Origin: Syntrophobacterales bacterium
GTDB taxonomy: Bacteria > Desulfobacterota > Desulfobaccia > Desulfobaccales > 0-14-0-80-60-11
DNA: 64,000 bases
Direction of reading: 5' to 3'
Assembly: GCA_020060385.1 (NCBI GenBank)
Contig: JAGVAH010000044.1
Location: forward strand, 7,235 to 71,234
In this document: positions 1 through 64,000 of the stretch, one piece after another
How positions within the stretch are numbered: the stretch's first letter is position 1
Layout: each line of letters starts with the position of its first letter
Notes under the pieces: generated by a model
What the model was told of the DNA's origin: nothing
What the model saw: only the letters and a program-made list of their open reading frames with translations
Databases searched by the model: none
Made by a program: the position numbers and the translations under genes

Positions 1-1
1 G

Positions 2-2066
<2,065 letters not shown>

Positions 2067-2080
<14 letters not shown>

Positions 2081-3098
2081 CCTGCAAGCCGTGGCGGTCA
2101 TCGGCGCCGGCGCCTGGGGCACCACCCTGGCTCAGGTCCTGGCGGACAAGGGAGTGGCGGTGCGCCTCTGGGTCCGGGAGCCGGAGGTCTTTGCCGTCCT
2201 GGTTAAGGACCGGATTAATCAAACCTTTCTGCCGGGGGTGCGGTTGTCTCCCCGGATCATGTTTACCCAGGAATTTGCAGTGGCCCTCCAGGGGGTGCGG
2301 GTGGCCCTGATGGCCGTTCCATCCCACTGCTTCCGGGATGTGCTCCGGGAGCTGCGCCCCCACCTCCCTGAGGGTGCGGTGCTGGCCAGCGCCACCAAGG
2401 GCATGGAAATCGAGTCCCTCCTGACCATGGAAGGGGTGGTGCGGGAGGAACTGGGCGCGGCTGTGGCCTACGCGGTCCTCTCCGGCCCCAGTTTCGCCCG
2501 GGAGGTAATCCACAAGACCCCCACCGCGGTGACCATCGCCAGCCGCCGCCGGGAAGTGGCGCACCATCTGCAGCGTCTTTTTTCCACCCCTTATTTTCGG
2601 GTCTACACCACCCACGAGGTCACGGGCGTCGAGTTGGGAGGGGCCCTAAAGAATATCTTCGCCATTGGCACCGGCATCCTGGAAGGCATGGGCCTGGGGG
2701 CCAACTCCCGGGCCGCGGTGATCACCCGGGGCCTGGCGGAAATGACCCGGCTGGGAGCCCGCCTGGGGGCCAATCCCATGACCCTCATGGGCCTGGCGGG
2801 CCTGGGGGATTTGGTCCTCACCTGCACCAGCTCCCAGAGCCGCAATTTCCAGGTGGGGGAAAAACTGGGGAAAGGCCTGCCCCTGCCGGAGATTTTGGGG
2901 GCCATGACCGAAGTGGCCGAAGGGGTGAAAACCACCCGGGCCGTCCATCTCCTGGCCCAGCGCCTGGGGGTGGAGATGCCCCTGGTGGACGCGGTGTACA
3001 AAATCCTTTATGATGGTTTGACTCCCCGGGAGGCCATTAAAAAATTGATGACCCGGGAACTAAAAGATGAACTGGAGGCCATGACCGAAACCTGGTAA
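2067..3098 (+). CDS. gpsA: NAD(P)H-dependent glycerol-3-phosphate dehydrogenase
   Basis: Rossmann motif VIGAGAWGT; SGPSFA; GGALKN; GLAGLGDLVLTC-SRN. Confidence 0.96.
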
Positions 3099-3236
3099 AA
3101 AGCCGGCTGCCGGTGAAGAGCCGCCCATATCCTTGACAAATTTTTCAGGCCGCGGGCAATATTTTGCCGATTAATGGGAAGCGAGGGGTATAATGGCTGA
3201 AATTATTGTTCCAAATTCACGATCCGGAGAGAAATC

Positions 3237-4574
3237 ATGCCTTACGAACCTGTAGATACCCGGATCCCCACCCTGGGGGTGCCCAAAGTGGATTCCCCCA
3301 TTCCCATCGAATCTATGCACACCCGGCATGGACAGGAGGTAAAAACCACTTTTGTGGAGGACCGGGAAGGGGTCCTGGTCTACGACACCTGGGACTATTT
3401 GGCGCAGTTGCAAAGTTTGGACGAGGCCCTTTGCTTCGAGATGGCCGGGCCCCGCGCCAAGATCTACTTCGACCCCTCCAAAGTCCACTGCGCCATCGTC
3501 ACCTGCGGGGGCCTATGCCCCGGCACCAATGATGTCATCCGGGCCATCGTCTTGGAACTGCATTACCTTTACGGGGTGCGCCACATCTTTGGAGTGCGGT
3601 ACGGCTTCCAGGGCTTCATTCCCCGGTACCACCATGACCTGATGAAGCTGACCCCCGAGATTGTGGCCAATATCCACACCTTCGGGGGGACGATCCTCTC
3701 TTCGTCCCGGGGGCCCCAGGACGTGGGGGAGATTGTGGACGCCCTGGAACGGCTCAACATCCATGTCCTCTTTCTCATCGGCGGCGATGGCACCCTGAGG
3801 GCGGCAGACCGCATCTGCGATGAGATCCACCAACGCCAATTGCAAATCAGCGTGGTTGCCATCCCGAAGACCATTGACAACGACATTCCCTTTGTTTACC
3901 GCTCCTTCGGGTTCGACACCGCGGTGGAAGTGGCCACCGACGCCATCCGGGCCGCACATACCGAGGCCTTGGGGGCGCCTAACGGCGTCGGCCTGGTGAA
4001 GCTCATGGGCCGTTATTCGGGATTTATCGCCGCCAATGCCACCCTGGCTCTGCGGGAGGTCAACTTTGTGCTGATTCCCGAGTCGGATTTTGACATTGAC
4101 GGCAAGCACGGCCTGTTGGCCAGATTGGAGAGCCGCCTCCAGGAGCGGGACCATGCGGTCATCGTGGTGGCGGAAGGCGCAGGACAGAAATATTTCAAGG
4201 AAGAGGACCTGCCCCGGGACCCCTCGGGCAATATCAAACCGGGAGACATTGGCCTCTATCTCCAGGAAAGAATCAAAGAGTATTTCCAGAGCAAAAGCAA
4301 AGAAATTAATCTCAAGTACATCGACCCCAGCTACCTGATCCGCAGCATGCCGGCCAACTACAATGACCGCATCTATTGCGGTTTTCTGGGGCAAAACGCG
4401 GTGCATGCGGGGATGACGGGCAGAACCGCGATGCTGGTGACCAGGTGGCACCGCCATTACGTCCATGTTCCCATCAAGGCGACCATGGGGCAACGTAAAG
4501 AGTTGCATTTGGACTCCCCCTTGTGGCGCAGCGTCCTGGAATCCACCGGCCAACCGCCTCTGATTAACCATTGA
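3237..4574 (+). CDS. pfkA: ATP-dependent 6-phosphofructokinase (long PfkA type)
   Basis: TCGGLCPG; GGTILSSSRG; GGDGT (Gly form typical of ATP use); PKTIDND; KLMGR; YIDPSY. Confidence 0.92.
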   Translation: MPYEPVDTRIPTLGVPKVDSPIPIESMHTRHGQEVKTTFVEDREGVLVYDTWDYLAQLQSLDEALCFEMAGPRAKIYFDPSKVHCAIVTCGGLCPGTNDVIRAIVLELHYLYGVRHIFGVRYGFQGFIPRYHHDLMKLTPEIVANIHTFGGTILSSSRGPQDVGEIVDALERLNIHVLFLIGGDGTLRAADRICDEIHQRQLQISVVAIPKTIDNDIPFVYRSFGFDTAVEVATDAIRAAHTEALGAPNGVGLVKLMGRYSGFIAANATLALREVNFVLIPESDFDIDGKHGLLARLESRLQERDHAVIVVAEGAGQKYFKEEDLPRDPSGNIKPGDIGLYLQERIKEYFQSKSKEINLKYIDPSYLIRSMPANYNDRIYCGFLGQNAVHAGMTGRTAMLVTRWHRHYVHVPIKATMGQRKELHLDSPLWRSVLESTGQPPLINH

Positions 4575-4637
4575 AGACGGGGCTCAAGAGACAATTAAAG
4601 GAAATTCGAAAGTCACGCCGGTAATCTTGACGAGCAG

Positions 4638-5054
4638 ATGACAGAAGCGAAATCTCTTCCCCATACGCCACCTGTTTTTCAATGCCAGCAGTGCGGCGAC
4701 TGTTGCGCCGGCCGGGGGGGCATCTTTGTCCGGCCCGAGGAAGTGACGGCCATGGCCGCGTTCCTGGAGATGGACGAACCGGAATTTCGCCGCCGCTACG
4801 TGGAGCCTTCCTCTCTGGGGAACCGCCTGGGCATCGCCGACGGCGTCTGCGTCTTTATGAAAGATAATCGCTGCCGGGTGCATCCGGTGAAGCCTTTCAT
4901 CTGCCGCCAGTGGCCTTTTCTGCCGGCCCTGCTGGTGGACGCGGAGGAGTTCGAAGCCGCCAAGGGCGCCTGCCCGGGGATTAACCCGGAGTGCAGTCAC
5001 GAGGACTTTGTGGAGAGGTCGTTGCATTTGCAGGAATCTGTGGAGGATGATTAG
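4638..5054 (+). CDS. YkgJ-family cysteine-cluster protein
   Basis: CQQCGDCC, CVFM, CRVHPVKPFICRQWPF and CPG pattern. Confidence 0.85.
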   Translation: MTEAKSLPHTPPVFQCQQCGDCCAGRGGIFVRPEEVTAMAAFLEMDEPEFRRRYVEPSSLGNRLGIADGVCVFMKDNRCRVHPVKPFICRQWPFLPALLVDAEEFEAAKGACPGINPECSHEDFVERSLHLQESVEDD

Positions 5055-5098
5055 GGGGCTCCAGGTCCTCGCAAATCTCAAGAGCATAACAGGGAAAC

Positions 5099-5881
5099 AT
5101 GGGAAAAAAACTTGTCCACATCCTTACGGCCCTTCTCCTGGCGGCCTTGCTTCTGCCGCCATCTGCCTCCGCCACCGACAAAAACCAGGAACACCAGGCC
5201 CAGGAGCTCTTCTCCCAGGGGGTGGAAGCCCTCAACCAAGGCCACCCCGAGATGGCCCTGGAGAAATTCAACGCCACTTTAAAATTGGACCCGGAACTGC
5301 CCGCGGCCCACATCAACCGGGGCATCGCCTTGAGAAGGCTGGACCAGTACGTGGAAGCGGTGGAGGATTTCGATAAGGCCCTGAAGTTGGCCCCCCAATC
5401 CCCGGAAGCTTACTATAACCGGGCCCTGGCCTACAGCCTCTCAGGCCTCTATGACAAAGCCGTGGCGGATTATACCCAGGCCTTGAAATACGCGCCCCGG
5501 GATTGGCAGATTTTTTATAACCGGGGCAACGCCTTCCTGGACCAGGGCAAATCCGGGGAGGCCCTCCAGGACTACGACCAGGCAATAAAACTTAACCCCC
5601 AGGCCCCGGAGGTTTACCTCAACCGGGGACTGGCCTGCCTGGATCTGAAAAAACCCGACCAGGCCCTGGCAGACTCCGAAAAAGTGCTGCAACTCAATCC
5701 CAACTTTGCCCGGGCCAACTTCGTCAGGGCCCAGGCCCTGGAGCAGTTGGACCGGAAACCGGAGGCCATGGCCGCCTACCGCCGCTTCCTGGAAACCGGC
5801 AACCCCGAAAAGGACCGGGGCCTCTTACAAAAAGCCCTGGACCAACTCAAAAAACTGGAAGGAAAAAGCAGTGATCAGTGA
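5099..5881 (+). CDS. Secreted TPR-repeat protein
   Basis: N-terminal signal peptide; several AYYNRG/ALKLAP-type TPR units. Confidence 0.88.
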   Translation: MGKKLVHILTALLLAALLLPPSASATDKNQEHQAQELFSQGVEALNQGHPEMALEKFNATLKLDPELPAAHINRGIALRRLDQYVEAVEDFDKALKLAPQSPEAYYNRALAYSLSGLYDKAVADYTQALKYAPRDWQIFYNRGNAFLDQGKSGEALQDYDQAIKLNPQAPEVYLNRGLACLDLKKPDQALADSEKVLQLNPNFARANFVRAQALEQLDRKPEAMAAYRRFLETGNPEKDRGLLQKALDQLKKLEGKSSDQ

Positions 5882-5953
5882 TCAGTGGTCAGTGGTCAGT
5901 ATAAGATTAAAAATTACTGGCCACTGACCACTGACCACTGACCACTGATCACT
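5869..5953. repeat. Inverted heptamer tandem repeat (CAGTGRT)n ... (AYCACTG)n forming a hairpin
   Basis: cagtgatcagtgatcagtggtcagtggtcagt, an AT-rich spacer, then actggccactgaccactgaccactgaccactgatcact. Confidence 0.85.
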
Positions 5954-7489
5954 ATGTCTTTTTATCTCACCACTCCCATCTATTACGTTAACGCCGAGCC
6001 CCACCTGGGCCATGCCTATACCACCGTGGTGGGGGACGCCCTGTCCCGTTTCCACCGGCTCCTGGGGGAAGAGACCCGTTTCCAGACCGGCACGGACGAG
6101 CACGGGGAAAAGGTGATGGAGGCCGCGGTGAAAGCCGGCCTCCCCGTCAAGGAATTCGCGGACCGCATCAGCGCCATGTTCCGCCAGACCTGGGACGAGC
6201 TGGATATCAGCTATGATCACTATGTCCGCACCACCGCGCCCGAGCATGTGCAGGTCGTACAAAATTTCCTGCAAAAGGTCCACGACTCCGGGGACATCTA
6301 CTTCGGCGATTACGGCGGGCTTTACTGCTTCGGTTGCGAGGCCTTCTACCTGGAGCGTGATCTGGTGGACGGCAAATGCCCGGACCACCAGGTGGAGCCC
6401 ACCTATATCAAGGAAGAAAATTATTTCTTCCGCATGAGCCGCTACCAGGATTGGCTCATCGGCCACATCCAAGAGAATCCCCAATGGATCAGGCCGGAGC
6501 GCTACCGCAACGAGGCCCTGGCCTTCTTAAAAGAGCCCCTGGAGGATCTTTGTATCTCCCGGCCCCGGAGCCGGGTGGAATGGGGCATTCCCCTGCCCTT
6601 TGACGAGCGTTATGTCACCTACGTCTGGTTCGACGCGCTCCTCAACTATCTCACCGGCCTGGGCTACCCCCAGGGGGAGAATTTCGGCCGCTTCTGGCCG
6701 GGGCAACACCTCATCGCCAAAGATATCCTCAAACCCCACGGCATCTATTGGCCCACCATGCTCAAGGCTGGAGGCGTGGAACCCTTCCAGCACCTTAACG
6801 TGCACGGCTACTGGCAGATGCCCCAGGGGAAGATGTCCAAGAGCCTGGGGAACGTGGTGGAGCCCCGCTACCTGGCGGCCACCTACGGCATCGACCAGAT
6901 CCGCTATTTCTTTCTCCGGGAGATGGTCTTCGGGCTGGACGCCCATTTCAGCGAGGAGGCGCTGCGGATTAGGATCAACGCGGATTTGGCCAACGACCTG
7001 GGCAACCTCATGGCCCGCAGCCTGGGCATGGCCTTTAAATATCGGAAAGGCGTGGTGCCGCCTCCCGGAGTGCCGGAGGCCCTGGATAAAGAAGTGTCCC
7101 TCCTGGCCCAGGAAGTGGCCGGAGATTTTCTGGAACTCTTTCCCAACCTGGAGTTTCCCAAGGCCCTGTCCCGGGTCTGGGAATACATCAATCATCTCAA
7201 CCGCTACATCGTCGCCTGCGCGCCCTGGGAACTGGCCAAGGACCCCCAGGGGGCAGGCCGTTTGGATACGGTGCTCTATCACCTCCTGGAGGGCCTGCGT
7301 TGGCTGGCCGCGCTCCTGCGGCCGGTGATGCCGGGGAGCGCCCTGAAAATGAGCGAACAACTGGGGTTGGGTCTGAGCCTCTGGGACCTGCCCCTGCGCC
7401 AAGTCTTGAAATGGGGCCGTCTGCTGCCCGGCAGCACCCTGAAAAAGGGCCCGGCCCTGTTTCCCCGGCTGGAGGCGGAGGAAAAATGA
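5954..7489 (+). CDS. metG: Methionine--tRNA ligase (short form without C-terminal tRNA-binding domain)
   Basis: TTPIYYVN, HLGH (HIGH motif), GTDEHG, Zn knuckle CFGC...CPDH, YVWFDAL, KMSKS. Confidence 0.96.
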   Translation: MSFYLTTPIYYVNAEPHLGHAYTTVVGDALSRFHRLLGEETRFQTGTDEHGEKVMEAAVKAGLPVKEFADRISAMFRQTWDELDISYDHYVRTTAPEHVQVVQNFLQKVHDSGDIYFGDYGGLYCFGCEAFYLERDLVDGKCPDHQVEPTYIKEENYFFRMSRYQDWLIGHIQENPQWIRPERYRNEALAFLKEPLEDLCISRPRSRVEWGIPLPFDERYVTYVWFDALLNYLTGLGYPQGENFGRFWPGQHLIAKDILKPHGIYWPTMLKAGGVEPFQHLNVHGYWQMPQGKMSKSLGNVVEPRYLAATYGIDQIRYFFLREMVFGLDAHFSEEALRIRINADLANDLGNLMARSLGMAFKYRKGVVPPPGVPEALDKEVSLLAQEVAGDFLELFPNLEFPKALSRVWEYINHLNRYIVACAPWELAKDPQGAGRLDTVLYHLLEGLRWLAALLRPVMPGSALKMSEQLGLGLSLWDLPLRQVLKWGRLLPGSTLKKGPALFPRLEAEEK

Positions 7490-7575
7490 AGATTTGGGGC
7501 AGGGGGCCAGGGGCCGCGACCGTTCCCTGCCCCAAATTCCATGCCAATCCCATAATTTATAAGTGATGGTGGCGA

Positions 7576-8142
7576 ATGGCTGCCAGGATGCGGGGGTATT
7601 GGGTAGTGATCCTGGGAGCGGCCCTGCTCCTGACGGGCTGCGCTGCGCCGCCGCCCCGGCGGCCGGCGGTGGCACCGCCCCGGCCGGCCCCGCCGGCGAT
7701 CCGCACTCCCCAGGAGTATGCCCTGGATCAGGCCATCAGCAAATTCCACGGCGCGCCCTATCGCTCCGGGGGGACCACCCCCTCCGGGGTGGATTGCTCC
7801 GGGTTGGTCCAGACCTCGTTTCACCAGGCGGGGGTTAACCTCCCCCGCACCGTGGCCCAGCAGTATGGCGAGGGGCAGCCGGTGAGCCGAAGCGATTTGC
7901 GTTTCGGGGACGTGGTCTTTTTTAACCGCTACTGCCAGACCCGGAGCACTAGATACCTGGCGAGCATGTTTAATCCGTCTTTTACCCAGGAGGTCTGCCA
8001 CAACGGCATCTATCTGGGCAACGGCCGGTTCATCCATGCCTCCCCCCGGGGGGTGTACATCGGCCGCCTGGATGCCCAGGTCTGGCGCGCCTCCTTCGTG
8101 GGGGCCCGGCGCTATTTACCCAACGGCCCGCCGGAGCGCTGA
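7576..8142 (+). CDS. NlpC/P60 family lipoprotein (cell-wall peptidase)
   Basis: Lipobox LTGC; PYRSGG; DCSG catalytic Cys; GDVVFF; HNGIYLG; FIHAS. Confidence 0.92.
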   Translation: MAARMRGYWVVILGAALLLTGCAAPPPRRPAVAPPRPAPPAIRTPQEYALDQAISKFHGAPYRSGGTTPSGVDCSGLVQTSFHQAGVNLPRTVAQQYGEGQPVSRSDLRFGDVVFFNRYCQTRSTRYLASMFNPSFTQEVCHNGIYLGNGRFIHASPRGVYIGRLDAQVWRASFVGARRYLPNGPPER

Positions 8143-8182
8143 TAATATTTTTCGGAGAAATATTTCCAGTAAGGAGATCAAC

Positions 8183-8698
8183 ATGGCAAAGTCACGGCAA
8201 ACAGGCTGGAGCCTCGGCCTGATGATTATCATCCTGGCCGCCTGGAGCATTCCCGGCTTCACCCTGGAGATTCCCCTGAATGGGAAAAACTGGGCCCTTT
8301 GGGGCAGCAGCCGGGAGACCAGCCGTCTGGGCCGGGAAGAGACCGTAGCCCGGGAAAACTACTGCCCCACCGGCGGCTGCGTCATCCGCCTGGACCGGGT
8401 CAGCGTCACCCCCCCCCGGGCCCGGGCCGGAGACACCCTGCTCCTTTCCACTTCCTATACCCTCCTCACCCCGGAGCAGATCGCCATCCCCATCACCATC
8501 ACCCGGGAAATCCGCTTTCAGGGGAAATCCCTGGGTAAGACCAAGTCAAGGGATTCCCGGCAACTCAACGGGTCCTTTGATCAGGAGGTCAACTTCCAAC
8601 TGCCCGCCAACGCCGTGCCGGGGACCTATACCCTGGTCACCACGGTCAGCACCGGCTACGGCCAGTCCCAGAAGGCCGTGGATTTCCAGGTGGAATAA
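8183..8698 (+). CDS. Hypothetical exported protein with a beta-rich (Ig-like) C-terminus
   Basis: RBS AAGGAG before ATG 8183; hydrophobic N-terminus; LPANAVPGTYTLVTTV motif. Confidence 0.7.
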   Translation: MAKSRQTGWSLGLMIIILAAWSIPGFTLEIPLNGKNWALWGSSRETSRLGREETVARENYCPTGGCVIRLDRVSVTPPRARAGDTLLLSTSYTLLTPEQIAIPITITREIRFQGKSLGKTKSRDSRQLNGSFDQEVNFQLPANAVPGTYTLVTTVSTGYGQSQKAVDFQVE

Positions 8699-8706
8699 AA
8701 GGATTC

Positions 8707-8824
8707 ACCACCAAGACACGAAGAGACGAAGAGACACCAAGGAAAAAAATAAAGGCTGTGGCGCTGCCGCGCCACAGCCTTAAGTATTTCTCTGTGATTC
8801 TTTGTGTCTTTGTGCCTTGGTGGT
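8707..8824. repeat. Nested palindromic element, probable bidirectional terminator between convergent genes
   Basis: Outer arms accaccaagacacgaaga / tctttgtgccttggtggt; inner hairpin aaggctgtggcgc-tgcc-gcgccacagcctt (8752-8781). Confidence 0.7.
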
Positions 8825-8832
8825 AAATTAAT

Positions 8833-9093
8833 TCACCCGCACAGCCGCACCGCGGGGCCCAAGGGGCGCAGGCGGCCGGGGCCTTCCGATTGGCCCACCA
8901 CCAAGCGGATGCGGCCGCAGCCCCGGGTGTAAAGGAAGTGCCAGGCGTCCTCCACGGTGAAGAAGCCCTGAGCCGGAGCCACCACTTCCACCTGGTCCGC
9001 AGTATAGCCCAGGTCCCGAATCGCGGCAGGCGCGTCGAACTCCTCAGGCGGGCCGGGGGTGCTCACCAGGTAAACGATCAGACCGTCTTTCAT
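8833..9093 (-). CDS. Small hypothetical protein (86 aa) downstream of a cobalamin riboswitch
   Basis: RBS GAGGAGG before ATG at 9093; MKDGLIVYLVSTPG...FFTVEDAWHFLYTRGCGRIRLVVG. Confidence 0.75.
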   Translation of the reverse strand: MKDGLIVYLVSTPGPPEEFDAPAAIRDLGYTADQVEVVAPAQGFFTVEDAWHFLYTRGCGRIRLVVGQSEGPGRLRPLGPAVRLCG

Positions 9094-9148
9094 GATACCC
9101 TCCTCAAGTTTATTGATGATCCCCCCTGGCGCCCGCCGCGTTCTGGGC

Positions 9149-9180
9149 AAAAAAAACCCCGGGTCTGAAAAGACCCAGGG
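9149..9180 (-). terminator. Intrinsic terminator in the riboswitch expression platform
   Basis: Minus strand ccctgggtct-tttc-agacccgggg followed by a U tract, between the aptamer and the start codon. Confidence 0.75.
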
Positions 9181-9271
9181 ACGGCACCCAGCTTTCTTGA
9201 TCCCAGGGGGGCCGGGGTCTACGACCCCGGAGGAGCCCTCAAGTCCCTGCCACGGGGACCCGGGCCTTAAC

Positions 9272-9434
9272 AGATGGGCAGGTCTTCTGACTTCCGGATC
9301 ATCCTCATCCCTGCGCCTTCCCGTTTCCTTCAAAGAAACAGTGGCTTATCGCAGGTTTCGTCCCCGGTTACAGCGGCGGGACCGTGCCGGCTTTCAACCG
9401 GCTTCCCTATTAAACCCCACTGGGGGTACCCATC
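9272..9434 (-). promoter_or_regulatory. Cobalamin (B12) riboswitch
   Basis: Minus strand has AATAGGGAAgccggTTGAAAgccggCACGGTCCCGCCGCTGTAA, GCCACTG, GGGAAGG and B12 box AGTCAGAAGACCTGCC. Confidence 0.93.
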
Positions 9435-9532
9435 TTTTCTAGGTATACAGCATAAGGGGAACCCCCGCCCCTGTCAAGGGAAAATCCGCCCCTTTGGGGC
9501 CTGATATCCGGCCCGGGACCATGGGGCCCCCA

Positions 9533-9560
9533 AAAAAGCAAGCGGGGCTTTAAGCCCCGC
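9533..9560 (-). terminator. Intrinsic terminator after the DUF3192-like lipoprotein gene
   Basis: gcggggctttaagccccgc palindrome followed by a U-rich tract on the minus strand. Confidence 0.6.
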
Positions 9561-9629
9561 CGCGGGTTGATCTTTTCAATCATCATGTTATGAGGTTAGC
9601 CGGTTTCTGCCCGAAGGGCATTCTTCCAT

Positions 9630-10019
9630 TCAGCGCACCCTCTTATAGGGATCTGCCGGGGCTTCCGGCGCTTCCGGACGATCCACCGCGGCCCGGTAGG
9701 CTTTCTTGCCTATGCCCTCCAGGCGGTTACGCTGAAAGACCAGGGGAGTATAGCCGTTGCGCACGGTTTCGCCCCCTTCGTAATCCATGGAATGGGTCAG
9801 ATAGAAATAAAACACGTAGCGCCCGCCCGCGTAATCTCCCTCTTCCTTGATTTGCGGCGGGCCCATGATGCCTTCAACCTCGGACATAGTCATCCCCGGC
9901 CGCACATCCTGGAGATGGATATAGGTGGTCCACATCGCCTTTTCGAATCGCGGGTAGAGCACAGTGTCGCAGCCGCTGAGCAGCATTCCCAGCGCCAGGA
10001 TGATTTGCAGCCAAGCCAT
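9630..10019 (-). CDS. Lipoprotein, DUF3192/BamE(SmpA)-like
   Basis: Lipobox LSGC; GMTMSEVEGIMGPP; YTPLVF. Confidence 0.75.
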   Translation of the reverse strand: MAWLQIILALGMLLSGCDTVLYPRFEKAMWTTYIHLQDVRPGMTMSEVEGIMGPPQIKEEGDYAGGRYVFYFYLTHSMDYEGGETVRNGYTPLVFQRNRLEGIGKKAYRAAVDRPEAPEAPADPYKRVR

Positions 10020-10495
10020 GAATCCCCCCCTGAATTAAGTCTCAATATAGTCCCCGCTACAGTTACAGTCAACAAAAAGGAGCAGGGCCCAGAATGTGGG
10101 CAGGATTTTCCCCTTGGCCCCCTTTGCTGCAGGCAAAAAGCATGGGGAGGGGTTAATGGGGAGGGGTTAGACGACCAGGAGCGCCGGGTTAGTTCAGGTT
10201 ATTGGGACCGGAGGTGGGTGGGCGGGGCTCGCAGTGGCCCGGTGGACACGGGACCGTCTGGCGCCGGGGACCTCCAGGTTGCAGGTGTGGGGATTTGGAC
10301 GGTAGTGAAAATATTGACATTTTCCTGGCAGGATGCTCCCGCTTCCTTGGCAGCGCGGGAAGGCAAGGGGAAAACGCTCCCCTTTCCTGGGCCGGAAGCG
10401 AAAGTCAGGACAATATTTTCCTGGCAATTTCTGCCCAAAGCGGCAAACATTTCCTCTTGCCAGAGATAACTCTGCCAGAAAATTGACACTTCTGA

Positions 10496-10678
10496 TTACA
10501 TCGGGTTTTCCAGGTGCTCCTCATAAGGCATCGGCTCAATGGTGGTCCGCTCCCGGTAAAAATGCTTCAAACGCTTGCGGATGTTGGTTCCTTCGTGGCC
10601 CATCTGGGCCAGGATGTGTTCCGTCAGGGGCGTTAGATCCTCATGGGCCATGATCAAGGTGCGCTTATTCCGCTTCAT
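10496..10678 (-). CDS. Small hypothetical protein (60 aa)
   Basis: RBS GGAGGG before ATG; plausible composition; sigma54-like motif upstream. Confidence 0.55.
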   Translation of the reverse strand: MKRNKRTLIMAHEDLTPLTEHILAQMGHEGTNIRKRLKHFYRERTTIEPMPYEEHLENPM

Positions 10679-10821
10679 CCCCGTCCCTCCAAGTTAATTT
10701 TCTTCTAATTAGCTTCAATTTTGATGCCAAGTCCCGAAACATCTTTAGAAGAAGGTAGAAGAATTTTGTTGCCTACCTGAATTAATTGGAAGTCTCCTGG
10801 AGGGAAAAAGGAGGATTTCTC

Positions 10822-10872
10822 AGGGCGGACCAGCGTATCCGTCCTGGGGTAGGAGCGCATCTGGGTGCGCCC
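10822..10872. repeat. REP-like palindrome pair (GTAG family)
   Basis: agggcggaccagcgtatccgtcct and gtaggagcgcatctgggtgcgccc. Confidence 0.5.
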
Positions 10873-10884
10873 CGGTAAAGGGAT

Positions 10885-11601
10885 CTAGGCCAGTTCCAGA
10901 AAGTGGCCCATGAAGAGACGGAAGAGGCGGCCGATGGTTTCCTCTTTGGCAGCCGCGGCGGCCAGCATCTCCCGGGGGTCCGCGCCGCTGCCGTCCAGGG
11001 CCCAGGGGCCGTCATGCTCCAGCCATTTCTTGACGTCCTGCGCCCCCGCGTGATTATCATACTGCAAGCCCAGCACCCGGGGGTTGCCCGTCAGCCCCAG
11101 GGCCTCCACCGGGACGGTCCGGGAGCGGGCCAGAAGCTCCACCCCCCGGGGCAGGGGCGGCAGCACCCCCTGGCCGTGCCATTTGAATAGATCCAGTTGG
11201 GCCGGTAAACCTTTAAAGGCCGGATGGGCCCGGCCCGCGGCCGCCAGCTCCCCGGTGGTGAAGCCCACGGACTTGTTGGGCAGCGGCCCCACCGCACATC
11301 CCATGACGTGGCCCAGAAGCTGATGGCCCAGACAAAACCCCAGGTAAGCCTTGCCCCGGGCAATTATCTCCCAAATCGCCTTTTTCAGAGGCCGCAGATA
11401 AGGGAATTGCTCCTCTTCATCCACGTTGGGGGAGCCCCCCAGGACAATCATGCCGCTCAAAGGATCCAGGGGCGGCAGGGGTTCATGCCAGGCTTCCAGG
11501 ATCTGGTAACCCACCCTGGCCTCCCCCAGGGCCGCCAGCAGGTGGGCCCCCGGCCCCTCCCAATCCATGTGCTGGACGATCAAAAAGTTTTTTTCCGGCA
11601 C
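10885..11601 (-). CDS. Type 1 glutamine amidotransferase domain protein (GuaA-like)
   Basis: VQH..EGPG; IVLGG; LGFCLGHQ nucleophile motif; FKWHG. The usual QFHPE reads QYDNH here. Confidence 0.85.
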   Translation of the reverse strand: MPEKNFLIVQHMDWEGPGAHLLAALGEARVGYQILEAWHEPLPPLDPLSGMIVLGGSPNVDEEEQFPYLRPLKKAIWEIIARGKAYLGFCLGHQLLGHVMGCAVGPLPNKSVGFTTGELAAAGRAHPAFKGLPAQLDLFKWHGQGVLPPLPRGVELLARSRTVPVEALGLTGNPRVLGLQYDNHAGAQDVKKWLEHDGPWALDGSGADPREMLAAAAAKEETIGRLFRLFMGHFLELA

Positions 11602-11722
11602 TGCCCCTCCCCTTTCCAGCAAACGACTGGACAGCCATTTTCATGATAAATCTGCACCCAGCCCTGCTTCCGGTCTGCCTGCCGGTATGCTAAATTGTCC
11701 CATATCCAAGGAAGATTTGCCC

Positions 11723-12493
11723 ATGCCCATAATTATTGCGGAAACAGGCGGCCTCCCCTCCTACCGCTCCCCTCTCCTGGCGGCTTTGCCGGAGTTGGTC
11801 CACGGCTTTTTTGGCCGCCAGGGGGGAGTGAGTCCGGACCCCTTTCACAGTCTCAACCTGAGCTTTGGGGTGGGAGACCAGCGCCACCTGGTGGTCCACA
11901 ACCGGGACCTGGTGCGGCAAGTCCTGGGTCTGAGCGCGCTGGTGAGCGCCACCCAGGTGCACGGCTGCCGGCAATCCCTGGTTACCGGACCCAATGCCGC
12001 TGCGGATGAGGAGATTCCGGAGGCGGATATCCTCATCACCTCCCAGCCGGGCTTGGGTCTCCTCATCAAGCAGGCGGACTGCCAGGCAGTGATGCTCTAT
12101 GACCCGGTGCGCCGGGTGGCGGCCAACGTCCACTGCGGCTGGCGGGGCCAGGTCCGGAACGTTCTCCGGGAAACAGTGGTCCGCCTCCAGGAAACCTGCG
12201 GCTCCCGCCCCGCAGACCTGGTGGCGGCCATCAGCCCCAGCCTGGGACCTTGCTGCGCGGAATTCCGCAACTTTCGCCAGGAATTTCCCCCGGAGCTATG
12301 GTCCTACCAGGTGCGGCCCACCTACTTCGATCTCTGGTCCCTGAGCCGGGATCAATTGACGGCCGCGGGGCTCAACCCCCGGCAAATCGATATCGCCGGC
12401 CTCTGCACCCGCTGCCGGGGAGACCTGTTCTTCTCCTACCGCCGGGAACACCGCACCGGCCGCCAGGGCGCGGTCATCGGCCTGCGACTGTAG
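11723..12493 (+). CDS. pgeF: PgeF/YfiH-family peptidoglycan editing factor / purine nucleoside phosphorylase
   Basis: HGFF.R.GGVS; SLNL; QVHG; ADCQ; HCGWRG; CT.C...FFSYRR. Confidence 0.9.
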   Translation: MPIIIAETGGLPSYRSPLLAALPELVHGFFGRQGGVSPDPFHSLNLSFGVGDQRHLVVHNRDLVRQVLGLSALVSATQVHGCRQSLVTGPNAAADEEIPEADILITSQPGLGLLIKQADCQAVMLYDPVRRVAANVHCGWRGQVRNVLRETVVRLQETCGSRPADLVAAISPSLGPCCAEFRNFRQEFPPELWSYQVRPTYFDLWSLSRDQLTAAGLNPRQIDIAGLCTRCRGDLFFSYRREHRTGRQGAVIGLRL

Positions 12494-12495
12494 AA

Positions 12496-12595
12496 GTGAG
12501 ATGTGAGCTGTGAGCAGGAAGCAGAAACCAATGCATTACCACCGGCCTGTTTTGTTCACTGCTCGGCGCTTAATGCTCACTGCTTACTTGCTCAT
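12496..12595. repeat. Inverted heptamer tandem repeat (GTGAGCW)n/(WGCTCAC)n
   Basis: gtgagatgtgagctgtgagcag ... ttcactgctc, gctcactgcttacttgctca. Confidence 0.55.
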
Positions 12596-12753
12596 TGGGG
12601 CCCCTGGGGGGTCGATCCTTTGAAGAATTTTTCCTTCACGTCGTTGACCAGCTTTTTGCCGGTCTCCACCACCTGATCCACCTGTTGGGGATATTTATAG
12701 CCCACAAACACACCCACCGCGAATCCCACAATCAATAAGAACATATGATCCAT
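12592..12753 (-). CDS. Small single-pass membrane protein (53 aa), absent from the ORF track
   Basis: Hand translation MDHMFLLIVGFAVGVFVGYKYPQQVDQVVETGKKLVNDVKEKFFKGSTPQGPQ*; AGAGAGG just upstream. Confidence 0.7.
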   Translation of the reverse strand: MDHMFLLIVGFAVGVFVGYKYPQQVDQVVETGKKLVNDVKEKFFKGSTPQGPQ

Positions 12754-12795
12754 CCTCTCTCTGGCAAGATTATTTTCTTCAAATCATTCTGCAGG

Positions 12796-13455
12796 TTATC
12801 CGCCATGCCTGGATATCTTCTCTAACGCCGCCTGGGCCAAAGGGCCCACGGCCGTGCGCCGCATTTCTCCCTGGTCGTAAAGCTCAACCGGGCCATCATC
12901 CCCCAGCAGACTCTCCAAGGCTTCTTTCGCCCCCCGGGGAGCTACCCTTCCCAGGCACCAGGCCGCCAGCCCCCGCACCTGGGGATCAGGATCCGCCAGG
13001 AAGTCCAGCAACAGGGGCGCCGCTTCCGGCAAGGCCCGGGGATGGACCTCCCACAGCCGCCCCAGCCCCCAGAGCATGGACACCCGGGTAAAGTCCTGCT
13101 CCAGAAACCCGTAAAACATGGGGAGAATCTCTTCCACCACGGGGAGCTGGTGGCGTCCGATCTCCCCCAGGGCCGCCGCAGCCAGCCAGCCGAAACTGCC
13201 GGAATCTTCGTTTAGCTGGTAAAGCAACCGGCTGATGAGTTTCCGGACCTGCTGCGGATGGGCCCCGGCCACCCACCCCAGCCCTTCCACCGCCCGCCAG
13301 TGGAGCAAATCCCCGGGGTTGAACAGGTAGCTCGACAGCTGCTGGGCTACCTGGGATTCCTGGTCCCCCAGGGCCGCCAAGGCCGGGAAATCTCCGGCCC
13401 TCAGCAAGGCCACGATTTGCTCCCTGAGGGCGCGGCGTCTGTTTAAGGTCATCAT
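12796..13455 (-). CDS. HEAT-repeat protein (DVU0298-like)
   Basis: WRAVEGLG; LNEDSGSFGW; ALGEI; DPDPQVRGLAAWCLG; VELYD. Confidence 0.8.
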   Translation of the reverse strand: MMTLNRRRALREQIVALLRAGDFPALAALGDQESQVAQQLSSYLFNPGDLLHWRAVEGLGWVAGAHPQQVRKLISRLLYQLNEDSGSFGWLAAAALGEIGRHQLPVVEEILPMFYGFLEQDFTRVSMLWGLGRLWEVHPRALPEAAPLLLDFLADPDPQVRGLAAWCLGRVAPRGAKEALESLLGDDGPVELYDQGEMRRTAVGPLAQAALEKISRHGG

Positions 13456-13610
13456 GGCTGGAAAAGGCCGGGGAAAATAGATCCCCCAAACGCGGCAGGC
13501 GCTAGGAGGCGATGCCGGGCAGATCACCGCCCGATGGAGGTCCTGGCAATTTATAACCAACAAGGGCCCGAGACCCCTGGCTTTCCCCTGAAAAACTCCT
13601 CTGTCGATGA

Positions 13611-14015
13611 TTAAAAGGGGATGTCGTCTTCCGGCACGCCCCCAGCCGGCGGGCCGAAGGCCGGTTCCGGCTCCTGCAGCCGGTTGCCGGCCGCTCCCAA
13701 CATCTGCATGGTATTGGCGATGATGTCGGTGGTGTAATGCTTCACCCCGTCCTTTTCATAAGACCCGTACTCCAGCCGTCCCTCGATATAAACCTGTTTT
13801 CCCTTGGCCAGGTATTGACCACAGATTTCCGCCAGCTTGCCCCAGGCCGTCACCCGGTGCCAATCGGTGCGCTCCTGCATGTTGCCCTGGCGGTCTTTAT
13901 ATCTCTCGGTAGTTGCGAGTCTGAACTTGCACACCGCGGTCCCGCCGGCGGTGTAGCGCATCTCCGGGTCCGCGCCCAGATTACCTACCAGGATAACCTT
14001 ATTGACCCCAGCCAT
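13611..14015 (-). CDS. ssb: Single-stranded DNA-binding protein
   Basis: [15 protein letters not shown]; TDWHRV; KGKQVYIEG; C-terminal DDIPF. Confidence 0.97.
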
Positions 14016-14204
14016 GGCTCCTCCTTGATGGCCCCTTGGGCATTATCATCCTCTATCACAGAACGGTTATCAGGAGCAAGGGATAATGCGGTTTGCCCTT
14101 TGCCGTTTTCCGTATCCGCAAGTTTGCCGGAGGGGGGGCGCCGCCCATCGGCTACTCCTGGTCGTATTTAGCGGCAAGCTGATCGCTGCCAGCTGACAGC
14201 TACC

Positions 14205-15911
14205 TCAAGCCAGGGCCCAATCCAGCAGCCGCAGTTCCGGGTGCAGCTGCCCCTTAAAGAAAGAGAATCTGGGGCTAAAGGCCACCTCCAGGGCGCCGGA
14301 GAGGGGATGGCAGGCGGCCATGTCAAAGGCGATGGCCTCCGTCAGGCAGCCGTTCTGGGCCAGCCGCACCTTCAAGTGCCTCTCCGCCACCACCCGGGAG
14401 GAGAGGCATTCCACCCCGGCGCAAGCCAGCACCGGCTCAGGGTTGCCGGGACCAAAGGGCCGCAGGCGCTCCAGATGATGATAAAAACGGGTGTCCAACT
14501 CCCCCAGCTCCACCTGGGCGTCCACTTTGAGGGTGGGCCGCAGCGGCTCCGGACCCACCTGCTCCTCAAAGGCCGCGTCCAATCCCTCCTGTAAAGCGTC
14601 CAAATCCCCGGCCGCCACTTCAAAGCCTCCGGCGTACTGGTGGCCTCCGTATCTGGGCAAGATTTCCCGGCAGGCGTGGAGCCCCCGGAAGAGATGAAAA
14701 CCCTCGACGCTCCGGCCCGAGCCCCGGCCCCGGCCATCTTTCAGGCCCACCAGGGCCACGGGCCGGTGATGCTCTTCTGCCAGCCGCGCGGCCACAATTC
14801 CCAGGACCCCCTGGTGCCAGCCCTCCCCAGCCAGGACCCAGACCTTCCTTTCCCTGATCCCCGGGGCGCGCAGCAGATTAAGGGCCTGGCGCAGGACCTT
14901 CTCTTCCAGGCCTTGCCTCTGCCGATTGAGGTCGGTGAGGTGCCGGGCCTGGATTCTCGCCTGGGCCAGGTCATCGCTCAGGAGAAGCTCCAGGGCCCCT
15001 TTAGCCTGGCCCAGGCGCCCCGCGGCATTGAGGCGGGGCGCCAGGCGAAAGATGGCGTCCCGGTAGGAAATGGGTTTGCCCTCCAGACCGGCAGCTTCCT
15101 TCAATGCCACCAGTCCGGGGCGGCGGCTCTCTTCCAGGACCTTCAGGCCCTGGCGCACCAGGATGCGGTTTTCCCCCAGCATGGGGGCCACGTCCGCGGC
15201 CGTGCCCAGGGCCACCAGGTCCAGGTAGGCCCTCAAGTTGGGTTCCCGATGGGTCTTGAACCAGCCCTGCTCCCGGAGATGGGCCCGCACCCCCAGGGCC
15301 AGGAGCAGGGCCACCCCCACCCCGGCCAACTCCGCAAAGGGGTAATCATCCCCTCCCCGCTTGGGATTGACCACCGCCAGGGCCGGAGGCAACTCCGGGG
15401 GCAGTTCATGGTGATCGGTGACGATCACCTCCAGGCCCTGCTCCCGGGCCCAGGCTACTTCGGCCGCGTCACTGATGCCGCAGTCCACCGTCACCAGCAG
15501 CCGGGCGCGGCGGGCCAGCTCCCTAAGGGCGGGAATTTTGAGGCCGTAACCCTCCTGCAAACGGTCGGGAATATAGGGCAGGCAATCAACCCCCAATTCC
15601 TGGAGGAATTGCCGGAGCAAGCAGGTGGAAGTGAGGCCGTCCACGTCATAATCCCCGTAGACGGCCACCGTCTCCCCCTGCCGCACCGCTTTCCCCAGGC
15701 GGGCCGAGGCTTTCTCCAGGTCGGGCAGAGCGAAGGGGGGGTGGAGGCGCTCCAGGTTCGGCTCCAAAAAGGCCAGGATGTCCTCATGGCCCCGAAGCCC
15801 CCGGTTCAGGAGGATGCGGGCGATCAGAGGGGGCAGTTCATGGCGGAGGCTCACCTCCCGGACGAGCTCCGGGTTTTCCGGATGTGCCTGCCAGCGCTTC
15901 TTGCGGCGCAT
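14205..15911 (-). CDS. recJ: Single-stranded-DNA-specific exonuclease RecJ
   Basis: YGDYDVDG; PDR..EGYG; TVDCG; TDHH; GTAADV; PRLNAAGRL; GSGRS; PFGPGNPEP. Confidence 0.96.
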   Translation of the reverse strand: MRRKKRWQAHPENPELVREVSLRHELPPLIARILLNRGLRGHEDILAFLEPNLERLHPPFALPDLEKASARLGKAVRQGETVAVYGDYDVDGLTSTCLLRQFLQELGVDCLPYIPDRLQEGYGLKIPALRELARRARLLVTVDCGISDAAEVAWAREQGLEVIVTDHHELPPELPPALAVVNPKRGGDDYPFAELAGVGVALLLALGVRAHLREQGWFKTHREPNLRAYLDLVALGTAADVAPMLGENRILVRQGLKVLEESRRPGLVALKEAAGLEGKPISYRDAIFRLAPRLNAAGRLGQAKGALELLLSDDLAQARIQARHLTDLNRQRQGLEEKVLRQALNLLRAPGIRERKVWVLAGEGWHQGVLGIVAARLAEEHHRPVALVGLKDGRGRGSGRSVEGFHLFRGLHACREILPRYGGHQYAGGFEVAAGDLDALQEGLDAAFEEQVGPEPLRPTLKVDAQVELGELDTRFYHHLERLRPFGPGNPEPVLACAGVECLSSRVVAERHLKVRLAQNGCLTEAIAFDMAACHPLSGALEVAFSPRFSFFKGQLHPELRLLDWALA

Positions 15912-16024
15912 TGACACTCCTTGGATAGTTTGCGCTCAGCTGTCAGCTACAAATATGCAGATAAGCCTTGAAAATACAAAGGAAAAATAAGTCGACACCC
16001 TTCTATCTTGCCCTTATCTGACAG

Positions 16025-16738
16025 CTATTCTACCGTCTCCCCGGGCTTGAGGGCAATGACTTCGATGCCTTCGCCCTTGATCAGCTCCCGCAGTTCCTCG
16101 GGGGTGCCGGTGAGCACCGGGAAGGTGCCGTAGTGCATGGGAATGACCCACTTTGGTTTAAGCAGCCGGCAGGCCAGGGCCGCCTCCGCCGGATTCATGA
16201 CATAATGGCTGCCGATGGGCAACATGGCTAGTTCCGGCTGATAAAGCTCCCGGATGAGTTCCATGTCCTTAAAGGCCGCGGTGTCCCCCGCGTGGTAGGC
16301 GGTGAAGCCGTTGGGGAAGCGGATGACGAAGCCCCCGGGGTCCCCGGCGGCGATGAGCCTGCCCCCTTCATCCACCGCGGAGGAATGGACCGCCTGGGTC
16401 ATGGTCACCTTCAGGCCGCGGTAAGGCACCGTGCCCCCCTTGTTCATGCCGATGGCCTGGGGCGCGCCCTGGTTGGCCAGGATCACGGACAACTCGTGGA
16501 TGGCCAGCACCGGGGCCCCGGTCTTCTGGGCCAGGGGCACCGTTTCCCCCACGTGGTCGCCGTGGCCGTGGGTTACGCAGATGAGGTCCACTTGCCCCAC
16601 CTGCTCCAGGGGGGTATTGAGGAGGGGATTGCTGAGCCAGGGGTCGATGACCACGCTCACCTTGCCGTCCGTTAATTTGAAGGCCGAGTGCCCGTAAAAG
16701 GTGACGCGCACCCCCCGGCCGATTTTTCCTGGGGACAT
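16025..16738 (-). CDS. Metal-dependent hydrolase, MBL fold (UPF0173-like)
   Basis: GHSAF; IDPW; THGHGDH; AVHSS; YHAGDT; PMHYGTF. Confidence 0.9.
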   Translation of the reverse strand: MSPGKIGRGVRVTFYGHSAFKLTDGKVSVVIDPWLSNPLLNTPLEQVGQVDLICVTHGHGDHVGETVPLAQKTGAPVLAIHELSVILANQGAPQAIGMNKGGTVPYRGLKVTMTQAVHSSAVDEGGRLIAAGDPGGFVIRFPNGFTAYHAGDTAAFKDMELIRELYQPELAMLPIGSHYVMNPAEAALACRLLKPKWVIPMHYGTFPVLTGTPEELRELIKGEGIEVIALKPGETVE

Positions 16739-16794
16739 GGTTTCCTCCCTCACGATGTCAAATTTTTACCGAAAACTGAAAACTAAAAACTGTC

Positions 16795-17787
16795 TTAATG
16801 CAGGGTCTCCTCCAGGGCCTCCAGGTGCTTGCGCATGCCGATGAGGATCAGGGTATCTCCCGCCAGCACCGGCGCCGCGGGCGAGGGATTAAAGAGCATC
16901 TCCCCGTCGGCCCGCTTGATGGCCACCACGATCAACCCGTATTGCTGGCGGATGCCGGAGTCCTTGAGGGGCAGGCCGATCATCGCGGAGGTGGTGCCCA
17001 CCGCGACCTCTTCCATGCTCCACTCCACCCCTTCGTGCATGGCCAGTTCCATGAGGGTGGTCACCGTGGGGCGTAAAATGGTGTGGGCCATCTTCCGGCC
17101 GCCCAGCTCATAGGGAGACTCCACCTTGTCTGCCCCGGCCCGGAGCAGTTTCTGCCGGGAGCCCACTTCTTCGCCCCGGGCGACGATGAACAGATTGGGG
17201 TTGAGGCTGCGGGCGGTGAGGACGATATAGACGTTGCTGGCGTCGGAATGCACCACGGACACCAGTCCCCGGGCCCGCTCGATACCGGCTTCCAACAGCA
17301 CCTCTTCCTTGGTGGCGTCCCCGGCCACGAAGTAATAACCGGATTTATCCAGGTAGTTGATGGTCTCCAGGTTATTTTCCACCACCACCAGGGGTATGCT
17401 TCGCTCTTGCAGTTGCCGGGCAATGATTTCTCCCAGACGTCCATACCCGCAAATAATATAGTGACCACTCAGTTTTTTGATGCGTTTCAGCAATTTTCTC
17501 TTCCCCAAGGCCGCGGCGATTTCCCCTTCCACCACCACCCGGGCCAAAGAGGTGATGATGTAAAACAATAACCCCATGCCCGCCAGGATCAGGACCATGT
17601 TATAGACCCTGCCCAGGGGGGACAGGGGGCGGGTCTCCCCGTAACCCACGGTGGTGAGGGTGGTCACCGTCATGTAGAGGGCGTCAAAGAAGGGCCAGCC
17701 TTCCAGCCAGACAAACCCCAGGCTGCCCAGCACCAGAATAACCAGCAGACTGCCGGTCAATGTCGCGATTTTGCGGAAAGTCAGCAT
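16795..17787 (-). CDS. Potassium channel protein with TrkA-N/TrkA-C (RCK) domains
   Basis: Selectivity filter TTVGYG; CGYGRLG; GDAT; TrkA-C tail. Confidence 0.92.
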   Translation of the reverse strand: MLTFRKIATLTGSLLVILVLGSLGFVWLEGWPFFDALYMTVTTLTTVGYGETRPLSPLGRVYNMVLILAGMGLLFYIITSLARVVVEGEIAAALGKRKLLKRIKKLSGHYIICGYGRLGEIIARQLQERSIPLVVVENNLETINYLDKSGYYFVAGDATKEEVLLEAGIERARGLVSVVHSDASNVYIVLTARSLNPNLFIVARGEEVGSRQKLLRAGADKVESPYELGGRKMAHTILRPTVTTLMELAMHEGVEWSMEEVAVGTTSAMIGLPLKDSGIRQQYGLIVVAIKRADGEMLFNPSPAAPVLAGDTLILIGMRKHLEALEETLH

Positions 17788-17808
17788 ATCAACCGGCAGC
17801 CTGGCCCT

Positions 17809-19725
17809 CTAGTCGCCGTGCAAGATAGCCTCGACCACATAAGCGTCGGTGATCAGCACATTGAAATAGCGGCCTTTGAGGCAGGCCCGGATGGCCTCGG
17901 TCTTTTCCAGACCCCCGGCCACCGCCACCACATAACGGTCGGCCTGGGCCGCGCGCTCCCTTAAATCCAGGGCCCCCACGCCGATGACCCGCCGGGTCAG
18001 GGCCGCCAGTTCCGGGTCCTGGGAGTCGGTCAGCGGTTCGCCATTGGCGTCGATGGGGGTGTGATTGATCTCCCCCACCACCCCTTTGGCCGCCAGGTCT
18101 TGGGCGGTCAGTCCCAGCTCCTGGGAAGCCAGGGCCCTGAAACCGGGCAAGGGGCCGGTGAGATAGCCGATACCCAGGACCATGATCTCCGCGTTCCAGA
18201 TGTCCTGATAAATCTTCAAAAGGTCCGGATTGGCCGTCAATCTCTTCTCATATTCCTCCTTGGAATCCACCGGCATGGAGGGGAGGATGAAGGCCGTGGC
18301 ATCCGGATACTTGGTGCTCATCATCCCAACCAGGGCGTTGGCGGTGAGGCCCGGCATGGTGAGAATGGGAGTCATGGTCAGGGGATAGAGCTTCAGACCG
18401 GTGAGGCGCTCCGGTTCCAGATAATTGATCAGGTGGTACAGGGTCTTCCCCCCGGAAAGACCGATGCTGGCGCCTTTAGGGGTAATTTCCTCCAGGTAGT
18501 ACGCAGCTTCCCGGGCCACGGTCTTCTGGATGGAGTCCAGGTCTTTAATGCCGGGGTCCACCACCCGCAACTCCCGGAGATGGGGGTAGCGCTCCTTGAG
18601 CTGGTCTTCCAGGTCGCTGCGCCGGGGAATGGCCGACTTTTCAAAGATAAAGGCCATAACCTGGGGCATGGTGGTATATTCCATTTCGTGCAGGCCCAGG
18701 CGGTGCGGCTCGAAGGGGCCGTGGCGCCGCATATAATTGGCCACCCGGTTGGCCTCCTTGCGGCACTCATCGAAGGACACGTCGGCAAACATGTCCATGG
18801 GCCCCAGGAGCTTGCCGTCGGTTAACTGGTAGCCGGCACAGATAACCCGGGGCGGCCCGTCGAAGCGGCTGGGGATGGCGTCTTTGAAGGCGCAGGGCAT
18901 CAGGGGGCCGTGATGGGAGCCCCGCATCCAGCCCTCCACCAGGTGGGGAAAGGCAAAGGGCTCCAGGGCCTCGCCCACTGCCGGGAAGCCCGACTGGCAA
19001 CGGACGATCATCACCGGGTCGTCCTTGCCCACGTAGCGGCCGGCGATGAGTCCCAGCCTCTGGGAGGAGGCCGCGGCCGCCACTTCGTTGTCCTTCTTGC
19101 GGTAGATGTTTTCGATGACGTACCGGCCGGTGGCCCCCACCAAGACCAGGAGGTCGTACATGTCCTCCGGGCAGGAGAGAATCCACTCCTTGTGTTCCAC
19201 GACGTCCAGGACCCGGAAGCGGAAACCCCGGTGCATGTTGGGGTCGATGACCAGGCCGATGGTGTTGAAGGGGTCGCCGAAGATGCGGAAGAGGGGCAGG
19301 TTCCAGGCCCCCGGCGAGGTCTTGTCGGCCATGAAAATGAGGATGGGCTCGCTTTTGCGTTCTGCGAAGACCATCTCCGCCACCCCGGGGCCCATGCCCT
19401 TGACGTTCCCGGAGAAGGCGTCGGCCAGCATATCCTGCCCGGCCCCGTAAAGCTTCAGTTTCTTGGCCAAGGCGGTGAGTTCCATGAAGGTGTCCCAGGC
19501 GAACTTGTGGACCTCGGTATCATTTTCGCCCCGCTCGTGGGTCATGATCAACTCCGCGTCATCACCCACGTTCAGCACCTGCCCGTCTATCAGGAAACCA
19601 CGGTCCACCGCCTTTTGGACGTGTTCCCGGGCCAGCGCCATCATCTCCGGATGGCAGGTGCTATGTCCCACCCAACCACCTACGTCCGCTTTAATTACCG
19701 ATAGGGTTATCTTTTCCGCGCCCAT
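17809..19725 (-). CDS. fbp: Fructose-1,6-bisphosphate aldolase/phosphatase (class V FBPase) fused to a C-terminal SorC/CggR-type sugar-binding domain
   Basis: N-terminal ~360 aa: KADVGG..GH, VGDD, LYGAGQD, ADKT.PG, YVGKDDP, GWMRGSH. C-terminal ~275 aa: LEDQLKERY, AAYYLEE, IGLSGGKT, VLGIG, GVVGEI, VAGGLEK..AI..CLKG...NVLITD. Confidence 0.9.
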   Translation of the reverse strand: MGAEKITLSVIKADVGGWVGHSTCHPEMMALAREHVQKAVDRGFLIDGQVLNVGDDAELIMTHERGENDTEVHKFAWDTFMELTALAKKLKLYGAGQDMLADAFSGNVKGMGPGVAEMVFAERKSEPILIFMADKTSPGAWNLPLFRIFGDPFNTIGLVIDPNMHRGFRFRVLDVVEHKEWILSCPEDMYDLLVLVGATGRYVIENIYRKKDNEVAAAASSQRLGLIAGRYVGKDDPVMIVRCQSGFPAVGEALEPFAFPHLVEGWMRGSHHGPLMPCAFKDAIPSRFDGPPRVICAGYQLTDGKLLGPMDMFADVSFDECRKEANRVANYMRRHGPFEPHRLGLHEMEYTTMPQVMAFIFEKSAIPRRSDLEDQLKERYPHLRELRVVDPGIKDLDSIQKTVAREAAYYLEEITPKGASIGLSGGKTLYHLINYLEPERLTGLKLYPLTMTPILTMPGLTANALVGMMSTKYPDATAFILPSMPVDSKEEYEKRLTANPDLLKIYQDIWNAEIMVLGIGYLTGPLPGFRALASQELGLTAQDLAAKGVVGEINHTPIDANGEPLTDSQDPELAALTRRVIGVGALDLRERAAQADRYVVAVAGGLEKTEAIRACLKGRYFNVLITDAYVVEAILHGD

Positions 19726-19798
19726 TAGAATCCTCCTTTCTCCCCCGGATTAGCATTTTCTTTGCCAGAGGTTGGATGATTATGGTAATGAGAGGACC

Positions 19799-20386
19799 AT
19801 GTGGTTTACCAAGCAAATTGCCCTGGGGCTCTGCCTGGCCCTGTTAATGGTTGGCGGCAGCAGTTGCATGCACCGGCCGCTGCCGGCCCCGGTCTCAGGG
19901 GTGACCCTGCAACCGGGGCGTTATCTGGAGGACTATTACCGGGCCCCTGATTTCGCGGCCGGCCAGGCTGCCTATATCCTGGAGCCCTTTGCCGTGGAAG
20001 CGGCCCAGGGCCTGGAGCCCGGCGCCTTCCGCGACCTGCTGCAGACGGAAATGACCCAGGCCTGGGAAGCCAACGGCCTGAAACTGCAAAGTTCCCCAGG
20101 GGCTTGCCGCGTCTCCGGCACCATCTGGCGGGTGCGCCTCAAAGGAGAACATCTCCGTTTCTTTACGGGTAAGATTTCCCTCCAAATGGAGGTCTCCGGC
20201 GCCATCACCCGGGAAGGCAAGACCCTCTTTGCCTTCGCCGACCGGATCGAGGTGAGTTCCCCGGTGAACCCCGGCCCTCCGGCCCCCAAGGAACAGGAAC
20301 TACTGCTGCGGCAAGCGACGCGGGCCTTTTTGCAGCACCTGCTGACCGAGCTCCTGCTTCAAGGGGAGCCGGAAGCAGAGGGATAG
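19799..20386 (+). CDS. Hypothetical lipoprotein
   Basis: RBS GAGG before ATG; signal peptide ending GSSC. Confidence 0.7.
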   Translation: MWFTKQIALGLCLALLMVGGSSCMHRPLPAPVSGVTLQPGRYLEDYYRAPDFAAGQAAYILEPFAVEAAQGLEPGAFRDLLQTEMTQAWEANGLKLQSSPGACRVSGTIWRVRLKGEHLRFFTGKISLQMEVSGAITREGKTLFAFADRIEVSSPVNPGPPAPKEQELLLRQATRAFLQHLLTELLLQGEPEAEG

Positions 20387-21108
20387 ATATTGCCAAAGAC
20401 CCGGACAATGAGCCGGGGCCGCTCTGCGGAAGTGGTCTGCAGCTCGATTTTACCGCCGTAGTGCCCCGATTCCCGGGAGATGTTCCGCACTTCCAGGAGG
20501 TAAACCTTCCCCGGTTTTTCGGCCTTCACACTGACCGCGATCCGCTGGGGAATGCTGTTGTTAAAACTGGTAATCTGCCAGGGCGCGGCCAGATGGGAGA
20601 TAAAACGCACCTGGCCGTGCACATCCTCACCCACCCTGCCCCGGAGACGGACGATGTGGTTGGGTTGAATCTCAATGATGGGCTGCACATACCCCTTTAA
20701 GGTCAACTCCAACTCCGGCTGGTCCGGGTCATTGAATCTCACCTTGGTGTGCTTGAGAAAATCCCGGAGCACCGAATAGGGCTTGATGGTCAAGGTAAGT
20801 TTGCCCTGGCCCCCGGGGGGAATGACCCGGTCATAGTCGGGCACGGTGCAGGCGCAATCCGGGTCCACCTCCTCCACCCTTAAAGGCGCAGTGCCTTCGT
20901 TCTTGATCGGGAAGGTATAAGTCAAAGGCTTATCTTCAAACACCTTGCCGAAATCATGGAATTTTTCCGTCACCACCAGCCGGGGCTCGGCTCCGGTGGC
21001 CAGCCCCGCGGCCAGGACCATCACCGCCAGACAGATAACCCCGGCCAGAATAAAAACCTTCCTCTGGGCCCATGGGGCGGACTTTACCAACCACAGTCTT
21101 TTCATCAA
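20359..21108 (-). CDS. DUF1573-domain exported protein
   Basis: HDFGKV; F.IKNEG..PL; DCACT; IPPGGQGKL. Start codon uncertain. Confidence 0.8.
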   Translation of the reverse strand: MMKRLWLVKSAPWAQRKVFILAGVICLAVMVLAAGLATGAEPRLVVTEKFHDFGKVFEDKPLTYTFPIKNEGTAPLRVEEVDPDCACTVPDYDRVIPPGGQGKLTLTIKPYSVLRDFLKHTKVRFNDPDQPELELTLKGYVQPIIEIQPNHIVRLRGRVGEDVHGQVRFISHLAAPWQITSFNNSIPQRIAVSVKAEKPGKVYLLEVRNISRESGHYGGKIELQTTSAERPRLIVRVFGNIYPSASGSP

Positions 21109-21347
21109 TGCAGGCTATCCCCTAAATTATGCGCGATTTATCTAAAAGGGGCCGGACCCCGGCCGCCTTCCCTAGTCTATTGGATATATTACCATAAAGA
21201 TTTGCCTGTGTTGGGCAAAAGTTTTAATATAATGCAAAGGCTGTAAAGAGCTAAGGAAATGGTGGGCAGTGCCCACCCCACATTAACTTTGAACCTTGAA
21301 CCTTGAATTTAAGACGCGGCCCGGCCGCTTTACGGAGAAACTGCCCC

Positions 21348-21932
21348 ATGACCCCCTTAAGCCGCATCACCCGCAAGACCAAGGAAACCGAGGTGGAGTT
21401 GGAACTGGAACTGGACGGCCGGGGCGAGGCCCAGATCCAGACCGGCATTCCCTTCCTGGACCACATGCTGCACCTCTTCGCGGCCCACGGCTACTTTGAT
21501 TTAAAGGTCCAGGCCCAGGGCGACCTGCACGTGGACCAGCACCACACCGTGGAAGACATCGGCATCTGCCTGGGCCGCGCCATTAAGGAGGCCCTGAAGC
21601 AGCGCCCCGGGGTGCGCCGCTATGGAGAGGCCCGGGTGCCCATGGACGAGGCCCTGGCGATGGTAACCCTGGACCTGAGCAACCGCCCCTTTCTCCATTT
21701 CCAGGTGACCTTCCCCCCGGGCGCGGCGGGCCTGGACCCCCAACTGGTGAAGGAGTTCTGGCGGGCGGTGTGCGTCCACGGGGGCATTACTTTACATATC
21801 TGCGTGCCCTACGGGGAGAACACCCACCACATCATCGAGGCCGTGTTCAAGGCCGCGGGCCGGGCCCTGGACCAGGCCACCCAGCCGGAACCGAGGGCCC
21901 AGGGCGTGCCCTCCACTAAAGGAGTGTTGTGA
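21348..21932 (+). CDS. hisB: Imidazoleglycerol-phosphate dehydratase
   Basis: RKTKETE; TGIPFLDHML; DQHHTVED; PMDEAL; NTHHIIEAVFK; PSTKGVL. Confidence 0.97.
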   Translation: MTPLSRITRKTKETEVELELELDGRGEAQIQTGIPFLDHMLHLFAAHGYFDLKVQAQGDLHVDQHHTVEDIGICLGRAIKEALKQRPGVRRYGEARVPMDEALAMVTLDLSNRPFLHFQVTFPPGAAGLDPQLVKEFWRAVCVHGGITLHICVPYGENTHHIIEAVFKAAGRALDQATQPEPRAQGVPSTKGVL

Positions 21933-22128
21933 GGGGAATGATTAGAGATTGTGGGGGAGGGCCAGGGAGCTTTTTGCCAAGGGCGCCCTGCCCTCCCCCC
22001 CCCCCCTTCCCAACCCTAGAAAATGTAGGGTGGGCCTGGCCCACCAATACCTTGCGGCTGGTCCGGGTCCACCCTACCATCTTTTAACTTGGAACCAGGA
22101 ACTCGGAACTTATCAGTGGCTTCCCGCC

Positions 22129-22935
22129 ATGAAAATCTGTAAAACCGTCGTATTTGCACTTTTCCTGGCACTTGCGGTATTGCCCCCATTCCTTTACGCC
22201 CAACCGCTGACCGCAGATTATCTGGCCGCGGTGGCCCTGGCCAGTCAAGGCAAATTTTCTGAAGCCAGCAAGGCCTTTCAGGAAATCATCGCCGCGGCCC
22301 CTCCCCACGAGCGGGCCCGGCGCTGCCTGCACATCCTGGAAGACCTGGAAGCTAAGAAGATTAACGAGGAGACGGCTGCCCACCTCTTCCAGGGCTTGGC
22401 GTACTTTTATCAGGACAAATTTTCGGAGGCCCTGGCCGAGGCCAACCTGGCCTTGCAGATCAACCCCCGATACAAGAGGGCCTATAACACCCGGGGCGGG
22501 GTCTATTTGGGGCTGGGCCAGACCGACCAGGCCCTGGCCGACTACAACCGGGCCTTGCAGCTAGATCCCGGATATGCCGGGGCTTACTATAACCGGGGCT
22601 GCGTCTATTTAAGGACCAAACAATATGGCCGGGCCATCGCCGATTTCGACCGGGCCCTGAAGATAACCCCCCAATATGCCAGCGCCTGCTATAACCGGGG
22701 CGTCGCCCATTTCCAGAAGGGGCAATTTTTATGGGCCTTGGCGGACTTTAACCGGGCCCTGGAAATCAATCCCCGCTTGGCGGAAGCCCACATGAATCGA
22801 GGCCTCACCCTGGAGGAATTGGGTAAAGAAAAGGAAGCAGTGGCGGCCTATAAAAAATTTCTGCAATCCGCCCCCCCGGGCCTCAGCCAGGAAATCAGTT
22901 ATGTCCGGAAAAGACTGGAAGTCCTGGCAAAATAG
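22129..22935 (+). CDS. Secreted TPR-repeat protein
   Basis: Signal peptide; repeated AYYNRG...ADFDRAL units. Confidence 0.88.
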   Translation: MKICKTVVFALFLALAVLPPFLYAQPLTADYLAAVALASQGKFSEASKAFQEIIAAAPPHERARRCLHILEDLEAKKINEETAAHLFQGLAYFYQDKFSEALAEANLALQINPRYKRAYNTRGGVYLGLGQTDQALADYNRALQLDPGYAGAYYNRGCVYLRTKQYGRAIADFDRALKITPQYASACYNRGVAHFQKGQFLWALADFNRALEINPRLAEAHMNRGLTLEELGKEKEAVAAYKKFLQSAPPGLSQEISYVRKRLEVLAK

Positions 22936-23091
22936 CCTGGACGGCCGCGGCCCGGGCCCTTAACTTATCTTAGGATTAGCAAAGGATTTCCATTTCCAGC
23001 CCTTCTCTCCCAGGGAGGGAGAGAGGCGGGGGGAGGAGGGCGGTAATTGCCGCCTGGCTCCCCTGCCCCGGAAATGAGGAGAAGGACAAAG

Positions 23092-23547
23092 ATGCCCCAG
23101 TTCCCAAAGATTTTTGTCTTGCTGGCCGCCGCGGCCCTGCTCCTGGCCAGCGCCGCCCCTCCGGCTTGCCCCCGCTCCTCCACGATGCAGAATTACTGGG
23201 AGAAAAGGTTTCAAGAAATGGATCAAAATGGGGACGGCAGAGTCAGCCTGGCGGAGTACATCGCCTTTTTTGGAGAAGGCTCTCCCCAGCGGCGGCGCTA
23301 TGTGGAATATGAATTCCGGAAGTACGACCGTAATGGCGATGGCTTCATCACCCATGAGGAGCACTTTACTCCGGTGACTTTAAGGGATGAATTCAGGGCC
23401 CTGGACCAAGACCGGGACGGCCGGGTCAGCCGGAGTGAATTTCTGGATGCAGATATCATCTTCCAACCTCTGGACCGCAACCATGACGGCTTCATCACCC
23501 TGGAGGAATATTTGTACGGCTACCGTAATCCGACTTCCAAAAGATAA
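23092..23547 (+). CDS. Exported EF-hand calcium-binding protein
   Basis: Four loops DQNGDGRVSLAE, DRNGDGFITHEE, DQDRDGRVSRSE, DRNHDGFITLEE; signal peptide. Confidence 0.88.
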   Translation: MPQFPKIFVLLAAAALLLASAAPPACPRSSTMQNYWEKRFQEMDQNGDGRVSLAEYIAFFGEGSPQRRRYVEYEFRKYDRNGDGFITHEEHFTPVTLRDEFRALDQDRDGRVSRSEFLDADIIFQPLDRNHDGFITLEEYLYGYRNPTSKR

Positions 23548-23591
23548 CTTGTTGCGGCCAACCGCGATCGTGGTCCGGCCACCACCAAGGA

Positions 23592-24017
23592 ATGATTATG
23601 AGCTATCGGGCCCTTATTTTCGACGACCAGCCGGAGATTCGCTTGGTTTTATGGAGACTCTTCGACGGCAGAGGTTATGAAGTCTTCACCTTCCCCCACC
23701 CCGCCATCTGCCCCCTCCACCAGGAAGATCAATGTCCCTGCCCCGCGAACCAGGCATGTGCGGATGTGATTATCTCGGACCTGAATATGCCCATTCAAAA
23801 CGGGCTGGTTTTCCTGGAAGAGCAAATTACCAAGGGCTGCCGCTGCCAGAACTTGGCCCTGATGTCCGGAGAATTATCCCCGGAAGAGATTGCCAAGGCG
23901 GAAGCCTTGGGAATCAAGGTCTTTGTCAAGCCCTTCAGACTGGCGGAAATCATCAGTTGGCTGGAGCAGATTGAGAAGGGGATCGACCCCCACAGGCATC
24001 TATCCCAATGGTTTTAA
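23592..24017 (+). CDS. Single-domain response regulator with a Cys-rich insertion
   Basis: LIFDD; IISDLNMP (phospho-Asp); MSG; KPF; insert CPLHQEDQCPCPANQAC. Confidence 0.85.
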   Translation: MIMSYRALIFDDQPEIRLVLWRLFDGRGYEVFTFPHPAICPLHQEDQCPCPANQACADVIISDLNMPIQNGLVFLEEQITKGCRCQNLALMSGELSPEEIAKAEALGIKVFVKPFRLAEIISWLEQIEKGIDPHRHLSQWF

Positions 24018-24140
24018 TAAAGGACGCCCTCCAGCGGCCAAGATTAGCCCCAGAGGCGGGGTGCCCCCGGCGGGAGTAGAGGGGGCTTGGGGCGGGGTAA
24101 GTAAGTCCCGTTTTGCTCATCCTCCTCCAATTGTCTATAG

Positions 24141-24265
24141 GCTATTGCAAAACCTATTTTTCTTGTCACTCTGAGCCGCAGGCGAAGGGTCTATTCTTTG
24201 AAATTCCTAGATTCTTCGCTTCGCTCAGAATGACAATTTGGCAGATCAGGAGGTTTTGCAATAGC
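24141..24265. repeat. MITE/REP-like palindromic element (GTCAYYCTGAGC family)
   Basis: Perfect 15-bp terminal inverted repeat gctattgcaaaacct/aggttttgcaatagc around tgtcactctgagc...gctcagaatgaca; the core recurs at 37002-37067. Confidence 0.8.
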
Positions 24266-24267
24266 TT

Positions 24268-24747
24268 TTAGGGAAACATCCTGGGGGCGATCTCCAGGAG
24301 CACCTTCCTCCGGGTGATGATCCCCACCGGCCTGGAGTCGGCGTCCACCACCGCCACCAGGTGCAGCCTTTTTCCCAGGATCAGCTCACAGGCCGTGGCA
24401 AAGCTGGCGTCGGCCCGGACCGACCACTTTTTAGCCCCCATCAATTCCCCCACCTTTTTGATGCCCATCAGTTCGCAGAGGTTGAAGAACGACTCCCCCC
24501 AACCCTTCTTCCTCCCGGGCTGGTCACAGGCCTGGCGATAGAGCCCGGCCAGCTCTTTCATCAAATCATCCAGGGTGAATAAACCGGCGTATTTCCCGGC
24601 CCCGTCCGCCACCACCAACCCCGGGGCATGGGGCGGCCCCTCCAGGTTCTTCTTGATGGCCTCATAGGCTTCTTTAAGATGCGCCTCCCCCTGGATGGCG
24701 GCAAAGGACGCGGTCATCATTTCCCGGTTGGTCTCTTGAAACTCCAT
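24268..24747 (-). CDS. CBS-domain protein
   Basis: Two CBS-like units (LVVADGAGKYAGLFTLDDL; AVVDADSRPVGIITRRKVL). Confidence 0.85.
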   Translation of the reverse strand: MEFQETNREMMTASFAAIQGEAHLKEAYEAIKKNLEGPPHAPGLVVADGAGKYAGLFTLDDLMKELAGLYRQACDQPGRKKGWGESFFNLCELMGIKKVGELMGAKKWSVRADASFATACELILGKRLHLVAVVDADSRPVGIITRRKVLLEIAPRMFP

Positions 24748-24799
24748 GGGTCTGCCTCCTTGAGAGGCAAAGTAATTACTCCCCGGCCCTCCGGCAAGA

Positions 24800-25756
24800 T
24801 CAGGGGGCCAGGAGGGTGAAAACCACGGGCACCGCGGCCAGGCTGAGGATGATGGTGCCGAAGGACAGGGCTGCGACCGTGGGCGCGGCGCAGCGGTACT
24901 GGGTGGCGAAGACCACCCCCAAGATGGCGGAAGGCATGGCGCTCTCCAGGATCAGCACTTCACTCTGCTGCCAGGTGAGCCCGAAGATATGGGTCTGCCC
25001 ATACCCCAGCCAGGGTTGCAGGCCCAATTTAATGACCGCGGCCACAGCCAGCAGAACCAATAACGGCCGCCAGTCATAGTCCAGCCGCAATTCCACCGCC
25101 AAAATGAGACACGATAAGAGGGCGATGGCCGCATCAATCATGGAGCAGGCGGAAAATAAAGGCGCCAGCCAAGGTTGGGTCGGATCAAACCCCAGGGGCG
25201 CCAGGAACAACCCCACCACCAGGGCCGCAAAGATGGGAGAGCGGAAATAGCTCCCCAGGGCCCGGCGCCGGGCTGCGGGATCGGACCCGGAAGCTCCCCA
25301 ATACACGGCGATCCCCACCCCCAGGGTGAATATGGGCAGTCCCATGCCCAACTCGCTGATGAGGATGGCGTCCGTCATGGCCCCGGGGTCGCCGGGAAAG
25401 GCGTATTGCACCAGGGGGTAGCCGATGAGCGTGGACGAACTGAACCCGGAGGCCAGCATCAGGGCCCCGGTGCGGCCGCGATCCAGCCGGAGGAGGCGGG
25501 CCGCGACCCAGGCCACGGCCACACAAATGCAGACGGCCACCATGATGGGGACGACCATGAGGGCCTGTTGGGCCGACACCCGGTTCAAGGCCAGATGGTA
25601 AACAATGGCCGCAGGTATGGCCGCCTTGGTCAGGAGTCCGGTAAAAATAGGATTGTGCTCCTCCTGGATGACCCCCTGCCGCTTCAGCCCCAGGCAGACC
25701 AGCACCACCAAGGCAAAGGCCGCCACGGTCTGGAAGATCTGGAGATTGTGAGACAT
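24800..25756 (-). CDS. AEC (auxin efflux carrier) family transporter
   Basis: About 10 TM segments; IGYPL; PIFAAL; KLGLQP; AMPSA. Confidence 0.85.
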   Translation of the reverse strand: MSHNLQIFQTVAAFALVVLVCLGLKRQGVIQEEHNPIFTGLLTKAAIPAAIVYHLALNRVSAQQALMVVPIMVAVCICVAVAWVAARLLRLDRGRTGALMLASGFSSSTLIGYPLVQYAFPGDPGAMTDAILISELGMGLPIFTLGVGIAVYWGASGSDPAARRRALGSYFRSPIFAALVVGLFLAPLGFDPTQPWLAPLFSACSMIDAAIALLSCLILAVELRLDYDWRPLLVLLAVAAVIKLGLQPWLGYGQTHIFGLTWQQSEVLILESAMPSAILGVVFATQYRCAAPTVAALSFGTIILSLAAVPVVFTLLAP

Positions 25757-25796
25757 AACCGCCAACCCTGGTCAGATTATTGGGGCAGTGCGGCTC

Positions 25797-26714
25797 TCAG
25801 GCCACCACCGCCCAGGCAAAATGGGCATGTTCGCAGGCATGATAGCCATCTGTACGCCCCCGGAAAAAGCGCTCCTGGATCACCTCCGGGCCCAGATTCT
25901 CCCGGAGGCGCAGGCCTTCTCCGGCCAGGTCCCCCTCCAAAGCCCCGGGAGCCAGGCCGGTGATCATGGGCTCCCCCACCCGGCTGACAATCTCCATCAT
26001 GATTTGCACCCGCCGGGAGACCCTTGCGGGCACGAAGGCGTCGGTATCCAGATAATCGAAGACGACCCCGCTGCCCGGGGGCGCTGCCTCGCTGATGGCC
26101 CGCCAGGTGCTGAACAACGCCTCCCGGGGCAGGTAATAAGTCACCCCCAGCCAGCTAAAAAAGGTGGGGACCCGGGGGTCAAACGGGGAGCGCCTCAGGG
26201 CCGCGGCCAGATGATCCCGGCCGAAATCCACCGGCAGGAAGTGGAGGTTTCCCGGCGGCTCCAGGCCCGCTTCCCGGAGGCGCTGGCGCTTATGGGCCTG
26301 GGTGGCCGGATGGTCGATCTCGAACACCCGGAGTTGCGCCAGCAGGTCCGGGCGCCGCCAGGCAAAGCTGTCCATCCCCGCGCCCAGGATCACATACTGC
26401 CTGGCCCCCTGGCCCACGGCCTGCTCCAGGAGGTCTTCCGTGTACCGGGCATGGGCCAGGACGATGGCGGGCGCGCCGGCGATGGCCATCCAGCAGGCCA
26501 GGGCCCCGGCCCGCTGCGGATAGGCCGCAGCCAGGTCCGGATAAAATACCTGCAAGGCCCGGAGGTGCCGCTCCTCGCTGGTCCGGTATTCTTCCACAGT
26601 CAGCAAGCGCTGGGCCAGAGGATCTTCGAAGATGGGGGGCTGGACATGGGCCGCGTGGTAAGCCCGCATGAACGCGGTGCCCATGGCCGTCCTGCTATAT
26701 TCGCCGCTTTGCAT
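25797..26714 (-). CDS. SAM-dependent methyltransferase (leucine carboxyl methyltransferase-like family)
   Basis: SRTA...A..RA; FEDPLA; QYVILGAGMDS; FEIDHPATQ; WLGVTYYL. Confidence 0.9.
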   Translation of the reverse strand: MQSGEYSRTAMGTAFMRAYHAAHVQPPIFEDPLAQRLLTVEEYRTSEERHLRALQVFYPDLAAAYPQRAGALACWMAIAGAPAIVLAHARYTEDLLEQAVGQGARQYVILGAGMDSFAWRRPDLLAQLRVFEIDHPATQAHKRQRLREAGLEPPGNLHFLPVDFGRDHLAAALRRSPFDPRVPTFFSWLGVTYYLPREALFSTWRAISEAAPPGSGVVFDYLDTDAFVPARVSRRVQIMMEIVSRVGEPMITGLAPGALEGDLAGEGLRLRENLGPEVIQERFFRGRTDGYHACEHAHFAWAVVA

Positions 26715-26794
26715 GCTTCACCTTGGGTTTCTTGGGTAAGCCGGTTTCCTTCGTGCCCGAACCAGCCTTGGGCACAAGACCTATCATCCCTATT

Positions 26795-27181
26795 TTATTT
26801 AAGAAATTCCCTATAAAGTTTCTTGGCGCACTCAGGACAAATGCCATGGGAAAACTGCAAATCCGATTTTCCGGAGATGATTTGTTCGAGGCTGACCCAA
26901 TGACCATTTAATTCCTTAACCTTTTTGCATGAACCGCAGATTACCATGAACCCTTCCAGGTACTTGATCCTATTAATAAATTGCCAGGTCCAGTAAACCG
27001 TTATACTGCCGATGATGAGGATGCCTGCGGTTTCGATTAGGACCTGTCTTAAGTTGAATGGGGGATCAAAGTATTCGGTAAGCCAACAGGTCAAAATGAT
27101 GAATAAAAATCCAATAATCTCAAAGACTAAAGCCATTTTCAGGGCGCGGGTCTTAGATAATTCCTCTCCAGGACCTGTCAT
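26795..27181 (-). CDS. Small two-TM protein with a C-terminal Cys/His motif domain
   Basis: Two hydrophobic helices, then ICGSCKKVK...W...FSHGICPEC; AT-rich. Confidence 0.75.
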   Translation of the reverse strand: MTGPGEELSKTRALKMALVFEIIGFLFIILTCWLTEYFDPPFNLRQVLIETAGILIIGSITVYWTWQFINRIKYLEGFMVICGSCKKVKELNGHWVSLEQIISGKSDLQFSHGICPECAKKLYREFLK

Positions 27182-27418
27182 CGGCCTATCCTCATGTTAT
27201 GTCTAATTATTTTTCTTTAAACTCCCTTACAGGGCCAATGGTTTAAAAGAGACACAAATGCGTATGCCGACATATTCTGCCTGATTTCCTTATAAAATTC
27301 AAATGGCTTGCCAATTCTCATCCAGGCCGCCTCTTTTCCTATTTTCAAGGAATTCTTTTTAACCACGCTCCCTCCCCTCCCCCTTGCTTTCTCCCTGATG
27401 ATGCTTACTAGTATAATT

Positions 27419-27789
27419 GCCGGGAAGTTCAGTCCCAGCACCATAGGGGTTAGGGGTAGGCGGCTTGAGGCCGGGCCCCGAAGGGTAGGGCCGCCCGCGG
27501 GATTGAAACTCTAGGCGATCTGCTTCGGTTAAGAGCAACAGCCGGTCCGGCCCAAATTTAACCAGGCCCGGCTGGGCGCTGATTGCCGGTAGCGGCAATG
27601 GCTGCCGGCTCTGCGGCGGAAGCAGAGGCAGTGACCACGGAACCAGAGACGTAAGATTGAGTCCGGCGTTACTTTCCCCTTTAAAGGTGGAAAGAGGTTT
27701 CGTGGAGTGGGGAAGACCGGGAATTCCGGATGGTTGTAATTAGTTAAGGAAGTATCCATCCGGATTCCCGGCTTCCCTTTCGCCTTTTT
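27419..27789 (+). ncRNA. Putative structured ncRNA of unknown class, copy 1
   Basis: No credible ORF; at least six helices conserved with copy 2; promoter-like TTGCTT...TAGTATAAT upstream; long 3' hairpin with a pyrimidine/U tail. Confidence 0.7.
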
Positions 27790-27978
27790 GCCCCAGTTTT
27801 TTCCCGCATACCCCAAATTCCCCGGCGAACTGGGAACGCCTCATCAGTCCAAGTCTGTGGCACCATCGCCTCTCTCCGGGGGCCCCGGACCCGCGTCATT
27901 CTGCCGCTAGCAATTTTTTTCCAAAAATTTTTTCCCTCCCCCCTTGTTTTTCTCCCAAGGATGTTTACCAATATATGA

Positions 27979-28350
27979 GCCGAGACAATCAGTCCGGGCG
28001 CCGGCAAGGTGAACGGGAGACGACCTGCGGGTCGCACCCTAAAGCGGGTGGAGGGTCGCTCGCGGGACTGAAGGTCATGGCAACCTGCTTCGGCCCCGAG
28101 CAACAGCCGGTCCGACCCAATTAACAACTAGTGGCCGGCTGGGCGCTGATCGCCGGCCGCGGCGATAGATGCCGGCTCCGCTGCGGAAGCAGAGGCAGTA
28201 GCCACGAAACTTCGGGACGTAGTTAAGAGCCCGGTGGCGCTTCGCATCTGGCGGAGAGCAGGGTTTCGTGGACCGGGGAAGCCCGGGCAGCCCGGCTGGT
28301 TTACCTCCTGGAGAGGACAACCCCGGGGCCCGGCTTCCCCTTCTCTGTTT
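27979..28350 (+). ncRNA. Putative structured ncRNA of unknown class, copy 2
   Basis: Paralog of copy 1 (offset about 560 nt) with compensatory and wobble-consistent substitutions and a similar upstream region. Confidence 0.7.
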
Positions 28351-28579
28351 GGCCCCTGCTTTATTCCCCCTCAGGAAAATCTCCTCCGGAAGAAATCTCC
28401 CCCCAAGACTTGATGAATCCGGGCCAGGATTAATCACCAGCGCCTCGGGGGAAATGCAGAAATAGAAAAACCGTAAATCATTTCCAATTCTTATGACAAT
28501 TGGTATAACTGGGCAGCATGCAGTCCGGGGTGTGGAGAAGGGCCTCTCTCTACCCCAAACCACGGATTAACGGAGCCTG

Positions 28580-29128
28580 ATGATGACGCCCGAGAAAACC
28601 CTGCCCCCGCCTGGCTGGCGCTTTCATCTGGGTATGGCCTTAATTATCCTGGCTTTAATAAGCCCCCTGGCCATTCCCCTGGTAACCCTGCTGCCCTTGC
28701 CCCTGGCCTGGAAGGCCACCATCTCGGGTTTCCTGCTGGTGGGCGTCCCGGAGGTCCTCAGCCTGCTGGCCGTGGCCTTACTGGGGAAAGCCGGATTCAA
28801 CTATCTCAAGGAAAAGATCTTCAGGATTTTCAAAAGATACGCCTTGCCCCAGGAGGTCAGCCGGGCTCGTTACCGTCTGGGGCTGGTCATGTTTATCCTG
28901 CCGTTGTTCCTGGGCTGGCTGGGAGCCTATGTCTTCCACCTGATCCCGGGCTATGCCGAGCATCGGTTTGTCATCAATTTTACCGGGGATGTCATCTGGC
29001 TCTCCAGCTTGTGGGTGCTGGGCAGCGATTTCTGGGACAAGGTGCGGGCCCTGTTTATCTACCAGGCCAAGGCGGTGCTCCCCCAGAAGGAGGCGATTAA
29101 CGTTACTATCCCGGGGCCGGGCTCATGA
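28580..29128 (+). CDS. Four-TM membrane protein ('transporter suffix' domain-like)
   Basis: GVPEV...AVALLGKAGFNYLK; SLWVLGSDFWDKVRALF. Confidence 0.75.
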   Translation: MMTPEKTLPPPGWRFHLGMALIILALISPLAIPLVTLLPLPLAWKATISGFLLVGVPEVLSLLAVALLGKAGFNYLKEKIFRIFKRYALPQEVSRARYRLGLVMFILPLFLGWLGAYVFHLIPGYAEHRFVINFTGDVIWLSSLWVLGSDFWDKVRALFIYQAKAVLPQKEAINVTIPGPGS

Positions 29129-29294
29129 AATGGGCCCCCAACGCAACCGGCAACTTGGCTTCAGGGCCTGATCATCCCCTGCCCCCAGGCCCGGGAGGAA
29201 AGGAGCCAAGATAGGTTTGCCCCCAGCTCCAGATCGTGGTAAGAATTGGGCAGTTTCTCATGGGCCAGATGGCCCGCCCGTAAAGCATGAAAAC

Positions 29295-29352
29295 TCGGCG
29301 GGCGTCCCGCCCGCCCCTTTAAGGCGCACAGGCTGGAAAGCCTGTGCCACCA
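29295..29352. repeat. REP-like palindromes
   Basis: ggcgggcgtcccgcccgcc and gcacaggctggaaagcctgtgc hairpins; a related element lies at 59692-59757. Confidence 0.65.
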
Positions 29353-29370
29353 ACTTTTCAGGACAGAACA

Positions 29371-30312
29371 ATGGCCAGACCTTTCTGGCTGTCAGAGGCG
29401 CCTATGGAACGGAGGGAGTTTTTGCGGCGGCTGACCCTGGGGCTGGCTGCGGGTTGGGTGGGGGGACGGTGGTGGTGGCCTGCTTCAGCCCGGGCAGGGC
29501 CACCGGGGCTGCGCCTGGCCCTGTTGGCCGACGCGCATCTCCTGGACGGCGATGCGCGCCGGGCCCCGGCCCGGGCCCTGGCCCGGGCGGTGGCGGAGAT
29601 TCGCTCCCTGCGCCCGGCCCCGGATTTGGTGCTCTTCGCGGGGGACCTGGCTCATGACGGCAATCCCCGGGCCCTGGCCATGGGGCGGGAAATCCTTACG
29701 GACCTGCCCGGGTCCCTAGTTGCGGTGAGGGGTGAAGGAGACGGGGCCGCGGCCTGGATCCGCCTCTTTGGGGAGGACCGCTTCTCCCGGTCCTATCCGG
29801 GCTTCCATCTTCTGGGGCTGCATACTGCCCTCACTGCCTCGCCCCAAGGGCCGGTCTTTGAGGTGGGAAAAGAGCAGCGCGGCTGGCTGGCCGGGGAACT
29901 GGCCCGCCTCGACCCTGCTACCCCCCTGGTGGTGCTCTCCCATGCGCCGCTAGACAAAATCTTCCGACCCTGGGGGCAATGGACCCGGGACGGGTCGCAG
30001 GTCATGGGCCTTTTGTCCAGATTTCCCCGGGTTTATTGCTTCCACGGCCATGTGCACCGAGCAGCTGACAGCTTTCAGCTTGCAGCTTTCAGCCATGACT
30101 TGATGGGGCCTGATAATTTATTTCTTACGGAAAACCGAAAACCGCAAACCGAAAACCATCCTCTACCGGCCACGGCCTGGCCTCTCCCCTCCCCTCTCCA
30201 AGGCACCCCCGCCGCGCCCGGCCCCGGCCTGGGGCCCCAGGGCTGCGGCTGGGGCTTGGCGTCTCTGGGGGGCGAGTCCCTGGAATATCACCCCCAATTG
30301 TGGCAAGCGTGA
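29371..30312 (+). CDS. Tat-exported metallophosphoesterase-family protein, partly degenerate
   Basis: RREFL twin-arginine signal; LADAH; AGDL; LSHAP; FHGHVH. The GNHD/GEHD motif reads GEGD. Confidence 0.75.
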   Translation: MARPFWLSEAPMERREFLRRLTLGLAAGWVGGRWWWPASARAGPPGLRLALLADAHLLDGDARRAPARALARAVAEIRSLRPAPDLVLFAGDLAHDGNPRALAMGREILTDLPGSLVAVRGEGDGAAAWIRLFGEDRFSRSYPGFHLLGLHTALTASPQGPVFEVGKEQRGWLAGELARLDPATPLVVLSHAPLDKIFRPWGQWTRDGSQVMGLLSRFPRVYCFHGHVHRAADSFQLAAFSHDLMGPDNLFLTENRKPQTENHPLPATAWPLPSPLQGTPAAPGPGLGPQGCGWGLASLGGESLEYHPQLWQA

Positions 30313-30664
30313 GTAATCTCCCGCCAAAGCGTAACGGATCGAGATCAACAGCTTAAAGTGCAATAATGGACGGATAATTTCAACTTAACGAGATAGTCGC
30401 TTGTTTGCGCGTTGGCTAGCTTGTTAGGCTAAGTCGCATCGGTCCTCGTCAATTACGGGAAAAACGACGAAATCATCCCGGTGGGTATGGGCCGGCTGGT
30501 CTTTGCGGCCGCGCCGGAACCCAAAGAGCTCTATATTATCCCCTAGGCCCACCACCATGACACCTACTTAGTGGGGGGGGAAGACTTATGTCGACCGCCT
30601 GAAGACCTTTATTCACGGGAAGATCAGTCAATAAGCCGGCGGCTGCGGCCCGCCCTAGAACCTG

Positions 30665-31330
30665 CTAACGCCTCTCCCCGCCATGATGTTCTTCGTGACC
30701 GTGTCTTTCATGTTCATGGTGCCGTTGCTCATGCTTCTTTCTCTCATGCGGGTCCTTCCGGTGATGTTCCGGGTGGTGTTCCTCACGGCGGTGTTCCGGT
30801 TTATAGCCGTGGTCTCCCTTATGCTGCTCTCCTTTATGCCAATCTTTATGCCGGTCTCCTTTATGCCAGTCTTTATGCCGGTCCTTATGCCAGCCTTTGT
30901 GCCAGCCCTCCCCCTGCCCATGGTGGTACTGGTCATAGAACCGCCGGTCATAATGATAACCTGCGTGGTGATTCTGCCAGTGAGGATAATTGCGCTGGAA
31001 ACTTTGCCAGTAACTGGGATGCGCCACGTACCAGGAGTTCCACGTGGCCCCATACCAGTTCTGAGGCCTGACCACATAGGTGCGGGGATAGGCGTAATAG
31101 GGGCACCAGCCGTATTGCTGGCCGAAAAAGTAATAAAGGACGCCGTTTAAAAACCAGTCGCCGTTGTAATAGACCCAAGGGGTGTTAGACCCCACCCAGG
31201 GCTGCGCATAAGGAGCCGGGGGCGGGGCCGGATACTCTTGGACTTGGGCCTGAGAAGGCAAGGACATGACCGCCACCGCGCCTCCACCCAACATAATGGC
31301 TACCAATAAAGCAAAAATTATTTTTTTCAT
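30665..31330 (-). CDS. Secreted protein with an aromatic-rich core and a His/charged repeat tail
   Basis: Signal peptide MKKIIFALL; W/Y-rich middle; HKGW/HKDR/HKDW repeats. Confidence 0.75.
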   Translation of the reverse strand: MKKIIFALLVAIMLGGGAVAVMSLPSQAQVQEYPAPPPAPYAQPWVGSNTPWVYYNGDWFLNGVLYYFFGQQYGWCPYYAYPRTYVVRPQNWYGATWNSWYVAHPSYWQSFQRNYPHWQNHHAGYHYDRRFYDQYHHGQGEGWHKGWHKDRHKDWHKGDRHKDWHKGEQHKGDHGYKPEHRREEHHPEHHRKDPHERKKHEQRHHEHERHGHEEHHGGERR

Positions 31331-31623
31331 GACTAACTCCCGTGGATTTTTTCTCCCAGCTGATAACAACCAGATAAATCCGTGATTATCCCTTTACGAC
31401 AAATTGTATCAAGGGGACAGTCACGGATAAATCTTCGCTAACCCCGGGTTAACGAACAGAAGCCCGACGTTCCCTAAGGGTGCTTTATTTCTAAAAATTC
31501 GCCGTACTCCTTTCAAAACAGCAACAAATCGTGAAAAAAGAAAGGATAGCTGCTATAAATTCGCACATCGGCAGATTTTGAATATTGTTTAAATATGATA
31601 AGATTAATAGAAATATCAAAAGG

Positions 31624-33267
31624 TTATACTATTCCTTGCTGGGCTGCCAACTCCTCCACCCGCTCTTCCAGGCGGGCGATGAGGGGGGGCAGGGTCTTCT
31701 CATCCACCGCGGCCACCGCCACTCCTCTTTGAATCCGGCATTGCAGCCGGGTGAGCTGGGGGCTCACCAAGTCCTTCTTGTTGAAGACCTTGAGGACCGG
31801 CTTGTCCTGGAGGTTGAGGGAAGCCAGGATGTCTTCCACCGCGGCCATCTGTTCGGCAAACCCGGGGTTGCTGAGATCAATGACGTGGATCAGGAGGTCC
31901 GCCTCCTCCAGTTCCTCCAGGGTGGCCTTGAAGGCCTCCACCAGGTTCTTGGGGAGGTCCCGGATAAAGCCCACGGTGTCGGTGATGATCACCTCCCTTT
32001 CTTTGGGGAAGCGCAGCCGGCGGCTGGTGGGGTCCAGGGTGGCGAAGAGCTTGTCTTCGGCCAGCACCGCGGCGTGGGTCAGAGCGTTGAACAGGGTGGA
32101 TTTCCCGGCATTGGTATAGCCGATGATGGAAAGCACCGGCAGGCGGTGGCGCCGCCGGGGCTGGCGCCGCTCCCTTCTTTCGGCCCGCACCTGGGCCAGT
32201 TCCTGGTTGAGGCGGTGGAGGCGGTCCCGGAGGCGGCGGCGGTCGATCTCCAGCTTGGATTCCCCGGGACCCCGGCCGCCGATGCCCCCCATGAGGCGGG
32301 ACAGGGCGTCCCCCTTGCCCACCAGCCGGGGCAGGAGGTACTTCACCTGGGCCATCTCCACCTGGAGCTTCCCTTCCCGGCTCCGGGCCCGCTGGGCAAA
32401 GATGTCCAGGATCAACTGGGTGCGGTCCAGGACCTTGAGTTCGGTGAAATCGGTGATAGAGCGCACCTGGGAGGGGCTCAGCTCGGCGTTGAAGATCAGC
32501 AGGTCCGCATCCAATTGCAGGGCCTGGATCACCAGTTCCGAGAGCTTGCCCCTGCCCATGAGGAAGCGGGGGTCCAGGCGGGGCCGCTGCTGGATGATGG
32601 TGGCGGCCACCTCCAGGCCCGCGGCCCGGGCCAGTTCCGCCAGCTCCAGCATGGAATCTTCGGCCAGGGCCCGGCTTTTCCCGCTCACGCCGATGAGGAT
32701 GGCCCTTTCTTGGCCACCACCCACCCCGTTCCGGCCCACCCGGGCTAGTTCCTCTTCCAGGGAGGCCACCAGCCCCCCGAAATCCAGGTGCAAATGGCCC
32801 ACCTGGTCCGCGTCCAGGATGGCCCAGTTGCGGCCGTTCTCGGGCTGGGGCAGCAGGTGTGCGAGCTGGATGGAGCCGGGAGCGCCATCCTTGGACACCA
32901 GGAGCGCGGCCACCGCGTCCAGGCGCAGCAGGGCCAGGTCCATCAGGTCATCCTGGCTCAAGGCGGGGGTATCCAGGTGGGTATGGATGAGGCGCAGGCC
33001 CTTGAGGCGGCCCTTGACGCCCCGTTCCCGCCTTAGGGGGGGGAGCAGCAGGCCCTTGGCGTCCCCGACGATGACCTGGGCCACCGCGCCGGTGCGGTCC
33101 AGGAGCACCCCCACCTGCCGGTTGAGGTCGTGGGAGATCTGGGCCATTTGCCGGGCCAGCTCCGGGGTGAGCAGATCCTGGGGGGGCACTTTGCGGCGGT
33201 AGAGCCGCTCCAACTGGCGGTACTGCTGGGGCTTTAAGCCGGTGAGGTTACCCAGGGGACGATGGAT
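31624..33267 (-). CDS. hflX: GTPase HflX (long form with N-terminal extension); probable ATC start
   Basis: IHTH; LILDIFAQRA.S.EGKLQVE; GGIGGRGPGE; GYTNAGKST; LFATLDPT; DTVGF; NKKD. The conserved N-terminus GNLTGLKP lies upstream of the tracked TTG. Confidence 0.93.
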   Translation of the reverse strand: MHRPLGNLTGLKPQQYRQLERLYRRKVPPQDLLTPELARQMAQISHDLNRQVGVLLDRTGAVAQVIVGDAKGLLLPPLRRERGVKGRLKGLRLIHTHLDTPALSQDDLMDLALLRLDAVAALLVSKDGAPGSIQLAHLLPQPENGRNWAILDADQVGHLHLDFGGLVASLEEELARVGRNGVGGGQERAILIGVSGKSRALAEDSMLELAELARAAGLEVAATIIQQRPRLDPRFLMGRGKLSELVIQALQLDADLLIFNAELSPSQVRSITDFTELKVLDRTQLILDIFAQRARSREGKLQVEMAQVKYLLPRLVGKGDALSRLMGGIGGRGPGESKLEIDRRRLRDRLHRLNQELAQVRAERRERRQPRRRHRLPVLSIIGYTNAGKSTLFNALTHAAVLAEDKLFATLDPTSRRLRFPKEREVIITDTVGFIRDLPKNLVEAFKATLEELEEADLLIHVIDLSNPGFAEQMAAVEDILASLNLQDKPVLKVFNKKDLVSPQLTRLQCRIQRGVAVAAVDEKTLPPLIARLEERVEELAAQQGIV

Positions 33268-33559
33268 AGCGATTACCTCTTAGGCGTACTTCGATTAAAA
33301 GTTAAGACTTTGTTTAATTTTAACATATCCTAACGATCTTTAAAGCCCAGAGGATGCTTATTATGGCAATGGCCTGCCCTCGCAGTTGCACCAAATTTTC
33401 AGTTGAGATGAGGGTCAATGAGAAATGCCCCTATAGAGGTTAATAGGAGTCTCGGAAAGTGCCGGAAGGTCCTTAAATGGCTGCTAATGGCTTCAGAGCA
33501 GTCGCCAGACCAGGGCAAAAATCAGGAGAATCCAGCTTCCAGAAAAAGAATCCCGGCAA

Positions 33560-36760
<3,201 letters not shown>

Positions 36761-37001
36761 GGGACATCCTCCTGGAGGGGACGGGGAATAAGCGGACCTT
36801 AACTGGCGGAAAGCCTGGGGAGGAATATAGGCAAGGCCGGTGGGAGTGTCAACACAAAGATTTAGTTTTAATAAAAATTATCCTGATATTACAGTTTTAA
36901 TAATTGATGCCCTGAGGTCCATCAGATTAAGGAAATTTGTTTAGGGTTTTAAATCATAAGCTTTACCGAGTGTCAGAAATAATTGCGCATAAGCAAATGG
37001 G

Positions 37002-37067
37002 TTTGTCACCCTGAGCGAAGCGAAGGGTCTAGATTCTTCGCCGCCTCCGGCGGCCCAGAATGACAAA
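37002..37067. repeat. REP-like palindrome (GTCAYYCTGAGCGAAGCGAAG family)
   Basis: tttgtcaccctgagcgaagcgaagggtct-agattcttcg...cagaatgacaaa; same core as 24164-24235. Confidence 0.75.
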
Positions 37068-37128
37068 GTGTGGTGGATAATCATCTTTAAATGACGCTGT
37101 GTATAATGACTATGTTCTCAAAAAAACT

Positions 37129-37177
37129 TTGACAAAAAGCCTGGCCTTGATTATATACAGACCAACCGGTTGGTCTG
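37129..37177 (+). promoter_or_regulatory. Sigma70-type promoter with an adjacent TetR operator
   Basis: TTGACA at 37129; -10-like TATATA at 37152; perfect 20-bp palindrome CAGACCAACCGGTTGGTCTG at 37158-37177. Confidence 0.75.
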
Positions 37178-37201
37178 ATACCGGATGTAGGAGCCAAACC
37201 C

Positions 37202-37786
37202 ATGTCCCTCAAAGACCGGATCATTCATGAGTCCCTGCGCCAATTTTCCACCAAGGGATTCATGAGCACCACCATTAACGACATCCTGGAAGGGGTGGGC
37301 ACTTCCAAAGGGGGGTTCTATAATCACTTTAAAAGCAAGGAAGAATTGTTTTTCGCGGCCCTGAGCGAAGCCCGGAAGATCTGGCGCCAGAAGAATCTGG
37401 CCGGGTTGGACCGCTGCCCCCGTCCTTTGGACAAGATCAAAAGGCTTTTGGAAAACTACCGGGACCGCTACTTGCCGGACTTCGAAGACTTTCCCGGAGG
37501 TTGTGTCTTCGTGGCCCTGGCGGTGGAATTAAACGACCAGCACCCCCACCTGGCCCGGGAGGTGAACGAGGGTTTCCGCAGGTTCAAAGCCCTGCTCAAG
37601 CGGCTCCTGGACCAGGAGCAGCAAGGCGGGACCCTGAAAAACGGCATCGATACCACGGTGGTGGCGGAGATGATCTTTGGGGGGCTTCTGGGAGCTTCTG
37701 TGGCCTTTACTGCCGATAAATCCCGGGAGCATCTGGATCAATGCATTGAAGGGCTTATTGCCTTTTTAAACATGATCAGCCTCTAA
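37202..37786 (+). CDS. TetR/AcrR family transcriptional regulator
   Basis: N-terminal HTH (KGF..TTINDI...GTSKGGFYNHFKSKEEL); GGC motif. Confidence 0.93.
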   Translation: MSLKDRIIHESLRQFSTKGFMSTTINDILEGVGTSKGGFYNHFKSKEELFFAALSEARKIWRQKNLAGLDRCPRPLDKIKRLLENYRDRYLPDFEDFPGGCVFVALAVELNDQHPHLAREVNEGFRRFKALLKRLLDQEQQGGTLKNGIDTTVVAEMIFGGLLGASVAFTADKSREHLDQCIEGLIAFLNMISL

Positions 37787-37879
37787 CAACTAGATTTCTT
37801 AAAGAGACCCCTATCTCCCCGGTGTTTTTAGTAGTCACAAGGGGGGACCTGTCGGTCTGCCAATGAAAGGAGGAAGCAG

Positions 37880-39028
37880 ATGGATTTCAAGCTGTCGGAA
37901 AGAGAAGAGCTGCTCCGGAAGTCCACCAGGGAATTTGCGGAGAGTGAGATTACTCCCAGGATTGAGGCCATGGAGGAGACCGGGGAGTTCCCCCTGGACT
38001 TACTGAAACCCATGGCCAAGTTGGGGATCACCGGCATCATCGCCCCTCCGGAATACGGGGGCGTGGGCCTGGGCTACCTGGCCCGAACCATCGTCCTGGA
38101 GGAGCTGGGCCGGGTCTGCGCCGCCATGCCCATGAGTATGCAGGTCCACCATATGGCCATTGCCGCGCTCAACGATTTCGGCACCGAGGAGCAGAAAAAG
38201 AAGTACATCCCGCCCCTGGCCGCGGGGGAGACCATGGGCTGCGTGGCGGTGACCGAACCCTCCGGGGGCTCGGACGTCCTGGGGATGCAGGCCACTGCCG
38301 TCCTCAAGGACGACAAATGGATCATCAACGGCAGGAAATGTTTCATCACCAATTCCCACACTTCCAATTTTTGGGTGGTGATCGCCCGCACCGGCGAGGG
38401 CCCCAAAGGGCTGTCCGCGTTCCTGGTGGAGAAGGACGCGCCCGGGGCCAAACAGGGGCGCAAAGAGCACAAGTTCGGCCTCCGGGGTTCCAATACCGGG
38501 GAGTTGGTCCTGGATAATTGCGAGGTCCCCAAGGAAAACATCCTGGGCCAGGAAGGGGGGGGCCTGGGAGTGGCCTTGAAGACCGTGAGCGAAAGCGGCA
38601 GGACCGGCATGGCCGCCACGGCTTTGGGTATTCTCCAGTCCATTTATGAAGAGGCCGGAAAATTTGCCAGTGAGCGGGTCCTCTACGGCAAACCCATTGC
38701 CGCGTTGCAGGCCATCAGCTTTTATATGGCCGAGATTTATACGGAGTTGGATATCTGCCGGCTGCTGTGCTACCGGGCCTCCTGGATGAAGGACCAGAAT
38801 CTGCGGTTCGACGCGGAGAGCGCCATGGCCAAATCCTACACCTGCGACGCCGCGGCCCGCTGCGCCAAAAAGGCCATCGAAATTCACGGGGCCTACGGCA
38901 TCATGAAAGAATACAAGGTGCAGCGCCTGCTCAGGGACGCCATGGTCACCATCTCCGCGGGCGGCACCGGGGAGATCGGCAAGGTGGTGCTGGGCCGGGC
39001 GGCCCTGGCGCCGTTCCAGAAGAAATGA
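37880..39028 (+). CDS. Acyl-CoA dehydrogenase
   Basis: PPEYGG; TEPSGGSD; INGRKCFITN; KFGLRGS; IHGAYG; RDA...I.AGGTGEI. Confidence 0.94.
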   Translation: MDFKLSEREELLRKSTREFAESEITPRIEAMEETGEFPLDLLKPMAKLGITGIIAPPEYGGVGLGYLARTIVLEELGRVCAAMPMSMQVHHMAIAALNDFGTEEQKKKYIPPLAAGETMGCVAVTEPSGGSDVLGMQATAVLKDDKWIINGRKCFITNSHTSNFWVVIARTGEGPKGLSAFLVEKDAPGAKQGRKEHKFGLRGSNTGELVLDNCEVPKENILGQEGGGLGVALKTVSESGRTGMAATALGILQSIYEEAGKFASERVLYGKPIAALQAISFYMAEIYTELDICRLLCYRASWMKDQNLRFDAESAMAKSYTCDAAARCAKKAIEIHGAYGIMKEYKVQRLLRDAMVTISAGGTGEIGKVVLGRAALAPFQKK

Positions 39029-39250
39029 TGGGAAGGTGTCGCCAGTTTTTGCGGGAAGGGTTGGGGGAGCAGGGGCTCCCCACCCTCCCCTTAAGCTCTC
39101 CTCCCCACCCCCTTCATAAACAACCCCCCCCTAATAAACAACCATGATGGGGGTGGGGGAGAGGTTTTAGAAGACGGAGGCAGGAGTTGCGCCCCCTGCC
39201 CCTTCTGCCAATAACTGATTTCAACCTCCCCAGGTTAAGGACAAAGAACT

Positions 39251-40048
39251 ATGGACAGGGTAATTGTCTGCGTCAAGCCGGTGCCGGACCCCAAGGACTG
39301 GGACCGGCTCCGGCTGGACCCGGTGACCAAGACGCTGGTGCGCGAGGGTATTGGCAGTGTAATCAACCCCCTGGACAAACATGCCCTGGAAGCCGCCCTG
39401 GAAATTAAAGACGCCCAGGGGGCGGAAGTGGTCATCCTCTCCATGGCCCCCCCTGCGGCCCAGCCGGTTTTGCGGGAGGCCCTGGCCCTGGGCGCGGACC
39501 GGGCGGTGCTCCTCTCGGACCCTGCCTTCGCGGGCTCGGACACCCTGGCCACCTCCCGGATTCTGGCCGCGGCCATCCGCCGCCTGGGGCCTTTCGACCT
39601 CATTTGCTGCGGCAACTACACCCTGGACGGCTCCACCGCCCAGGTTCCTTCCCAACTTGCCGAACTCCTTAGGATTCCCAACATCATGCACGTGAGCAAA
39701 ATGGAGCTCAAGGAGGAAAAGGAGCTTATTGTCACCCAAAAAATCGAACAGGGGTACATGCGCCTGGAGGCGGAGCCGCCCCTGCTCCTTTCCTTCACCA
39801 AGGAGGCCAACAAACCGCGCTTCAGCAGTTTTCTGGAAATACTGGCAGCGGAGAAAAGGGAGTTGGCTATCTGGACTAATGGGGACTTGAACCTAAAGGA
39901 GTCGCTGATCGGTTTAACCGGATCGCCCACCCAGATGGCGGACCTGTTGGTGCGGCAGAAAGGCCGCCAGGGCCTGCGGCTGGAAGGCGACCCTGAGGAG
40001 ATCGCCCGACTGCTGGTTGACAAGATACATCAAATGGGTTTAATCTAA
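39251..40048 (+). CDS. etfB: Electron transfer flavoprotein beta subunit
   Basis: VCVKPVPD; INPLD..ALEAAL; GADRAVL; FAGSDTLAT; GLTGSPT. Confidence 0.93.
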   Translation: MDRVIVCVKPVPDPKDWDRLRLDPVTKTLVREGIGSVINPLDKHALEAALEIKDAQGAEVVILSMAPPAAQPVLREALALGADRAVLLSDPAFAGSDTLATSRILAAAIRRLGPFDLICCGNYTLDGSTAQVPSQLAELLRIPNIMHVSKMELKEEKELIVTQKIEQGYMRLEAEPPLLLSFTKEANKPRFSSFLEILAAEKRELAIWTNGDLNLKESLIGLTGSPTQMADLLVRQKGRQGLRLEGDPEEIARLLVDKIHQMGLI

Positions 40049-40489
40049 TAGCAGTATCATTTCCACCTCACAAAATACGGGTCCTCAAACTCCCCCTCAA
40101 TCATTGGGAGGGGGACAAGTTGGCGCGGTCCTTGGCAATTCCATTCCCATTCCAGCCCTCCCACATCACGGGGAAGGTAGTAAAAGTTTAAAAATTATAT
40201 TAGATGATCCTGAGAAGCCACACTTGCCATATTAATTATTGATTTACGCGCTCAATGTTATAATTTATCGCCAATGGCCCAAACGGGGGTAATTTCCTAT
40301 TTCTGATTTAGCCTCTGTATATTATGATTTAACTTAAAATTACTTTTTCCCGAAAATCAATTATGAAGCAGTAAAAGCTGCCGCATAATTAACGCATTAT
40401 CCCGGTTGCAGGCAATGGTCACAATTAGGAGAATCCCGGCGAGGTAATGCCGTTTTATCGGCAAGCCGTAGATTGATCCGGAGGACTTT

Positions 40490-41560
40490 ATGCCCCAGTG
40501 CCCTATCTGCAAGGCGGCTGTCTGGGTGGGCCAACAATACTGCGCAACCTGCGGAAACCACCTGCCCCAGAAGGAGGAGGATTATTTTTGCCCCCATTGC
40601 CGCACCCCCATGGCCAGCCCCCAGGATAGCTGCGAAAACTGCCAAGAAATACTGCCGGGGATTACCAGGATTTACCCTCAGGCTCCTGGGTGGACTTGGC
40701 TGCGGCCAATTGGGGTACCGGGCCTCTGCCTCGCCGCCGGGTTCCTCGGAGTAGCCATAGTCTTTTTCTTTTATTTCTATGGAAGTCCAGGACCTACTCA
40801 GCCGCTAACGACCCAGCCGTCTCGGGCCGCCTGGGAGCAAACGACAACTACTCCCCCCAGCCCCACGCCAGAAAAGACCCCAGCAGCCGCCATGATGGCG
40901 GCTGCAGAACAAACTGCGGGCCCCTCAGCCCCAGAAACCCCTGCTCCATTGCCAGTGACGGCAGTAAAGCCGGCCTCGGGCCGGTATTTTGTGAATACCC
41001 ACGCACTTTCCCTCCGCAAGGCTCCGGATGCGTCCGCCGCCCTAGTTACCATTCTCCGCTTCAAAGAGGAGGTGGTACTTATGGGCACCGCCGACGGTTG
41101 GGGGAAGGTGCGGCACAAGCAGCGCAATATCGTCGCCTGGGCCAACATGCGCTACTTGCAGCCCTTAGCGGTTTCCCAACCAACTCCCGCTGCCCCACCT
41201 CTGACCGCGTCCCAAACGGCGTCATCGGCCTCCACGGTGACGGCAGCGCAGAAACCCGCGGACCTCCCAGCCCCGGCAGCCTCTTCTCCCCCGAAGGAGA
41301 CGGCATCAACTTTATCACTGGGCAGGTATTTTGTGAATACCATTGAACTGTCTGTCCGGAATGGCCCGGAAATTTCCGCGCCCCGGATCACCACTCTCAA
41401 CTTCAAAGACGAGGTGGAATTGCTGGAAACCTCCGGAGGCTGGGGGAAGGTACTGGACCCGCGGCGGGATATCGTCGGCTGGTCCTCCCTGCGCTACTTG
41501 CAGCCAGTGACAGGTGATGGTCCCCGGGAGGTCTCCCAGCATAAACCTGCAGAGCCGTAA
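40490..41560 (+). CDS. Membrane protein with an N-terminal double zinc ribbon and two bacterial SH3 domains
   Basis: Four CxxC pairs; one TM helix; Pro/Thr/Ala linkers; duplicated GRYFVNT..LS.R..P...W..V......GW/AW...YL domain. Confidence 0.8.
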   Translation: MPQCPICKAAVWVGQQYCATCGNHLPQKEEDYFCPHCRTPMASPQDSCENCQEILPGITRIYPQAPGWTWLRPIGVPGLCLAAGFLGVAIVFFFYFYGSPGPTQPLTTQPSRAAWEQTTTTPPSPTPEKTPAAAMMAAAEQTAGPSAPETPAPLPVTAVKPASGRYFVNTHALSLRKAPDASAALVTILRFKEEVVLMGTADGWGKVRHKQRNIVAWANMRYLQPLAVSQPTPAAPPLTASQTASSASTVTAAQKPADLPAPAASSPPKETASTLSLGRYFVNTIELSVRNGPEISAPRITTLNFKDEVELLETSGGWGKVLDPRRDIVGWSSLRYLQPVTGDGPREVSQHKPAEP

Positions 41561-41669
41561 GAGCCAGAGCCCGTTATTGCCAAAGCTCTCCAGGACAGGT
41601 GGAAGCGGCTGGTAAAGGCAATGGCATTTCCCCTTGTTCCTGGAAATATATCCTCTAGGGAATCCTGAC

Positions 41670-42674
41670 ATGGAAAAACCGCAGATTTGGGTCTTTATGG
41701 AGCAGCGGGGCGGGGTGCTCCACGACGTGGGTTTGGAACTCCTGGGCAAGGCCCGGGAGCTGGCCGGGTCCCAAGACGCCACCGTTGCCGCCTTGCTGTT
41801 GGGCGAAAAGGTGGCCCCTTTGGCGGACCGGCTCATTGCCCACGGGGCCGATCTGGTCCTGGTGGCGGCAGACCCGGCCCTGGAACCCTACCGCTTGCTG
41901 CCATACACCCAGGTCTTGGCCCGGGCCTGCCGGGAGTACGAGCCCGCCATCCTGCTCTTCGGGGCCACGGCCCTGGGCATGGAACTGGCGCCCCGGTTGG
42001 CGGCGCGCCTGGAAACAGGCCTCTCCGCCCATTGTATTGATCTTAAGTTGGATGCCGACGGCCTGCTGCTGCAGATGGTCCCCGGCTGGGGCGGCGGCGT
42101 GGTGGCCACCATTAAGTGCCCGGTGCATCGTCCCCAGATGGCCACGGTGATGCCCGGGGTGATGCAAAAGTCTGGGCCGGAAGCGAGGTCCGGCCGGGTG
42201 GTCCATTTGGCCGTGGGCCCGGACCTGGAGGTCTCCGGCCCCCGGGTCCTGGAAGTCCACCGGGAAGAACCCCAGACCCTGCCCCTGGAACAGGCTGAGG
42301 TGGTGGTGGCCGGCGGCTTCGGCATCGGCGGCCGGGAGGGCTGGCAGCTCTTGGAAGACCTGGCGGGCCTCCTGGGGGGCGCAGTGGGGGCCACCCGGCC
42401 GCCGGTGGATGAAGGCTGGGCCGCAGAGGGGCAGATGATCGGCCAGAGCGGAAAAACCGTCAGGCCCCGCCTGTATATCGGCGTGGGCATCTCCGGGATG
42501 TCCCACCACGTAGTGGGCATGGAGGCCGCGGAAACGGTGGTGGCCATCAATACCGACCCCCAGGCTCCCCTCCTGGCCCTGGCGGATATCGCGGTGGTGG
42601 GGGATTACCGGGAAATTATCCCGCCGTTAGTAGCGGAGCTCCGCCAGAGACGCAAGGGCAGCGCCGCCACCTGA
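41670..42674 (+). CDS. etfA: Electron transfer flavoprotein alpha subunit
   Basis: IWVFME; LAPRLAARL.TGL; PQMATV; VVVAGG.G; GATRPPVD; IGQSGKTV.P.LYI.VGISG; AINTD. Confidence 0.93.
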   Translation: MEKPQIWVFMEQRGGVLHDVGLELLGKARELAGSQDATVAALLLGEKVAPLADRLIAHGADLVLVAADPALEPYRLLPYTQVLARACREYEPAILLFGATALGMELAPRLAARLETGLSAHCIDLKLDADGLLLQMVPGWGGGVVATIKCPVHRPQMATVMPGVMQKSGPEARSGRVVHLAVGPDLEVSGPRVLEVHREEPQTLPLEQAEVVVAGGFGIGGREGWQLLEDLAGLLGGAVGATRPPVDEGWAAEGQMIGQSGKTVRPRLYIGVGISGMSHHVVGMEAAETVVAINTDPQAPLLALADIAVVGDYREIIPPLVAELRQRRKGSAAT

Positions 42675-42734
42675 TTCCTGGCCGTCACCTCCAGACGCCA
42701 ACAGGAGAGAGCGCCACACTGCCGGGAATGGCTC

Positions 42735-42977
42735 CTACCCCCGTTTTAGCCGCAGAAGCATTAGACCCTTGGCGTCCCCAACGATGACCTGACTACGGAC
42801 TGGCCCGGTCCCCAAGGACCCCCGTCTGCCGGTGCAAATCAAAGTTGATTTGGGCAATTTGCCGGGCCAGTTCCGGGGTGAGCAAATCCAGGGGGACGCT
42901 TTGCGGCGGTAGAGCCGCGCCAACTGCCGGTACTGCTTGGGCTTTAAGCCAGTGAGATTACCCAGGGGACCGGGGAT
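42735..42977 (-). pseudogene. hflX: Decayed duplicate of the hflX 5' region
   Basis: Nucleotide match to about 33040-33267 (GNLTGLKPKQYRQLARLYRRK ... QVIVGDAKGL) with frameshifts and an early stop. Confidence 0.85.
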
Positions 42978-43017
42978 TAAACTGAAAAATCTTGGGACAA
43001 ACGCCGTTAGCCGCGCC

Positions 43018-44166
43018 TTAGTTTTTTTGCCTCATGACTGATACCCTAATCTGCTGCACCGCAATCAATGAGACCAAGCTCATCGCCGCCCCGGCAACGA
43101 AGGGAATGCGGTAGTCCACCATCCACAGGAACCCGCCGATAGCTGGGAGAAATACCGCGGCAATGTGGTTGATGGTGAAGCCCATGGCCATACTGGGAGC
43201 AATGTCCCGGGGGTCCGCCACCTTCTGGAAGAAGGTCTGAATGGCAATGGCAAAATTGAAGAATACATGATCCAAGATGAACAGAATGGAGAGGACAAGT
43301 TTTGATTGGACCAGGGCATAGGCCAAGAAGATAAAAAATAGGCTGATGTATTCCAATGACAGCACTTTTCTTTCCCCAAAGCGGAGGATGCTTTTACCGA
43401 TTGTCGGGCTCAGGAAATAATTGATCAGGTCATTAACCACAAAGAGTATGGTTATCTCTTGGAGGCTAAAATGGCACCTCTTGACCAGCAGGAAGACGGC
43501 AAAGGCCATAAAAATCTGACGGCGAGCCCCGCCCATAAAAGTAAGAAAATAGAAAAGCCAATATTTCTTGCGGAAAATCATCTTCTTGTGCTGGGGGATA
43601 ATATCCTCATGGGTTGGATCGTGCAGCAACCCCCAGATGCTGGCAGCGACGATGGCGCCGCCGATAATCAAGTAGATCTGTCTGTAATTCAAAAAAGCCG
43701 CCAGGCAGTAAATCAAAATCCCAATAACCACGCTGGAACCGGAGGCCAAACTGCGCATTTTTCCGAAAATCCCTGCTGATTTGGTGGCGTCAAAATATTG
43801 CAGGGTCAACGACTGATTCGTGGTCTCGTAATAGTGGAAGCCAAAACTCATGAGAAGCGTGGTGAGACTGAGTCCCAGGAAGGAAGGAAACCATCCGGTC
43901 ATCACCAGTCCCAGCCCCAGGCAGAGAATCGACAGAGCGGATAGCCGATGTTCCTTGATCACCAGCATAATAAAGACGGCCAGCAGGGCCAGGAAGCCGG
44001 GAATTTCACGAATGGATTGGATCATACCGATCTGGCTGCCATCCAAATGCACTACTTCCACGGCAAAGTTATTGAAAAGGGTGAGCCAGGCTTTGAGGCC
44101 AATTGTCGAACTGATGGTCAGCACCATCAAGAAACGAAACATGGCATTTTGGTTATTTCTCAGCAC
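43018..44166 (-). CDS. MFS transporter
   Basis: About 12 TM segments; SIREIPGFL; GFHYYET; RRQIF..FA.FLLV; FTINHIAAV; lower GC than neighbours. Confidence 0.88.
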   Translation of the reverse strand: MLRNNQNAMFRFLMVLTISSTIGLKAWLTLFNNFAVEVVHLDGSQIGMIQSIREIPGFLALLAVFIMLVIKEHRLSALSILCLGLGLVMTGWFPSFLGLSLTTLLMSFGFHYYETTNQSLTLQYFDATKSAGIFGKMRSLASGSSVVIGILIYCLAAFLNYRQIYLIIGGAIVAASIWGLLHDPTHEDIIPQHKKMIFRKKYWLFYFLTFMGGARRQIFMAFAVFLLVKRCHFSLQEITILFVVNDLINYFLSPTIGKSILRFGERKVLSLEYISLFFIFLAYALVQSKLVLSILFILDHVFFNFAIAIQTFFQKVADPRDIAPSMAMGFTINHIAAVFLPAIGGFLWMVDYRIPFVAGAAMSLVSLIAVQQIRVSVMRQKN

Positions 44167-44448
44167 GAGGATTATTCCGAAATTATGCGGCCGCCTGACC
44201 TGCCCACTGGTTATGCCAGGTTTTAAGTTAGGATGCGGTTCAAGTCAAGCCATGGATCCTGTTGGGGGCTTTGTGGGGATGACGCTAGCCAAAGTATTAA
44301 TGGCCGATTTCTTGCCAGACGTAAAACCTGGCATCTAATGTGAAAAATTTTTAGAGATGAACCCACGATCTTCCCCGTAAATCGAGAAAAATCAAGGCAT
44401 TCAAATTCTAAACCCTAAATCTTGAACTTTAAACTAGCCAGCGGCGAT

Positions 44449-44994
44449 CTATTTTTTCCCTTTCAATTTGATGGTGCAAAAGGAGTCCAGGGCGAGGGGC
44501 CGATATTTTTCCAAACCCGCCGGATTTGCGGCCGCGTAGCCGAAACTGACGTTGAGCCCCTTCTCCACCAGGAGGTAGTTTTCCTGAATCAGCTGGCCGG
44601 GAATTTCCACCTCAAATTTGACGCATTTAAACTGGCAGATGGTGGACTCGGCCAGACGATATTTGGCCTCGGGTTTTTCCCGTTGCAACTTCCCCATGAT
44701 TAGCCGCTTGGCCGCCAGTAATTTTTCAAAGGTCCCTTCCTGGGGGGACGCGGGCATGACGATAATACTGAGAGTGGCCTGGCGGTCCGGAGAAGTAAAG
44801 CGCACGCGCCCCACTTTGGCGTCGGGATAATCCTTTTCCACCCAACCCGGGGGTGGAGTGAAGGAAAAATATCCATGGAGGTCGCTGTAGGTTTTGGGGT
44901 TAGCGGCGGCCTGGGCCCCACCCGGAGCGTACCCCCAACACAGGCAGAGGATGGACAGAAGCCACCACGATTGTTTCCAAAGTCGGGCATTCAT
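44449..44994 (-). CDS. Exported hypothetical protein (PsbP/Mog1-like)
   Basis: Signal peptide; YSD..GYFSFTPPPGW motif. Confidence 0.65.
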   Translation of the reverse strand: MNARLWKQSWWLLSILCLCWGYAPGGAQAAANPKTYSDLHGYFSFTPPPGWVEKDYPDAKVGRVRFTSPDRQATLSIIVMPASPQEGTFEKLLAAKRLIMGKLQREKPEAKYRLAESTICQFKCVKFEVEIPGQLIQENYLLVEKGLNVSFGYAAANPAGLEKYRPLALDSFCTIKLKGKK

Positions 44995-45298
44995 GATATG
45001 CGCCTTTCTGAAAGATAATTTAGGTTATCTTACACCTTTTCCGCCTTAAAAATTAAATTAATTCCTGGCCTTCCCGGGGTAAAGCCCATACCCCCCTTCT
45101 TGCCTCTCCCCGGGGAAATGTCTATAATTAACAAAAAGGGCGGGCCGGCCAGATTTGGCCTTTACAAAACCTTTGTTTGCAGGGGCATATCAGGTGTACG
45201 CCCCAAGAGGCGGACACTCGGGTCCGCTCCTACAATTCCCCTGGTTTCCCAGGGAAGATGGCATTAATGTTTATTGCCGCCAATATCTCTAAAGAATT

Positions 45299-47065
45299 AT
45301 GGAAAAGATACCTGATCAAAAAGAGCTGGAAAAAGAACTGAGCGACTACCTCTCCAATAAATATGGCAGCCGCATCCGGGTGCTCTCCCAGCAACTGGCG
45401 GTGGAGCCGGAGCTTGAGGGGGAAGGCCGGGGCAAGGCCGGCAAATCCAGCCGTATCCGTTTTGACCTCAAGCCCGAGGAGCTGGAAGCCTACCTGAACG
45501 AGTACGTCATCAAGCAGGAGATCGCCAAGAGCATTCTGGCCACCAAGGTCTGCACCCATTTCAACCGCATCCGCTATTTCCTGGAGCAGGGCCGGGAACC
45601 CGAACCCGGGGTGGGGGCCATCAAGAATAACATCATCCTCATCGGCCCCACGGGGGTGGGAAAAACCTACCTGGTAAAACTCATCGCCAAAAAGATCGGC
45701 GTCCCCTTCGTCAAGGGAGATGCCACCAAGTTCAGCGAAACCGGCTACGTGGGCGGGGACGTGGAAGACCTGGTCCGGGATCTGGTCTATGCCGCGGGGG
45801 ACGATCTGGAGCTAGCCCAATACGGCATCATCTACCTGGACGAAGTGGACAAGATCGCGTCCAGCAACACCTTCTGGGGGGGGCCGGATGTCTCCCGCAC
45901 CGGGGTGCAGCGGGCCTTGCTTAAACCCATGGAAGAAACGGAAGTGGACCTGAAGGTGGCCCACGACCCGGTCTCCCAGATCCAGGCCATTGAGCAGTAC
46001 CGCCGCACCGGCAAAAAGGAGAAGAAGACCCTGAACACCCGCCACATTCTCTTCATCGTCAGCGGCGCGTTCAACGGCCTGGAGAAGGTGGTGAAAGAGC
46101 GTCTGAGCAAGCAGGGCATGGGGTTTCAGGCCGCCATGAACACCCGGGAGCAGGAACGGGATTTCCTGAAGCAGGTGACGGCCGAGGACCTGATCAAATA
46201 CGGTTTTGAATCGGAATTCGTGGGCCGCCTGCCGGTCATCGCGGTGCTGGATGAGCTCACTGCCGACGATCTCTATGAAATCCTGAGGAATCCCAACAAT
46301 CCCATCATTACCAGCAAAAAGCGGGACTTCCTGGCCTACGGCATTGACATCAAGTTTGAGGACAAAGCCCTGAATCTCCTGGCGGAGCGGGCCGCCCTGG
46401 AAAAAACCGGGGCCCGGGGGCTGGTGAGCGTCATCGAACGCATCCTCATCCAGTTTGAGAAACGTCTGCCCTCCACGGCCATCAAGGAATTGGTGGTCAC
46501 CCCGGAACTGGTGGCCCGGCCGGAGGAGGAACTGGAGGCAATGTTGGCCCAGCCGGACGCGCCGATCAGGCGGGAGCGCTTTCAAAAGGCCAGCCAGCAG
46601 GAGCAGGTGATCTTGAAGGAATCCATCTGGCGCCGGGAAGGGGAGCTGCGGCGGCGCTATCATCTACCCCTGACCGCGGCCCGGGTGGATTTGATCGCCG
46701 CCCAATATCTGCGCTGTGACTGCGATCTGAAGACCGCGTTTGAGGAAGTGGGGCGCTGCCACGAGCAGGTGCTGGCCTTTGGGGACCGCTTTTTTTCCGA
46801 ACACCAGATCCACCTGGAGTTTGACCCCGAGGCCATGGACGAGATCCTGCGCCGGGCCTTGGAGCCAGGCTCCTCGGTGACCCAGATCTGCCAGGAAATG
46901 TCCCAGGACCTGGAATACGCCCTGAAACTGGTGCGGGACCGCACCTCCCAGGATCACTTCCTCCTCACCCGGGAGGCCATCAGCGACCTGGAAAGCTATC
47001 TGAACCGGGTCATCCGGGACTACTACCAGAAAACCCTGTTCCGGGAGGGTGAAACCGCCCGATGA
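45299..47065 (+). CDS. ClpX-like AAA+ ATPase, atypical (no N-terminal Zn finger, long C-terminal extension)
   Basis: GPTGVGKT; DATKFSETGYVGGDVE; YLDEVDKI; DVS..GVQ.ALLK; EFVGRLP; TGARGL. Confidence 0.88.
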   Translation: MEKIPDQKELEKELSDYLSNKYGSRIRVLSQQLAVEPELEGEGRGKAGKSSRIRFDLKPEELEAYLNEYVIKQEIAKSILATKVCTHFNRIRYFLEQGREPEPGVGAIKNNIILIGPTGVGKTYLVKLIAKKIGVPFVKGDATKFSETGYVGGDVEDLVRDLVYAAGDDLELAQYGIIYLDEVDKIASSNTFWGGPDVSRTGVQRALLKPMEETEVDLKVAHDPVSQIQAIEQYRRTGKKEKKTLNTRHILFIVSGAFNGLEKVVKERLSKQGMGFQAAMNTREQERDFLKQVTAEDLIKYGFESEFVGRLPVIAVLDELTADDLYEILRNPNNPIITSKKRDFLAYGIDIKFEDKALNLLAERAALEKTGARGLVSVIERILIQFEKRLPSTAIKELVVTPELVARPEEELEAMLAQPDAPIRRERFQKASQQEQVILKESIWRREGELRRRYHLPLTAARVDLIAAQYLRCDCDLKTAFEEVGRCHEQVLAFGDRFFSEHQIHLEFDPEAMDEILRRALEPGSSVTQICQEMSQDLEYALKLVRDRTSQDHFLLTREAISDLESYLNRVIRDYYQKTLFREGETAR

Positions 47066-48258
47066 TTGGGGTCTCCAAGCTTTACTGCGGCGCGGTGGAG
47101 CCGGGGGACGTGCTGCGTTACCGGGGCCGCGGCGCCAAGGACCTGCCGTCCCACCTGCTGCAATTCTCCGCAGACAAAAAGCCGGTGGTGGTCTGGAACC
47201 TCACCAAGCGCTGCAACCTCAAGTGCCTCCATTGCTACGCCCAGGCCACGGCCACCGCCGCGCCCGATGAACTGAGCCAGGAGGAAGGCCTGGACCTGCT
47301 CCGGGACCTCCGGGACTTCGGGGTGCCGGTGGTCCTCTTTTCCGGGGGCGAACCCCTGATGCGCCCCGATCTTTACGACCTGGTGGCCAAGACCGTGGCC
47401 TGGGGGATGCGAGCGGTGATCTCCACCAACGGCACCTTGATCGACCGGGACACGGCCTGGCGCCTCAAAGACCTGGGCCTCTCCTACGTGGGCATCAGCC
47501 TGGACGGCACCCAGGAGATCCACGATAGATTCCGGGGGCAACCGGGTTCTTTTGCCGCGGCCATGAAAGGGGTGACCCACTGCCAGGAGAGGGGCCTCAA
47601 GGTGGGATTGCGCTTTACGGTCAGCCGCCTCAACTATCTGGAAGTGCCGGCCATCTTCGATCTGGTGGAGGCATATGACATCCCCCGTATCTGTTTCTAC
47701 CACCTGGTCTATGCCGGCCGGGGGAGCAAGCTGGTGGAGGAGGCCCTGAGCCACGGCCAGACCCGGGAACTGGTGGACCTGATCTTAACCCGCACCCGGC
47801 GTCTCTTCGATGGCGGCCGGACGGTGGAAGTCCTGACGGTGGACAACCACGCGGACGGCCCCTATATCTACCAGAGACTGCTCCAGGAAGACCCCCGGCG
47901 GGCCGCAAAGGTGTTGGAACTGCTGCAGATGAACGAAGGGAACCAGTCCGGCCGGGGCATCGGCTGCGTCAGCTGGGATGGGGAGGTGCATCCGGACCAG
48001 TTCTGGCGCCACTATACCTTGGGCAACGTCAGGCAGCGCCCCTTCAGCGAGATCTGGACCGACCTCTCCAACCCCCTCATGGCCCAACTCAAGGACAAAA
48101 AACGCCACGTCGCCGGCCGCTGCGCCCCATGCCGCTGGCTGGATATTTGCGGCGGCAACTTCCGGGTGCGGGCCGAGGCCCTCACCGGCGACCTCTGGGC
48201 CCCGGACCCCGCCTGTTATCTCACCGATGCGGAGATTGGCTTGAGTAAAGATGGTTGA
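47062..48258 (+). CDS. ahbC: Radical SAM/SPASM protein AhbC (NirJ1-like; alternative heme biosynthesis)
   Basis: MIGVSKLYCG..EP.D.LRY; SADKKPVVVWN; CNLKCLHC; YHLVYAGRG; LTVDNHADG; C.GNFRVRAE; DPACY. Confidence 0.88.
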   Translation: MIGVSKLYCGAVEPGDVLRYRGRGAKDLPSHLLQFSADKKPVVVWNLTKRCNLKCLHCYAQATATAAPDELSQEEGLDLLRDLRDFGVPVVLFSGGEPLMRPDLYDLVAKTVAWGMRAVISTNGTLIDRDTAWRLKDLGLSYVGISLDGTQEIHDRFRGQPGSFAAAMKGVTHCQERGLKVGLRFTVSRLNYLEVPAIFDLVEAYDIPRICFYHLVYAGRGSKLVEEALSHGQTRELVDLILTRTRRLFDGGRTVEVLTVDNHADGPYIYQRLLQEDPRRAAKVLELLQMNEGNQSGRGIGCVSWDGEVHPDQFWRHYTLGNVRQRPFSEIWTDLSNPLMAQLKDKKRHVAGRCAPCRWLDICGGNFRVRAEALTGDLWAPDPACYLTDAEIGLSKDG

Positions 48259-48460
48259 GGAACAGGAACGGCAAGAGTCTGAAAAGCCTGGGGGCAGGAC
48301 CCTGACCCTGCCACCAAATCCCTTGTAAATAATAAAGGCGGACCACCCTTGGGCAATACCTGGGTGATACCGCCGTTACTGCGGTCAGGGACGGACAGGG
48401 CAGGGCCGGATGGGTTTCCGGAAACTGCCTTCTTGGCTTGCCAGCGACTAAATTACAGCC

Positions 48461-48667
48461 TCAGATCTTGCTGACCTTTACCGCCTGTAGACCTTTGGGG
48501 CCTTCGTTCACCTCGAATTCCACCTTGTCATCTTCCTTCAAAGTGCGAAAGCCGGTGCCCACGATGTTGGTATAATGTACGAACAGGTCGGGGCCGTCAT
48601 CCCGCTTGATGAAGCCATAGCCCTTGGCTTCATTGAACCACTTGACGCTGCCGGTATAGCGTTCCAT
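48461..48667 (-). CDS. Cold-shock protein (CspA family)
   Basis: [15 protein letters not shown]; DLFVHY; GFRTL; GPKGLQA; RBS GGAGGAG. Confidence 0.95.
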
Positions 48668-49020
48668 AACTCCTCCCGCTCCCTTGACCTCTATTCCTTT
48701 GTCGGCTTCCAGTTGCGGGGGTCGCAGGCCAAAAAAAAAACGGCCGGCTCCCGCCATACCGTCATCATTATTAATGCCTTGCTTGATCGCCCCGATACAC
48801 TGCATTTACGCCTGACTAAAGGATAAACTGCCCAATAGCACAGTTCGCCAGGATTTGTCAAGAAATTTTCTTAATTATGCTTGGGGCTTGCCTAAATAAC
48901 AAAGTAATCACTAAAGAACTTTTTACTCTCCCTTAAATGAGGAATAGTTCGCCACGAAACTTTACTTTTAACTCTGCACGTGGAACTTTATCGGGTAGAG
49001 ACAAAACCTTGCCGTTACCT

Positions 49021-49971
49021 TTACTCTCCTAACAGCAGCCGCAGGTGGTCTTCCACGCAGTCGGCCAGGACCGTCAGGTTGTAGCCCCCTTCCAGGACCG
49101 ATATCACCCGGCCGCCGGCTTCCTCCCGGGCCAGGTTGATCAAGCTGCGGCCCATGGTCTGATAGCCCTCCCGGGAGAGGTTCTGGTGGGCCAGGGGGTC
49201 ATCCTGGTGGCCGTCAAAGCCCGCGGAGATCAGCAGAAACTGGGGGGAAAACCGCTGCAACCGGGGCAGCCCTTCTTTCTCCAAGGCCTGCAGATACAGG
49301 TCGTCTCCACTCCCCGGGGGCAGGGGCAGGTTGAGGGTGAAACCCTGGCCCGGTCCTTTGCCCTGCTCCCGGCGGTAGCCGGTGCCGGGATAACAGTATT
49401 GGGGATCTTCATGCAGGGATAGATAAAAAACCCGGGGATCGGCCTCGAAGAGGTGCTGGGTGCCGTTGCCGTGGTGCACGTCCCAGTCCACCACGGCCAC
49501 CCGCTCCAGGCCGAATTCCTCCAGGAGATAGAGCGCGGCCAGGGCCACGTTGTTGAAAAAACAGAAACCCAGGGCCCGGCCCTTTTCCGCGTGGTGCCCC
49601 GGCGGCCGCACCGCGCAGAAGGCATTGTCCACCTCCCCTTTCATCACCGCGTCCACCGCGGCCATGACCCCGCCCGCAGCCAGGAGGGCGATCTCATAGG
49701 ACTCCGGACAGATGCCGCAATCGGGCACCCCGAGAACGGACCGGCCCCGCTCGCAGGCCTCCCGGAATCGCTGGATATAATCGGGGTCATGCAACCGCTC
49801 CACCCAGGCCAAAGGCGCGGCGTAAGGGGGAATGCGCACCAGGGACTCCAAGAGGCCGTTGCTTTGGATTCGCCCGTGGATGGCCTCCAGCCGGGCCGGG
49901 CGCTCGGGATGCCACTCTCCAGGTTGATGCCGCAGGTATCGCTCATCATAGACATAGCCGGTGCGAGGCAT
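49021..49971 (-). CDS. Histone deacetylase-family (acetoin utilization AcuC-like) protein
   Basis: HPERP.RL; RPPGHHA; GFCFFNN; DWDVHHGNGTQ; SAGFD...DPL; LEGGY. Confidence 0.94.
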   Translation of the reverse strand: MPRTGYVYDERYLRHQPGEWHPERPARLEAIHGRIQSNGLLESLVRIPPYAAPLAWVERLHDPDYIQRFREACERGRSVLGVPDCGICPESYEIALLAAGGVMAAVDAVMKGEVDNAFCAVRPPGHHAEKGRALGFCFFNNVALAALYLLEEFGLERVAVVDWDVHHGNGTQHLFEADPRVFYLSLHEDPQYCYPGTGYRREQGKGPGQGFTLNLPLPPGSGDDLYLQALEKEGLPRLQRFSPQFLLISAGFDGHQDDPLAHQNLSREGYQTMGRSLINLAREEAGGRVISVLEGGYNLTVLADCVEDHLRLLLGE

Positions 49972-50154
49972 AGATCTCTCCTCTCCACTGTATCAGCCAA
50001 AAACAGGCTTACCTAGCGTAACCCGAAGAACTGCGGGATGCAAAGGAATTTGGCACGGCAATCTGCGGGAGAGGCTAAGGGATATGAAATAGAGGGGAAA
50101 GGGGACAAGGCGAGAGCAATTTGCCCATCACCCTTTTCGCCCCTCCCCCCAGCC

Positions 50155-50736
50155 TCAAGCCACCAAGCGTTTTTCCACCACTTCCCACTTGATATTTTTG
50201 AAGTAGTTGTTGACGTAGTCCATCTTTTTCAGGCCATAGTCGATCATAAAGGCGTGTTCGAAGACGTCCAGGATCAGGATGGGGTTGCAGCCCGCGGGAT
50301 GGCCCACATCGTGCTCATTGATCCACTGGTTGAGGAGCAGACCGCTGGCGGGATCCTCATAACAGACGACCCAGCCGATGCCCCGCATGGCCGCGGTGGC
50401 CACAAAGTCTTTGGCGCAGGCGTCCACCGAGCCGAACTGGGCCTCCACCTTTTTGACCAGCTGCGGGGCCTGGGCAGGATCTCCGTCACCCCCCAGGTTC
50501 TCGAAGTAGAGTTCGTGCAAGCGCATACCGTTGAACTCCCAGCCCAGACGTCTTTTAAGTTCAGCAAATTCCGGGGTGCCTTCCTTGCCTGCCTGCAGCA
50601 TGTCTGCAAGGAGGCCCATCACTTTATTGGTGTTGGCCACATAGCCCTGATAGAGGGTGAAGTGGTTTTGCAGCAAGGTGTCACTGAATCCCTGCATTCC
50701 CAAAAGAGAAGAATAGTCTTTGGCCGTATAGCTCAT
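50155..50736 (-). CDS. Fe/Mn superoxide dismutase
   Basis: NHFTLYQGYV; LHELYFENL; GIGW; DVFEHAF..DYG. Confidence 0.92.
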   Translation of the reverse strand: MSYTAKDYSSLLGMQGFSDTLLQNHFTLYQGYVANTNKVMGLLADMLQAGKEGTPEFAELKRRLGWEFNGMRLHELYFENLGGDGDPAQAPQLVKKVEAQFGSVDACAKDFVATAAMRGIGWVVCYEDPASGLLLNQWINEHDVGHPAGCNPILILDVFEHAFMIDYGLKKMDYVNNYFKNIKWEVVEKRLVA

Positions 50737-50901
50737 GTTTGCTCCTTTTTGCCTTTGAAGGCCGCCAAGATGTTTGACTTAATATAGTCCTGGAGGCAGG
50801 CAAATCAAGGTGGAAAAGGGAAAAGGCCGGGACGCCGATGTCCGGATGACGATTTGTTCAAGTTTTCGGACGGGGGTGCCGAAAGTTTTTCAGGAGTCAT
50901 T

Positions 50902-52614
50902 ATGCCGCGCCTGGGGGCCAAAGAAGCCACTGCCAAAACAAAGGGAACGGAAGCGCCTCCCGATTATTTCTCTTTTCCCGGGGAGGAGGCCGGGTCTTTT
51001 CTGGAGACCCTGGGAAACCTCTCTTTGCGCTGCGTGGGCATCACCGATCACACCGGGATCATCCGCTTTACCAATCCGGCCTGTGTGCAGATTTACGACC
51101 TGGAACCGCGGGAGATAATGGGGCGTCATTTCCGGGAATTCTATGCCCAGCCTGCGGCCCTGGAGAAGATGCTGGCGGAGCTCAGGACCAAAGGCCGGGT
51201 GGAGAACTGGCCCATCAAGGCCCGGAACCGCCAGGGCAAAGCCGTGCCGGTGGAAATAACCATGGTGCGGATTTCCGGTCCCAACCAGCGGGTCCTGGGC
51301 AGCGTGGCGGTAGTCCAAGATAAACGGCAACCCGAGGAGCTGGTGCGGCGGCTGCAGCGTCAGGAATTGACCCTGATGCGCCTCAACCGCAGCCTGGAGC
51401 ACGCCAATCTGGAATTGGACCGGGCCAGCCGTTTGAAGAGCGAATTCCTGGCCAATACCTCCCATGAGCTGCGGACCCCCCTCAATGCCATCATGGGCTT
51501 CCTGCGCCTGGTCCTGGACGGTCTCTGCGACAATCCCCAGGAGGAGCGGGAGTTCCTCCAGAACGCCCTGGACAGCGCCCGCAGCCTTCTGAACCTGATT
51601 AACGACCTTTTGGACAGCGCCCGCATCGAAGCAGGGAACATGGAAGTGCAGCTGGTGGAGGTGAACGTCCCCCAGGTCTTTGAAGCGGTGCGCAAACTGA
51701 CCCAAATCCAAGCGGATCAGAAAGGCCTGCCCCTGAGTTTTCATCCTTCCCGGGGCAAGATGGTGGTGCGGGCGGACCCGGGGAAGTTCCAGCAGGTCCT
51801 GGTCAATCTGGCGGCCAACGCCATCAAGTTTACCCATCAAGGGGAGGTGCGCATCAAGGCCCGGTCCTTTCCCTCGAAGGGCCATGTGCGCTTCGAAGTC
51901 AAGGACACGGGCATTGGCGTGAGCCCTGAGTCCCAGCGGGATTTGTTCAAAAAGTTTATCCAGGGGGACGGCTCCACCACCCGCAAGTACGGCGGCACTG
52001 GCCTGGGATTGGCCATCTGCAAGAATCTGGTGGAATTCATGGGGGGCCAGATCTGGCTCACCAGCCCCGGCCTGGGCCGGGGAACCGCGGTCTACTTTAC
52101 CCTGCCCCTGGTATCCCAGCCCTTGTATTGGCGCCGGGCTGAAGACCGGGAGAAAGGGCTGCAGATTACCGGCCCAGTCAAGGGTCCCCTGGTGCTTCTG
52201 GTGGAGGATGAACCCAAAATCATCGAGGTGATGACCCGCATCCTCCATAAAGGAGGTTACCGCACCGCTTATGCGGTCACCGCAGATGACGGCCTGGAGG
52301 GAGCCCGGCGTTTGCAGCCGGCCCTGATCACCATTGACATGGGCCTGCCGGTGCGGCCCCAAGCCAGGTTGCACAGTGGGGTGGACCTCTTTCTGGCCCT
52401 GAAGGGTGACCCCGATGCCGCCTTAATCCCGGCGCTCCTGGTCACCGGGCATGAACCGGCCCTGAGCCAGACCATGGAAGGGATACAGCAATTGCCTCCC
52501 ACTCTCAATAAACCTTTCCGGGCCCAGGAACTCCTGGATAAGGTGGCGGAGATGGTGAAAAAAAGGAAAGCCGGGGTGCTCGTCAATGCGGTGCGGCCTA
52601 AATTAAAAAAATAA
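50902..52614 (+). CDS. Hybrid sensor histidine kinase (PAS-HisKA-HATPase-REC)
   Basis: PAS domain; SHELRTPLN; NL..NAIKF; DTGIG; GGTGLGL; receiver with VEDE...D...KP. Confidence 0.93.
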
Positions 52615-52713
52615 TAGGCTTTCCCCGTCAATTCCCAAACTTATTGACATTTTACTAAAAATTATTTACTGAACAAGTCCAGCGAAAACCGCCAACGGTT
52701 TTTGAGGTTATAT

Positions 52714-53580
52714 ATGCCTGCAGGTCCCAAGGTCTTGGTAGTGGATGACGATCCCGCTTGTCTGCGGATCCTCCGCAAATTTTTGGAGAAGGAAGGCTAC
52801 GAGGTAACGGTGGCTGCGGATGGCACCGCCGGTCTGGCCCAGGCCCAGGAAGAGAAGCCGGCATTGATCATCTGCGACTGGATGATGCCGGGTCTGGACG
52901 GCCCCCAGGTCTGCCAGGCGGTGAAGGATGACCCCGACCTCAAAGACACCTTCTTTATCTTCCTGACCGCCATGGAAAAGAGCTACATCGGGGAAGGCAT
53001 CTCCAAGGGCGCGGACGATTTCATCACCAAACCCATCGATCCCGTGGAAGTGGGAGCCAAAGTCAAGGCGGGCCTGCGCCTCTCCCTGGCCCAGAAGACC
53101 CTCCGGGACCAGGCCCGCCGGGATGAGCTCACCGGCCTTTTCAACCGGCGCCACTGGGACCAAGCCCTGGAAGAAGCCTGCCGGGCTGGCCAACCCTTTC
53201 TGGTGGTCATGGCGGACGTGGACCGCTTCAAGGAGATCAACGACCTGTGGGGACACCGGGTGGGGGACGCGTTTCTCCAGGAAATAGCCCGGGCCTGGTC
53301 CGATCTTCTCCAGGAGCCGGAAATCCTGGCACGCCATGGGGGGGACGAGTTCGCCTGCCTTTATTACCGCCCCCTGGGCAGCCTGCTGACCCTGCGCCGG
53401 CGGGTGGAAAAGAGCCTGGCCGCGGCCTTTCCCTTTCCCGTGGGACTCAGCCTGGGCTACGCCCGCTTCCAGCCGGAGCAGCCCTTAACCCCCGTAGCCT
53501 TAATGGCCCAGGCCGACCGCCGTCTTTATGAGGAAAAAAGCCAGCACAAGGCCCAACTGGAAAAAGCCCGCAAGGGCTAA
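52714..53580 (+). CDS. Response regulator diguanylate cyclase (REC-GGDEF)
   Basis: VDDD; CDWMMP; DELTGLFNRR; DVDRFKEIND.WGH..GD; GGDEF. Confidence 0.93.
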   Translation: MPAGPKVLVVDDDPACLRILRKFLEKEGYEVTVAADGTAGLAQAQEEKPALIICDWMMPGLDGPQVCQAVKDDPDLKDTFFIFLTAMEKSYIGEGISKGADDFITKPIDPVEVGAKVKAGLRLSLAQKTLRDQARRDELTGLFNRRHWDQALEEACRAGQPFLVVMADVDRFKEINDLWGHRVGDAFLQEIARAWSDLLQEPEILARHGGDEFACLYYRPLGSLLTLRRRVEKSLAAAFPFPVGLSLGYARFQPEQPLTPVALMAQADRRLYEEKSQHKAQLEKARKG

Positions 53581-53692
53581 GGCCCAGGCCCCCCGGGAAA
53601 TCCACCTGGCCGCGGCTTTCTGCCGCTCTTCCGTCCCCAGTCTCATTTCCCCCTTTTCCGTTGCCTCGCCGGTGGGTCCTGGGGTAGTATTA

Positions 53693-53777
53693 GTGAGCAG
53701 CAAGGCGTGAGCAGAAAAAACCAAACCTTTTGACACTCTTTTTTCACTGCTTACTGCTCGCCGCTCACTGCTCACTG
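53693..53777. repeat. Inverted heptamer tandem repeat (GTGAGCA)n/(TGCTCAC)n
   Basis: gtgagcagcaaggcgtgagcag ... ttcactgcttactgctcgccgctcactgctcactg. Confidence 0.6.
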
Positions 53778-53782
53778 GCAAA

Positions 53783-54043
53783 TTACTGGGGGGACTCCAG
53801 GTCCTCCGGGTCCAGGAGGCCCTGTTCCAGCAAGGCCGCCTCCAGTTGGGCCAGGGCTTCTTTAAAAGCCGGATAGAGCCCCACCGCCAGGGAGACCCCC
53901 TTCTTGGTGGGCACCCATTCCTCTTCTTGATCCCCGGGGACATGGACCCGGAAATCGATGAGACGGTGGCCCTTGAATTCGGACAGAGACAGAAACAGAA
54001 CTTCACGGGCGTTTTTGGGCACCCGGCTGATGACTTCGGACAT
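53783..54043 (-). CDS. PC4/YdbC-like (transcriptional coactivator p15) ssDNA-binding protein
   Basis: KNARE...SLSEFKGH..IDFR.......W.PTKKGVSL. Confidence 0.88.
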   Translation of the reverse strand: MSEVISRVPKNAREVLFLSLSEFKGHRLIDFRVHVPGDQEEEWVPTKKGVSLAVGLYPAFKEALAQLEAALLEQGLLDPEDLESPQ

Positions 54044-54133
54044 TATTCCTCCTGAGGTTGCTCCACCGTTGCCGGAGCGGGACTAGCAAAATGACTTCTC
54101 TTATCTTCCCTGACTTGTCAACCCCTTTTTCAT

Positions 54134-55606
54134 ATGCAGCTCTATAATACTCTAAATCGGCGCAAGGAAACTTTCCAGCCTCTGCACCCCGGCAAAGTGG
54201 GCCTTTATGCCTGCGGGGTGACGGTCTATGACGACTGCCACCTGGGCCACGCCCGCTCCACCGTGGTCTTCGAGGTCCTGGTGCGCTTTTTAAGACACCG
54301 GGGTCTGGATGTCACCTGGGTGCGCAATTTCACCGATATCGACGACAAGATTATCCGCCGGGCCCAGGAGACCGGGGTTCCCTGGCTGGAGGTGGCAGAG
54401 CGCTACATCGCCTCCTTCCAGGAGGACATGGCCGCCCTGGGCATCCCCCCGGCCCAGATCGAGCCCCGGGCCACCCAGCATATCCCGGAGATCATCGACC
54501 TCATCCGGGTCTTGGAGGATAAGGGCTTTGCCTACCAAGGCCGGGAAGACGTCTACTTCCGGGTGCGCCGCTTCCCCGGTTACGGCCAACTCTCCGGCCA
54601 GAGCCTGGACGATATGCAGGTGGGCGCCCGCATCGAGGTGGACCCCCATAAGGAAGACCCCCTGGACTTCGTCCTCTGGAAAGGGTCGAAGCCCGGGGAA
54701 CCGGCCTGGGACAGCCCCTGGGGGCCAGGCAGGCCGGGCTGGCACATCGAGTGCTCGGCCATGGCCATGCGCTACCTGGGGAAGACCCTGGACCTCCACG
54801 GCGGCGGCCAGGATCTGGTCTTCCCCCACCACGAAAACGAGCTGGCCCAGTCCGAGGCGGCCACCGGCCAACCCTTCTCCCGTTTCTGGCTGCACCACGG
54901 CCTCCTGACCATCAACCAGGAAAAGATGGCCAAATCCCTGGGGAACTTTTTCACGGTGAAGGAGGTCCTGGCCAAATTCCCCCCGGAAGTGGTGCGCTTC
55001 TTCCTCATCAACGTCCATTACCGCAGCCCCCTGGACTTCTCGGACGCAGCCCTGGAGGAAGCGGAGACCGCGCTCCTGCGCCTCTACACCACCCTGGCCC
55101 GGATCGAGGAATTATTGCAACATCATCCCCAGGTGGAGCTGCCCGGGGAATATGATTATTATCCGGCCACCATCACCCTGGAGGAGTGCGCCCGCCTGGG
55201 GTCCCTCCAGGGCCGGTTCGAAAGCGCCATGGCCGACGACCTGAACACCGCCCAGGCCCTGGGTTTCTTCTTCGAAGCCGTGCGCCTCCTCAACCGCCTT
55301 TTGGAGGAACAGAGCTCCGAACCGGGCTACCTCACCATCCTTTTCGACCTCCATCGGGGACTGCGTAAATTTGGGGCCATCCTCAACCTCCTCCAGGCCG
55401 ACCCCGCGGCCATGGTCAAATCCCTGCGCCAGAAACCCCTGGATTTGGCCCTCAGCCCGGAGGAGATCGAACAACTCATCGCCGCCCGGGCCCAGGCCCG
55501 GAAGGACAAGGACTGGGCCAAGGCGGACCGTATCAGGAAGGAATTGACCGATAAAGGCATTCTCCTGGAGGACACCCCCCAGGGCACCATCTGGCGGGTG
55601 AAGTGA
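54134..55606 (+). CDS. cysS: Cysteine--tRNA ligase
   Basis: CGVTVYD; HLGHAR; NFTDIDDKII; DFVLWK; GRPGWHIECSAM; FPHHENE; KMAKS. Confidence 0.97.
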   Translation: MQLYNTLNRRKETFQPLHPGKVGLYACGVTVYDDCHLGHARSTVVFEVLVRFLRHRGLDVTWVRNFTDIDDKIIRRAQETGVPWLEVAERYIASFQEDMAALGIPPAQIEPRATQHIPEIIDLIRVLEDKGFAYQGREDVYFRVRRFPGYGQLSGQSLDDMQVGARIEVDPHKEDPLDFVLWKGSKPGEPAWDSPWGPGRPGWHIECSAMAMRYLGKTLDLHGGGQDLVFPHHENELAQSEAATGQPFSRFWLHHGLLTINQEKMAKSLGNFFTVKEVLAKFPPEVVRFFLINVHYRSPLDFSDAALEEAETALLRLYTTLARIEELLQHHPQVELPGEYDYYPATITLEECARLGSLQGRFESAMADDLNTAQALGFFFEAVRLLNRLLEEQSSEPGYLTILFDLHRGLRKFGAILNLLQADPAAMVKSLRQKPLDLALSPEEIEQLIAARAQARKDKDWAKADRIRKELTDKGILLEDTPQGTIWRVK

Positions 55607-55608
55607 TA

Positions 55609-55663
55609 GTAATCAGTAATCAGTTTATTTATCTGATCACTGATCACTGCTTACCTATCACTG
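55609..55663. repeat. Inverted heptamer tandem repeat (CAGTRAT family)
   Basis: agtaatcagtaatcagt ... ctgatcactgatcactg. Confidence 0.7.
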
Positions 55664-55698
55664 GCCCCTAACCACTAACATTGAAAGGAGGCTTCCAT

Positions 55699-55980
55699 AT
55701 GGCCACATTCCTGATGTTCGGCAAGTACTCGGCCCAGGCCGTTAAAGAGGCCAGCGCCCAGCGCTCCCAAGACGCGTTGAGGGTGATCAAGAAACTGGGC
55801 GGAGAAATGAAGGCCGGTTATGCCTTGCTGGGGGAAACCGACCTGGTGGTGGTGGTCGATTTCCCTGGCATCGAGGCCGCCATCAAGGCTTCCGTGGACC
55901 TGAGCAAAATGACCGGCATCGCCTTCACCACCTGCCCCGCCATCCCCCTGGAGGAGTTCGATCAAATTATTTCAGGCTGA
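55699..55980 (+). CDS. GYD-domain protein
   Basis: MATFLMFGKY; LGG....YALLGETDLVVVVDFP; TTCPA. Confidence 0.85.
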   Translation: MATFLMFGKYSAQAVKEASAQRSQDALRVIKKLGGEMKAGYALLGETDLVVVVDFPGIEAAIKASVDLSKMTGIAFTTCPAIPLEEFDQIISG

Positions 55981-56175
55981 TAGGGCTGCAACCTAAAAAA
56001 ACGTATCCCCCGCCCCTAAAAACTTGGTCTGGGGTGGGAGGAGCAGACCCCGTATAATGAACATAAGATCATAAATATTTTCTTGATTTTCTTAATTTCT
56101 TGTTATAATAAACATAGTTAATCCAGCGGGGCCCCAGCAACCTGCCCCCCAAAATCCGGCAAGGGAGGTGGAAAT

Positions 56176-56223
56176 ATGGCGCATAACTGGGCCTTCCGCC
56201 AGAACCTGCGCCCCCCATCCTGA
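56176..56223 (+). CDS. Putative 15-aa leader peptide (MAHNWAFRQNLRPPS)
   Basis: Strong RBS AAGGGAGGT before ATG; extended -10 TGtTATAAT at 56101-56109. Confidence 0.4.
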   Translation: MAHNWAFRQNLRPPS

Positions 56224-56398
56224 TCTGTTTGCGCTTTTACAGTCACCGCATCAGCCTCTCAGTTCGAACCCCGACTGTTCCCTGTAATCAAACCCTAACC
56301 TCCGGCGGAAGAAGCTTTATTCCCAGCATCCACCCGGTTAGCCTCCAAGACCGGGACTGACCTGGGTAACTTCTCCCTTTTTTCTCAGGAGGTGCATT

Positions 56399-56872
56399 AT
56401 GCCCCTCATTCTCGTAGAAGCCCCCAGGCACGTGGGCGTGGGCATCAGGCCCGCTTTGCACCGGGATATTCCCCGGGTCCTGGAGATCGAGCGCCTGGCC
56501 TTCGGCGGGCAGTGGGATTACTATCAGTTCAGGGCCTCCCTGGAGGACGTCTTTCTCTTGGCGGTGGATGCGGCCAGCGGCGAAACCGTGGGCTTCCTGG
56601 TGGCCTGCTGCTGCAAGATCGCCCGCCGGGGCATCATCCTCCGGGTCGCGGTCCACCCGGATTTCCAGGGCCAGGGCATCGCCACCCAACTTCTCCAGGA
56701 ATCCTTCACCACGCTGAAGAAGAAAGACTTGGACGAAGTGGAGCTGGACGTGGACATCGTCAAGAACGGGGCCATGCGTCTCTATGAAAGGTTGGGCTTC
56801 CGGGTGAAGGAACTCTTCTCCCCGGACATGGAAGGCGAGGAAAGTTTTCATATTATGCGCCGCAAGTTGTGA
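56399..56872 (+). CDS. GNAT family N-acetyltransferase (RimI-like)
   Basis: IE..AF..QW; VAVHPDFQGQGIA; N.A.RLYERLGF. Confidence 0.9.
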   Translation: MPLILVEAPRHVGVGIRPALHRDIPRVLEIERLAFGGQWDYYQFRASLEDVFLLAVDAASGETVGFLVACCCKIARRGIILRVAVHPDFQGQGIATQLLQESFTTLKKKDLDEVELDVDIVKNGAMRLYERLGFRVKELFSPDMEGEESFHIMRRKL

Positions 56873-56897
56873 TAATTTTTTCCCAGGGAGCCTGTTG

Positions 56898-56952
56898 CCA
56901 GTGATCAGTGATCAGTGGGGAGAGAAAAACTGATTACTGATTACTGATCACT
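56898..56952. repeat. Inverted heptamer tandem repeat (CAGTRAT family)
   Basis: ccagtgatcagtgatcagtg ... actgattactgattactgatcact. Confidence 0.75.
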
Positions 56953-57013
56953 TCTTTTTTCTGACCCCTGGCCCCTGGTCCCTGGTCCCTGCTTTTTTTG
57001 CTATAATAAAGCC

Positions 57014-59008
<1,995 letters not shown>

Positions 59009-59065
59009 AGTGGAATGGGGGTTGCCGGCTGGGGGCAGGGATTCGGGGAGAAGCCCTTGGGGTAT

Positions 59066-59118
59066 AGTGATCAGTAATCAGTGTCCAGTGATCAGTAAAA
59101 AACTGATTACTGATTACT
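59066..59118. repeat. Inverted heptamer tandem repeat (CAGTRAT family)
   Basis: agtgatcagtaatcagtgtccagtgatcagt-aaaaa-actgattactgattact. Confidence 0.75.
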
Positions 59119-59485
59119 CGTATTTCTGGCGCAGATGGACGAAAAAAACTTCCCGCAGGTACTTGCTCTGCAACATGACTGACCCGTCCGTCCCCGATGC
59201 AAAATCCTGGAGCTCAAACTCCTCGTCGGGAAACCAGTCGGTGGCCAAGGCCAGGCCCCCTGCCTGCCGGCGGATGGTAATGCGGCATTCGTCCGCCACC
59301 TCCAGGGGAAAGGCCAGATACGCGGAAAAACTCAACTCTTCCGGGGTGGAGACGATACTGGCCTTCTTGGATTCCCAAATCTCGTACTTGGGATCGCCGA
59401 ATCCGGACAGCCAATACAGGGTGATATAGGGGAGGTCTGCATACATCCCCGCCGGGGTATCCATGGGCTCTGACTCTGGGCGCAA
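59114..59485 (-). CDS. Hypothetical protein
   Basis: Fills the gap with plausible composition; no recognised motif; start uncertain. Confidence 0.55.
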   Translation of the reverse strand: MRPESEPMDTPAGMYADLPYITLYWLSGFGDPKYEIWESKKASIVSTPEELSFSAYLAFPLEVADECRITIRRQAGGLALATDWFPDEEFELQDFASGTDGSVMLQSKYLREVFFVHLRQKYE

Positions 59486-59691
59486 TCAATGCGGGAATTT
59501 GACGGACACCAAGACCTTATGGGAATCACCCGGCAAAGTCAAGCCTCCCCGCCGGGGCCGGGAGGAGGAAGGAGGGTAAGGAAGGAAAAGAGATGCGGGG
59601 GGAGGGCCAGGGGTCAAAGATGAGATACCCCCTCCCCTGATAACCTTTCCCTGTTTTTTTCTGAAAGCAGGCAACTGGCAACTAAAAAGGC

Positions 59692-59783
59692 TGGTGGCGG
59701 GCGGGGACGCCCGCCCTACGGAAAGCTGAAGCGCGCAGGCGGGACGCCTGCGTCACCGGCTGATAGCTGACAGCTGACAGCTA
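59692..59783. repeat. REP-like palindromes plus GCTGAYA heptamer repeats
   Basis: ggcgggcggggacgcccgccctac; cgcaggcgggacgcctgcg; gctgatagctgacagctgacagct. Confidence 0.65.
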
Positions 59784-59819
59784 CATGGCCCGTCCGTCAA
59801 ATAACTCTGGCTCTGAGCC

Positions 59820-60896
59820 TTACTTGGTTTTCGGGGTTTCTTTGGGGGTTTCTTGGGGAGTGAGCTTCAGGAATTCTTTCAGGAGTTTTTCCTGTTTGGA
59901 GGTGAGGTTGGTGGGGGTTTGGAGGTCGATTTCCACTACCAGGTCGCCCCGGGAGTTGCCCCGGAGGCCGGGCATGCCTTCCCCGGGGATGCGGAAGGTG
60001 GCCCCGGGCTGGGTGCCGGAGGGGATGGTCAGGCGGGTATGGGAGTTTAGGGTGGGAATCTGCACCTCCGATCCCAGCGCGGCCTCCACAAAGGAGAGTT
60101 GGGCCCGGAATTGCAAATCCTTGCCCTCCCGGGTGAATAGGGGGTGGGGCGCGATCTGCACCTCGATGTACAGGTCCCCCGGGGGGCCGCCGCTCCTGCC
60201 GGCCTCCCCTTCCCCCCGGAGCCGCAGGCGGGTGCCGTGGTCCACCCCGGGAGGGATGCGCACCTGCACCTGTTTTTTCTCCAGGATGGTGCCCGCGCCC
60301 CGGCATTCCTGGCAGGGGTTGGCGATGAGGCTGCCCGCGCCCCGGCACTCCGGACAGGTGGTAAAAATCTTGAGGAGGCCCCGGGACTGGCTCACCTGGC
60401 CCCGGCCGCCGCAGCGCTGGCAGGCCTGGCGCTGGGTGCCTGGTTCCAGGGCGCTCCCCCGGCAGCGGCGGCAGAGGGCGCGACGTTCCAAATCTAGAGA
60501 AGCGTCAAAGCCTTTGACCACCTGCTCCAGGGTGAGGAGCACCTGGTGGCGCAGGTCCGCGCCGGGTTGGGGCCGGTGGCGGCCCCGGCGCCGCCCGAAG
60601 CCGAAGAAATCCTCAAAGACCTCGCCGAAGCTGGAGAAGATGTCTTCAAAGCCGCTGAAGCCGCCCACATCCAGGCCGGCCAGACCGGCATGTCCATAGA
60701 GGTCGTAGAGCTGGCGTTTTTCGGTATCGGCCAGGACCTGGTAGGCCTCGGAGAGCAGTTTAAATCTTTCTTCCGCGGCCAGGTTTCCGGGGTTTTTATC
60801 GGGATGGTACTTCAGGGCCAACCGGCGGTAGGCGGTTTTGATTTCCTCAAGCGAGGCGCTTCTGGAGATGCCCAGGGTTTCGTAATAGTCTTCCAT
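59820..60896 (-). CDS. dnaJ: Molecular chaperone DnaJ
   Basis: DYYETLG; HPD motif; G/F region; four CxxCxGxx zinc-finger repeats. Confidence 0.94.
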   Translation of the reverse strand: MEDYYETLGISRSASLEEIKTAYRRLALKYHPDKNPGNLAAEERFKLLSEAYQVLADTEKRQLYDLYGHAGLAGLDVGGFSGFEDIFSSFGEVFEDFFGFGRRRGRHRPQPGADLRHQVLLTLEQVVKGFDASLDLERRALCRRCRGSALEPGTQRQACQRCGGRGQVSQSRGLLKIFTTCPECRGAGSLIANPCQECRGAGTILEKKQVQVRIPPGVDHGTRLRLRGEGEAGRSGGPPGDLYIEVQIAPHPLFTREGKDLQFRAQLSFVEAALGSEVQIPTLNSHTRLTIPSGTQPGATFRIPGEGMPGLRGNSRGDLVVEIDLQTPTNLTSKQEKLLKEFLKLTPQETPKETPKTK

Positions 60897-60984
60897 CCTA
60901 GAAATACAGCTCCCCACGTATCCCCATGCTGGAATCTTCTCTCCTCCTGTTTGCCACTAATTCTTATCATCGGCTGGGGGCTTG

Positions 60985-61299
60985 TCAAGATTCCCCAGGA
61001 TTAACCGGAAGCAGCTTCTCCAGGCGAAGCGCCAGATCCTGAGAACGGTTTTCTATTTCCACCACTTTTTCCCGGCTCTGGGCGCCACTGGTAAGGTGCA
61101 CTGCCTTCTTGGGGACTCCCAGGATTTTAGCCAGGAAATCCAACAACTTCTTGTTGGCCGCCCCCTTCTCTGGGGCCGCGGCCACCCGCACTTTCAGTCG
61201 ATCCCCCTGGAGCCCCACCACTTCTGTGCGAGAGGCGCCCGGCACCACTAGCAGGCGCAAAATATAACCCTGGCTGGTGGGAAAATAAACGGGGGGCAC
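60985..61299 (-). CDS. DUF167 (YggU) family protein
   Basis: VVPGASRT; LKVRVAAAPEKGAAN; SGAQSREK. Start uncertain. Confidence 0.88.
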   Translation of the reverse strand: MPPVYFPTSQGYILRLLVVPGASRTEVVGLQGDRLKVRVAAAPEKGAANKKLLDFLAKILGVPKKAVHLTSGAQSREKVVEIENRSQDLALRLEKLLPVNPGES

Positions 61300-61319
61300 G
61301 GGCCAGTTACCGGAGGCTG

Positions 61320-61625
61320 CTAACCGATCATCAAGGCCCAATCGCGCAAGGTCTGTAGGAGGAAAATACGCAGGAACATGATGGCGGCAATCACTATCAG
61401 GGGGGAGAGGTCCAACCCGCCGAAGACCACCGGCACCCGCCGCCGGAGATAACTCAAAACCGGTTCAGTAACATTATACAAAAACCGGACAATGGGATTA
61501 TACGGGTCGGGGTTGACCCAGGACAGCAAGGCCCGGGCGATGATCAGCCACATATAGATATTCAAGGCCAGGTCCAAAATGGTGGTGACGGCGTTGAGCA
61601 GATGTCTAACGGCTATTATTCCCAT
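61320..61625 (-). CDS. YggT family membrane protein
   Basis: ALLSWVNPDPYNPIVRFLY.VTEPVL; GLDLSPL. Confidence 0.93.
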   Translation of the reverse strand: MGIIAVRHLLNAVTTILDLALNIYMWLIIARALLSWVNPDPYNPIVRFLYNVTEPVLSYLRRRVPVVFGGLDLSPLIVIAAIMFLRIFLLQTLRDWALMIG

Positions 61626-61908
61626 CCTGACCCCCAAAAAATTCTAGGGATAGTATGACCAGAAAGAGAAAGGTGTCAAGGGGTAACCGGAAGAAAGTCC
61701 AAAGTTTTCAGCAGATGCAGGCAGTCTTCCCGATCCAAGTCCTGAGACTACTCCCCTTTCTTGCGCCCTCCGGAGCATTCCAGTAAAATTAATTGAAAAA
61801 AATTTATTACAAAAGGCGTCCAAGCCGAGGCGCGGTTTTTGGGGGGCCGTAGATAATTACGGAACCGCTGGCCCAGCCACTGCAATCGTTAATAAGTGAT
61901 CGTCGGTT

Positions 61909-63189
61909 ATGGATTTTTCAAGTTTCCAGACATTTGCCGCGCTGCGGCATCGCAATTTCCGCCTCTTTTACACCGGCCAGATGATCTCCTTGACCGGGTC
62001 CTGGATGCAAGCCCTGGCCTTCAGCTGGCTGGTCCTGGTGCTTACCGACTCCTCTTTTTACCTGGGGCTGGTGGGAGCCCTGCAAACCTTGCCGGTGCTG
62101 CTCTTTTCCTTCCTGGGGGGAGTGGTGGCGGATCATACCCACAAACTGCGCCTGCTTTTCCTTACCCAGGCCGCCTTGATGATTCTGGCCCTGGTCCTGG
62201 GAGTGCTGGTGAAATTGGAACTCGTCCATATCTGGTACCTGTGCCTCATTGTCTTTTTGTCGGGGACGGTGATGGCCTTCGACATCCCGGTGCGCCAGGC
62301 CTTTATCGTGGAGTTGGTGGGCAAACCGGACCTCCCCAACGCCATTGCTCTGAACTCCACCCTGTTCAACGCCACCCGGGTGGTGGGGCCGGCGGTGGCC
62401 GGGGTCCTCATCGCGGTGGTGGGCATGGCCAACTGTTTCTTCCTGAATGCCGCCTCCTTCCTGGCGGTGCTCCTGGCGTTGTTCCTGATGCGTCTGCCTC
62501 CGGCCCAGCCCGCGGCCTGGACCCCTTTCCGGCGGGCCTGGCGGCAGGTGTTGGATCACCTCCTGGAACGGCAGGAACTTAAGCTGGTGCTCCTCATCAT
62601 GAGCGCGGTGGCCATCCTGGCCATGCCCTATTTCGTGCTGCTCCCCATCCTGGCCCGGGATGTCCTGGGCGCGGGTCCCAAGGGATTCGGGGTGATCAGC
62701 GCCGGCAGCGGCCTGGGGGCCTTCCTGGGAGGCCTCACCCTGGCCCGGCGGCTGCAGCGGCGCCCCCCCATGCCCTCCTTTTTGGGGGGGCTGGGGTTAT
62801 TCCTCTCCGGGTTGCTGGCTCTGGGCCTGTGCGGCAATTACTACCTGGCCCTGGCCTCCATCTGCCTGGCCGGGTTCGGCATGGTGACCCTGCTATCCAC
62901 GGGCAACAGCCTGCTGCAGTTGAATGTGCCGGATGAACTCCGGGGCCGCATCATGAGCCTCTTCGGGCTGATCGTCATGGGCCTGGCGCCGGTGGGCAGC
63001 ATCCTTTACGGCATCGCCGCCCACTATCTGGGCCCGGGACTCACCATTGCCGGGGGCAGCCTGCTGGCCGCGGTGATCTGCGGGGTGGTGCTCCTGAGAC
63101 ACCCGGAACTGAGGCATATCCGCTTCGGCGAGTTGGAGACGCCGGAGGACACCGCCTTGCCTCCCACCATTCCGCCTTTCCGGGGATGA
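61909..63189 (+). CDS. MFS transporter (H+ antiporter-1 / DUF894 type)
   Basis: ALRHRNFRLF..GQ.IS..G.WMQ; FDIPVRQA; AIALNS..FN..RVVGP; DELRGRIMS. Confidence 0.9.
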   Translation: MDFSSFQTFAALRHRNFRLFYTGQMISLTGSWMQALAFSWLVLVLTDSSFYLGLVGALQTLPVLLFSFLGGVVADHTHKLRLLFLTQAALMILALVLGVLVKLELVHIWYLCLIVFLSGTVMAFDIPVRQAFIVELVGKPDLPNAIALNSTLFNATRVVGPAVAGVLIAVVGMANCFFLNAASFLAVLLALFLMRLPPAQPAAWTPFRRAWRQVLDHLLERQELKLVLLIMSAVAILAMPYFVLLPILARDVLGAGPKGFGVISAGSGLGAFLGGLTLARRLQRRPPMPSFLGGLGLFLSGLLALGLCGNYYLALASICLAGFGMVTLLSTGNSLLQLNVPDELRGRIMSLFGLIVMGLAPVGSILYGIAAHYLGPGLTIAGGSLLAAVICGVVLLRHPELRHIRFGELETPEDTALPPTIPPFRG

Positions 63190-63411
63190 TATTTAGCCGC
63201 GACGGCCGTTATGGAAAACGCTGTAGTTTACCATGGGTTATAGACCAGACGTTTTCTGTTATCCAAAAGCAGTTCTCTCCCAAAATACTGTAAAGAAAAT
63301 CCGGAAATTTTCGATGAGGTTATCAGAAAGTTTTTGGCGCTACTGTCTGCAAGCAATGTTTGGGAAAATATCCAGCCCAAGACCCCTTTGCCGGTTGGAG
63401 GAGAAAGCCCC

Positions 63412-64000
63412 ATGATTCATGATCCCGGAGCAGTCCTTATGAGTCCGGAGGATCGAAATTCCGGCCAGGGGGATAGACCTGGGAAGGGCAAGAATCGGTT
63501 TCAATCTTACGCTTGGTTACTGATAACAGCATGGACCCTGGTCATAGTAATTTCCCTGGGGGTGAATTTTTATCAGGCACGGCAGGAAATTCAGGATATT
63601 GCCCTCACGACCGCCCGGATCAATTTTGAAAAAGACCTCATCTATCGCCGCTGGGCCACTATCCATGGCGGGGTCTACGTCCCGGTGACGCCGGAGACGC
63701 CACCGAATCCTTACCTCGGCCACATGCCGGAACGGGACCTGAGGACCCCGTCCGGCCGCCAACTGACTCTCATGAATCCGGCTTACATGACCAGGCAGGT
63801 ATTTACTTTCAGCCAGAATGAATCGTTCATCAAGGGGCATATTACCAGTCTTAAGCCATTGCGGCCGGAAAACCGTCCCGACCCCTGGGAGATCCAAGCC
63901 CTGAAATCCTTTGACCAGGGTAAATCCGAAGTATCCACCATAGAAAAAATGGAAGGCCAGCCTTATCTACGCCTCATGCGCCCGTTTAAGACCGAGAAAG
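63412..64000 (+). CDS. Membrane sensor protein with a DUF3365 (Tll0287-like) periplasmic domain, 3'-truncated
   Basis: Hand translation gives a TM helix, then KDLIYRRWATIHGGVYVPV...PNPYL...LTLMNPAYMTRQ...GHITSLKP..PEN.PDPWE; frame open to the window end. Confidence 0.85.
   Translation, partial: MIHDPGAVLMSPEDRNSGQGDRPGKGKNRFQSYAWLLITAWTLVIVISLGVNFYQARQEIQDIALTTARINFEKDLIYRRWATIHGGVYVPVTPETPPNPYLGHMPERDLRTPSGRQLTLMNPAYMTRQVFTFSQNESFIKGHITSLKPLRPENRPDPWEIQALKSFDQGKSEVSTIEKMEGQPYLRLMRPFKTEK

Follow-up and report, generated by a model that had tools for sequence, protein, structure and literature searches.

In gluconeogenesis, FBP aldolase/phosphatase makes fructose-6-phosphate from triose phosphates, an irreversible commitment to hexose. 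This enzyme (class V FBPase) is usually viewed as ancestral and as lacking dedicated allosteric control, and we know of no description of a dedicated allosteric domain for it. The textbook case of allosteric control at the FBP-to-fructose-6-phosphate step is the class I FBPase, which is inhibited by AMP. The solved archaeal-type class V enzymes (S. tokodaii ST0318, 3r1m/1umg; T. neutrophilus, 3t2b-3t2g) and most of the bacterial homologues stop about 5-30 residues past a conserved EYTT motif. A stand-alone architecture is also the rule in the phylum studied here, as a sequence-only reading of this locus had stated for the enzyme in general: most of the FBPase_3 matches in 401 genomes span only residues ~2-365. 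PMC12965863 (citing Say and Fuchs 2010) places the enzyme among the widely discussed candidates for the ancestral gluconeogenic enzyme.

The SorC-family repressors with solved structures, i.e. DeoR (4oqp/8r7y) and CggR (3bxe-3bxh/8r3g) of B. subtilis, SorC (2w48) of K. pneumoniae and LsrR (4l4y) of E. coli, share one effector fold. According to PMC11229326, SorC effector domains bind phosphosugars, a bound ligand takes effect at the contacts that effector domains make with one another, and the CggR effector domain binds FBP and DHAP, which agrees with what the sequence-only reading had said of CggR. Outputs other than DNA binding (such as TIR, SIR2, caspase and HD-CE) were also found joined to the Sugar-bind domain that typifies this family. 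A literature search for a fusion of FBPase_3 and Sugar-bind found no paper.

The 64,000-nt window (the whole stretch of DNA analysed) carries such a fusion on its minus strand (the sequence-only reading had named no strand), at 17809..19725, as a frame of 638 codons plus stop (the stop at 17809-17811) that translates with zero internal stops. The uninterrupted frame had already been recognised from the letters, and all the motifs then named were located in its translation. A 610-aa call of the same gene (P0002) would lack the KADVGG motif; we favour the longer frame because a Shine-Dalgarno AGGAGG (19732..19737, minus strand) stands 6 nt upstream of its ATG at 19725. A simple scan found no sigma-70-like promoter for the gene, and no Shine-Dalgarno-like site was found ahead of Met358, from which the C-terminal domain might be translated separately. 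The Pfam scan returned the two domains that had been anticipated, FBPase_3 and Sugar-bind, with only 8 residues between them. We regard the gene, from its sequence, as encoding what is predicted to be a genuine two-domain enzyme whose parts were joined anciently.

The FBP aldolase/phosphatase domain occupies residues 5-360 (18646..19713, minus strand) and matches FBPase_3 with 595.7 bits against a cut-off of 25 (E 4.4e-179), while its score on NCBIfam NF041126 (FBP_aldo_phos; 583.8 bits) lies over the equivalog cut-off of 520. Residues 5-358 align with residues 3-356 of the S. tokodaii enzyme 3r1m without a gap (E 1.7e-148), and the modelled catalytic half superimposes on 3r1m and 1umg with TMt 0.91-0.93 at 59-61% identity (Foldseek). 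KADVGG (residues 12-17), VGDD (53-56) and ADKT (133-136) are identical or conservatively replaced relative to 3r1m; YGAGQD lies at 93-98, and YVGKDD (231-236) contains Lys234, which corresponds to Lys232 of 3r1m. We take this lysine to be the one that forms the Schiff base and the Asp motifs to bind metal or phosphate. The domain ends at EYTTMPQV (residues 349-356; 18658..18681, minus strand), presumably a mobile active-site loop, whose Tyr350 is the counterpart of Tyr348 in the S. tokodaii enzyme; the sequence-only reading had put this motif at about nt 18660, in agreement with these coordinates. The YVGKDD lysine, the Asp motifs and the EYTT tyrosine are thus common to the fusion and the solved class V enzymes, the difference being a sensor domain of 270 residues that the fusion adds. 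The AF2 model of the fused protein has a mean pLDDT of 89, dipping to 63-76 across residues 331-370. On these alignments, the first 360 residues are predicted to be a catalytically complete FBP aldolase/phosphatase.

The C-terminal half (residues 369-635; 17821..18621, minus strand) is a SorC-family effector-binding domain, matching Sugar-bind (PF04198 / IPR007324) with 120.2 bits against a cut-off of 27 (E 1.1e-34) over profile positions 6-256 of 257. No HTH family was found in the fused protein by the Pfam scan, and the C-terminal half aligns to positions 61-310 of 311 of the NCBIfam DeoR model, the DNA-binding part excluded, which bears out the earlier description of an effector domain that has lost its helix-turn-helix. 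Because the HTH is absent, the protein is not a SorC-family regulator, only the bearer of its sensor domain; it also stays far below the NCBIfam cut-offs for DeoR (71.9 vs 420) and LsrR (31.1 vs 486). Foldseek placed the fold with the solved repressors (TMt 0.77-0.84 overall; DeoR 0.84, a SorC homologue 0.84, CggR 0.77-0.82 at 21-22% identity), with identities of 17-25% to any solved member. Its PDB sequence matches include 2r5f, DeoR, LsrR and SorC, and CggR is absent among the 10 matches at E<=0.01. Hence, from the earlier label of a SorC/CggR-type domain the SorC part stands and the CggR part does not: the domain is generically SorC-type, with CggR no nearer than DeoR or SorC.

SorC effector domains are homologous to NagB-family enzymes, and their ligand site corresponds to the active site of the latter (excerpts of PMC11229326 and PMC2943609). 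Considering that the substrates and the product of the partner enzyme are phosphosugars, the appended domain might instead handle substrate or catalyse, its NagB-like fold holding fructose-6-phosphate or triose phosphates or isomerising the product. We hold this to be improbable, as the fold fits regulator effector domains far better than NagB/6PGL enzymes (TMt 0.44-0.53 at 12-17% identity for the latter), and the sequence relatives that were found are regulators or sensor fusions only, with zero enzymes. Membership of the NagB or 6-phosphogluconolactonase families was rejected on the same grounds of fold and sequence.

The hallmarks of the family are retained in the fused protein: GLSGGKT (residues 422-428), LVGMMSTKY (465-473), GIG (518-520), GVVGEI (548-553; GVVGEIN, 548-554), VAGGLEKTEAI (602-612) and NVLITD (622-627). 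Nine signature positions (G426, T428, G520, G562, G605, K608, L624, T626 and D627) are kept in 97-100% of the fusions. Across 113 SorC-family representatives with an HTH, conservation of these columns is 83-99%; they include the G-x-T loop and the GG..K motif, which, we assume, line the phosphate site. One further glycine, G551, is Gly in 95% of SorC-family representatives and Ala in 58% of the fusions. In B. subtilis DeoR a lysine binds deoxyribose-5-phosphate covalently; its counterpart in the fusion is Thr450, and covalent chemistry of the DeoR type is therefore absent.

The two halves meet in the linker FEKSAIPR (residues 361-368; 18622..18645, minus strand), which is nearly uniform (average conservation per column 0.993) in a set of 108 fused proteins, each 600-700 aa long and drawn from independent assemblies. 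An artefact (a frameshift, a misassembly, or two adjacent genes read through), which the sequence-only reading had named as an outcome that would undo its claim, can be set aside, its probability being close to nil: the fusion lies in a single frame in those 108 proteins, in 35 genomes within the order and in 3 that are more distant, the linker is near-invariant, and the junction is bridged by one DNA contig (covering 18507-18741) of an unrelated public run. In the public sequencing runs at most 15% of the sampled words were recovered from any one run, and the matching records are all short contigs that belong to relatives. In three metatranscriptome runs there are contigs that match one half or the other, both halves being represented but the junction bridged by none; they do not count as evidence that this gene is transcribed. 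Complex prediction between the N-terminal (1-360) and C-terminal (366-638) domains gave scores of 0.00, 0.41 and 0.00, which speak neither for nor against an association of the two.

Both Pfam domains are present in all the 120 homologues listed. Within the order, an intact fused frame was found in 35 of the 83 genomes; 33 had no match, two held remnants only, and four carry an unfused paralogue in addition. Outside it the fusion occurs in three genomes (59-60% identity), where the linker differs and is about 3 residues longer. G070, the sole genome of the order to be closed, has the stand-alone form only. All the sampled fused C-terminal domains (13/13) form one clade (SH-aLRT 99), and the fused N-terminal domains do so together with a single stand-alone gene (98/97); G089 has a stand-alone sister gene. 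The tree topologies fit one old fusion, and the sensor domain is dispensable in some lineages. Two long frames around FBPase_3 (in G405 and G255) were rejected as other fusions, being upstream read-through with zero extra domain. No carrier in culture emerged from this survey, as the UniRef entry A0A7C3Z346, labelled Desulfobacca acetoxidans, belongs to a 24-kb contig.

Purifying selection acts on both halves (dN/dS over 9 pairs of 0.03-0.11 for the N-terminal and 0.05-0.26 for the C-terminal half). A purely structural role, in which the domain dimerises or scaffolds enzyme oligomers without ligand-dependent control, would also account for this selection, and the short, near-invariant linker fits it too, as does the dimerisation of SorC effector domains, by which two DNA-bound dimers are linked (PMC11229326). 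Such a scaffold would, on the other hand, have no need of the signature columns that the fusions keep, and enzymes without the domain stand within the same clade (the gene of G089), so that we consider a structural module unlikely, though the least unlikely of the alternatives.

The reading that we prefer, and believe to be probable on the conserved architecture and site residues, is that the appended domain acts as a built-in phosphosugar sensor controlling the enzyme, both the ligand and its effect being our deduction. The effector domain of a SorC repressor, having lost its DNA-binding head, would have been appended 8 residues after the catalytic domain and would still bind a sugar phosphate, for which an intermediate close to the FBP node is the most plausible candidate: a triose phosphate or FBP could act as a feed-forward signal, and fructose-6-phosphate or glucose-6-phosphate would signal product. 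The ligand may alter contacts between effector domains, as it does in SorC repressors, and the change could pass via the short conserved linker to the C-terminal segment of the catalytic domain, and thereby to activity or assembly. Control that related regulators may exert on an FBPase_3-family gene would, in this way, be transferred onto the enzyme itself.

As an allosteric module the domain could help to prevent futile cycling, for which the sequence-only reading had pointed to an ATP-dependent 6-phosphofructokinase encoded at 3237..4574 (plus strand), the enzyme of the opposing reaction. Its identity holds (Pfam PFK; NCBIfam NF005301, 670.7 bits against a cut-off of 400). The genome (99.95% complete) has three PFK-family genes in all, two for ATP-PFKs and one for a PPi-PFK, plus two class II aldolases, and given the second ATP-PFK, the PPi-PFK and these aldolases, the PFK of the window is not the sole possible counterpart. 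The PPi-PFK and the class II aldolases could also provide a second gluconeogenic route, as predicted from their genes. Searches of the genome yielded no FBPase of class I, II or III, and the fusion is its sole FBPase_3. The AMP-inhibited class I enzyme is likened to the fusion by function alone (the enzyme of this step takes its signal from a metabolite, by which a futile cycle with PFK is avoided), since its fold is unrelated and its allosteric site lies inside the catalytic fold, whereas the fusion would rely on an appended transcription-factor domain. If the sensor reading is true, the FBP node would here be controlled without AMP or fructose-2,6-bisphosphate, and the fusion would offer a compact sensor-enzyme pair usable in engineering.

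Other regulator families have decoy domains of this kind, and the HTH-less domain might likewise pair with a SorC regulator or another partner, reporting flux to transcription as a trigger enzyme does. SorC-family effector domains do pair mutually (PMC11229326). The genome, nevertheless, holds zero Sugar-bind domains other than that of the fusion, and no DNA-binding protein stands among the flanking genes, which encode a K+ channel, an MBL-fold hydrolase and a secreted-looking 204-aa protein; we thus judge such partner switching to be very improbable.

The sensor reading gains a possible history from the nearest HTH-bearing relatives of the C-terminal domain, a group of regulators (P0123 and its kin, 37-42% identity, P0123 itself being the closest at 42%) from Rokubacteria/Methylomirabilota, Nitrospinota and Tectomicrobia bins. 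In 71 of their 80 loci an FBPase_3-like gene lies divergently upstream, and when only loci whose upstream flank reaches 2 kb or more are counted, the proportion is 60/66. This neighbour scores 256 bits on FBPase_3 and retains the GKDDP, GDD, GQD and ADKT motifs. The fused domain and the P0123-type regulators have 69 conserved identical columns in common, 15 of which (including the LVGMM..KY motif) are seldom found in 112 other SorC representatives and can be read as specific to the subfamily. The regulators differ from the fusion in being separate proteins with an N-terminal HTH, divergent from the enzyme gene, and their functional role is a predicted one. P0126, another close relative, has no FBPase_3 gene in its one recovered locus (a 6.8-kb contig).

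Our suggestion, to which we would give slightly less than an even chance, is that a transcription-factor sensor was recaptured by the kind of enzyme that its relatives adjoin, yielding a class V enzyme that responds directly to one of the phosphosugars in its pathway. Were this true, the fusion would serve as a Rosetta stone that reveals what a SorC subfamily acts on (an FBPase_3-family gene) and which class of effector it probably binds, the subfamily being one of Rokubacteria, Methylomirabilota and Nitrospinota, and it would present a clean natural case of regulation shifting from gene to protein. The FBPase_3-like neighbours are only 28-33% identical to the N-terminal domain of the fusion, so these particular gene pairs were not the source of the fusion; a divergent gene pair, moreover, cannot fuse via simple deletion. 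In the tree, the fused clade groups with the FBPase_3-linked regulators weakly (support 80).

The fused gene lies at positions 17809-19725 of the minus strand, where it forms the single uninterrupted ORF of 638 residues that the sequence-only reading had described, with all the quoted motifs in place; a Shine-Dalgarno sequence (AGGAGG) stands 6 nt ahead of its ATG. Pfam assigned residues 5-360 to FBPase_3 (E = 4.4e-179) and residues 369-635 to Sugar-bind (E = 1.1e-34, spanning positions 6-256 of a 257-position profile), and registered no DNA-binding family in the protein, which confirms the two-domain observation. In NCBIfam the N-half scored 583.8 bits (equivalog cut-off of 520 for FBP aldolase/phosphatase), while the C-half matched positions 61-310 (of 311) of the Bacillus DeoR model with 71.9 bits, far under the cut-off of 420.

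The distribution of the fusion was assessed by using residues 340-638 as a query against a collection of 5.8 billion proteins. Among the matches listed (120 of 131), every one carried both Pfam domains and 108 were 600-700 aa long; where the source was named, they came from Desulfobaccales, Desulfobacca acetoxidans or 'Deltaproteobacteria' bins. The architecture is already visible in public databases, annotated as FBP aldolase/phosphatase only (e.g., UniRef100_A0A7C3Z346), and no paper on it was found in the open-access literature and bioRxiv; the matches were irrelevant papers and a review of glycolysis in which CggR comes up separately. Within the order of the window genome, 50 of the 83 genomes had a match and 33 had none to the fused protein. 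The whole protein was encoded in one open frame in 35 of the 83 (69-96% identity); the other genomes with a match held pieces including some of the C-domain, cut by a contig end or split by a frameshift (7 genomes: G018, G021, G023, G051, G055, G068, G079), a truncated N-part alone (G052), short remnants alone (G022, G033) or a stand-alone FBPase_3 alone (61-63% identity; 5 genomes: G069, G070, G072, G073, G078). A stand-alone paralogue occurred beside the fused gene in four genomes (G026, G027, G056, G060). From an even sample of the phylum (401 genomes, 134 with an FBPase_3 match), the full fusion was recovered outside the order in three genomes (G222, G281, G310) as single ORFs of 635-644 aa with 59-60% identity, and the remaining out-of-order matches covered the N-half only. 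The recurrence of the same fusion across the order and beyond it settles the question of a junction artefact, an explanation to which we give practically no credence: the fusion is real. Since the last ~50 codons survive with stop codons in one genome (G033:C11:10170-10316), the first and last ~30 codons stand side by side in another (G022:C145:1681-1813), and two genera of the order are mostly without the gene (present in 4/18 and 3/15 genomes), the data point to repeated loss within the order.

Both halves appear as conserved parts of the 108 fused proteins, with median identities to the window protein of 83% (N-half) and 79% (C-half) and 99% conservation of the eight linker residues (361-368). 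In nine gene pairs, dN/dS (Nei-Gojobori) ranged over 0.03-0.11 in the N-half and 0.05-0.26 in the C-half. For comparison, 1.84 billion representatives were searched exhaustively (1076 matches at E <= 0.001), and 113 HTH-bearing members of the SorC family were taken from the result. The top-conserved columns of the SorC family (G426, T428, G520, G562, G605, K608, L624, T626, D627) were kept in 97-100% of the fusions; an exception was G551, where 95% of the family has Gly and 58% of the fusions have Ala. Next to this retention of family columns, a C-domain serving as a ligand-independent assembly module seems to us rather unlikely.

The N-half aligned without gaps (fused residues 5-358, E = 1.7e-148) to residues 3-356 of the Sulfolobus tokodaii enzyme (3r1m), with Lys234 of YVGKDD and Tyr350 of EYTT falling on Lys232 and Tyr348. 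An AlphaFold2 model (alignment of 119 rows) reached a mean pLDDT of 89.0 and a pTM of 0.68; confidence fell below 50 solely at residues 97-106 and 226-232 and was 63-76 over residues 331-370, low stretches which presumably correspond to mobile active-site loops of solved enzymes. By Foldseek against the PDB, the N-half matched 3r1m and 1umg (TMt 0.91-0.93), and the C-half was closest to the DeoR effector domain 4oqp and the SorC homologue 3efb (TMt 0.84 each), followed by CggR effector domains (0.77-0.82) and LsrR (0.72-0.77). NagB and 6-phosphogluconolactonase enzymes were found at a TMt of 0.44-0.53, and we consider it improbable that the C-domain has regained a catalytic or channelling role. 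Its top solved sequence relatives were 2r5f (E = 1.9e-13) and B. subtilis DeoR (E = 4e-10), and CggR was absent among the ten solved-structure matches at E <= 0.01. Hence, the 'CggR-type' label given to the C-half does not hold, and it is a SorC-family effector domain in general. Thr450 aligns with a DeoR lysine, which we take to be the covalent binder of deoxyribose-5-phosphate.

Two papers (PMC11229326; PMC2943609) describe the effector domain of SorC repressors as binding a phosphosugar, in many cases one that arises within the pathway under control, in a site that is the counterpart of the NagB active site, and ligand binding as disturbing the interface between effector domains. By analogy, the fused C-domain would bind a phosphosugar as well. 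The ligand-driven change would be relayed by the short, invariant linker to EYTT, the C-terminal segment of the catalytic domain (presumably a mobile active-site element), and so tune the activity or assembly of the enzyme. By analogy with those repressors that pathway intermediates release, our first guess for the ligand would be triose phosphate or FBP as activator, and our second F6P or G6P as inhibitor. The sensor role that we infer would be of interest for both central carbon metabolism and regulator evolution.

In the window genome (completeness 99.95%) the fused gene holds the only FBPase_3 and the only Sugar-bind domain; FBPases of class I (PF00316), II (GlpX) and III (FBPase_2) were looked for and not found, and a single inositol-monophosphatase-family protein was present. 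Further genes code for two class II FBP aldolases, two ATP-PFK-type proteins (one at 3237-4574 in the window) and one PPi-PFK. As the gene content thus covers the FBP node in both directions, it is plausible that the only dedicated FBPase is controlled post-translationally. The third PFK-family gene (G000:C134, L109:862-2673) scored 588.0 on the PPi-dependent model TIGR02477 (cut-off 587.95) and 597 on NF005482 (cut-off 446); a reversible enzyme of this kind would provide a partial detour around the fused FBPase at that step. The neighbours of the fused gene have nothing to do with sugar metabolism: a K+ channel gene (Ion_trans_2, TrkA_N and TrkA_C; 16795-17787, minus strand) begins 21 nt past its stop, and the others encode an MBL-fold hydrolase, RecJ and an upstream secreted-looking 204-aa protein. 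Co-transcription with the channel gene is possible, with no functional link evident; the channel gene also lay downstream in two of eight related loci examined (L004, L008). No DNA-binding domain was found among the flanking genes, and we regard a partner-switching role for the C-domain as very improbable.

The nearest full-length relative of the C-domain was a 341-aa regulator with HTH and Sugar-bind (P0123, 42% identity). Regulators of this kind were recovered at 80 loci, non-independent and drawn largely from one phylum (mostly Rokubacteria/Methylomirabilota bins, some Nitrospinota and Tectomicrobia), and in 71 of these (60 of the 66 whose upstream flank reached 2 kb or more) an FBPase_3-like gene lay just upstream on the opposite strand; P0126, also a close relative, yielded a single locus, in which no FBPase_3 gene was found. 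One example among loci L024-L102 is the divergent pair at L028:2349-3947 (minus) and L028:3971-4969 (plus), whose FBPase_3-family gene (256 bits) retains GDD, GQD, ADKT, GKDDP and the terminal EY, with only 28-33% identity to the fused N-half. In this conserved divergent arrangement the regulator is HTH-bearing and of SorC type, the FBPase_3-family gene carries insertions and keeps the catalytic motifs, and the two genes are probably an uncharacterised regulator-target pair. Fused C-domains and P0123-like regulators have 69 conserved identical columns in common, 15 of them rare in 112 other SorC representatives (e.g., the LVGMM..KY motif), and mean identity of the former was 39% to these regulators versus 29% to the other representatives. 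The 13 sampled fused C-domains formed one clade (SH-aLRT 99), grouped weakly (80) with the FBPase_3-linked regulators; the 18 sampled fused N-domains formed one clade with a stand-alone gene of genome G089 (98/97), itself sister to the out-of-order fusions (99/97). The most parsimonious scenario has a single fusion, after which the C-domain was lost at least once. Spacer deletion alone cannot fuse a divergent pair; this, the non-independence of the regulator loci and the P0126 locus all count against a simple origin story.

In other organisms, Sugar-bind domains of SorC type were also found fused, with no HTH, to TIR_2, SIR2_2, caspase (Peptidase_C14) and HD-CE (P0215, P0235, P0256, P0147). 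PADLOC matched their effector parts weakly to its models for ThsA-like SIR2, SAVED-TIR and caspase; from their domains, these proteins look like defence-type effectors with a phosphosugar sensor. Another genome of the order encodes an 892-aa protein (G049:C17, L107:716-3394) with four separate FBPase_3-matching stretches (243 bits), which appears to consist of repeated divergent FBPase_3-like units (23-38% identity to the window enzyme), and similar frames of ~900 aa were present in G155, G220, G275, G308, G332, G388 and G411.

Follow-up and report, generated by a model that had tools for sequence, protein, structure and literature searches.

A candidate lineage-restricted family of structured non-coding RNAs, with two paralogous genes at one locus of a Desulfobaccales genome

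What is encoded by a 1.4-kb gap between genes in which two similar, diverged stretches follow one another on the same strand? The original prediction, made by inspection of the DNA, held that this part of the window (the whole stretch of 64,000 nucleotides that was analysed) carries a pair of paralogous RNAs, each transcribed on its own and selected for its structure. This proposal is supported by promoter-like blocks, terminator-like ends and covariation, and we consider, at a probability of roughly 0.6, that the two stretches are paralogous genes of an undescribed, lineage-restricted family of stand-alone structured non-coding RNAs (ncRNAs). Taken by itself, it is highly probable that a real family of stand-alone structured RNA genes is represented here. 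The copies and their parts are located as follows:

27418-27790, + strand: RNA copy 1, about 373 nt, delimited by fold, homology model match and covariation, with both ends predicted
27418-27519, + strand: copy 1, 5' domain
27520-27625, + strand: copy 1, central multi-helix junction with the closing helix CTGCTTC/GAAGCAG
27635-27706, + strand: copy 1, three-way hairpin CCACGGAACC...GGTTTCGTGG
27709-27777, + strand: copy 1, terminator-like hairpin
27778-27789, + strand: copy 1, U-rich tail
27983-28352, + strand: RNA copy 2, about 370 nt, delimited by fold, model match and covariation
28086-28192, + strand: copy 2, central domain
28275-28340, + strand: copy 2, terminator-like hairpin, with a tail to about 28350

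The two copies display 81% mean column identity when aligned, and BLAST of the 4.15-Mb genome returned these two and no others. The pairings on which the proposal had been built were found in place, namely the helix TTCAGTCCC/GGGATTGAA of copy 1 (27428-36 with 27499-507) and the helix TCAGTCC/GGACTGA of copy 2 (27989-95 with 28065-71), the helix CTGCTTC/GAAGCAG in both copies (27520-26/27619-25 and 28086-92/28186-92), the hairpin ATTGCCG-gtag-CGGCAAT (27582-99) together with its copy 2 counterpart (28149-66), and the helix CCACGGAACC/GGTTTCGTGG. Similarly, the long 3' hairpins followed by U-rich tails were located in both copies, and the similar block said to precede each copy was recovered as approximately 50 nt of upstream sequence that also aligns between them. 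Model R1 scored 177.8 bits on copy 1 (27518-27708) and 175.5 bits on copy 2 (28083-28274). A third, weak match in the genome (C140:83051-83226, 26.6-26.8 bits) adjoins a tRNA; it resembles the three-way hairpin only and was not counted as a further copy.

The claim that the RNAs belong to no recognisable class was assessed with covariance models, and no family reached its gathering score at the two copies: the whole window, searched with the 4227 families of Rfam 15 in gathering mode, gave a cobalamin riboswitch at 9260-9448 as its sole match. In E-value mode (E up to 10), positions 27200-28580 gave 15 noise matches, all at or below 21.7 bits (the best of them against a gathering score of 96) and mostly of microRNA models on the 3' hairpin. 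RNase P RNA (RF00010) was rejected, as its model does not match here and the genome's own copy resides on another contig (G000:C56:1053-1416, 323.1 bits), while BLAST of RNase P RNA against the window copies yielded scattered pieces of 11-34 nt in inconsistent order. ARAGORN found no tmRNA (RF00023) in the window; since the genome's own assembly is without a tmRNA, this exclusion rests on its relatives, five of five of which have a canonical tmRNA elsewhere (188-193 bits). 6S RNA (RF00013) had no match in the region or, up to an E-value of 1, anywhere else in the genome, and the predicted fold of the copies is multi-branched. Additionally, no description of the RNA was found in the accessible portions of the literature on Desulfobaccales/Desulfobacca ncRNAs, where known riboswitch clusters are treated, on large ncRNAs and on GC-IGR screens, the supplementary tables of which could list it.

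Minimum free energy (MFE) z-scores of -5.69 (copy 1) and -3.31 (copy 2) were obtained, none of 100 shuffled sequences reaching a fold of equal stability, and RNAalifold of 22 copies gave 83 pairs, 22 of which changed on both sides. In the central domain, 92.3% of positions assigned to pairs were paired across 55 copies (slid controls, 31-47%) and 21 of 40 pairs were compensatory, in an alignment that was fitted to the model and thus leans towards that structure; 0 of 500 shuffles reached the observed compensatory support, although such controls overstate it because kin are not independent. For the whole RNA, a MAFFT alignment of 39 copies contained 133 pairs, of which 67 were compensatory, with 81.3% paired as against 33-48% in slid controls. 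As the RNAalifold consensus of these 39 copies was poor, the structure employed was the MFE fold of copy 1 projected onto the alignment, plus the pseudoknot described below; being derived from one aligned sequence, it is favoured over the slid controls on cells paired. The 39 copies were taken from 53 of full length, the other 14 (L068-L081) being divergent members from three genera in which the central hairpin is truncated or different; L063, which contains N's, and one copy at a contig end were dropped, and of the 53 usable 5' stretches 52 were aligned, L081, the weakest match, being omitted. The listed pairings, said to be kept through compensatory changes, were thus borne out across 39-55 homologues.

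Besides a closing helix and a long helix, the 5' domain contains a junction of three hairpins, and it is joined to the central domain by a loop-loop pseudoknot of 5 bp that the original prediction did not contain:

27488-27492, + strand: copy 1, first half of the pseudoknot (GGGCC), a hairpin-loop segment of the 5' domain that pairs with 27549-27553
27549-27553, + strand: copy 1, second half of the pseudoknot (GGCCC), located in the loop that caps the central domain's long hairpin
28053-28057 and 28114-28118, + strand: copy 2, pseudoknot halves GGGTC and GACCC

Across the alignment (columns 101-105 with 171-175) this contact was 96.9% paired, with compensatory change in three of its five pairs and the variants GGGUC:GACCC, GGAUC:GAUCC, GGGCC:GGCCC and GGGUU:AACCC; most copies carry GGGUC:GACCC, and copy 1 represents the double change GGGCC:GGCCC. 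Of 32 further distinct metagenome copies among the matches listed, 20 can form the pseudoknot as well, and one more can do so with a shift of one base. The paralogues have a common core and differ in their peripheral hairpins.

Of the 83 order genomes searched with covariance models, 42-44 contained the RNA, with one to three copies in each, and all but one or two weak or contig-end matches fell within six genera of one family of Desulfobaccales; the same type of search gave no match in 146 genomes from elsewhere in the phylum. Model R1 identified 42 of 69 family genomes (g1 8/8, g3 17/18, g9 11/15, g12 1/1, g11 2/4, g10 1/2 and g5 1/4, the last weak), while models R2 and R3 each identified 44 of the 83 order genomes, R3 being near a sequence profile because it carries only 12 base pairs; blastn found homologues in 16 of 61 relatives. 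The named records with the RNA are Desulfobaccales/Thermodesulfobacteriota metagenome-assembled genomes (MAGs), which fits the choice of Desulfobacterota made in the original prediction, and one carrier (G026) is a single-contig assembly. A match in a sister family (G045) was set aside as a sign of wider spread, since it lies at the end of a contig and the genome is 4% contaminated. A pattern scan of the genome collection gave 74 stretches, of which 25 loci (31 matches) were confirmed by R1 and the remaining 49 stretches were chance matches in unrelated phyla; in metagenomes, at least 34 loci (38 matches) were confirmed by R2 among the best 80 of 107 stretches. Both scans undercount, because the pattern caught 29 of the 55 known copies. 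In a midpoint-rooted tree without support values, the window's two copies fell into two paralogue clades common to G002 and G008, and judging by this tree their paralogy is old. Tandem pairs were also present in G001, G004, G067 and at least four metagenome contigs.

If the copies are independent genes, signals for initiation and termination may be expected at either end. Upstream, the following were distinguished:

27345-27417, + strand: copy 1, promoter-like block composed of an A/T-rich stretch, a C-run, then -35- and -10-like elements, with a predicted start site
27384-27389, + strand: copy 1, -35-like TTGCTT, then conserved GATGCTTA
TACTAG at 27406-27411, TAGTAT, and TATAAT at 27412-27417, + strand: copy 1, -10-like candidates
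27915-27982, + strand: copy 2, promoter-like block composed of an A/T-rich stretch, a C-run, -35-like TTGTTT at 27944-27949 and GATGTTTACCAATATAT

This block (A/T-rich sequence plus CCCC..CTTG..GATGnTTAnTA) was found in 52 of 53 aligned copies, the exception again being L081, and tandem copies also each possess a full block of their own. From the conserved -35 TTG to the best -10-like hexamers, which are non-consensus, the spacing is 16-19 nt, and sites resembling CCCTTGAC-N15-19-ATGnTTA occur at nine other places in the genome. As to the suggested likeness to a sigma70 promoter, the upstream block is conserved, but a strict sigma-70 scan called no promoter there. At the opposite end, the copies finish in a GC-rich terminator-like hairpin and a U-rich tail, and the terminator stem is unusually conserved in sequence in the 39-copy alignment. 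A strict terminator scan gave no signal at the expected 3' ends; the 3' hairpin exceeds the length permitted by the terminator model of that scan.

Transcription had been proposed as a check, and related sequence was indeed present in one RNA library. This metatranscriptome, a single run stored as contigs and found with a 0.04 share of sampled words, contained 33 related contigs, of which four matched at 99% or above, one at 95-99%, 11 at 90-95% and 17 below 90%. All lay inside the two RNAs (27464-27750 only in copy 1 and 27997-28324 only in copy 2), with none in the flanks or spacer, and word depths rose to approximately 4000. Most of these contigs stem from relatives and match conserved parts only, in a library that could hold DNA and from which transcript ends and strand are not resolvable.

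An opposite-strand short coding gene, or repeated or mobile DNA, might be seen in place of an RNA gene, and minus-strand stretches free of stops do run across the element for 64-136 codons in 39 copies, with translations that cluster by BLASTP. However, the codon phase of these frames at ten conserved columns varies from copy to copy, most gap runs in the alignment have lengths that three does not divide (length modulo 3 is 1 in 652 of them, 2 in 197 and 0 in 148), and substitutions across the helices are compensatory. None of the long open reading frames in the window's gap is conserved in frame; protein coding was rejected because the antisense frame is not conserved. Miniature transposable elements had likewise been named as a possible source of error, yet only two copies are present in this genome, and in relatives one to three per genome lie at syntenic loci beside housekeeping genes (HflX, CarB, HisB), without a phage or plasmid match. 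Coding or mobile DNA is thus scarcely credible as an explanation. The possibility that each copy is a large cis-acting leader, with ligand-binding domains and a 3' hairpin that would terminate conditionally and thereby control the downstream gene, must be judged against the genes that follow the RNAs:

28580-29128, + strand: gene for a membrane protein of 182 aa that carries a 'transporter suffix' domain (NCBIfam NF033684, 56.7 bits), given as context only
29344-30312, + strand: gene for a calcineurin-like metallophosphoesterase (Pfam PF00149), a same-strand neighbour in 19 loci

A same-strand gene lies downstream of about two thirds of the copies, and at the 19 loci it is this metallophosphoesterase, which is faintly like cyclic-nucleotide phosphodiesterases, far below cut-offs; furthermore, the compact fold with its junctions and pseudoknot is riboswitch-like, and the high sequence conservation of the terminator stem would suit such a role. 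Conversely, every copy, the tandem ones included, has its own full promoter block, known tandem riboswitches being carried on one common transcript, and some copies face a convergent gene or precede only another copy. The genes downstream of the others (chemoreceptor, phosphoesterase, ADP-forming acetyl-CoA synthetase) are mutually unrelated, and the neighbours also comprise a spermidine-synthase-like membrane protein, a P-type ATPase, Pirin, HisB, a BrnT-family open reading frame, MoeA, HflX and CarB; the 182-aa protein follows the last RNA copy in four loci with detectable homologues, and a 182-aa frame takes the same place in G006. The copies are thus neither always upstream of a regulated gene nor followed by coherent functions, as riboswitches and leaders are. 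Of the 69 family genomes, 54 encode the phosphoesterase, among them all 8 of the 8 from a genus that lacks the RNA, and in another genus its gene is unlinked to the RNA; upstream of that gene in genera without linked RNA there was no RNA match (best 9.5 bits), the neighbours there being short and protein-coding. An obligate leader of the phosphoesterase is ruled out by its occurrence without or apart from the RNA. Additionally, the distance from copy 2 to the next start codon is 230 nt, and a scan of the conserved columns of the 39-copy alignment for alternative (antiterminator) helices or further pseudoknots found no covarying antiterminator helix and only weak candidates of 5-7 bp, which are repeats of CCGG or GAAGC type and none of which has a pair with three or more pair types. 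A cis-acting leader is therefore unlikely, and the RNA probably acts in trans.

Among trans-acting roles, that of a functional stand-in for 6S RNA, which would be plentiful, bind RNA polymerase and have paralogues serving different states, has precedents, as Ms1 is such a 6S-like stand-in in mycobacteria and paralogous 6S genes exist in other bacteria. It would be consistent with the strong-looking promoter block and its A/T-rich upstream element, with the high word depth of the related contigs in the RNA library, and with the failure of RF00013, a model of low sensitivity (5 of 14 control genomes matched), to detect 6S RNA in the 69 family genomes. The multi-helix junctions and pseudoknot are nevertheless unlike a rod with a central bubble, and searches for the RNA gave no match in 25-27 of the 69 family genomes, among them 8 of 8 from one genus; as these are also without detectable 6S RNA, the two are not complementary, and we regard the 6S-like role as improbable. 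The size of the RNA, its many junctions, the highly conserved unpaired junction nucleotides and the long-range loop-loop contact would be in keeping with a ribozyme, or with a self-assembling RNA-only particle like ROOL, GOLLD or OLE, such features being common to large ribozymes and to ornate RNAs (for the latter, PMC12286853). Against this, neither a substrate nor any cleavage-site logic was apparent, mobile-element or phage context was lacking, and Rfam gave no match to any ribozyme or ornate RNA, rendering such a role quite unlikely. A broader version, in which a new class of ornate RNA with its own function, as opposed to a variant regulator, would have emerged inside a single sulfate-reducing Desulfobaccales family as a ribozyme or as the builder of a defined particle (with or without a dedicated protein) and later diverged into two or three specialised paralogues, each with a pseudoknot-clasped core and with outer hairpins varied for different targets, is speculative, and we hold it to be doubtful.

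In the preferred reading, a family of stand-alone structured ncRNAs whose conserved structure exhibits compensatory changes, each copy would be transcribed from a housekeeping-type promoter and would end at its own intrinsic terminator, and the transcript may accumulate as a stable, abundant RNA. It would then act in trans through its tertiary fold, likeliest by binding a protein partner (within a ribonucleoprotein or as a sequestering regulator), with the variable hairpins of the paralogues perhaps tuning specificity. A gene for a conserved protein partner or RNA-binding protein was not found among the neighbour genes of carrier loci, and the protein-partner step is for this reason proposed by analogy only; a protein-binding or regulatory function, as opposed to a catalytic or ligand-sensing one, is accordingly put forward tentatively, as possible with slightly less than even odds.

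The host group consists of little-studied acetate-oxidising, sulfate-reducing bacteria, and the general importance of the family is limited because its lineage range is narrow; it constitutes a ready addition to Rfam that would better the annotation of the MAGs that carry it. As far as the accessible part of a survey of 50 bacterial genomes describes it, one of the closest parallels in kind is the smtA motif ('Soda Lake RNA'), proposed there as a large ncRNA; like the window RNA, it exceeds 350 nt, has a covarying multi-stem structure, occurs in a single narrow lineage next to ordinary genes and is without a known function (PMC11109978). Compared by description only, it differs in its lineage (Thioalkalivibrio) and in being linked to a methyltransferase gene (PMC11109978), the window RNA having no constant partner. 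RNase P RNA of type A is of similar length and has a short likeness by eye (AGUCYGRGCWCC near the 5' end), but RNase P models do not match the window RNA and there is no colinear similarity. The window RNA resembles 6S RNA and Ms1 in its probable stand-alone gene with a strong-looking promoter-like block and a terminator-like end, in its paralogues and in its apparent abundance in an RNA library; in contrast to 6S RNA, it forms no rod with a central bubble, has no RF00013 match and is missing from many genomes of its bacterial family. OLE, ROOL, GOLLD, raiA and HEARO resemble it in being long, highly structured RNAs with a patchy spread and functions that are unknown or known in part, and also in having transcripts of their own, as predicted for the window RNA; their models gave no match to the 1.4 kb even at E up to 10. 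ROOL, GOLLD and HEARO occur in a phage or mobile context and OLE has associated membrane proteins, whereas the window RNA is without a phage or mobile context and without a conserved partner protein, the 182-aa membrane protein being present at few loci only. Complex, conserved tertiary folds are rare among bacterial RNAs of more than 300 nt, and unusual biochemistry has repeatedly been found in the RNAs that have one (RNase P, group I and II introns, OLE, ROOL, GOLLD). Beside these, the family from the window represents a clean candidate: its gene structure is defined, its covariation is strong and extends to a long-range pseudoknot, its paralogues have been retained, and an environmental RNA library gives signs of high abundance.

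Two related stretches lie on the plus strand inside a 1.4-kb gap between two ORFs.

Features in and around the 1.4-kb gap
26795-27181, minus strand: 128-aa ORF, bounding the gap on one side
27418-27790, plus strand: RNA copy 1
27488-27492 with 27549-27553, plus strand: pseudoknot of copy 1
27983-28352, plus strand: RNA copy 2
28053-28057 with 28114-28118, plus strand: pseudoknot of copy 2
28580-29128, plus strand: 182-aa ORF, bounding the gap on the other side

The copies display 81% mean column identity, and their similarity reaches approximately 50 nt upstream of both. The sequence elements quoted in the original prediction, which had proposed a tandem pair of structured non-coding RNAs, were all found in their places in the window. 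The copies fold at -181.9 kcal/mol (z -5.69) and -191.5 kcal/mol (z -3.31), with none of 100 shuffles as good for either. A BLAST search of the host genome (4.15 Mb) identified these two copies only, the other 34 matches having E > 0.2. A weak match (26.6-26.8 bits) at C140:83051-83226 (minus strand; L178:1501-1676), a site in the same genome that directly follows a tRNA gene and a terminator-like hairpin, resembles the three-way hairpin of the RNA only, and may be a fragment of it or a chance match.

The absence of any recognisable class was borne out, as Rfam 15 in gathering mode matches nothing at either copy; its sole match in the window is a full-length cobalamin riboswitch (RF00174, 9260-9448, minus strand, 127.1 bits). 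With permissive filters, 15 matches were obtained at 27200-28580, mostly microRNA hairpin models on the 3' hairpin, the best reaching 21.7 bits where the gathering score is 96. RNase P RNA was rejected since the genome carries its own on another contig (323 bits), and tmRNA since the canonical gene occupies unrelated loci in all five relatives tested; BLAST of both copies against the host's RNase P RNA and a relative's tmRNA returned scattered pieces of 11-34 nt only. ARAGORN found neither tRNA nor tmRNA in the window. The host genome (99.95% complete) yielded no tmRNA gene with RF00023 or ARAGORN, while the five relatives, two of them of the same genus, scored 188-193 bits; the gene probably sits in an assembly gap.

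The predicted structure is made up of the following elements.

Elements of the RNA structure
Closing helix: at the 5' end, UGCC/GGCA, with CG replaced by UA in six copies
Long helix: after the closing helix, GUUCAGUC/GACUGAAC
Junction with three hairpins: next in 5'-to-3' order
Central junction: closed by CUGCUUCGG/CCGAAGCAG, containing GAGC/GCUC, a long hairpin and the hairpin GGCGCUGAUUGCCGG...CGGCAAUAGAUGCC
Linker: between the central junction and the three-way hairpin
Three-way hairpin: closed by CCACGGAAC/GGUUUCGUGG
Terminal hairpin: long and GC-based, followed by a U-rich tail

RNAalifold predicted 83 pairs from 22 full-length copies, 22 of them with changes on both sides. When 55 copies were aligned on R1, a covariance model spanning the central domain and three-way hairpin (188 positions), the 40 pairs of this region were 92.3% paired, compared to 31-47% for slid partners, and 21 were compensatory; none of 500 shuffles attained the observed values, although the alignment had been fitted to R1 itself. 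An independent count, in which the minimum free energy structure of copy 1 was projected onto a MAFFT alignment of 39 full-length copies, gave 133 pairs, 81.3% paired against 33-48% when slid, with 67 compensatory. Both alignments recover the covariation of helices described in the original prediction. Support is weak for three parts: the two outermost pairs, the helix between linker and 3' tail (helix 12, 62%) and the inner hairpins, which vary between paralogues.

Additionally, a pseudoknot that was absent from the original prediction was identified, in which two loops are complementary, GGGUC from the third hairpin of the 5' domain and a GACCC carried by the long central hairpin. The two sides change together: GGAUC/GAUCC occurs in six copies, GGGCC/GGCCC in window copy 1, GGGUU/AACCC in one copy and GGGGU/GCCCC in two, with G-U intermediates in several. 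In the MAFFT alignment its five pairs are 96.9% paired, three with compensatory change. The pseudoknot fits 20 of 32 further distinct metagenome copies, and one more with a one-base shift; most of those that do not fit belong to a divergent group whose central hairpin is shortened, and in this group the contact seems to be absent.

Homologues were detected by blastn in 16 of 61 relatives, including all eight of the window's genus, at one to three copies per genome. R1 extended this to 42 of 69 genomes of the host's family (genera g1 8/8, g3 17/18, g9 11/15, g12 1/1, g11 2/4, g10 1/2 and one weak match in g5), with none in g14 (0/8), g2, g4, g6, g7, g8 and g13; in the sister family 1 of 14 genomes matched, at a contig end. 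R2, rebuilt on 55 diverse copies, and R3, a model of the 5' domain, agreed with this, each matching 44 of the order's 83 genomes, while R1 and R2 matched none of 146 genomes sampled evenly from the phylum outside the family. A degenerate pattern run over all prokaryotes (one genome per species) returned 74 stretches, of which 25 loci (31 matches) were confirmed by R1, all with record titles of Desulfobaccales, Desulfobacca, Thermodesulfobacteriota, 'Deltaproteobacteria' or similar MAGs; the remaining 49 stretches were chance matches. For the same pattern in metagenome contigs, at least 34 loci were confirmed among the 80 matches listed. Since the pattern recovers 29 of 55 known copies, both scans undercount.

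Long stop-free stretches run along the minus strand across copies. Coding was rejected: at ten conserved columns these frames fall in different codon phases between copies, and most gap runs have lengths that three does not divide (652, 197 and 148 for lengths of 1, 2 and 0 modulo 3), so that no coding frame is conserved. A mobile element of the MITE kind was likewise dismissed, given one to three copies, which occupy syntenic positions on the chromosome amid housekeeping genes (e.g. HflX, CarB, HisB), and no match to the RNA in phage and plasmid collections.

The block that the original prediction placed upstream of both copies and likened to a sigma70 promoter is present directly before the first helix in 52 of 53 copies (an A/T-rich stretch, a C-run, CTTG(T/A/C)nTT and GATGnTTAnTAATAT). 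A strict scan called neither a sigma-70 promoter nor a simple terminator here; the hexamers depart from the consensus, and the hairpin is a long one. CCCTTG-N15-19-ATGnTTA recurs at nine other sites of the genome (e.g. on contigs C14, C80, C124 and C169), five of which read CTTGAC after the C-run, suggesting that this is the lineage's ordinary promoter form. The recurrent form common to the RNA genes and these sites (C-run, CTTGAC, 15-19 nt, (G)ATGnTTA, then TAnnAn) may represent a housekeeping consensus of the lineage whose spacing or -10 element departs from the E. coli rule. Covariation of the first helix suggests a transcription start just upstream of UUGCC, putatively near 27418 and 27983. 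In public sequencing data, one run, an RNA library, matched part of the stretch. Its 33 contigs (four at at least 99% identity, one at 95-99%, 11 at 90-95% and 17 below 90%) all fall within 27464-27750 and 27997-28324, with word depths up to approximately 4000, and leave the flanks and the 190-nt spacer uncovered; contigs from relatives can match conserved parts only. Such a pattern would fit abundant transcripts of the RNA and its relatives, though contigs reveal neither strand nor ends and DNA carry-over may contribute.

For roughly two thirds of copies the next gene downstream runs in the same direction, on account of which the RNA was also considered as a leader or riboswitch of that gene. 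At 19 loci this is a calcineurin-like phosphoesterase (29344-30312 in the window) 3' of the last copy, sometimes with a small membrane protein between, whereas in another genus the RNA precedes an ADP-forming acetyl-CoA synthetase and MoeA, the phosphoesterase lying on other contigs. The phosphoesterase is, however, found in 54 of 69 family genomes, including all eight of a genus without the RNA, and at eight of its loci, in genomes where no model detected the RNA, it is flanked by protein genes, with no match to the RNA there (9.5 bits at most). Furthermore, a scan for alternative helices found no covarying one competing with the terminal hairpin, and the promoter-like block recurs copy by copy. 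A stand-alone, trans-acting RNA is therefore favoured, and the leader reading is retained as an improbable one.

Adjacent pairs occur in the window, in three relatives (G001, G004 and G067) and on four metagenome contigs. In two others (L036 of G003 and L035 of G006), three copies approximately 2.5 kb apart are interleaved, in the same order in both species, with genes for a dCache-type chemoreceptor and a convergent spermidine-synthase-like methyltransferase-domain protein of 550-570 aa. In one genus, a divergent ORF for a BrnT-family ribonuclease toxin (PF04365, 87 bits) adjoins the RNA gene (L072:5442-5882, minus strand, and corresponding ORFs in L069, L073 and L075). Elsewhere in the window, long ORFs overlap on both strands; Pfam supports those on the minus strand (25797-26714, leucine carboxyl/SAM methyltransferase; 33560-36760, carbamoyl-phosphate synthase large chain), while 25788-26816 and 33575-36802 on the plus strand look like shadow frames of GC-rich genes.

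In a quick maximum-likelihood tree (no support values shown), copy 1 groups with one copy each of the relatives G002 and G008, and copy 2 with their other copies and with G005; triple-copy genomes show matching groups. As these paralogue clades are common to several species, the duplications predate those species and the copies were kept, implying that each is useful. A compact fold with a long-range contact is expected where an RNA's shape is its function, and the RNA would be stable and trans-acting, its fold being what does the work, most likely in concert with a protein, by analogy. Rival readings are an RNA that binds polymerase as 6S RNA does, or else a ribozyme or an RNA particle. RF00013 found no 6S RNA in the host or any of the 69 family genomes, which says little since the model matched just 5 of 14 control genomes; the 6S RNA of this bacterial lineage is either too divergent for the model or missing.

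The family of large structured RNAs is real and well supported and, as far as the searches show, undescribed: no paper in the literature searched was found to link Desulfobaccales or Desulfobacca with such an RNA. A systematic screen of 50 genomes describes an analogous RNA in Thioalkalivibrio (PMC11109978), which is likewise longer than 350 nt and lineage-restricted, but is a different RNA from that of the window.
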